From IMG/VR virus record IMGVR_UViG_3300023487_000051: a DNA stretch of 4,572 nt; one strand, given 5' to 3'. The notes beneath the pieces were generated by a model that saw nothing but the letters and a program-made list of their open reading frames with translations, did no database searches and had not been told where the DNA came from. A program made the translations under genes and the position numbers. Below, one piece after another: positions 1-4,572 of this stretch. How positions within the stretch are numbered: position 1 is the stretch's first letter; each line of letters opens with the position of its first letter. This DNA comes from a virus (lineage: Duplodnaviria > Heunggongvirae > Uroviricota > Caudoviricetes).

Positions 1-725
1 GAAATCCCGGACATTACAATGCCATCCGAAACAACAATAATGTCACCCGTTTCTTCCGGCATTCGCTCACTACAGCTTATCCAACCATCCGGAGTTACCG
101 GAGAATTGCCAGACAGCTCGTTCAACTTGTAAGTTTGGCTTACAGGTTCGGCTTCCAGTTCTGCAATGCGCTTCTCTGCGGCTTCCAGCTTCTCGCGCAT
201 ATCATCAACGTACTCGACCAGAGATCCGCCAGCAGGAATTTCGCACTCCTCGACCAGTTGGAAGTAGATATCAGCTGCGGACCGTGTGTTGCTATGCCTA
301 GCGTCGCCCATCTCACCTTCACGAAGAGCATCGCGTTCTGCGGTAAGATTGGCTATTTTGCTGTCTTTGCCTTCCAGCTCAACACGCAGTTTCCCTACCG
401 TTAGCGCAATATCCTCGTTCTCCTGATCGCGGAGTTTGATGTATTGCTGGTTTCTTTCCAGCTCATCCAGCAGCGCCAAGACGGTAGCGGGATTGGCTGC
501 GGCGATGAATTCAGCATTGGCCTGCTGTTCCATTTGGAAATCTTCATCGAAACCGCTTTCTGGATGCGCTCCTTCAATTCTGCAAATGGGAAGATATCCA
601 ACAACTTCACGATGAATTAGTGCATCACCAGCATCAAATCTCTCCTCTCCATATTCGAGCGACCACACACCACACGTTGCTTTTTCTGCCGCTTCACGCA
701 GTGCCTGATAGTCAATCTTGTTCAT
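1..725 (-). CDS. Ead/Ea22-like coiled-coil protein, 5' portion only (ATG at 725..723; 241 codons open to the window edge, 3' end beyond position 1)
   Basis: Hand translation of the minus strand from 725 gives an uninterrupted frame to position 3: MNKIDYQALREAAEKATCGVWSLEYGEERFDAGDALIHREVVGYLPICRIEGAHPESGFDEDFQMEQQANAEFIAAANPATVLALLDELERNQQYIKLRDQENEDIALTVGKLRVELEGKDSKIANLTAERDALREGEMGD...MREKLEAAEKRIAELEAEPVSQTYKLNELSGNSPVTPDGW... Missing from the ORF track because it has no in-window stop. Start lies 1 nt after the upstream TGA (TGAcATG). Family call rests on remembered motifs (ALREAAEKAT, ANPATVLALLDELE) and position in a lambdoid early-left region; not verified by search. Confidence 0.7.
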   Translation of the reverse strand, partial: MNKIDYQALREAAEKATCGVWSLEYGEERFDAGDALIHREVVGYLPICRIEGAHPESGFDEDFQMEQQANAEFIAAANPATVLALLDELERNQQYIKLRDQENEDIALTVGKLRVELEGKDSKIANLTAERDALREGEMGDARHSNTRSAADIYFQLVEECEIPAGGSLVEYVDDMREKLEAAEKRIAELEAEPVSQTYKLNELSGNSPVTPDGWISCSERMPEETGDIIVVSDGIVMSGI

Positions 726-726
726 G

Positions 727-1026
727 TCACATCACCCTGAAGCCGTTGCATTTACGTAAGAAATCGCAGATATAGCCCTTCATTTTTTCATGCCAATCTC
801 GATCATTCCCATTGCACCACCCATCAGGTGGAGTCCAGTTTTCTATCAGAGCAGCCATTTTCTTTGCTTTCGCCGGAGTAGCTGTTGCGGTATCGCAGTA
901 ATGACGAGTGTCAACAAACTTATCCATGCCATCGATATCAAGTACGCAAAACCATGTGTGATTCGGAATTCCTACAGGTGGTATTTGTTGCCCACGTCGG
1001 CGTTTATCAATGAGATATACACTCAC
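727..1026 (-). CDS. hypothetical phage protein, 99 aa, Cys/His/Trp-rich
   Basis: Track ORF 727..1026. Start is GTG at 1026..1024 overlapping the upstream stop (GTGA). A full-consensus Shine-Dalgarno AAGGAGGT (plus-strand 1032..1039, reverse complement) sits 6 nt upstream. Five Cys and three His. No family recognised. Confidence 0.75.
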   Translation of the reverse strand: MSVYLIDKRRRGQQIPPVGIPNHTWFCVLDIDGMDKFVDTRHYCDTATATPAKAKKMAALIENWTPPDGWCNGNDRDWHEKMKGYICDFLRKCNGFRVM

Positions 1027-1472
1027 TGGTTACCTCCTTTGCGAAGCTCTGCGGCGAACTCGTTAAGTGATATGTAGCAATCTCCAAATGTTAACGAACC
1101 GCTCGACTGCATATGCTCCATAGCCATCTCCACGCCCTGCGCCCGTACTTCAGCCAGGAAAGCATCGGTGGCTGGGGTTTCAGTAACATCATCTTCCCAT
1201 TCGCTAAACTCCTCACGACAAAAGTCATTAAATTCCTTCTCAGATTGCTTAAGCGAGGTATTTTCAGCAGCCATCTTCGCGCATTTAGCCTCAAGGTTAT
1301 CAATCGTGATTCCAGCAGAACGACACTCCCGCAACGCCGTTTCTAGTTTTGATTCAAGTTCACCGAACTTACGCACCAGATATTCAGCGTTTGTTTCGTT
1401 AACCTTTAAATCTCGGGGGATGCATTTACCTTTCAGAAAACCATCCATCTCAATTAGTGACATTTGTTTCAT
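1023..1472 (-). CDS. hypothetical coiled-coil phage protein, 149 aa (track ORF extends to a GTG at 1490; ATG at 1472 preferred)
   Basis: Track ORF 1023..1490. The ATG at 1472..1470 forms an ATGA overlap with the stop of the upstream 54-aa ORF and is preceded by a purine-rich stretch (GGAGTGGGAAGAA); the GTG at 1490 has no SD. Protein [16 protein letters not shown]...[52 protein letters not shown]...; central heptad-like region. Function unknown. Confidence 0.75.
1032..1039 (-). promoter_or_regulatory. Shine-Dalgarno AAGGAGGT for the 99-aa gene, embedded in the 3' end of the upstream CDS
   Basis: Plus strand acctcctt is the reverse complement of AAGGAGGT; 6 nt upstream of the GTG at 1026. Confidence 0.7.
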
Positions 1473-1633
1473 TTCTTCCCACTCCGCCACATTGCATTCA
1501 GATATTTGTTGTCATTAACAGAGCCGAAACTATTTCTCTTAAGCAATTCCTCTCTCGATGGCATTGGCTTTACGCGTTGGCGAATAATCATTTCTGCCGG
1601 AAGAATGCCGGGATTGTATGCAAGCCCTCTCAT
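1469..1633 (-). CDS. small hypothetical protein, 54 aa (not in ORF track)
   Basis: Hand translation: [57 protein letters not shown] at 1633..1631 overlaps the TGA of the upstream 96-aa gene (ATGA), and its own TGA at 1471..1469 overlaps the ATG of the downstream gene (ATGA). SD-like GGAGAG lies 8 nt upstream. It fills an otherwise unexplained gap of about 140 nt in a packed operon. Confidence 0.6.
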
Positions 1634-1920
1634 GATTTACTCTCCACGAACTGGTCAATAGCCATGCTAAGTGACACACCTAAAGTCTCGATATGTTGCT
1701 GAATATCCTGTAGCGTCTGCGCCTGAGATAACAGGATTTCACGGTTGCATAACTCTTTAACCAGATGCTCAAACTTGCTGTAATAACCGATACGGCTTAG
1801 TGTTTCTTTCCCTGCATTCTCGCCTTCTTTGATAATTCCTCTTTCGCTAAGAATCAGATCGTGTTTTGTTCCGGTAATAACGTATTTTCCGAGGTCGATG
1901 TTTAGCTTCATTGTTTTCAT
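1630..1920 (-). CDS. hypothetical phage protein, 96 aa (track ORF starts further upstream at 2073; ATG at 1920 preferred)
   Basis: Track ORF 1630..2073 overlaps the preceding gene by about 140 nt. The internal ATG at 1920..1918 is preceded by GAGGAA with 6-nt spacing and lies 10 nt after the upstream stop. Protein [96 protein letters not shown]. No family recognised. Confidence 0.75.
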
Positions 1921-1930
1921 TGTTAATTCC

Positions 1931-2227
1931 TCAGTCATTACTGATAGCGCCATAGCGTGAGCGGTAATTACGCAGGCGCGGGTCGATATATTCAGGGAAG
2001 TGGGTATATGTGGCTTTGCGGAATGGTCGGATTGATGTCTGGTAAATTCGCTCGCGTTCTTCTTTCTCTGCAAGCCATATACAGTGGCGAAATTCCTTTT
2101 CCTCTTTCGTTTCCTGCGGTAGAGACATTATCCGGTCGTAGTTTTTTCTGAATTTATCCAGCACCTCCGATACGGAATTGCCGGAACATCGGCGTGGGTC
2201 ATCCTCACCATACAGAGGCGCTGGCAT
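1931..2227 (-). CDS. hypothetical phage protein, 98 aa; first gene after the erf-ssb module (positional candidate for an Abc-like anti-RecBCD function, unverified)
   Basis: Track ORF 1931..2227, ATG start with SD AAGGA about 8 nt upstream, 23 nt after the ssb stop. Protein MPAPLYGEDDPRRCSGNSVSEVLDKFRKNYDRIMSLPQETKEEKEFRHCIWLAEKEERERIYQTSIRPFRKATYTHFPEYIDPRLRNYRSRYGAISND. The functional suggestion is inference from gene order (in P22, abc1/abc2 follow erf) and size only. Confidence 0.75.
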   Translation of the reverse strand: MPAPLYGEDDPRRCSGNSVSEVLDKFRKNYDRIMSLPQETKEEKEFRHCIWLAEKEERERIYQTSIRPFRKATYTHFPEYIDPRLRNYRSRYGAISND

Positions 2228-2250
2228 AATGGAATCCTTATTTTTCTATA

Positions 2251-2634
2251 TCAGAATGGGATGGAATCGTCGTATACAGGAGTGTTCTGCTGGTTACTAC
2301 TTTGCTGCTGCGGGCCATTTCCTGAAGCTGTAAATCCAATCTTTGCATTCAGTAATTCAAGAGTAATTGATTGACCATTTTGCCCCTGATAAACATCAAC
2401 CCTGATGTTTTCTCCGGTAATTTCCACAATGCCACCTTCAACAAGAACACTACGGTAGTAATCCGCTTGCGCTCCTGGCTTGGCAAATACAACGGCGCTG
2501 TAGTTTGTCCATTCTTTCTTTTTTGTCTGGCGATCGTAATACTGAACGCCAGCACGGATGTTGAATCCGATATTTTCCCCGGCCTGAAACTCTCTTGCGG
2601 GCTTGTTTAGTCTTACAGTAATCGAATGTGCCAT
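2251..2634 (-). CDS. ssb: phage single-stranded DNA-binding protein, short form, 127 aa, C-terminal tail DDSIPF
   Basis: Track ORF 2251..2724 begins at a non-ATG codon inside erf. The ATG at 2634..2632 overlaps the erf TAA (TAATG), giving MAHSITVRLNKPAREFQAGENIGFNIRAGVQYYDRQTKKKEWTNYSAVVFAKPGAQADYYRSVLVEGGIVEITGENIRVDVYQGQNGQSITLELLNAKIGFTASGNGPQQQSSNQQNTPVYDDSIPF. The terminal acidic DD-x-IPF and the Gly/Gln-rich linker before it are the SSB signature (bacterial SSB ends DDDIPF). It sits directly downstream of erf, as in phage recombination modules. Confidence 0.75.
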   Translation of the reverse strand: MAHSITVRLNKPAREFQAGENIGFNIRAGVQYYDRQTKKKEWTNYSAVVFAKPGAQADYYRSVLVEGGIVEITGENIRVDVYQGQNGQSITLELLNAKIGFTASGNGPQQQSSNQQNTPVYDDSIPF

Positions 2635-3239
2635 TAAGCAGCAGCTCCTTCTAATTCGTCTCGTCTGATGTTGTAAACGTCCTGCGCTTTGTGCTGCTCC
2701 GGTGTGCCTTCGAGCATCTTCCACGCTTTGGCGAACGCCTGTTTAAGCTCTTCCACGGTGTTTTTCTGCAATGCTGCGTCAGTGAATGCTTTTAGAACCT
2801 GTTCAGGTGTAGGTGATAGTTTTGATTGCTTTGCTGCTGCGTTCTGCTGATGTTTATGCTCGTCGGTATCTGCATCTTTCGCATCATCAATGCCGAACAA
2901 ACCATTGAGGCAATACTTGCGTGCATAAGAGCTTGTAGCTCCCGTAACTTGTGCAGAATCCATTCCTTTCTTGCTTTCTTCCTCTCGTGCAAGGGCGGTT
3001 GCCGTATGACTGTTTTCGCCATCGGTAATAGTTGCCGTGGCTTTCACGTAATACCGATCACCAATCAACACAACTTCATCGCTGATTGATAAAAACAGGC
3101 CATTCAGTAACGGCTTAACGCCTTCAAGAATGTCTTCGCAGCTTCTGTATTTATATTTACCGAATGAGTTGTACTGATTCTTTGGCGCGTTCAGATTCTC
3201 CTGAATAGCTGCCAGTCTTGCGTAAAATTCTTTGCTCAT
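2634..3239 (-). CDS. erf: Erf-family single-strand annealing recombinase (essential recombination function protein), 201 aa
   Basis: Track ORF 2634..3269 starts at a TTG; the ATG at 3239..3237 gives MSKEFYARLAAIQENLNAPKNQYNSFGKYKYRSCEDILEGVKPLLNGLFLSISDEVVLIGDRYYVKATATITDGENSHTATALAREEESKKGMDSAQVTGATSSYARKYCLNGLFGIDDAKDADTDEHKHQQ..., which matches my recollection of the P22 Erf N-terminal annealing domain followed by a variable C-terminal domain. Stop TAA overlaps the ssb start. Confidence 0.85.
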   Translation of the reverse strand: MSKEFYARLAAIQENLNAPKNQYNSFGKYKYRSCEDILEGVKPLLNGLFLSISDEVVLIGDRYYVKATATITDGENSHTATALAREEESKKGMDSAQVTGATSSYARKYCLNGLFGIDDAKDADTDEHKHQQNAAAKQSKLSPTPEQVLKAFTDAALQKNTVEELKQAFAKAWKMLEGTPEQHKAQDVYNIRRDELEGAAA

Positions 3240-3249
3240 ATGATTGTTC

Positions 3250-3420
3250 TCAGAATGGACACGGCCCAAGGAAATAACGCTGATTTAATACTTCGACTCG
3301 GGACAAGTTAAGGCATACCCGCATTCCTTCGCGGTCGCCATTATGTCGATACCAGAGAGCTTTCTGCGTGTACATGCGCCTCTGTAACTTGCTCTCCTTC
3401 ACTGTGGTTGCAAGTGACAT
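3250..3420 (-). CDS. small basic hypothetical protein, 56 aa, immediately upstream of erf (Arf-position ORF; not in ORF track)
   Basis: Hand translation from ATG 3420..3418: MSLATTVKESKLQRRMYTQKALWYRHNGDREGMRVCLNLSRVEVLNQRYFLGPCPF. Strong SD GAAGGAGAT (plus-strand 3425..3433, reverse complement) 4 nt upstream of the ATG. Its stop lies 10 nt before the erf ATG, which itself has only a weak SD, so coupling is plausible. It overlaps the 52-aa ORF 3341..3499 by 80 nt in another frame, so only moderate confidence. Confidence 0.45.
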   Translation of the reverse strand: MSLATTVKESKLQRRMYTQKALWYRHNGDREGMRVCLNLSRVEVLNQRYFLGPCPF

Positions 3421-3499
3421 GAATATCTCCTTCGTTACCGATTAATTCTTTCATCTGACGAATGAATTCTTCGTCTGACCAGTTATCTGTAAAACTCAT
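3341..3499 (-). CDS. small acidic hypothetical protein, 52 aa, start coupled to the kil-like ORF (not in ORF track)
   Basis: Hand translation from ATG 3499..3497: MSFTDNWSDEEFIRQMKELIGNEGDIHVTCNHSEGEQVTEAHVHAESSLVST. The ATG overlaps the TGA of the Kil-like ORF (ATGA). It overlaps the 56-aa ORF in a different frame; which of the two (or both) is translated cannot be decided from sequence alone. Confidence 0.45.
   Translation of the reverse strand: MSFTDNWSDEEFIRQMKELIGNEGDIHVTCNHSEGEQVTEAHVHAESSLVST
3425..3433 (-). promoter_or_regulatory. Shine-Dalgarno GAAGGAGAT for the 56-aa Arf-position ORF, embedded in the 52-aa ORF
   Basis: Plus strand atctccttc is the reverse complement of GAAGGAGAT; 4 nt upstream of the ATG at 3420. 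Confidence 0.5.
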
Positions 3500-3648
3500 T
3501 TCCTGCGATACCATGGAAGGTTGATAGCTAATTTCATCTCTTTATTTGCTTCAAGCCACATTTTGGAATCACCAATAAATCTGGCTATTACTGCTTTGTT
3601 TTGTGCAGCACGAAGTATCTGGTGATTGATGGCTATTTCATTGCGCAT
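3496..3648 (-). CDS. kil: Kil-like small protein, 50 aa (putative host cell-division inhibitor), overlapping the 3' end of cIII (not in ORF track)
   Basis: Hand translation from ATG 3648..3646: MRNEIAINHQILRAAQNKAVIARFIGDSKMWLEANKEMKLAINLPWYRRK. SD GAGGT 7 nt upstream. The start overlaps the cIII 3' end by 16 nt in another frame, the same arrangement lambda has for cIII and kil. The segment IARFIGDSKMWLEA resembles what I recall of lambda Kil (unverified). Stop overlaps the next ATG. Confidence 0.6.
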   Translation of the reverse strand: MRNEIAINHQILRAAQNKAVIARFIGDSKMWLEANKEMKLAINLPWYRRK

Positions 3649-3764
3649 AATAAGACCTCAACTCTTTTCCATCCGTCACGTAATTTACGGGTGATTCGTT
3701 CAAGTAAAGATTCATTTAGTTGGAAGGCACCCATGCGAGCGCCTCCCGCGATTGCGTAAATCAT
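3633..3764 (-). CDS. cIII: CIII homolog (FtsH protease inhibitor, lysogeny regulator), short variant of 43 aa (not in ORF track)
   Basis: Hand translation from ATG 3764..3762: MIYAIAGGARMGAFQLNESLLERITRKLRDGWKRVEVLLCAMK. The stretch ESLLERITRKLRDGWKR is identical to the central amphipathic-helix region of lambda CIII as I recall it (MQYAIAGWPVAGCPSESLLERITRKLRDGWKRLIDILNQPGVPKNGSNTYGYPD). SD AAGGAA 7 nt upstream. C-terminus diverges and is about 11 residues shorter than lambda CIII. Confidence 0.8.
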   Translation of the reverse strand: MIYAIAGGARMGAFQLNESLLERITRKLRDGWKRVEVLLCAMK

Positions 3765-3788
3765 GGGTGGTTCCTTATGTTGGTTTTA

Positions 3789-4572
3789 TTAGTAGGTTAT
3801 TTTTGTTGCGAATACTTCGCCTTTTACGATGGCTGTTATGATATTTTTAGCAACATCTTCTGATGCACCAACCTTGATAAGGTCAGCAAGTATTTTGTTA
3901 TTTACTTCTTTCCGGTGAGCTTTATCCTTTGCTCTACGCTCTTCTTCGTCCTTGATTCTTTTTTCTTCTGCTATTCTGGCTTGCTCTTTTGCTTCAGCCT
4001 CGCGACGGATTCGTTCAGCCTCCTCCTGTGCTTTTCTGCGTTCTGCTTCAATTGCTGCCTGCTTTTCTCTTTCAGCTCGTTCTGCTGCCTCTTTTGCTTC
4101 GCGCTGTGCTCGTTGCTCGGCTTCAATGCGTTCACGCTCTGCACGTTCCGCTGCGGCCTTAGCTTCTGCTTCTCGCCTTGCTGCTGCTTCAATTTCGGCT
4201 TTTGCCTTTGCTTCGGCTTCTGCTCTGGCTTTCTCTTCAGCTTCTCTTTTTAAGCGTTCTTCATGCTCTCGCTTTTCCTGCTCCGCTTTGAGTCTTGCCT
4301 CTTCTCTTTGGCGGTCAAATTCGCGATCCATCAAAATCGCTATTTCATGGTCAGACTCAATTTGCTTTGCGAGAGCTTCAGCTGCTGCCTTAGCTTCTTC
4401 TTCGGCTTTAATCCGCGCCTGTTCCTCTTCATAATCAGTAAGAGGCTGGCGTGCCTTGGCTTTCAGTTCATCAAGGCGATCGCGCACTGTCTTGCGGTTG
4501 GCATCAATTAGCTTTGGAATTTCCTTCAGTTCAGCAACAAGGTCTTTGCCAAGACCATCGAGATATGTTTTC
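3789..4572 (-). CDS. Glu/Arg/Lys/Ala-rich coiled-coil protein (TolA-like low complexity), 3' portion; N-terminus probably beyond the window end
   Basis: Track ORF 3789..4487 begins at a GTG with no SD. Hand translation shows the frame stays open upstream to the window edge (…KTYLDGLGKDLVAELKEIPKLIDANRKTV-RDRLDELKAKARQPLTDYEEEQARIKAEEEAKAAAEALAKQ…REAEEKARAEAEAKAKAEIEAAARREAEAKAAAERAERERIEAEQRAQREAKEAAERAEREKQAAIEAERRKAQEEAERIRREAEAKEQARIAEEKRIKDEEERRAKDKAHRKEVNNKILADLIKVGASEDVAKNIITAIVKGEVFATKITY). Same strand as the operon, 24 nt upstream of cIII. Other frames here are also open, as expected for low-complexity sequence, but only this one looks protein-like. Confidence 0.65.
   Translation of the reverse strand, partial: KTYLDGLGKDLVAELKEIPKLIDANRKTVRDRLDELKAKARQPLTDYEEEQARIKAEEEAKAAAEALAKQIESDHEIAILMDREFDRQREEARLKAEQEKREHEERLKREAEEKARAEAEAKAKAEIEAAARREAEAKAAAERAERERIEAEQRAQREAKEAAERAEREKQAAIEAERRKAQEEAERIRREAEAKEQARIAEEKRIKDEEERRAKDKAHRKEVNNKILADLIKVGASEDVAKNIITAIVKGEVFATKITY
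3910..4430. repeat. low-complexity, internally repetitive coding segment (degenerate GCN/GAR/CGN triplet repeats encoding the AE[KR]A-type motifs); approximate bounds
   Basis: Visible in sequence as recurring gcttc/tgcttc/ctgc units on the plus strand. It explains the multiple long ORFs in several frames on both strands in the track (3915..4253, 3952..4434, 3971..4192). Confidence 0.55.

What the first reader, a model, noticed from the sequence alone, without database searches (positions are those of the whole stretch)
1023..2227. Four uncharacterised, translationally coupled small genes directly downstream of the erf-ssb recombination module: anti-RecBCD / anti-defence candidates
Erf-type phages lack lambda Gam and still need to protect linear DNA ends from RecBCD; P22 does this with Abc1/Abc2, encoded immediately promoter-distal to erf. 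Here that position is occupied by a 98-aa protein (1931..2227) followed by 96-, 54- and 149-aa proteins, all of unknown family. The early-left accessory region of lambdoid phages is an established hotspot for host-takeover and anti-defence genes. The 98-aa protein is the best positional candidate for an Abc2-like RecC binder, but I cannot confirm sequence similarity from memory.
Basis: partly seen in the sequence, partly recalled or inferred. Interest (0 to 1): 0.6.

Follow-up and report, generated by a model that had tools for sequence, protein, structure and literature searches.

The report
Abc2 anti-RecBCD gene plus accessory genes
The four small genes are real, but the first is simply the well-known phage anti-RecBCD protein Abc2 and the last belongs to the recently described Oad2/EaE anti-defence family, so this is an ordinary, already catalogued stretch of an E. 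coli lambdoid prophage.

Summary
All four ORFs exist on the minus strand at the stated coordinates and sizes (98, 96, 54 and 149 aa). They are tightly packed: a 10-nt gap, then two ATGA overlaps.

They are not "of unknown family":
- **98 aa:** this is Abc2 itself. It matches Pfam PF11043 at 3e-61 and is 92% identical to P22 Abc2. It matches PDB 8B1T/8B1U, and Pro68 and 63 of the first 66 residues are conserved.
- **149 aa:** a member of the P22 EaE / HK446 Oad2 family. It is 56% identical to Oad2, the direct inhibitor of the P2 OLD abortive-infection nuclease. Its hypervariable C-terminal cassette differs from Oad2's, so its target is untested.
- **96 aa:** DUF5405 (the P2 Orf83 / Sf6 gp24 / ES18 gp45 family). 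It is an optional cassette, present in 21 of 74 Abc2 loci, with a phage-only β4-α2 fold.
- **54 aa:** DUF2737 (P22 Orf56). It follows abc2 in 74 of 74 loci, but it also follows RecT/MuGam-like modules that lack Abc2.

The gene order is identical to phage HK446 gp30–gp27.

Nothing here is new. The functions of DUF5405 and DUF2737 remain unknown.

The parts
1931..2227 (-). abc2: anti-RecBCD protein 2 (98 aa)
   Evidence: PF11043 at E 3.1e-61, 204 bits, residues 1-98 against profile positions 1-97 of 97. phrog_656 'abc2 anti-RecBCD' at 4e-56. 92% identical to P22 Abc2. Matches PDB 8b1t_A at 8e-56. Only three substitutions in residues 1-66 (A8E, L32R, A65S), and Pro68 is kept.
1630..1920 (-). DUF5405 protein (96 aa); P2 Orf83 / Sf6 gp24 / ES18 gp45 / HK446 gp29 family; function unknown
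1469..1633 (-). DUF2737 protein (54 aa, pI 10.7); P22 Orf56 / HK97 gp38 / HK620 HkaI family; function unknown
   Evidence: PF10930 at 4e-30. 74% identical to P22 Orf56. Family limited to Escherichia, Salmonella and Shigella, 173 clusters. Follows abc2 in 74 of 74 IMG/VR loci. Also found without Abc2.
1023..1472 (-). EaE/Oad2-family protein (149 aa, acidic, predicted all-helical coiled coil) with its own C-terminal cassette
   Evidence: phrog_614 at 4e-60. 56% identical to HK446 gp27 (Oad2), E 5e-57, with residues 1-70 nearly identical. 71% identical to HK75 gp28. 64% identical over 58 aa to P22 EaE. At least 21 C-terminal cassette types in the family. AF2 model is all helix at low confidence, pLDDT 67.7.
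2251..2634 (-). context: SSB-like protein (127 aa; HK97 gp40 type, 'SSB-1b'; HK446 Gp31) with a C-terminal DDSIPF tail
   Evidence: phrog_44 at 7.8e-27 but no Pfam hit. Its position corresponds to HK97 Gp40. Classified as SSB-1b in PMC12315714.
2634..3239 (-). context: erf, single-strand annealing protein (201 aa)
   Evidence: PF04404 at 5e-44 and phrog_155 at 8e-57.
3341..3499 (-). context: homologue of HK446/HK75 Gp33, the reported trigger of P2 OLD
   Evidence: 86% identical to HK446 gp33. Role taken from bioRxiv 10.64898/2026.07.10.737580.
727..1026 (-). context: DUF7739 protein (99 aa; HK75 gp27 / 'Sf6 gene 22-like' by position), GTGA-coupled to the 149-aa gene
   Evidence: PF24881 at 8.6e-19 and phrog_1239 at 5e-54. 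Junction.

Best explanation
The interval is the promoter-distal end of an HK75/HK97-type recombination (Rec) module and the start of the 'ea' accessory region. It lies in the early-left (pL) operon of an E. coli lambdoid/P22-like prophage, and its gene order is the same as phage HK446 gp30-gp29-gp28-gp27.

**Gene 1 (98 aa): Abc2.** By homology to the solved P22 protein, its N-terminal helical part (residues ~3-66) binds the Chi-recognition ('inactivated helicase') domains of RecC. Pro68 engages the host prolyl isomerase PpiB. RecBCD keeps unwinding DNA but no longer switches properly at Chi, so the enzyme is diverted to the phage's own Erf/SSB recombination instead of destroying or hijacking phage ends. 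Shown here: identity of the protein. Inferred: the activity.

**Gene 4 (149 aa): a member of the EaE/Oad2 family.**
- Its layout is a conserved N-terminal ~70 residues, a coiled coil, a conserved [15 protein letters not shown] motif, a hypervariable C-terminal cassette and a conserved LRKGGNQ end.
- The HK446 allele (Oad2) binds the P2 OLD ABC-ATPase/TOPRIM tRNase directly and prevents its activation. OLD is triggered by this locus's own Gp33.
- I infer that the window's allele is a defence-nuclease binder of the same kind, and that its specificity is set by its own C-terminal cassette. Whether it blocks P2 OLD is unknown.

**Genes 2 and 3 (DUF5405 and DUF2737).** These are small stand-alone accessory proteins of the same operon.
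- DUF5405 is an optional cassette dropped precisely between the abc2 Shine-Dalgarno spacer and the DUF2737 start codon.
- DUF2737 is the constant first gene after the Rec module.
- Their most likely role is as small binders of host or defence proteins in this hotspot. That is inference from context only.
For: **Abc2**
- Sequence identity.
- Mechanism: eLife 2022, PMC9836394, and Genome Res 2025, PMC12315714. The latter defines the SAP+SSB+anti-RecBCD 'HK75-type' module and names HK97 gp40 as SSB-1b.

**Operon structure**
- Gene junctions and absence of internal promoter or terminator signals.

**Synteny**
- HK446, HK75, HK97, P22, ES18 and E. coli NCTC8623.

**Oad2 link**
- The preprint text.
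- The gene was identified by reproducing the paper's figure of 54% identity between HK446 gp27 and HK75 gp28.
- Window protein against Oad2: 56% identity, E 5e-57.
- Cassette hypervariability.
- HK97 and HK75 share one cassette, and both are reported as OLD-sensitive.

**DUF5405 as a cassette**
- Present in 21 of 74 loci. The sequence upstream of the ATG is nearly identical whether DUF5405 or DUF2737 follows.

**DUF2737**
- Present in 74 of 74 loci.
Against: - No experiment was done on this allele of any of the four proteins.
- The window's 149-aa protein is closer to HK75 gp28 (71%), which does not protect against OLD, than to Oad2 (56%). Its cassette matches neither, so anti-OLD activity may be absent.
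- The Oad2 result comes from a single 2026 preprint.
- For DUF5405 and DUF2737 there is no positive functional evidence: no PADLOC hit, no informative fold match and no domain fusions.
- The 149-aa AF2 model is of low confidence.
Confidence: 0.8

Rival explanations
1. The three genes after abc2 are modulators of phage development (the lysis-lysogeny decision, host physiology), like the lambda exo-xis region genes ea22, orf60a, orf61, orf63 and ea8.5, rather than anti-defence factors.
For: - They occupy the same place between the Rec module and xis/int as the lambda exo-xis region.
- The 149-aa protein has the Ea22-like layout of a short N-terminus, a coiled coil and a variable C-terminal domain.
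- It shares phrog_368 with the neighbouring Ead/Ea22 protein, and some homologues are Ead_Ea22 fusions (P0096).
- Ea22 is reported to be pro-lysogenic (PMC7093339, PMC10834534).
Against: - The closest experimentally studied relative of the 149-aa protein is Oad2, which binds and inhibits OLD directly.
- The 149-aa protein shows no sequence match to the solved lambda Ea22 C-terminal domain.
- Nothing links DUF5405 or DUF2737 to the lambda exo-xis ORF families.
Confidence: 0.25
2. The 96-aa DUF5405 protein is a replication initiation accessory protein, as its PHROG/RefSeq label says.
For: - phrog_154 is labelled 'replication initiation protein'.
- In P2-like phages the homologue (Orf83) lies immediately upstream of the replication nickase gene A.
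Against: - I found no support for the label beyond the family's position in P2: the gene is annotated 'function unknown' in ES18 and as hypothetical or DUF5405 in many other records.
- In lambdoid phages the gene sits in the pL operon, away from the replication genes.
- It is optional, present in 21 of 74 otherwise similar loci.
Confidence: 0.08
3. DUF5405 or DUF2737 replaces the missing P22 Abc1 as the second anti-RecBCD component working with Abc2.
For: - None of the window proteins compared with P22 Abc1 resembles it, and none of the nine proteins scanned hit an Abc1 family.
- Both genes are immediately downstream of abc2, and DUF2737 accompanies Abc2 in 74 of 74 loci.
Against: - Profile comparison of DUF5405 with Abc1 gives 0.1% probability.
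- P22 has Abc1 and the DUF2737 homologue Orf56 together.
- DUF2737 and DUF5405 also follow RecT + MuGam-like modules with no Abc2.
- DUF5405 occurs in P2-like, T4-like and Providencia phages in unrelated contexts.
- According to PMC12315714, the Rec module ends at abc2.
Confidence: 0.05

Closest known systems
P22 Abc2 (anti-RecBCD protein 2; Pfam PF11043; PDB 8B1T/8B1U)
   Same: 92% identity over the full length, nearly the same size (98 aa against 97), Pro68 conserved and 63 of 66 residues identical in the RecC-binding part. It lies downstream of erf in the pL operon.
   Different: Here it follows an SSB-like gene rather than abc1. There are a few C-terminal substitutions and a one-residue insertion (THFPEY against TKFIE). 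The host is E. coli rather than Salmonella, although the solved complex used E. coli RecBCD.
HK446 gp27 = Oad2 (OLD anti-defence 2), bioRxiv 10.64898/2026.07.10.737580
   Same: Same position: the third gene after abc2, ATGA-coupled to DUF2737. 56% identity overall, with a nearly identical N-terminal 70 residues, a shared [15 protein letters not shown] motif and the LRKGGNQ end.
   Different: It lacks Oad2's ~20-residue central insertion and carries a different C-terminal cassette. The HK75/HK97 allele, with yet another cassette, does not protect against P2 OLD, so function cannot be transferred.
P22 EaE, Orf56 and the P22 early-left gene order erf-abc1-abc2-orf56-eaE
   Same: Same order abc2 - DUF2737 (Orf56, 74% identical) - EaE-like (64% identical over the central 58 aa).
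   Different: No abc1. An SSB-like gene lies between erf and abc2. There is an extra DUF5405 gene between abc2 and DUF2737. The N- and C-terminal parts of the EaE-like protein are unrelated to P22 EaE.
P2 Orf83 / Sf6 gp24 / ES18 gp45 (DUF5405, PF17399, phrog_154)
   Same: 34%, (not measured) and 68% identity respectively. The Sf6 gp24 relationship rests on annotation notes and a homologue named 'Gene 24 protein'. All are stand-alone proteins of about 90 aa encoded in early operons.
   Different: The neighbours differ: the TraR-like orf82 and replication gene A in P2, and abc2 and DUF2737 here. No member has a known function.
Lambda Gam / MuGam-like (Sipho_Gp157) / GamL
   Same: They fill the same functional slot, neutralising RecBCD next to the phage recombinase. 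DUF5405 and DUF2737 also follow MuGam-like modules.
   Different: They are unrelated in sequence and mechanism. [quoted passage not shown]

Membership tests
Abc2 (anti-RecBCD protein 2, PF11043) | Full-length match to the family profile above the curated cut-off | tested here: met
   204 bits against a cut-off of 25, residues 1-98 on profile positions 1-97 of 97. phrog_656 at 4e-56.
Abc2 (anti-RecBCD protein 2, PF11043) | Close similarity to the experimentally characterised P22 protein, including the RecC-binding N-terminal helices (residues 3-66) | tested here: met
   92% identity. Only A8E, L32R and A65S differ within residues 1-66. Matches PDB 8b1t_A at 8e-56.
Abc2 (anti-RecBCD protein 2, PF11043) | Pro68, the residue that engages host PpiB | tested here: met
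   Residue 68 is Pro, within the conserved IRPFRKATY stretch. Its role is taken from PMC9836394.
Abc2 (anti-RecBCD protein 2, PF11043) | Encoded in a Rec module next to a single-strand annealing protein in the early-left operon | tested here: met
   Order erf - SSB-like - abc2, preceded by cIII and kil. Same as HK75, HK97 and HK446.
Abc2 (anti-RecBCD protein 2, PF11043) | Binds RecC and alters the Chi response of RecBCD | not testable with these tools
   Needs co-purification or biochemical assays. No multimer prediction tool was available.
Oad2 / EaE family (HK446 gp27) | Full-length sequence homology to HK446 gp27 | tested here: met
   56% identity, E 5e-57, end to end. phrog_614 at 4e-60.
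Oad2 / EaE family (HK446 gp27) | Same genomic position (after DUF2737, downstream of abc2, in a locus that also encodes Gp33) | tested here: met
Oad2 / EaE family (HK446 gp27) | Same C-terminal (presumed specificity) cassette as the functional Oad2 allele | tested here: not met
   The window's cassette ([30 protein letters not shown]) differs from both the HK446 and the HK75/HK97 cassettes.
Oad2 / EaE family (HK446 gp27) | Direct binding to and inhibition of P2 OLD | not testable with these tools
   Shown only for the HK446 allele, and the HK75 allele fails.
DUF5405 (PF17399) | Profile match above the cut-off and homology to P2 Orf83 / ES18 gp45 | tested here: met
   25.4 bits against 21.6, a marginal pass. 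phrog_154 at 1.4e-32. tblastn 68% to ES18 gp45 and 34% to P2 Orf83. BFVD DUF5405 models give TM 0.74-0.85.
DUF2737 (PF10930) | Profile match above the cut-off and homology to P22 Orf56 | tested here: met
   103.8 bits against 25. 74% identity to P22 Orf56.
P22 Abc1 | Sequence or profile similarity of any of the four proteins (or of the SSB-like protein) to Abc1 | tested here: not met
   BLASTP E 2.9 for the 96-aa protein and no alignment for the SSB-like protein. hhalign probability 0.1% for the DUF5405 profile. The 54-aa and 149-aa proteins were not compared with Abc1 directly.

The most novel reading that the evidence does not exclude
The window's EaE/Oad2-family allele, with its own C-terminal cassette, may inhibit a different defence nuclease: another OLD-class enzyme or another ABC-ATPase/TOPRIM system such as Gabija or PARIS. 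Separately or in addition, the small DUF5405 or DUF2737 proteins may be unrecognised counter-defence or RecBCD-modulating factors of this recombination-linked hotspot.
Probability: 0.25. Interest if true: 0.5.

Novelty: already known. Interest (0 to 1): 0.15.

Why it matters
As it stands, this matters little. The locus is a textbook lambdoid Rec module end, and near-identical copies exist in hundreds of phages and about 30% of complete E. coli genomes (1646 of 5426).

The residual value is practical:
- The EaE/Oad2 family shows at least 21 interchangeable C-terminal cassettes between conserved flanks. This gives a ready-made natural library for mapping how phage inhibitors track variants of OLD-type abortive-infection nucleases.
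- DUF5405 has 958 cluster representatives and a phage-only fold. DUF2737 is the constant first gene after Abc2. Both are abundant, short, easily testable accessory proteins that have no assigned function.

Tried and rejected
**Abc1 replacement.** I tested whether the 96-aa or the SSB-like protein is a diverged Abc1. BLASTP and hhalign were negative.

**Obligate Abc2-DUF2737 partnership.** This was rejected. DUF2737 also follows RecT + MuGam-like + 104-aa modules. The 104-aa protein in the abc2 slot there shows no similarity to Abc2.

**Fold-based function for DUF5405.**
- The AF2 model is good (pLDDT 88.6).
- BFVD returned only uncharacterised phage proteins.

**Domain fusions for DUF5405.** The longer homologues carry no informative extra domains.

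**Structure of the 149-aa protein.** The model is of low confidence (pLDDT 67.7, pTM 0.28, all helix), so I did not run a fold search on it.

**Other searches that found nothing.**
- NCBIfam gave no hits, and PADLOC gave only weak hits with E-values of 0.03-0.05, which I regard as chance.
- PDB sequence searches for the 96-, 54- and 149-aa proteins were negative.
- There are no Rfam families, notable repeats or Chi sites in the window.
- A literature search for DUF5405 or DUF2737 returned no papers.
- The Silas et al. accessory-gene screen used Abc2 as a control and reports Abc1 as an Abi trigger; my term search of it (Abc2, RecBCD, P22, Ea22, HK97, lambdoid) turned up no passage about the other three families.
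Full report
**Observation.** All genes in the window are on the minus strand.
- The junctions are a 10-nt spacer carrying GAGGA, then two ATGA overlaps. The 149-aa gene is in turn GTGA-coupled to a 99-aa gene.
- No promoter-like or terminator-like site lies on the coding strand within the interval. This fits a single polycistronic early-left transcript.
- Upstream lie cIII, kil, two small overlapping ORFs, erf (PF04404, 5e-44) and a 127-aa SSB-like gene. Downstream lie a DUF7739 gene and an Ead/Ea22+DUF551 gene.

**Where it comes from.**
- The window is 95-98% identical in mosaic blocks to E. coli and Shigella lambdoid or P22-like phages: HK633, CUS-3, Sf101, HK106, HK97, HK446, Sf6 and Stx phages.
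- The four-gene block is found in 1646 of 5426 complete E. coli genomes, 23 of them at 80% coverage or more.

**Gene 1 is Abc2.**
- The 98-aa protein matches Pfam PF11043 'Bacteriophage P22, anti-RecBCD protein 2' end to end at 3e-61 (204 bits, cut-off 25) and phrog_656 'abc2 anti-RecBCD'.
- It is 92% identical to P22 Abc2.
- It hits the Abc2 chain of the RecBCD-Abc2 cryo-EM entries 8B1T/8B1U at 8e-56.
- Within residues 1-66, which covers the part modelled on RecC (residues 3-66), only A8E, L32R and A65S differ. Pro68, which sits in the PpiB active site, is kept (structure paper PMC9836394).
[quoted passage not shown] It is thought to alter the Chi response and RecA loading in favour of Erf.
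[quoted passage not shown] 2025 (the 'HK75 type', 27 phages). That paper calls the HK97 gp40-type SSB 'SSB-1b' (PMC12315714).

**Gene 4 belongs to the EaE/Oad2 family.**
- The 149-aa protein hits phrog_614 (4e-60) and is partly similar to P22 EaE (64% over 58 aa).
- A July 2026 preprint (bioRxiv 10.64898/2026.07.10.737580) makes three relevant points:
  - The HK75/HK446 'Rec locus' is Gp33-Erf-Gp31-Abc2.
  - Gp33 alone triggers the P2 OLD abortive tRNase.
  - HK446 gp27, named Oad2 and 'related to P22 EaE', binds OLD directly and inhibits it, whereas the HK75 homologue (54% identical) does not protect.
- The HK446 annotation shows gp33 - erf - gp31 - abc2 (gp30) - gp29 (DUF5405) - gp28 (DUF2737) - gp27. 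This is exactly the order in the window.
- I confirmed which gene is Oad2 by reproducing the 54% figure between HK446 gp27 and HK75 gp28.
- The window protein is 56% identical to Oad2 (E 5e-57; residues 1-70 nearly identical) and 71% identical to HK75 gp28.
- Alignments reveal the family layout:
  - an invariant N-terminal ~37 residues;
  - a coiled coil of variable length;
  - an invariant [15 protein letters not shown] motif;
  - a hypervariable stretch of about 25-65 residues;
  - a conserved (F)AxQLRKGGNQ end.
- Among 123 family members I counted at least 21 different cassettes at under 60% identity.
- HK97, HK75 and HK633 share one cassette, and the preprint reports HK97 and HK75 as OLD-sensitive. 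HK446 Oad2 and the window each have a different one.
- Membership of the family is therefore secure, but activity against P2 OLD cannot be inferred.
- The AF2 model is all-helical but of low confidence (pLDDT 67.7, pTM 0.28).

**Gene 2 is a DUF5405 protein.**
- It passes the Pfam cut-off marginally (25.4 against 21.6 bits) and matches phrog_154 strongly (1.4e-32).
- tblastn shows 100% identity in HK140, PhiR12 and 720R6, 68% to ES18 gp45 and about 34% to P2 Orf83. Homologues also occur in Klebsiella, Salmonella and Erwinia phages and in a T4-like Morganella phage.
- The PHROG label 'replication initiation protein' has no support that I could find beyond Orf83's position next to P2 gene A.
- The AF2 model is confident (pLDDT 88.6): a four-stranded sheet followed by two helices.
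- Foldseek against BFVD finds the same fold only in uncharacterised phage proteins, including Bacillus, Lactobacillus and Cellulophaga phages.
- A profile search finds 958 cluster representatives, nearly all stand-alone proteins of 85-100 aa. The few longer ones have no informative fusions.
- In 74 IMG/VR loci with 98% or more identical Abc2 and enough downstream sequence, DUF5405 is present in only 21. The sequence between the abc2 stop and the next ATG is nearly identical whether DUF5405 or DUF2737 follows, so it behaves as an optional cassette.
- It also occurs after GamL-RecT-MuGam-like modules in Klebsiella and in a YqaJ/SSB prophage in Providencia.

**Gene 3 is a DUF2737 protein.**
- It matches PF10930 at 4e-30, is 74% identical to P22 Orf56, and is basic (pI 10.7).
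- The family is narrow, limited to Escherichia, Salmonella and Shigella with 173 clusters.
- It follows abc2 in 74 of 74 loci and in P22, ES18, HK97, HK75 and HK446.
- It also follows RecT + MuGam-like + 104-aa modules that lack Abc2. It therefore marks the boundary after the Rec module rather than being an Abc2 partner.

**Abc1.** The window proteins compared with P22 Abc1 (the 96-aa and SSB-like proteins) do not resemble it. P22 carries Abc1 together with Orf56, so neither DUF protein is an obvious Abc1 substitute.

**Verdict.**
- It is supported by homology for the 149-aa protein, which belongs to the Oad2 family with untested specificity.
- It is unsupported for the other two proteins.
- The claim that the proteins are of unknown family was wrong. 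Nothing here departs from what is already catalogued, so interest is low.
- The open points are the function of DUF5405 and DUF2737 and the target range of the EaE/Oad2 cassettes.

Noticed in passing
window 3341-3514 (-), probable start ATG at 3499: This small acidic ORF is 86% identical to HK446 Gp33. A 2026 preprint reports that Gp33 alone is sufficient to trigger the P2 OLD abortive tRNase and proposes it as a new RecBCD manipulator. It sits where P22 has arf. The window therefore encodes both an OLD trigger and an Oad2-family protein.
   Followed up: partly
window 3250-3499 (-); compare L100 (HK97) 2522-2773: The Gp33-like ORF and the 56-aa ORF at 3420..3250 overlap by 80 nt in different frames in the window, HK446 and HK75. 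In HK97, two extra bases fuse them into one 83-aa ORF. This could be a frameshift-dependent fusion product or a lineage-specific split. It remains unexplained.
   Followed up: partly
window 2251-2634 (-): The 127-aa 'ssb' has no Pfam SSB hit and matches only PHROG 44. It ends in DDSIPF, which resembles the E. coli SSB C-terminal tail (from my own knowledge). It is the HK97 gp40 / HK446 Gp31 type, called SSB-1b in PMC12315714, where ssDNA binding is predicted from structure only. It occupies the slot that abc1 has in P22.
   Followed up: partly
L086 3392-3706 (E. coli prophage); also L085 3023-3310: In RecT + MuGam-like prophages, the slot where Abc2 would be holds a 95-104-aa protein with no Pfam hit. 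It matches phrog_11492 and phrog_323 ('transcriptional regulator, D5-like') and shows no similarity to Abc2. DUF5405 and DUF2737 follow directly after it.
   Followed up: no
window 3-1026 (-): The 99-aa DUF7739 gene (HK75 gp27 type, annotated as similar to Sf6 gene 22; assigned by position) is GTGA-coupled to the Oad2-like gene. It is followed, after 1 nt, by an Ead/Ea22 protein with the beginning of a DUF551 domain at its C-terminal end (the ORF runs off the window). phrog_368 spans both the Ead N-terminal region and the C-terminal half of the 149-aa protein, which shows module shuffling between these neighbouring genes.
   Followed up: no
window 3789-4571 (-): This highly charged, Ala/Glu/Lys/Arg-rich protein (at least 260 aa, running off the window) has no Pfam hit. 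It is like Sf6 gp33 and is annotated 'TolA' in some records. It matches phrog_21365 at 8e-119.
   Followed up: no

What the first reader, a model, noticed from the sequence alone, without database searches (positions are those of the whole stretch)
1469..1633. Unlisted 54-aa ORF locked between two ATGA stop-start overlaps
This short gene falls below the ORF track's size cutoff but is bracketed on both sides by 4-nt ATGA overlaps with flanking genes and has its own SD. Without it there would be a 140-nt untranslated gap in an otherwise gap-free operon. It is a candidate small regulatory or inhibitor protein.
Basis: seen in the sequence. Interest (0 to 1): 0.45.

Follow-up and report, generated by a model that had tools for sequence, protein, structure and literature searches.

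The report
Known small phage gene, DUF2737 family
The 54-codon reading frame is a real, conserved and already catalogued small phage gene (Pfam DUF2737, the same gene as P22 ORF-56, HK97 gp38 and HK620 hkaI), and its function is still unknown, so the finding is correct but ordinary.

Summary
On the minus strand, a 54-codon ORF (1633 to 1469) starts with ATG. A GGAGAG Shine-Dalgarno sequence lies 6 nt upstream. The ORF shares ATGA stop/start overlaps with both neighbours.

It is not a new gene. It scores 104 bits against Pfam DUF2737 (cut-off 25). It is 100% identical to phage HK446 gp28. It is the homologue of P22 ORF-56 (recorded in GenBank J02471), HK97 gp38 and HK620 hkaI. tblastn finds relatives in 694 phage records.

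Substitution patterns show a protein under purifying selection. Against P22, pS is 0.72 and pN is 0.19 in this frame only.

The window is the early-left operon of an HK446-like lambdoid E. coli phage. The gene lies between the anti-RecBCD gene abc2 and a homologue of Oad2, a recently described inhibitor of the P2 OLD defence nuclease.

The family is about 50-60 residues long and basic. It has a variable N-terminus and a strongly conserved 27-residue core ([14 protein letters not shown]-x4-N-KYLNAMW). It also occurs in virulent Jersey-like and Kagunavirus siphophages.

I found no solved structure, no fold match and no paper giving a function. My best inference is a small protein that binds a conserved host or recombination-related target. 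This is not shown.

Novelty: already known. Interest is low.

The parts
1469..1633 (-). Coding sequence of a 54-aa DUF2737 family protein (6.3 kDa, pI 10.7). It is 100% identical to HK446 gp28 and is the homologue of P22 ORF-56, HK97 gp38 and HK620 hkaI.
   Evidence: (PF10930, 103.8 bits, cut-off 25)
1640..1645 (-). Shine-Dalgarno sequence GGAGAG, 6 nt upstream of the ATG. It lies inside the last codons of the upstream DUF5405 gene.
   Evidence: Read from the sequence. The same TGGAGAGTAAATC-ATG context appears in 9 of the 10 relatives that carry DUF5405 upstream; the tenth reads TTGAGAG.
1630..1633 (-). ATGA overlap: the start codon of the DUF2737 gene and the TGA stop of the upstream DUF5405 gene.
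   Evidence: (overlap of -4 in 10/10 relatives with DUF5405 upstream)
1469..1472 (-). ATGA overlap: the TGA stop of the DUF2737 gene and the ATG of the downstream EaE/Oad2-like gene. It is preceded by the purine-rich GGAGTGGGAAGAA.
   Evidence: ATGA at the 3' end in 76/80 close relatives, and in the distant loci L086, L097, L098, L099 and L004
1487..1567 (-). Conserved core, residues 23-49 ([27 protein letters not shown]). R33, F36 and N42 are invariant, and N34 and S35 are over 90% conserved, across 44 diverse family members. Two short helices are predicted (27-32 and 43-51).
   Evidence: mean top-residue frequency 0.68 in the core vs 0.31 in residues 1-22
1630..1920 (-). Upstream neighbour: a 96-aa DUF5405 protein. 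It is an optional insertion between abc2 and the DUF2737 gene. RefSeq and PHROG 154 label it 'replication initiation protein'.
1931..2227 (-). abc2, the anti-RecBCD protein 2. It is the usual immediate upstream neighbour of the DUF2737 gene.
   Evidence: (PF11043, E=3e-61)
1023..1472 (-). Downstream neighbour: a 149-aa EaE-like protein, 56% identical to HK446 gp27 (Oad2, inhibitor of the P2 OLD nuclease). The N-terminal ~63 residues are nearly identical and the C-terminal part is replaced.
   Evidence: bioRxiv 10.64898/2026.07.10.737580

Best explanation
Shown: this is a genuine protein-coding gene of the lambdoid early-left (PL) operon. It encodes a 54-residue, strongly basic DUF2737 protein. 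It has its own Shine-Dalgarno sequence and stop/start overlaps that are compatible with translational coupling to both neighbours. Selection acts on the amino-acid sequence, above all on a 27-residue core predicted to form two short helices joined by a conserved NSF-x-x-x-(N/D)-x-N turn. Inferred: the protein is a small, non-enzymatic binding factor made early in infection. Its core docks onto a conserved target, either a host protein or a component of the recombination/RecBCD axis, and modulates it. This would resemble the other small products of the operon (Kil, CIII, Ral, Abc2, Gp33, Oad2). I favour a conserved target over a variable defence system for two reasons. The core is nearly unchanged between temperate lambdoid phages and virulent Jersey-like/Kagunavirus siphophages. 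By contrast, the neighbouring anti-OLD gene is a fast-changing mosaic. The variable N-terminus and the Lys-rich tail are probably not the specificity determinants. The tail codons also double as the ribosome-binding region of the next gene. The confidence of 0.5 is for the whole statement: about 0.95 that it is a real translated gene, and about 0.4 that it acts as a protein-binding modulator.
For: Gene reality: PF10930 at 103.8 bits and PHROG 1117. It is annotated in RefSeq phages and in P22 record J02471. Codon-position bias of variable sites is 7/8/26, with pooled pN/pS 0.26. Window vs P22 gives pS 0.72 vs pN 0.185, and against Jerseyvirus wksl3 the core gives pS 0.88 vs pN 0.26; the other frames show no such contrast. 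The frame is intact in 77/80 relatives. Family shape: an exhaustive profile search of 1.84 billion representatives returned 90 clusters, mostly 50-60 aa, with a shared core. Position: abc2 lies within 1.5 kb upstream in 73/80 loci and an EaE/Oad2-like gene lies downstream in 77/80. The same slot, after an Abc2-like gene, holds in distant prophages whose recombinase is Erf, Sak4-like or Rad52-like. Abc2 and long-form DUF2737 have near-equal record counts in the phage collection, 224 vs 223, and equal counts in Stx phages. Neighbours with tested functions: HK446 gp27 is Oad2 (anti-OLD) and gp33 triggers OLD. No Cys or His, pI 10.7, two short predicted helices, so an enzyme is unlikely. No RNA family hit and no unusual RNA fold.
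Against: No experiment or paper addresses the protein; searches for DUF2737 and PF10930 gave nothing. The OLD study found gp27 alone sufficient and does not mention gp28. Structure predictions are only moderately confident (pLDDT 65 and 70), and there is no fold match in PDB or BFVD, so 'helical hairpin' is tentative. The linkage to abc2 may reflect inherited gene order rather than shared function. Seven of 80 close relatives have a Rec module without abc2. L097 has a non-Abc2 gene upstream, L098 carries the gene after replication genes, and the virulent siphophage wksl3 has it among small early genes, with no abc2 among the annotated genes in the 6-kb stretch viewed. High positive charge would suit nucleic-acid binding equally well.
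Confidence: 0.5

Rival explanations
1. It is a small basic nucleic-acid-binding protein. It could be a DNA- or RNA-binding accessory factor of the phage recombination module (in the way Arf and Abc1 assist Erf) or a small transcriptional or translational regulator, rather than a binder of a host protein.
For: pI 10.7 and net charge +7; the family median is +4. It sits at the distal edge of the Rec module in most lambdoid genomes. Its layout, a short beta-prone basic stretch followed by two helices, loosely recalls ribbon-helix-helix repressors such as P22 Arc; the N-terminal segment has a high beta-type hydrophobic moment of 0.71.
Against: Profile-profile comparison with Arc/Mnt gave probability 0.1 with one aligned column. 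No RHH or HTH Pfam family appears even at E<=10 across 22 members. AlphaFold does not predict a strand. The N-terminal segment that would read DNA in an RHH is the least conserved part. The gene also occurs outside any Rec module.
Confidence: 0.25
2. The peptide itself does not matter. The ORF exists to keep ribosomes on the message and deliver them to the downstream gene, acting as a translational-coupling spacer.
For: The 3' ATGA junction with a purine-rich run (GGGAAGAAATGA) is kept in 76/80 relatives and in distant members with unrelated downstream genes. The C-terminal tail changes with the downstream module.
Against: A spacer would not hold a 27-residue amino-acid core constant while synonymous sites saturate: pS 0.72-0.88 vs pN 0.19-0.26. 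R33, F36 and N42 are invariant across 44 diverse members. In most relatives the gene is not overlapped at its 5' end.
Confidence: 0.03
3. The functional element is non-coding: a transcription terminator (annotated 'tL3' inside hkaI in HK620) or an antisense product of the plus-strand ORFs 1457-1702 and 1464-1661.
For: The HK620 record places a 13-nt 'tL3' terminator feature inside hkaI. Alleles encoding NSFPS contain an AT-rich hairpin, GAATT...AATTCTTTT. Two plus-strand ORFs of 81 and 65 codons overlap the region.
Against: The window's allele (NSFGS) lacks that hairpin. The scan finds no minus-strand terminator here. The RNA fold is no more stable than shuffles, z=+1.28. There is no Rfam hit. 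The antisense frames show no coding-type substitution contrast as strong as the sense frame.
Confidence: 0.02

Closest known systems
Pfam PF10930 (DUF2737) / PHROG 1117: HK446 gp28, HK97 gp38, HK620 HkaI, P22 ORF-56, epsilon34 gp32, Jerseyvirus wksl3 gp11
   Same: It is a full-length match (residues 1-52 of 53 profile positions, 103.8 bits). It is 100% identical to HK446 and HK544, 96% to Sf101 and the Stx-phage copies, and 74% to P22 ORF-56. Size, conserved core, and the operon slot after abc2 and before an EaE-like gene are all the same.
   Different: Nothing of substance differs. The window belongs to the minority (10/80) with a DUF5405 gene inserted between abc2 and this gene, which creates the 5' ATGA overlap. 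The siphophage subfamily shares only the C-terminal core.
Small effector proteins of the lambdoid early-left operon with tested functions: Kil (FtsZ inhibitor), CIII (FtsH inhibitor), Ral, Abc2 (binds RecC), HK75/HK446 Gp33 (OLD trigger), HK446 gp27 = Oad2 (binds and inhibits the P2 OLD nuclease)
   Same: Same operon and same size class. All are non-enzymatic and dispensable-looking, and they are expressed from the N-antiterminated PL transcript. The two flanking functional genes, abc2 and the oad2 homologue, deal with RecBCD and with a defence that senses RecBCD inhibition.
   Different: There is no sequence or profile similarity to any of them. Unlike Oad2/EaE, which is mosaic and changes quickly, DUF2737 has a nearly frozen core. 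No target is known.
Ribbon-helix-helix repressors (P22 Arc/Mnt)
   Same: About 53 residues and basic. The order 'short extended segment, helix, G/S/N-containing turn, helix' and a local string resemblance (Arc GRSVNSEIYQRVMESFKK vs [19 protein letters not shown]) match. This resemblance was noticed by eye.
   Different: hhalign probability is 0.1. There is no Pfam RHH hit. Helix A would be about 5 residues too short, no strand is predicted, and the putative strand region is not conserved.
RPEL repeat (PF02755, eukaryotic G-actin-binding motif RPxxxEL)
   Same: The core [12 protein letters not shown] resembles what I recall of the RPEL consensus (roughly RPsreeLverniL; recalled from memory, not retrieved here). 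Three of 22 family members give weak Pfam hits, best E=0.017.
   Different: The window protein itself gives no hit at E<=10, and the three members that do reach only E=0.017 at best, which I take to be below the family's curated cut-off (that cut-off was not displayed). The defining Arg of 'RP' is Met or Phe in DUF2737. 'P-S-x-x-E' is a generic helix N-cap. This is a lead only.

Membership tests
DUF2737 (Pfam PF10930) | Whole-protein score above the curated gathering threshold, covering the model end to end | tested here: met
   103.8 bits against a cut-off of 25, E=4.2e-30, residues 1-52 on profile positions 1-52 of 53. All 22 members of alignment A1 also match.
DUF2737 (Pfam PF10930) | Conserved core R-N-S-F ... 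N ... (K/R)(Y/H)(L/I) preceded by P-x-P-(S/T)-R-E-E-L, in a protein of about 50-60 residues | tested here: met
   The window has [24 protein letters not shown]33, F36 and N42 are invariant, and N34 and S35 are over 90% conserved, in 44 diverse members.
DUF2737 (Pfam PF10930) | Encoded by phages or prophages of Enterobacterales, in early operons | tested here: met
   There are 694 phage records, almost all Salmonella or Escherichia phages. The window is 95-97% identical in DNA to PhiR12, HK446 and other lambdoid phages and lies in the PL operon by comparison with HK446, HK620 and P22.
PHROG 1117 (unknown function) | Profile match over the full length | tested here: met
   E=2e-38, positions 1-54 of 54.
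Translationally coupled gene (stop/start overlap) | Overlapping stop and start codons with neighbours on the same strand, and an SD within the upstream coding sequence | tested here: met
   ATGA at 1630-1633 and 1469-1472, and GGAGAG at 1645-1640. The 3' overlap is conserved in 76/80 relatives.
Translationally coupled gene (stop/start overlap) | Translation of the downstream gene depends on translation of the upstream one | not testable with these tools
   This needs reporter fusions with premature stops in the upstream frame.
Ribbon-helix-helix (Arc/Mnt-like) | Detectable profile similarity to RHH families, and an N-terminal beta-strand followed by two helices | tested here: not met
RPEL repeat (PF02755) | Score above the gathering threshold and the RPxxxEL signature with its Arg | tested here: not met
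   Only 3 of 22 members hit, best E=0.017. The window protein gives no hit. The position of the signature Arg is Met (or Phe in siphophage members).
Anti-defence protein (functional class, e.g. Oad2-like anti-OLD) | Demonstrated relief of a defence system, or homology to a protein with that activity | tested here: not met
   There is no homology to Oad2. In the HK446 library screen gp27 alone was sufficient, and gp28 is not reported. Location in an anti-defence hotspot is circumstantial only.

The most novel reading that the evidence does not exclude
DUF2737 is a functional partner of the anti-RecBCD module. It would either be a cofactor that helps Abc2 reprogramme RecBCD, or a second-layer counter-defence that silences host guards which fire when RecBCD is inhibited (retron Ec48/Se72-type systems, OLD-like nucleases). 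This would explain why it keeps its place next to abc2-like genes while recombinases and downstream genes are swapped. Its presence in virulent siphophages would then mark an activity useful to any phage with exposed DNA ends.
Probability: 0.15. Interest if true: 0.6.

Novelty: already known. Interest (0 to 1): 0.18.

Why it matters
As a gene call it adds nothing new. The family is in Pfam and PHROGs, RefSeq annotates it, and GenBank record J02471 (the P22 erf/abc sequence) already lists ORF-56 as 'putative'. The practical point is that ORF tracks with a 60-codon cut-off, and older annotations such as UTI89 (which lists hkaJ and hkaH but not hkaI), miss it.

The family itself remains a reasonable experimental target. 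It is a 6-kDa protein with a nearly frozen 27-residue core, shared by temperate lambdoid and virulent Salmonella/E. coli siphophages. It sits between an anti-RecBCD gene and an anti-OLD gene, in a region recently proposed to be a reservoir of RecBCD manipulators and anti-immunity proteins. Finding its target could add one more small host-directed phage effector, but nothing in the present evidence predicts a surprising mechanism.

Tried and rejected
1. Ribbon-helix-helix repressor idea, from a by-eye resemblance to P22 Arc. Rejected: hhalign probability 0.1, no RHH Pfam hits, and no strand in the models.

3. NCBIfam scan: no family for this protein or eight neighbours.

4. Literature. 'DUF2737' and 'PF10930' gave zero papers. 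'phrog_1117' gave one irrelevant paper. 'HK97 gp38' gave unrelated gp38 proteins. 'orf56/P22/abc2' gave only genome tables. 'hkaI/hkaJ/hkaH' led to a UTI89 filamentation screen in which a fragment spanning cIII to hkaH scored; the authors attribute this to kil2. The supplements of the Silas et al. preprint have no entry for this protein. The 2025 Nat Commun supplements list DUF2737 only as a neighbour in a gene table. Oad1 is a vibriophage protein and is unrelated.

5. Non-coding explanations: no Rfam hit, no minus-strand terminator or promoter, and RNA fold z=+1.28. The HK620 'tL3' hairpin is allele-specific and absent from the window.

6. Obligate coupling to abc2. Rejected as a rule: 7/80 close relatives and several distant loci lack abc2.

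7. The genome-contig scan returned only 9 loci because of a strict pattern. It was useful for context but not for statistics.

Full report
**1. What is in the sequence**

All long ORFs of the window run on the minus strand. Read in that direction, the window carries these genes:
- a 232-aa coiled-coil protein (3789-4487)
- a 43-aa ORF in the position of CIII (3633-3764)
- a 50-aa ORF in the position of Kil (3496-3648)
- a 57-aa ORF (3341-3514)
- Erf (2634-3239, PF04404)
- an SSB-like protein (2251-2634, PHROG 44)
- Abc2 (1931-2227, PF11043, E=3e-61)
- a 96-aa DUF5405 protein (1630-1920)
- the 54-codon ORF of the finding (1469-1633)
- a 149-aa EaE-like protein (1023-1472)
- a 99-aa DUF7739 protein (727-1026)
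- the start of an Ea22-like gene

This is the early-left (PL) operon of a lambdoid phage. The DNA is 95-97% identical to Escherichia phages PhiR12, HK446, HK106, HK620 and others and to prophages in many E. coli genomes.

**2. Check of the observation**

- The ORF starts at ATG 1633-1631 and ends at TGA 1471-1469.
- The plus-strand 'tcat' at 1630-1633 and at 1469-1472 are the two ATGA overlaps.
- GGAGAG lies at 1645-1640, 6 nt before the ATG.
- Without the ORF the gap would be 157 nt, not 140.

Two details temper the 'locked' picture. First, the 5' ATGA is simply Met-Arg (ATG-AGA) and is present in all 80 close relatives. It serves as a stop for the upstream gene only where DUF5405 is inserted (10/80). 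In 66/80 relatives abc2 ends 10 nt upstream instead (TGAGGAATTTACC-ATG). Second, overlaps are common throughout this operon, so the ATGA pair is not in itself remarkable.

**3. Is it a gene?**

Yes, on several independent grounds.
- The peptide matches Pfam DUF2737 end to end, at 103.8 bits against a cut-off of 25, and PHROG 1117 at E=2e-38.
- It is 100% identical to HK446 gp28 and HK544. RefSeq annotates it as 'DUF2737 family protein' in HK446, HK620 (hkaI), Sf101, epsilon34 and others.
- In P22 it is orf56. GenBank J02471, the P22 erf/abc sequence record, already lists it as 'ORF-56; putative'.
- Among 49 distinct 165-nt alleles, variable sites fall 7/8/26 by codon position, and pooled pN/pS is 0.26.
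- Against P22 (70% nucleotide identity), pS is 0.72 and pN is 0.185 in this frame. The other two sense frames have pN above pS (0.30 vs 0.27 and 0.32 vs 0.17), and so does one antisense frame. The two other antisense frames show only a much weaker excess of pS.
- Against a Jerseyvirus copy, the core gives pS 0.88 and pN 0.26.

The frame is intact in 77/80 IMG/VR relatives. The only disruption is one nonsense allele (E29 to TAA) shared by three identical contigs.

There is no sign of an RNA element: no Rfam hit, no minus-strand terminator, and a fold z-score of +1.28. HK620's record marks a 'tL3' terminator inside hkaI. The AT-rich hairpin behind it exists only in alleles encoding NSFPS and is absent from the window.

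**4. The family**

A word-indexed search found 173 close clusters. All that carry a name are called 'DUF2737 family protein'. A second search seeded with Jerseyvirus wksl3 gp11 found 60 more clusters. An exhaustive profile search of 1.84 billion representatives found only 90 clusters at 50% identity. Most are 50-60 residues long, and the longer ones look like read-through gene calls.

tblastn finds the family in 694 phage records. About 223 of these have the long lambdoid form. The rest, mainly Salmonella Jersey-like phages and E. coli Kagunavirus siphophages, match only residues 23-54.

The alignment of 44 diverse members shows three regions:
- a variable N-terminus (mean top-residue frequency 0.31)
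- a conserved core at residues 23-49 (0.68), with R33, F36 and N42 invariant and N34 and S35 over 90% conserved
- a variable Lys-rich tail

**5. Genomic context**

In close relatives, abc2 lies within 1.5 kb upstream in 73/80 loci and an EaE-like gene follows in 77/80. The remaining 7 have a different Rec module (303-aa, 160-aa and 104-aa genes) without abc2.

Distant members (about 35-55% identity) keep the same slot. The order is recombinase, SSB, an Abc2-like ~100-aa gene, then DUF2737, even though the recombinase is Erf, a Sak4-like ATPase or Rad52-like.

There are exceptions:
- An Atlantibacter prophage has a non-Abc2 gene upstream.
- A Superficieibacter prophage carries the gene after replication genes.
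- The virulent siphophage wksl3 carries it among small genes near a NinH-like gene.

In the phage collection, Abc2 occurs in 224 full-length records and long-form DUF2737 in 223, with identical counts in Stx2a (51) and Stx1a (15) phages. This linkage is strong but not obligate, and it could be inherited gene order.

The 3' junction GAAGAAATGA is conserved even where the downstream gene is unrelated. The C-terminal tail switches with the downstream module: RSGKK* before EaE-like genes, and RKGG(N/K)Q* before DUF7739.

**6. What the literature adds**

I found no paper in the searched library that names the family or reports a function for it.

The most relevant work is a 2026 preprint on the P2 OLD nuclease (10.64898/2026.07.10.737580). 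In HK75 and HK446, Gp33 triggers OLD. This is the ~56-aa product of the gene after kil. HK446 gp27, the EaE-related gene immediately downstream of the DUF2737 gene gp28, is Oad2, a direct OLD inhibitor that is sufficient on its own. The authors call the region a hotspot for RecBCD manipulators and anti-immunity genes. They do not mention gp28.

The window carries a Gp33 homologue (86% identity). It also carries an Oad2 homologue at 56% identity, with the N-terminal 63 residues nearly identical and the C-terminus replaced.

Other papers agree that the functions of P22 Abc1 and Arf are unknown (PMC9836394, PMC12315714). In the Silas et al. preprint (10.1101/2023.04.06.535777), expression of P22 abc1 triggered programmed cell death that mapped to a P4 satellite prophage.

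**7. Mechanism**

Shown: this is a translated-looking small basic protein under purifying selection, with junctions compatible with translational coupling.

Inferred: it is a non-enzymatic binding factor whose conserved helix-turn-helix-shaped core docks on a conserved target. I favour a conserved host or recombination-axis target over a variable defence system. The core is almost unchanged between temperate and virulent phages, whereas the adjacent anti-OLD gene is a fast-changing mosaic.

A nucleic-acid-binding role is the main rival. The ribbon-helix-helix version of it failed its test. A pure 'coupling spacer' and a non-coding element are both unlikely. A weak resemblance to the actin-binding RPEL motif (3/22 members, best E=0.017) is noted only as a lead.

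**8. Verdict**

Novelty: already known. Interest is low.

Noticed in passing
window 3341-3499 (minus strand; within ORF 3341-3514): This is a homologue (86% identity over 51 residues) of HK446/HK75 Gp33. The 2026 OLD preprint reports Gp33 as sufficient to trigger the P2 OLD abortive-infection nuclease and as a possible new RecBCD manipulator.
   Followed up: partly
window 1023-1472 (minus strand): The 149-aa EaE-like gene is 56% identical to HK446 gp27 (Oad2, anti-OLD). The first ~63 residues are about 95% identical, and the C-terminal part is replaced and 26 residues shorter. HK75's 54%-identical homologue is reported not to inhibit OLD, so this copy's activity is uncertain.
   Followed up: partly
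window 1023-1040 and 1469-1490; proteins P0008, P0024, P0182; IMG/VR loci: The C-terminal tail of DUF2737 switches with the downstream module: RSGKK* before EaE-like genes, and RKGG(N/K)Q* before DUF7739. The same AAAGGAGGTAACCAGTGA linker ends the window's 149-aa gene. These SD-containing linkers look like the recombination joints of the lambdoid mosaic.
   Followed up: partly
L103 (HK620) 1944-1956, equivalent to about window 1528-1540: The HK620 record annotates a 'tL3' terminator inside hkaI. The underlying AT-rich hairpin (GAATT..AATTCTTTT) exists only in alleles encoding NSFPS and is absent from the window's NSFGS allele.
   Followed up: yes
L055, L068, L078 (IMG/VR contigs), codon 29 of the DUF2737 gene: A single nonsense allele (GAA to TAA, E29*) is shared by three contigs that are identical over the roughly 230 nt inspected. 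It is the only frame disruption among 80 close relatives, and abc2 upstream is intact. This looks like ordinary prophage decay.
   Followed up: yes
window 1630-1920 (minus strand): The DUF5405 gene is an optional insertion between abc2 and the DUF2737 gene (10/80 relatives). It is also present, 70% identical, in a Pseudocitrobacter prophage whose DUF2737 is only 54% identical. RefSeq and PHROG 154 call it 'replication initiation protein', which looks like a propagated label with no support here.
   Followed up: partly
L098 3708-4162 (Superficieibacter electus prophage) and L004 (Jerseyvirus wksl3) 2926-3096: DUF2737 also occurs outside the Rec module. In one prophage it lies after replication genes. 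In the virulent siphophage it lies among small overlapping genes next to a NinH-like gene. It therefore behaves as a portable small gene.
   Followed up: partly
E. coli UTI89 prophage (PMC6206680, Table 2): The original UTI89 annotation lists hkaJ (abc2) and hkaH but no hkaI between them. The fragment spanning cIII to hkaH caused filamentation in an expression screen, which the authors attribute to kil2.
   Followed up: no
DUF2737 core, window 1526-1561 (residues 25-36): [12 protein letters not shown] resembles what I recall of the eukaryotic RPEL actin-binding motif. Three of 22 family members give weak Pfam RPEL hits (best E=0.017). This is probably a generic helix N-cap plus chance.
   Followed up: partly
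window 3789-4487 (minus strand): This 232-aa Glu/Lys/Ala-rich coiled-coil protein at the head of the operon is annotated in E. coli genomes either as 'coiled-coil domain-containing protein' or, dubiously, as 'cell envelope biogenesis protein TolA'. It has no NCBIfam hit; it was not scanned against Pfam.
   Followed up: no

What the first reader, a model, noticed from the sequence alone, without database searches (positions are those of the whole stretch)
3250..3499. Two small ORFs overlapping by 80 nt in different frames between kil and erf, each with independent translation-initiation evidence
The 52-aa ORF (3341..3499) begins with an ATGA overlap on the kil stop. The 56-aa ORF (3250..3420) has a strong SD (GAAGGAGAT) and ends 10 nt before the weakly-SD erf start, the position P22 uses for arf. 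Either one is spurious, or this is a genuine overlapping-gene pair in a phage early operon. The SD for the second ORF is encoded inside the first ORF's codons.
Basis: seen in the sequence. Interest (0 to 1): 0.55.

Follow-up and report, generated by a model that had tools for sequence, protein, structure and literature searches.

The report
Two overlapping small phage recombination-module genes
Both small overlapping reading frames between kil and erf are real, already-annotated prophage genes, but only the downstream 56-codon gene is under protein-level selection inside the overlap, so this is an ordinary by-product of phage gene packing, not a co-adapted dual-coding segment.

Summary
On the minus strand, a 52-codon ORF (3341-3499, ATGA with the kil stop) overlaps a 56-codon ORF (3250-3420, SD GAAGGAGAT) by 80 nt, and the second ends 10 nt before erf. 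The window is 100% identical to an E. coli MS 85-1 prophage. Both ORFs are already annotated as Sf6 gp30/gp29, CUS-3 ECRS218_0052/0053 and HK97 gp42.1/gp42, and fall in PHROG 2123 and 1723.

ORF-B is clearly a gene. It keeps 56 codons down to 46-52% identity. It also occurs without ORF-A, with its own SD, always within about 16 nt upstream of a recombinase gene (Erf, Rad52-like or AAA_24/Sak4-like). pN/pS is 0.13-0.43.

ORF-A is a gene only in its first ~26 codons (pN/pS 0.43 in its own frame, ~1.2 in the others). Its tail inside the overlap shows no constraint: frame-A pN/pS is 1.65, and variants silent in B but changing A outnumber the reverse 12 to 1.

ORF-B has no similarity to P22 Arf. 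ORF-A shares only a WSDEEFI motif with it and fails the Pfam Phage_Arf model.

Functions remain untested. This is known, ordinary gene packing.

The parts
3496..3648 (-). kil (50 aa), the upstream gene. Its stop codon overlaps the ORF-A start.
   Evidence: Pfam Lambda_Kil E 4.5e-18; PHROG 2055; annotated kil in RefSeq.
3496..3499 (-). ATGA junction: kil stop TGA overlapping the ORF-A start ATG.
   Evidence: Read directly from the sequence. The same junction is kept in the diverged clade L182-L197.
3341..3499 (-). ORF-A, 52 codons plus stop (Sf6 gp30 / HK97 gp42.1 N-terminus / PHROG 2123).
   Evidence: PHROG 2123 E 2e-40. Annotated in Sf6 and CUS-3, and as WP_001324501.1 in E. coli MS 85-1. The exact sequence is on 555 contigs.
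3421..3499 (-). The ORF-A-only part (codons 1-26 plus 1 nt). This is the only part of ORF-A with a coding signature. It contains the WSDEEFI motif.
   Evidence: pN/pS is 0.43 in frame A against 1.19 and 1.24 in the other frames. The first 18 codons are shared with RecT-module phages that carry a different tail. The motif is shared with P22 Arf using different Ser, Phe and Ile codons.
3425..3433 (-). Shine-Dalgarno GAAGGAGAT for ORF-B, encoded within ORF-A codons N-E-G-D.
   Evidence: Sequence. A GAAGGAG or GAGG-type SD is kept before ORF-B in all lineages, with or without ORF-A.
3250..3420 (-). ORF-B, 56 codons plus stop (Sf6 gp29 / HK97 gp42 / PHROG 1723). Predicted helical hairpin.
   Evidence: PHROG 1723 E 9.4e-36. 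56-codon homologues reach 46-52% identity. pN/pS is 0.13-0.43 in its frame. AlphaFold2 pLDDT 91, helices 7-27 and 30-51.
3341..3420 (-). The 80-nt overlap: ORF-A codons 27-52 plus stop, ORF-B codons 1-27.
   Evidence: Frame B pN/pS 0.43, frame A 1.65. Segregating variants split 12 (change A, silent in B) to 1 (silent in A, change B), against a mutational opportunity of 43 to 46, p about 0.001.
3253..3273 (-). ORF-B C-terminal motif F-L-G-P-C-P-F (family hallmark FLGxxPF at the very C-terminus).
   Evidence: Kept, with minor variants (one FIA, one extra residue), in all family members, including those at HMM E 1e-5 to 1e-11; the terminal PF is invariant. Synonymous codon differences show the selection is on the protein.
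3240..3249 (-). 10-nt spacer between the ORF-B stop and the erf start. The SD for erf is weak, so translational coupling is likely (inferred).
   Evidence: Sequence. The ORF-B stop lies within about 16 nt of the recombinase start in all contexts.
2634..3239 (-). erf (201 aa), the downstream recombinase.
   Evidence: Pfam ERF E 5.1e-44; annotated ERF family protein.
2251..2634 (-). HK97 gp40-like gene ending ...YDDSIPF (an SSB-type C-terminal tip). Context for the recombination module.
   Evidence: ORF translation; annotation. Called SSB-1b in PMC12315714.

Best explanation
These are two separate small cistrons at the entry of the recombination module of a lambdoid/P22-like prophage early-left operon.

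ORF-A
- It starts by termination-reinitiation at the kil ATGA (inferred).
- Its selected part is the N-terminal ~26 residues, an acidic stretch with the motif W-S-D-E-E-F-I.
- Beyond about codon 18 lies a mosaic joint. The same N-terminus carries a 35-aa acidic tail in RecT-module phages.
- In this window the frame simply runs on over ORF-B's ribosome-binding site and first 26 codons until a stop happens to occur. That tail evolves as a passive read-out of ORF-B's sequence.

ORF-B
- It initiates independently at its own strong SD, which is embedded in ORF-A's codons.
- It encodes a 56-residue helical hairpin with the C-terminal hallmark FLGxxPF.
- It always ends within about 16 nt of the start of a recombinase gene (Erf, Rad52-like or AAA_24/Sak4-like).
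- It is most likely a recombination accessory protein, and its translation probably also delivers ribosomes to the weakly SD'd erf start.

Shown: both are conserved, the coding signal switches from frame A to frame B at the ORF-B start, and ORF-B is linked to recombinase genes. Inferred: actual translation of either ORF, the coupling, and any role in recombination.
For: - Both ORFs are annotated in HK97, Sf6 and CUS-3 and match PHROG 2123 and 1723.
- ORF-B occurs without ORF-A in L006-L009, L098, L099, L180, L181, L199, L201 and L204. There it has an intergenic spacer and its own SD and keeps 56 codons.
- ORF-B lies upstream of five groups of recombinase N-terminal domains: Pfam ERF (two groups), Rad52_Rad22 and AAA_24 (two groups).
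- Differences in the ORF-B C-terminal codons are synonymous.
- Nei-Gojobori pN/pS, window against five diverged relatives: A-only region 0.43 in frame A against ~1.2 in the other frames; overlap 0.43 in frame B against 1.65 in frame A; B-only region 0.13.
- In a sample anchored outside the overlap (117 loci), overlap variants split 12 (A changed, B silent), 1 (A silent, B changed) and 4 (both changed). Mutational opportunity is 43 to 46, p about 0.001.
- The ORF-B N-terminal half evolves the same way with ORF-A (pS 0.69, pN/pS 0.39) and without it (0.76, 0.44).
- ORF-A length varies (52, 53, 54, 56, 71, and 36 in L146) while ORF-B stays at 56.
- The ATGA junction and an ORF-A homologue persist in the diverged clade.
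- AlphaFold2 pLDDT for ORF-B is 91.
Against: - There is no expression, initiation-mapping or proteomic evidence for either peptide.
- The A frame stays open 26-30 codons past the ORF-B start in all 5 lineages that have ORF-A, but in only 3 of 7 lineages without it (one-sided Fisher p about 0.07). The tail is also always net acidic (my count on the sequences). A loose constraint on tail length or charge is therefore not excluded.
- Comparison pairs are few and phylogenetically non-independent, and the regions are short (25-29 codons).
- In HK620, HkaM holds the same position upstream of the recombinase but is not homologous. Sak4 plus SSB alone gave as much recombineering as the whole module that includes hkaM (PMC5928155). 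Position next to a recombinase gene therefore does not prove an accessory role.
Confidence: 0.72

Rival explanations
1. This is a true dual-coding overlap. The ORF-A tail (codons 27-52) is itself functional and under selection, so both frames constrain the 80 nt.
For: - The A frame is open for 26-30 codons past the ORF-B start in all five lineages with ORF-A, but interrupted early in 4 of 7 lineages without it.
- The tails are consistently net acidic (my count on the sequences), like the tails of the 35-aa variant and of P22 Arf.
- ORF-A is intact in about 97% of distinct sequences.
Against: - Frame-A pN/pS in the overlap is 1.65, like a non-coding frame.
- Variants run 12 to 1 in favour of changes that alter ORF-A but are silent in ORF-B.
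- ORF-B synonymous divergence in the overlap is not reduced relative to lineages without ORF-A.
- The stop position shifts (52, 54, 56 codons), and L146 truncates ORF-A to 36 aa through a change that is silent in ORF-B.
- By my inspection of the ORF-B codons, only two or three codon junctions in ORF-B can create a stop in frame A. An open frame is therefore cheap to obtain by chance.
Confidence: 0.1
2. ORF-A is not translated into anything functional. Its 5' conservation reflects nucleotide-level constraints next to kil or a recombination boundary sequence, and only ORF-B is a gene.
For: - There is no Pfam or NCBIfam family for ORF-A.
- Within close relatives, the A-only region shows 12 nonsynonymous against 7 synonymous variants, close to neutral.
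- ORF-A is disrupted in a few isolates (L023, L060, L123, L146) while ORF-B stays intact.
- A mosaic joint sits inside it.
Against: - Against diverged relatives, the coding signal is frame-specific: 0.43 in frame A against 1.19 and 1.24 in the other frames.
- The ATGA start at the kil stop is conserved in the diverged clade.
- The N-terminal peptide is kept in frame with three different tails, none with a premature stop.
- The SDEEFI motif recurs in P22 Arf with different codons: Ser AGT against TCA, Phe TTT against TTC, Ile ATC against ATT.
Confidence: 0.12
3. The real product is one ~82-aa fusion protein (ORF-A N-terminus plus ORF-B), made by +1 ribosomal frameshifting, as annotated for HK97 gp42.1.
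For: - The HK97 record encodes an 83-aa in-frame fusion.
- Rare 81-82-aa fusion variants with different junctions exist in public data (P0001, P0005, P0021, P0023, P0024, P0027, P0031).
- The coding signal switches from frame A to frame B.
Against: - ORF-B has its own conserved SD and ATG and exists as a stand-alone 56-codon gene in many loci.
- By inspection, I saw no slippery or stop-codon-stalled +1 site in 3341-3433.
- In the anchored sample, 74 of 75 loci have the two-ORF arrangement.
- The fusion variants have different junctions, as expected for sporadic indels.
- The HK97 record also carries a third single-base insertion, which destroys the conserved ...IPF end of gp40. Its indels may be record errors.
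Confidence: 0.03
4. ORF-B is the spurious ORF and ORF-A is the only gene. This is how RefSeq annotates the source genome.
For: PGAP annotates only ORF-A in E. coli MS 85-1 and annotates nothing, or only one ORF, in many other genomes.
Against: All the comparative evidence listed for ORF-B: 56 codons kept down to 46-52% identity, a stand-alone gene in other contexts, pN/pS 0.13-0.43, a conserved FLGxxPF end, and a confident predicted fold.
Confidence: 0.01

Closest known systems
Shigella phage Sf6 genes 30 and 29; CUS-3 ECRS218_0052/0053; HK97 gp42.1/gp42 (PHROG 2123 and PHROG 1723)
   Same: - Same position (cIII, kil, ORF-A, ORF-B, recombinase).
- Same lengths (159 and 171 nt), same 80-nt overlap, and 97-98% nucleotide identity.
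- The window's ORFs are members of these families.
   Different: - Nothing substantive differs from Sf6 or CUS-3.
- The HK97 record has two extra bases that fuse the two frames.
- Sf6 has a Rad52-like recombinase downstream where this window has a P22-type Erf.
- None of these genes has a tested function. The PHROG label 'recombinase' is only annotation text attached to the family.
P22 Arf (accessory recombination function; Pfam PF17585, PHROG 2445)
   Same: - It is a small acidic peptide gene between kil and erf whose start overlaps the end of kil.
- ORF-A shares the motif (W/F)SDEEFI near the N-terminus.
- According to PMC12315714, citing Poteete et al. 1991, Arf aids Erf-mediated recombination but is not essential for it.
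   Different: - ORF-A has no Pfam PF17585 hit.
- The PHROG 2445 match has E 0.045 over 22 residues.
- hhalign gives probability 9%.
- P22 arf runs to an ATGA junction with erf and has no ORF-B partner. ORF-B has no similarity to Arf at all.
HK620 HkaM (first annotated as arf, upstream of sak4)
   Same: It is a small gene of unknown function immediately upstream of the recombinase gene in a P22-like recombination module (PMC5928155).
   Different: - It is not detectably homologous: HK620 is absent from the ORF-B tblastn hits.
- In HK620, sak4 plus ssb gave as much recombineering as the whole module that includes hkaM.
Out-of-frame overlapping cistrons in phage operons, where one frame is overprinted on the other
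   Same: Same-strand out-of-frame overlap, with the downstream gene's SD inside the upstream gene and ATGA-type junctions between neighbours. This comparison rests on general knowledge of phage gene organisation.
   Different: Here the overprinted stretch (the ORF-A tail) shows no selection of its own. It is a read-through tail, not a second functional coding layer.

Membership tests
PHROG 1723 / Sf6 gp29 / HK97 gp42 family (ORF-B) | Significant full-length match to the family profile. | tested here: met
   E 9.4e-36, residues 1-56 on profile positions 3-58 of 58.
PHROG 1723 / Sf6 gp29 / HK97 gp42 family (ORF-B) | A stand-alone protein of about 56 residues ending in FLGxxPF (a hallmark derived here from the family alignment). 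| tested here: met
   The window's ORF-B ends ...NQRYFLGPCPF. All 13 aligned homologues and the distant representatives end the same way, with minor variants (one FIA, one extra residue) and an invariant terminal PF.
PHROG 1723 / Sf6 gp29 / HK97 gp42 family (ORF-B) | Located immediately upstream of a phage recombinase gene. | tested here: met
   It lies 10 nt upstream of erf in the window. It lies within about 16 nt of ERF, Rad52_Rad22 or AAA_24 genes in all fetched loci.
PHROG 2123 / Sf6 gp30 family (ORF-A) | Significant full-length match to the family profile. | tested here: met
   E 2e-40, profile positions 1-51 of 52.
P22 Arf (Pfam PF17585 Phage_Arf; PHROG 2445), tested for ORF-A | Match to the family model at a significant score. 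| tested here: not met
   No Pfam hit at E up to 10 for any of 9 ORF-A homologues. PHROG 2445 E 0.045, partial match. hhalign probability 9%, 19 columns. BLASTP aligns 7 residues only.
P22 Arf, tested for ORF-A | Gene lies between kil and erf with its start overlapping the end of kil. | tested here: met
   ATGA junction at 3496-3499 in the window. P22 arf overlaps kil by 11 nt.
P22 Arf, tested for ORF-A or ORF-B | Stimulates Erf-dependent recombination in vivo. | not testable with these tools
   This needs phage crosses or recombineering assays.
   No Arf family among the PHROG, Pfam or NCBIfam hits for ORF-B. No Arf-like protein appeared in the ORF-B homologue searches.
Dual-coding overlapping gene pair (both frames selected within the overlap) | Purifying selection detectable in both frames across the shared nucleotides. 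| tested here: not met
   Frame B pN/pS 0.43, frame A 1.65. Variant asymmetry 12 to 1. No extra synonymous constraint on ORF-B when ORF-A is present.
Programmed +1 frameshift fusion | A conserved shift site, and absence of an independent start for the downstream frame. | tested here: not met
   ORF-B keeps its own SD and ATG in all lineages. No shift-prone site was seen by inspection of 3341-3433. The fused forms are rare and have heterogeneous junctions.

The most novel reading that the evidence does not exclude
ORF-B (the HK97 gp42 family) may be an unrecognised, widely shared recombination accessory protein. On this reading, its C-terminal ...FLGxxPF-COOH acts like the ...IPF tip of SSB proteins. 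It would dock onto the SSB-tail-binding site of the adjacent annealing protein, or of host SSB partners, to load or regulate the recombinase.

This would explain why the same 56-residue protein travels with Erf, Rad52-like and Sak4-like recombinases, in modules that usually also encode an SSB ending ...DDSIPF.
Probability: 0.12. Interest if true: 0.6.

Novelty: already known. Interest (0 to 1): 0.27.

Why it matters
This matters mainly for annotation.

- The better-supported gene (ORF-B) is missing from the RefSeq annotation of the source genome and of many other E. coli genomes, while the weaker ORF-A is called.
- The PHROG label 'recombinase' on both peptides has no tested basis.

One biological lead follows. 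A conserved 56-residue protein lies next to recombinase genes of three Pfam families (five N-terminal sequence groups). It is not discussed in the parts I read or searched of a 2025 survey of lambdoid recombination modules (PMC12315714). It could be a cheap target for recombineering or phage-recombination experiments.

Tried and rejected
- Pfam and NCBIfam scans of both peptides gave nothing.
- Foldseek of the ORF-B model against the PDB gave only generic helical hairpins, with no hit at E 0.001 or better.
- Rfam on the whole window gave no family.
- The promoter and terminator scan of 3100-3800 found one promoter-like site against 1.5 expected and no terminator.
- The RNA fold of 3380-3520 gave z = -1.6, with no convincing structure hiding the ORF-B ribosome-binding site.
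- The first locus sets, fetched by ORF-B protein similarity, are biased toward an invariant ORF-B. I did not use them for the frame-asymmetry test. I replaced them with a sample anchored on 20 nt in the ORF-A-only part.
- Single-linkage clustering of the downstream recombinases merged everything, because they share a C-terminal domain. I redid it on the N-terminal 130 residues.
- A literature search for gp42.1, for WP_001324501 and for the phrase 'Erf recombination cofactor' found nothing relevant.
- The 90% cluster that holds ORF-B also contains Erf fragments. On reading the sequences, this is a clustering artefact and not a fusion.
- I considered HK620 HkaM as a homologue of ORF-B and rejected it.

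Full report
**What is there**

All genes in the window read on the minus strand.
- The order is: a large charged protein gene cut by the window end, cIII (3633-3764), kil (3496-3648), the two small ORFs, erf (2634-3239), then an HK97 gp40-like gene ending ...DDSIPF (2251-2634).
- Pfam confirms cIII, kil and ERF.
  - ATGA at 3496-3499 joins the kil stop to the start of a 52-codon ORF (ORF-A, 3341-3499).
  - A 56-codon ORF (ORF-B, 3250-3420) is preceded by GAAGGAGAT at 3433-3425.
  - The two share 80 nt, with ORF-B in the +1 frame.
  - ORF-B stops 10 nt before the erf ATG.
- The window is 100% identical to a prophage of E. coli MS 85-1. Related sequence is present in 1114 of 5426 complete E. coli genomes.

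**Already annotated**

- The segment is 97-98% identical to CUS-3, Sf6, Sf101 and several Stx1a phages.
- Both ORFs are annotated there: Sf6 genes 30 and 29, and CUS-3 ECRS218_0052 and 0053.
- HK97 lists gp42.1 and gp42.
- They match PHROG 2123 (E 2e-40) and PHROG 1723 (E 9.4e-36).
- Neither has a Pfam or NCBIfam family.
- RefSeq's annotation of the source genome calls ORF-A but omits ORF-B.

**ORF-B is a real, independent gene**

- Homologues keep exactly 56 codons down to 46-52% identity, in Yersinia and in Erwinia phage.
- In many loci ORF-B has no ORF-A in front of it. It follows an intergenic spacer and has its own AGGAG or GAGG SD.
- Codon differences in the conserved C-terminus are synonymous (AAT/AAC, CAG/CAA, CGT/CGA, CCG/CCA, TGT/TGC), so the selection acts on the protein.
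- An exhaustive HMM search found only 21 cluster representatives. The credible ones are all 54-60 residues long and end in FLGxxPF, with minor variants and an invariant terminal PF.
- AlphaFold2 predicts a two-helix hairpin with pLDDT 91. It has no informative PDB neighbour.
- In every fetched locus, ORF-B ends within about 16 nt of the start of a recombinase gene. The N-terminal domains of those recombinases fall into five groups:
  - P22-type Erf
  - a second ERF type
  - Rad52_Rad22, as in Sf6
  - two AAA_24/Sak4-like types

**ORF-A is a gene only at its 5' end**

- I fetched a sample by a 20-nt exact match in the ORF-A-only part, so it is unbiased with respect to the overlap. It gave 117 usable loci:
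  - 51 have the window's arrangement (52 + 56 codons).
  - 23 have a 56-codon ORF-A with ORF-B.
  - 42 have the same first 16-18 codons joined to a different 35-aa acidic tail, followed by a RecT module and no ORF-B.
  - 1 is HK97.
- A mosaic joint therefore lies inside ORF-A at about codon 18.
- A diverged clade (L182-L197, L183/L097) keeps kil, the ATGA junction, and an ORF-A homologue (MSIADTWSEDAFVRLMQDLIGSEGG...) overlapping ORF-B.

**Which frame is selected**

- Nei-Gojobori pN/pS, window against five diverged relatives:

| Region | Frame A | Frame B | Third frame |
|---|---|---|---|
| A-only | 0.43 | 1.19 | 1.24 |
| Overlap | 1.65 | 0.43 | 0.96 |
| B-only | 2.80 | 0.13 | 1.29 |

- The coding signal thus switches from frame A to frame B at the ORF-B start.
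- Within the anchored sample, overlap variants were 12 that change ORF-A but are silent in ORF-B, 1 the other way round, and 4 that change both. The two one-sided classes have nearly equal mutational opportunity (43 against 46), giving binomial p of about 0.001.
- The ORF-B N-terminal half evolves alike in lineages with ORF-A (pS 0.69, pN/pS 0.39) and without it (0.76, 0.44). The ORF-A tail therefore adds no detectable constraint.
- ORF-A length varies (52, 53, 54, 56, 71, and 36 in L146). Three or four isolates have lost its start or N-terminus while ORF-B stays intact.
- Points the other way are weak.
  - The A frame is open past the ORF-B start in 5 of 5 lineages with ORF-A against 3 of 7 without (one-sided Fisher p of about 0.07).
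  - The tail is always net acidic (my count on the sequences).
  - By inspection, only two or three codon junctions in ORF-B can generate a frame-A stop.

**The Arf question**

- P22 arf (47 aa, Pfam PF17585) fills the whole kil-erf interval. It overlaps kil at its start and erf at its stop.
- ORF-B has no similarity to it.
- ORF-A shares the start position and the motif (W/F)SDEEFI, encoded with different Ser, Phe and Ile codons.
- Statistical support for ORF-A as an Arf is poor: PHROG 2445 E 0.045, BLASTP over 7 residues, hhalign probability 9%, and no Pfam hit for nine ORF-A homologues.
- I do not file ORF-A as an Arf family member. It may still work like one.

**The fusion question**

- The HK97 record has two single-base insertions in the overlap. 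They fuse the ORF-A N-terminus to the ORF-B C-terminus, giving the 83-aa gp42.1.
- Rare 81-82-aa fusions with other junctions exist in public data.
- The same HK97 record has a third extra base that destroys the conserved ...IPF end of gp40. Its indels may be errors.
- ORF-B's own SD and ATG are conserved, it occurs as a stand-alone gene, and no shift site is apparent. Programmed frameshifting is therefore unlikely.

**Mechanism, with status**

- Shown: both ORFs are conserved, the frame switch in selection occurs at the ORF-B start, ORF-B is linked to recombinase genes, and ORF-B's SD lies inside ORF-A.
- Inferred:
  - ORF-A is translated by reinitiation at the kil ATGA.
  - ORF-B initiates independently.
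  - Termination of ORF-B 10 nt upstream helps ribosomes reach the weakly SD'd erf start.
  - ORF-B is a recombination accessory protein.
- Literature context:
  - P22 Arf aids recombination, but its molecular function is unknown (PMC12315714).
  - In HK620, HkaM occupies the equivalent position but is non-homologous. The sak4-ssb pair alone gave as much recombineering as the whole module that includes hkaM (PMC5928155).
  - The parts I read or searched of the 2025 survey of lambdoid Rec modules do not mention the ORF-B family.
- Speculative lead: the terminal ...PF-COOH of ORF-B resembles the SSB tip (...DDSIPF in this module's gp40-like protein). SSB tips are recognised by RecT proteins (10.1101/2020.04.14.041095) and are needed for Sak4 to bind SSB-coated ssDNA (PMC5928155). 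I did not test this.

**Verdict**

- The pair has been annotated in phage genomes for years, at least in the Sf6, CUS-3 and HK97 GenBank records.
- The overlap is a passive read-through tail and not a co-adapted dual-coding region.
- Interest is low to moderate. Its value lies in correcting annotation and in flagging ORF-B as an uncharacterised companion of phage recombinases.

Noticed in passing
L001 (HK97, AF069529.1) about 1780-1800 and about 2890-2900: The HK97 record has three single-base insertions relative to the window, Sf6 and/or CUS-3. Two are in the ORF-A/ORF-B overlap and fuse the frames into gp42.1. One turns the conserved ...YDDSIPF end of gp40 into ...DDSNPILI. These are possibly sequencing errors in the record.
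   Followed up: partly
L324 (E. coli MS 85-1, NZ_CP146650.1) 3591-3761; window 3250-3420: RefSeq/PGAP annotates ORF-A (WP_001324501.1) but leaves the evolutionarily better-supported ORF-B unannotated. In many other E. coli genomes, neither ORF or only one is called under this segment.
   Followed up: partly
L010 2501-2608 and L206-L314 (RecT-module phages): The first 16-18 codons of ORF-A (MSFTDNWSDEEFIRQM...) also occur joined to a different acidic tail, giving a 35-aa peptide ending DDDSDSE. That peptide overlaps a 102-aa gene upstream of a RecT module. A mosaic joint therefore lies inside ORF-A.
   Followed up: partly
window 2634-2790 (erf C-terminus) and downstream genes in L006, L097, L184, L185: Recombinases with unrelated N-terminal domains (Erf, Rad52-like, AAA_24) that follow ORF-B share a similar C-terminal stretch of about 45 residues (...EL..A.K..W..L.G....K..Y..R..EL...AA). 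P22 Erf has it too. The swapped unit seems to be only the N-terminal annealing domain.
   Followed up: no
window 3459-3478: The SDEEFIR codons form an imperfect palindrome around an EcoRI site (GACGAAGAATTCATTCGTC). It folds as a small hairpin in the predicted mRNA structure. This 20-mer is exact in more than 119 viral contigs from two different recombination-module types.
   Followed up: no
window 3500-3514: This window has an in-frame ATG at 3514, five codons upstream of the ATGA start of ORF-A. HK97, Sf6 and CUS-3 have GTG there. Some database entries start the protein at this codon (MVSQEMSFTDN...).
   Followed up: no
window 3789-4572: The gene upstream of cIII encodes a highly charged, Ala/Glu/Lys/Arg-rich, repeat-like protein (...EAEAKAKAEIEAAARREAEAKAAAERAE...). 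It runs off the window end. It is 322 aa in the source genome and corresponds to Sf6 gene 33, a hypothetical protein.
   Followed up: no
L006, L009, L011 and other Sf6-type loci, downstream of the Rad52-like gene: In the 1.5 kb examined, the ORF of about 155-170 aa that follows the recombinase ends ...PRHAIHAI and not ...IPF. In L006 and L009 a called gene of this size there has an SSB Pfam hit. The Sf6 record notes that the following gene (26) carries 14 residues identical to E. coli SSB. The SSB tail may be encoded separately there.
   Followed up: no

What the first reader, a model, noticed from the sequence alone, without database searches (positions are those of the whole stretch)
3789..4572. 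Large ERK/A-rich low-complexity coiled-coil protein inserted upstream of cIII in the pL operon
At least 260 residues, about 170 of them almost pure Ala/Glu/Arg/Lys charged repeats (predicted single alpha-helix or coiled coil, TolA domain-II-like), ending in a short hydrophobic tail (KILADLIKVGASEDVAKNIITAIVKGEVFATKITY). This is not one of the canonical lambda or P22 genes I know at this position (N, ral, sieB, ea10). Its function is unassigned; a long charged helix with a globular tail could be a spacer, tether or decoy protein. The N-terminus is outside the window.
Basis: seen in the sequence. Interest (0 to 1): 0.5.

Follow-up and report, generated by a model that had tools for sequence, protein, structure and literature searches.

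The report
Phage Agt/gp33 charged-helix recombination-module protein
The ORF is a real, well-conserved phage gene, identical in protein to Shigella phage Sf6 gene 33 and an orthologue of phage phi80 agt; databases mislabel it 'TolA', it almost always sits beside the phage's DNA-recombination genes, and its biochemical role is still unknown.

Summary
A minus-strand ORF covers 3789-4571 (260 codons plus TAA). It has a long Glu/Ala/Arg/Lys-rich stretch, a small hydrophobic C-terminal end, and lies 24 nt upstream of cIII.

It is not new. The 260 residues are identical to residues 63-322 of Sf6 gp33. Near-identical DNA occurs in 269 phage records and in 530 of 5426 complete E. coli genomes, mostly labelled 'cell envelope biogenesis protein TolA'. 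That name is compositional: there is no membrane anchor and no TolA model match.

It is a full-length orthologue (51% identity) of phi80 Agt, which GenBank annotates as 'anti-toxin for Gam / modifier of Gam'.

The family is large (5766 clusters at 50% identity). Members share a conserved N-terminal domain, a variable-length charged helix with single-alpha-helix (SAH) features, and a conserved roughly 45-residue C-terminal mini-domain.

In 18 of 20 informative contexts the gene lies next to a single-strand annealing protein and/or its exonuclease. The annealing proteins belong to four different families: Erf, RecT/Bet, Rad52 and Sak4.

Best reading: a two-headed spacer protein that serves the phage recombination/anti-nuclease module. 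The mechanism is inferred, not shown.

The parts
3789..4572 (-). C-terminal 260 codons plus the stop of the Sf6 gp33 / phi80 Agt-family gene. The N-terminal ~62 codons lie beyond the window edge.
   Evidence: Protein identical to Sf6 gp33 residues 63-322, with 13 of 13 nucleotide differences synonymous. PHROG 1376/21365, E ~1e-79 to 1e-119.
4413..4571 (-). Second half of the conserved N-terminal domain (full-length residues 63-115). It contains the invariant K63, D67, G70, K71, L73, D85, R88, R92, L95, D96, R103, P105, L106 and R115.
   Evidence: Alignments A1 and A3. The profile search finds 5766 representatives, always at the protein N-terminus.
3906..4436 (-). Glu/Arg/Lys/Ala-rich helix of 177 aa (about 26 nm if fully helical). 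It is single-alpha-helix-like and its length varies between alleles.
   Evidence: Opposite-charge i/i+4 pairs number 60, against 29±4 in shuffles. Strong hydrophobics are 9.6% with no heptad periodicity. AF2 predicts one helix over residues 46-295. In-frame length variants run from 245 to 333 aa. Imperfect GCTTCT-type DNA repeats are present.
3792..3920 (-). Conserved C-terminal mini-domain (…HRKEVNNKILADLIKVGASEDVAKNIITAIVKGEVFATKITY): a helical hairpin followed by an extended C-terminal segment ending in a near-invariant Tyr.
   Evidence: Family alignments A6, A7 and A9. AF2 model of the last 60 residues has pLDDT 95.9.
3633..3764 (-). cIII, the next gene downstream (context).
   Evidence: Pfam Lambda_CIII, E 4e-15.
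3496..3648 (-). kil (context).
   Evidence: Pfam Lambda_Kil, E 4.5e-18.
2634..3239 (-). Erf-type single-strand annealing protein. This is the recombination gene with which the family is syntenic.
   Evidence: Pfam ERF, E 5e-44.
2251..2634 (-). SSB-like protein ending in …YDDSIPF.
   Evidence: PHROG 44 'single strand DNA binding protein', E 1.7e-26. No Pfam hit.
1931..2227 (-). Abc2, the P22-type anti-RecBCD protein.
   Evidence: Pfam Anti-RecBCD_p2, E 3e-61.

Best explanation
The ORF is the Sf6 gene 33 / phi80 agt orthologue, a delayed-early pL-operon gene.

Its product has three parts:
- a conserved helical N-terminal domain (residues 1-115);
- a long, length-tolerant Glu/Arg/Lys/Ala helix that most likely behaves as a stiff single alpha-helix spacer of about 25-35 nm;
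- a conserved C-terminal mini-domain of about 45 residues.

I infer that it is an accessory factor of the phage recombination/anti-nuclease module, which here comprises Erf, an SSB-like protein and Abc2. Its two conserved ends would bind two partners and hold them at a distance, or moderate their action. The effect would be to tune how the phage module deals with host DNA-end machinery and to limit its toxicity, as the phi80 record states for Agt and GamL.

Shown: the gene is real and under purifying selection; it is orthologous to Agt; the three-part architecture is conserved; the synteny with annealing-protein modules holds.

Inferred: the partners, the tether/moderator mechanism, and the transfer of the phi80 'antidote' phenotype to this phage.
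For: Coding and selection:
- 13 of 13 differences from Sf6 are synonymous.
- dN/dS is 0.11 overall and 0.055 in the N-terminal domain.
- Length variants of 245-333 aa all keep the C-terminal tail in frame.

Orthology:
- 51% identity to phi80 Agt over all 322 residues, with the same architecture.
- The phi80 record annotates agt as 'anti-toxin for Gam; Mog (modifier of Gam)' and gamL as 'toxic without Mog'.

Family:
- 5766 representatives.
- Shared N-terminal domain and C-terminal tail from Enterobacteria to Pseudomonas, Vibrio, Shewanella, Iodobacter and Sinorhizobium phages.

Synteny:
- 18 of 20 informative contexts place the gene within a few genes of an annealing protein and/or its exonuclease.
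- The neighbours are Erf, RecT/Bet, Rad52 or Sak4, with YqaJ, DUF3799 or RecE exonucleases.
- The window itself carries Erf, an SSB-like protein and Abc2.

Helix:
- SAH-type charge pattern.
- AF2 predicts one helix over residues 46-295, mean pLDDT 82.

Literature:
- In Firmicutes phages the slot upstream of the annealing-protein gene holds Mu-Gam-like, DUF2483, DUF1351 or Sipho_gp157 genes. That paper proposes analogous functions for them (PMC8093625).
Against: - No experiment on this protein or its close relatives was found in the held literature.
- The phi80 paper itself could not be read, so the antidote claim rests on a GenBank note plus my recollection of the abstract.
- Most family members have no adjacent Gam, so 'Gam antidote' cannot be the general function.
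- In this phage the gene is separated from erf by cIII, kil and two small ORFs.
- The partner annealing-protein families are unrelated to each other, which argues against one specific annealing-protein partner.
- About 15% of close prophage relatives carry inactivating mutations, so the gene is dispensable at least in prophages.
- No structural or sequence relative with a known activity exists.
Confidence: 0.6

Rival explanations
1. It is a dedicated antidote (antitoxin-like partner) for one specific toxic phage protein, as phi80 Agt is said to be for GamL. Here the partner would be Abc2 or Kil.
For: The phi80 annotation reads 'anti-toxin for Gam' and 'gamL toxic without Mog'. A Klebsiella phage has the same Agt-GamL-Bet-Exo order. 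One phage record labels the homologue 'antitoxin protein'. The window encodes the potentially toxic Abc2 and Kil.
Against: Only 2 of 20 contexts have an adjacent GamL. Most have only an annealing protein plus exonuclease or SSB. A 322-aa protein with a ~170-aa spacer is unlike typical small antitoxins. The neighbours change while the N- and C-terminal modules stay conserved.
Confidence: 0.15
2. It is an accessory 'moron-like' early gene unrelated to recombination. Examples would be an anti-defence decoy, a host-takeover factor or a superinfection-exclusion factor that merely shares the early-left operon with recombination genes.
For: It lies in the variable N-to-cIII accessory region, where ral, sieB and ea10 sit in lambda. 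It is often inactivated in prophages. Charged helices are used as mimics or decoys by some phage proteins (general knowledge).
Against: The linkage to annealing-protein and exonuclease genes persists in unrelated, non-lambdoid genome layouts and in both gene orders. There is no PADLOC hit of note (LmuB, E 0.03). The helix has a near-neutral net charge (-9 over 177 aa), so it is not a DNA mimic.
Confidence: 0.15
3. It is a TolA-like envelope or colicin-import membrane protein, as NCBI, JGI and Pharokka annotations state.
For: Database names. Its composition resembles TolA domain II.
Against: TIGR02794 tolA_full gives E 0.62 and 9.2 bits against a cutoff of 59.45. There is no Pfam hit. The highest 19-residue Kyte-Doolittle mean is 1.03, so there is no membrane anchor or signal peptide. 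Similarity to anything in the PDB is confined to the low-complexity stretch, for example zuotin at E 0.005.
Confidence: 0.02
4. It is not a functional gene: a compositional open frame, or the real gene is on the other strand.
For: Long antisense open frames exist (3952-4434 and 3915-4253 on the + strand). One antisense frame also reads 12 of 13 differences as synonymous, because its wobble positions coincide with those of the sense frame. Some relatives carry stops.
Against: Only the minus-strand frame is open end to end in all homologues. The antisense runs break at different places. The conserved N- and C-terminal domains lie outside the low-complexity part. 66 of 80 close relatives are intact at 322 aa. 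Sf6 has a strong Shine-Dalgarno sequence (GGAGGATATATG).
Confidence: 0.01

Closest known systems
Shigella phage Sf6 gene 33 protein (AAQ12223.1) and the identical or near-identical proteins of CUS-3, HK544, Sf101, IME10 Orf53, mEp043/213/234 and Stx1a phages; PHROG 1376
   Same: The protein is 100% identical over the 260 residues in the window. The position is the same: downstream of tL2 and N, upstream of cIII-kil-erf.
   Different: Nothing detectable in the part seen. Whether the N-terminus is intact in this source is unknown. The closest record, phiv205-1, has a Q30* stop.
Phage phi80/Lula Agt ('anti-toxin for Gam', Mog; AFV29176.1)
   Same: Full-length orthologue: 322 aa, 51% identity, with the same N-terminal domain, charged helix and C-terminal tail. 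It is an early-left operon gene upstream of the recombination genes.
   Different: phi80 has GamL-RecT-Exo immediately downstream. This phage has cIII-kil, then Erf, an SSB-like protein and Abc2, and no Gam. The antidote phenotype is known only for phi80, from the GenBank note and my recollection of Rotman et al. 2012, J Bacteriol; the paper was not readable here.
DUF1351 (PF07083), DUF2483, Sipho_gp157 and Mu-Gam-like genes upstream of annealing-protein genes in Firmicutes phages
   Same: They occupy the same genomic slot next to Erf, RecT, Redβ or Sak4 genes. DUF1351 proteins are of similar size (about 300 aa) and largely helical.
   Different: No detectable homology: Pfam gives no hit and hhalign gives a probability of 0.4%. 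The analogy is positional only.
TolA domain II and eukaryotic ER/K single alpha-helices (myosin VI/X, caldesmon)
   Same: Glu/Arg/Lys(/Ala)-rich, with i/i+4 salt-bridge patterning and few hydrophobic residues.
   Different: There is no TolA membrane anchor or TolA domain III. No homology; the likeness is convergent composition.

Membership tests
Sf6 gp33 / phi80 Agt family (PHROG 1376) | Conserved N-terminal domain (VPDxTTxKGRxxIASxAxKVxxxKTxLDxxGKxL…RxPLTxWE) | tested here: met
   The window holds residues 63-115 with all invariant positions present. PHROG 1376 gives E 7.5e-79 for the window part.
Sf6 gp33 / phi80 Agt family (PHROG 1376) | Central charged helix of variable length | tested here: met
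Sf6 gp33 / phi80 Agt family (PHROG 1376) | Conserved C-terminal mini-domain ending in …I-x-Y | tested here: met
   The window ends …KGEVFATKITY.
Sf6 gp33 / phi80 Agt family (PHROG 1376) | Location beside a phage annealing-protein/exonuclease module | tested here: met
   Erf lies 550 bp downstream, followed by the SSB-like gene and Abc2. 18 of 20 family contexts agree.
Sf6 gp33 / phi80 Agt family (PHROG 1376) | Neutralises toxicity of a phage nuclease inhibitor (the phi80 Agt phenotype) | not testable with these tools
   Known only from the phi80 GenBank note.
TolA (TIGR02794) | Match to the full-length TolA model | tested here: not met
   9.2 bits against a cutoff of 59.45, E 0.62.
TolA (TIGR02794) | N-terminal transmembrane anchor | tested here: not met
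   The highest 19-residue hydropathy mean is 1.03, and it lies in the C-terminal tail. The N-terminus was read from Sf6.
DUF1351 (PF07083) | Pfam HMM or profile-profile match | tested here: not met
   No Pfam hit at E ≤ 1. hhalign probability is 0.4%; the DUF1351 profile was shallow, with only 4 sequences.
ER/K single alpha-helix (SAH) | Dense i/i+4 opposite-charge pairs, few hydrophobic residues, no heptad repeat | tested here: met
   60 pairs against 29±4 in shuffles (0 of 2000 shuffles reach it). Hydrophobics (ILVMFWY) are 9.6%. The heptad-power p-value is 0.94.
ER/K single alpha-helix (SAH) | Monomeric stable helix in solution | not testable with these tools
   A periodicity of 11/3 for Ala plus hydrophobic residues (p 0.001, uncorrected for 9 tests) leaves helix-helix pairing open.
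RuvA domain III / UBA-like fold (C-terminal mini-domain) | Sequence or fold match to RuvA_C or UBA | tested here: inconclusive
   [not shown]

The most novel reading that the evidence does not exclude
The Agt/gp33 family is a general, so far unrecognised fourth component of single-strand-annealing recombination modules in phages of Proteobacteria. It would be a rigid ER/K 'ruler' whose two conserved ends couple or space the phage recombination/anti-nuclease proteins and a host DNA-end or replication factor. This would hold whichever annealing-protein family (Erf, RecT, Rad52 or Sak4) the phage uses. Including it could change the efficiency or toxicity of recombineering systems.
Probability: 0.3. 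Interest if true: 0.55.

Novelty: already known. Interest (0 to 1): 0.3.

Why it matters
About one in ten complete E. coli genomes, and hundreds of phages, carry this gene under a misleading 'TolA / cell envelope biogenesis' name.

Its near-constant position beside annealing-protein/exonuclease modules of four unrelated recombinase families, together with the phi80 'Gam antidote' note, marks it as a candidate regulator or scaffold of phage recombination.

That has three practical uses. It can correct annotation. It can help in understanding how phages control toxic nuclease inhibitors. It might improve recombineering cassettes. The object itself is not new, and its role remains untested.

Tried and rejected
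- Pfam, NCBIfam and PADLOC scans of the full-length protein and of ten distant family members gave nothing meaningful.
- PDB sequence searches used the whole protein, the N-terminal domain profile and the C-terminal tail profiles. They returned only low-complexity or sub-threshold hits.
- Homology to DUF1351 was rejected by hhalign. The first guess at a DUF1351 source, phage 80alpha, had none annotated in the region fetched.
- RuvA domain III likeness of the tail is a weak sequence lead that the fold search did not confirm.
- Literature searches for Sf6 gp33, TolA-like lambdoid genes and Agt/GamL found nothing relevant. The phi80 genome paper is not held.
- The viral-contig locus scan returned only close E. 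coli relatives. It served for allele statistics but not for context diversity.
- Antisense ORFs were rejected as compositional by-products.
- P0137's Pfam 'Abc2' label turned out to mark a deletion fusion, not domain homology.
Full report
**What is in the sequence.**
On the minus strand an ORF ends with TAA at 3789-3791 and stays open to the window edge. That gives 260 codons over 3792-4571.

Overall composition is 21% Glu, 20% Ala, 12% Arg and 12% Lys. From about window-residue 91 to 220, A+E+R+K makes up 80-95% of every 20-residue window. The protein ends with …NNKILADLIKVGASEDVAKNIITAIVKGEVFATKITY.

Twenty-four nucleotides downstream on the same strand lies cIII (3633-3764, Pfam Lambda_CIII). 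After it come:
- kil (3496-3648);
- two small overlapping ORFs;
- an Erf-family annealing protein (2634-3239);
- an SSB-like protein (2251-2634; PHROG 44, C-terminus YDDSIPF);
- Abc2, the P22-type anti-RecBCD protein (1931-2227).

**Is it a real gene?**
The window DNA is 98-99.4% identical to 269 phage records. These include phiv205-1, CUS-3, HK544, Sf101, IME10, mEp043/213/234, Sf6 and many Stx1a/Stx2a phages. It also matches 530 of 5426 complete E. coli genomes.

Against Sf6 there are 13 nucleotide differences in 783 nt, and all 13 are synonymous in the claimed frame. The 260 residues are therefore identical to Sf6 gp33 residues 63-322. Against a relative with 79% nucleotide identity, dN/dS is 0.11 overall, 0.055 in the N-terminal domain and 0.125 in the tail.

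Natural alleles of 245, 275, 290, 300, 306 and 333 aa differ by in-frame deletions or duplications inside the charged region. All keep the C-terminal tail. The DNA there contains imperfect GCTTCT-type repeats that could drive such changes.

One antisense frame also reads 12 of 13 differences as synonymous. That is expected, because its wobble positions coincide with those of the sense frame. The long antisense open runs break at different places in different homologues, whereas the sense frame is open end to end in all of them.

Among 80 close relatives from viral contigs, 66 are intact at 322 aa. About 12 carry inactivating changes:
- a stop at codon 20, in seven loci;
- single-base frameshifts at nt 336, 793 and 896;
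- a 14-nt deletion;
- mosaic truncations.

Separately, phage phiv205-1 carries a Q30* stop.

The gene is therefore real and under purifying selection, but dispensable enough to decay in some prophages. It is not met.

**What it is.**
Sf6 annotates the gene as gene 33 (322 aa), downstream of terminator tL2A and upstream of cIII. Pfam has no model for it. PHROGs place it in phrog_1376/21365/17211, all of 'unknown function'.

NCBI, JGI and Pharokka-style annotations call it 'cell envelope biogenesis protein TolA', 'colicin import membrane protein' or 'TolA protein'. That name is an artefact of composition:
- the TolA model TIGR02794 scores 9.2 bits against a cutoff of 59.45;
- no 19-residue window exceeds a hydropathy mean of 1.03, so there is no membrane anchor;
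- PDB sequence hits (zuotin and others) align only with the low-complexity segment.

A tblastn search with the N-terminal 115 residues found 191 phage records. They include Pseudomonas, Vibrio, Klebsiella, Erwinia, Yersinia, Shewanella, Acinetobacter, Iodobacter and Sinorhizobium phages.

One of them is phi80. The phi80 protein is 322 aa and 51% identical over its whole length. Its GenBank record names it agt, 'anti-toxin for Gam; Mog (modifier of Gam)'. The next gene, gamL, is noted as 'host RecBCD/SbcCD enzymes inhibitor; toxic without Mog'.

From my own recollection of the abstract of Rotman et al. 2012 (J Bacteriol), gamL was found as an unclonable toxic gene, and agt as 'its own antidote, apparently encoding a modifier protein'. 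I could not read that paper here. No held paper discusses agt.

**Family anatomy.**
A profile of the N-terminal domain found 5766 cluster representatives (50% identity clusters) at E ≤ 0.001, and 1742 at E ≤ 1e-30. Among the 150 best listed, the match lies at or near the N-terminus of nearly all, and most full-length proteins are about 320-360 aa.

An alignment of 19 diverse members shows three conserved parts:
1. An N-terminal domain of about 115 residues with invariant or near-invariant D42, T45, G48, R49, S54, K63, G70, P105 and E110.
2. A middle region. In Enterobacterial members it carries a 'DHE[IM]A[IL]LM..FDR' motif. In most others it carries one or more 'W.EF…A…K' modules. A Glu/Arg/Lys/Ala/Gln-rich stretch of variable length follows.
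3. A tail of about 45 residues with consensus READKxHxxxINNxAxxxLIAxGxxEExAKxxVxAIAxxxVxxxxINY. Its terminal Tyr is near-invariant.

AlphaFold2 on the full-length protein gives mean pLDDT 82. It predicts two short helices (12-37) packed on the start of a single uninterrupted helix spanning residues 46-295, then a turn and a last helix. The tail modelled alone with 64 sequences gives pLDDT 95.9. It forms a helical hairpin with an ordered extended C-terminal segment.

The charged segment has 60 i/i+4 opposite-charge pairs, against 29±4 in shuffles. It has 9.6% strong hydrophobic residues and no heptad periodicity (p 0.94). These are the hallmarks of an ER/K single alpha-helix rather than a classical coiled coil. 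An 11/3 periodicity of Ala plus hydrophobic residues (p 0.001, one of nine tests) leaves helix pairing open. At 0.15 nm per residue the helix would span about 26-37 nm.

**Genomic association.**
I examined 21 contexts chosen for diversity, and 20 were informative. In 18 the gene lies within a few genes of a single-strand annealing protein and/or its exonuclease.
- *RecT/Bet neighbours:*
  - phi80 and a Klebsiella phage (Agt-GamL-RecT/Bet-Exo);
  - Pseudomonas D14O (Bet-Exo);
  - Iodobacter PhiPLPE (RecE-Bet-X-RdgC);
  - Shewanella 1/41 (X-DUF3799-RecT);
  - two metagenomic contigs (X-RecT; RecT-YqaJ-X).
- *Erf neighbours:*
  - Pseudomonas phi_D3 (Erf-Exo);
  - Sinorhizobium phiLM21 (Erf-YqaJ-NinB);
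  - Pseudomonas Medea1 (ERF-YqaJ-SSB);
  - Vibrio phiV039C (ERF-SSB-X);
  - Yersinia 21.09 and the Sf6 type (X-cIII-…-Erf-SSB).
- *Unclassified:* Edwardsiella GF-2 has the same cIII-type layout, but its recombination protein carries no family name in the record.
- *Rad52-type neighbours:* Vibrio 219E41.1 and one contig (Rad52-X-exo-SSB).
- *Sak4-type neighbours:* two contigs with DUF3799 plus AAA_24. One of the AAA_24 hits is below the Pfam cutoff.
- *Exceptions:* one Vibrio phage whose neighbours have no Pfam hits, and a 3.2-kb contig carrying methyltransferases.

The neighbour is thus a recombination module, whichever annealing-protein family it uses. Gam is adjacent in only two cases.

A paper on Firmicutes annealing proteins reports that the slot upstream of erf/sak4/recT is occupied by Mu-Gam-like, DUF2483, DUF1351 or Sipho_gp157 genes. 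It proposes that they have analogous functions (PMC8093625).

I tested direct homology to DUF1351 using Oenococcus phage phi9805 gp48 and its relatives. hhalign gives a probability of 0.4%. The resemblance is therefore positional, not homologous, as far as this shallow profile can tell.

**Search for a biochemical handle.**
No solved structure is related by sequence, whether to the whole protein, the N-terminal domain or the tail. None is related by fold either. BFVD returns only family members.

The tail profile gives repeated but non-significant hits to RuvA domain III and a UBA domain:
- E 0.1-1.4 against PDB sequences;
- Pfam RuvA_C for 1 of 17 members;
- hhalign probability 48% against E. 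coli RuvA domain III.

**Most likely mechanism.**
Shown:
- a conserved, selected protein with two conserved end modules separated by a long, length-tolerant, SAH-like helix;
- orthology to phi80 Agt;
- near-constant linkage to phage recombination modules.

Inferred: the two ends bind two different partners, and the helix sets their spacing. The protein would thereby organise or restrain the phage recombination/anti-nuclease functions (here Erf, SSB and Abc2) in relation to host DNA-end machinery. That would account for the phi80 note that GamL is toxic without it.

Because the adjacent annealing-protein families are unrelated, a common host factor or DNA structure is a more likely shared partner than the annealing protein itself.

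My estimates are as follows:

| Claim | Probability |
|---|---|
| Orthology to phi80 Agt | about 0.97 |
| Belongs functionally to the recombination module | about 0.75 |
| Tether/moderator mechanism | about 0.3 |

Rivals are a dedicated antidote for one toxic partner, an unrelated anti-defence or decoy accessory gene, a TolA-like envelope protein, and a non-gene. The first two remain possible. The last two are effectively excluded.

**Novelty and verdict.**
The object is already known as a sequence. Sf6 gene 33 is an identical protein, and the family has a named member, phi80 agt. It is common, so the finding is not a discovery.

What remains open is its function. The points a specialist might find useful are these:
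- the systematic 'TolA' misannotation;
- the three-part architecture;
- the breadth of the family;
- the consistent placement beside annealing-protein modules of four different families.

Interest is modest, at 0.3.

Noticed in passing
window 2251-2634 (-): A 127-aa ORF between erf and abc2 has no Pfam SSB hit. It matches PHROG 44 (SSB, E 1.7e-26) and ends in …PVYDDSIPF, which resembles the acidic C-terminal tip of E. coli SSB. It is probably a divergent phage SSB that keeps the host-partner-binding tail.
   Followed up: partly
L001 (phage phiv205-1) 6039-6186; L083-L089, L012, L014, L090: The closest phage record, phiv205-1, has a CAA→TAA change at codon 30 of this gene. Seven viral contigs have a stop at codon 20. 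Others have 1-nt frameshifts at nt 336, 793 or 896, or a 14-nt deletion at nt 468. About 15% of close relatives are pseudogenes. Whether the window's own copy is intact upstream of 4572 cannot be told.
   Followed up: yes
window 3906-4436; proteins P0003, P0005, P0016, P0018, P0099: Alleles of 245-333 aa differ by in-frame deletions or duplications inside the charged helix, for example an 11-residue duplication RERIEAEQRAQ in P0003. The DNA carries imperfect GCTTCT and 27-37-nt repeats. The helix length is evidently not tightly constrained.
   Followed up: partly
window 3952-4434 (+) and 3915-4253 (+): Antisense ORFs of 160 and 112 aa (Ser/Ala/Cys/Phe/Leu-rich) lie opposite the charged region. 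They are by-products of the GAA/GCN/CGN/AAR codon composition. The equivalent frames in homologues are interrupted at different places.
   Followed up: yes
window 3250-3420 (-) and 3341-3514 (-): Two small overlapping ORFs of 56 and 57 aa lie between kil and erf. They are homologues of Sf6 gp29/gp30 and fall in PHROG 1723 and 2123, both labelled 'recombinase' (category 'other'). They may correspond to the P22 arf-type accessory recombination slot. No Pfam hit.
   Followed up: no
protein P0137 (E. coli prophage): A 111-aa protein consists of gp33 residues 1-79 fused to the last ~30 residues of Abc2. It marks a prophage deletion that removed the whole cIII-kil-erf-ssb block. Its precomputed Pfam label (PF11043) comes from the Abc2 end.
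   Followed up: yes
window 3-725 (-) and 1023-1490 (-): The incomplete 241-aa ORF at the left edge and the 155-aa ORF at 1023-1490 both hit many PHROGs of unknown function and share phrog_368 and phrog_14548. This suggests mosaic, modular coiled-coil-type early proteins. ORF 727-1026 is DUF7739 and ORF 1630-1920 is DUF5405/PHROG 154.
   Followed up: no
family members P0262, P0206, P0301: Distant family members carry one to several repeats of a 'W(Q/E)EF…A…K…A…L' module between the N-terminal domain and the charged helix; P0262 has at least four. Enterobacterial members have a short 'DHEIAILM..FDR' motif instead. The function of this module is unknown.
   Followed up: no
[not shown]
   Followed up: partly
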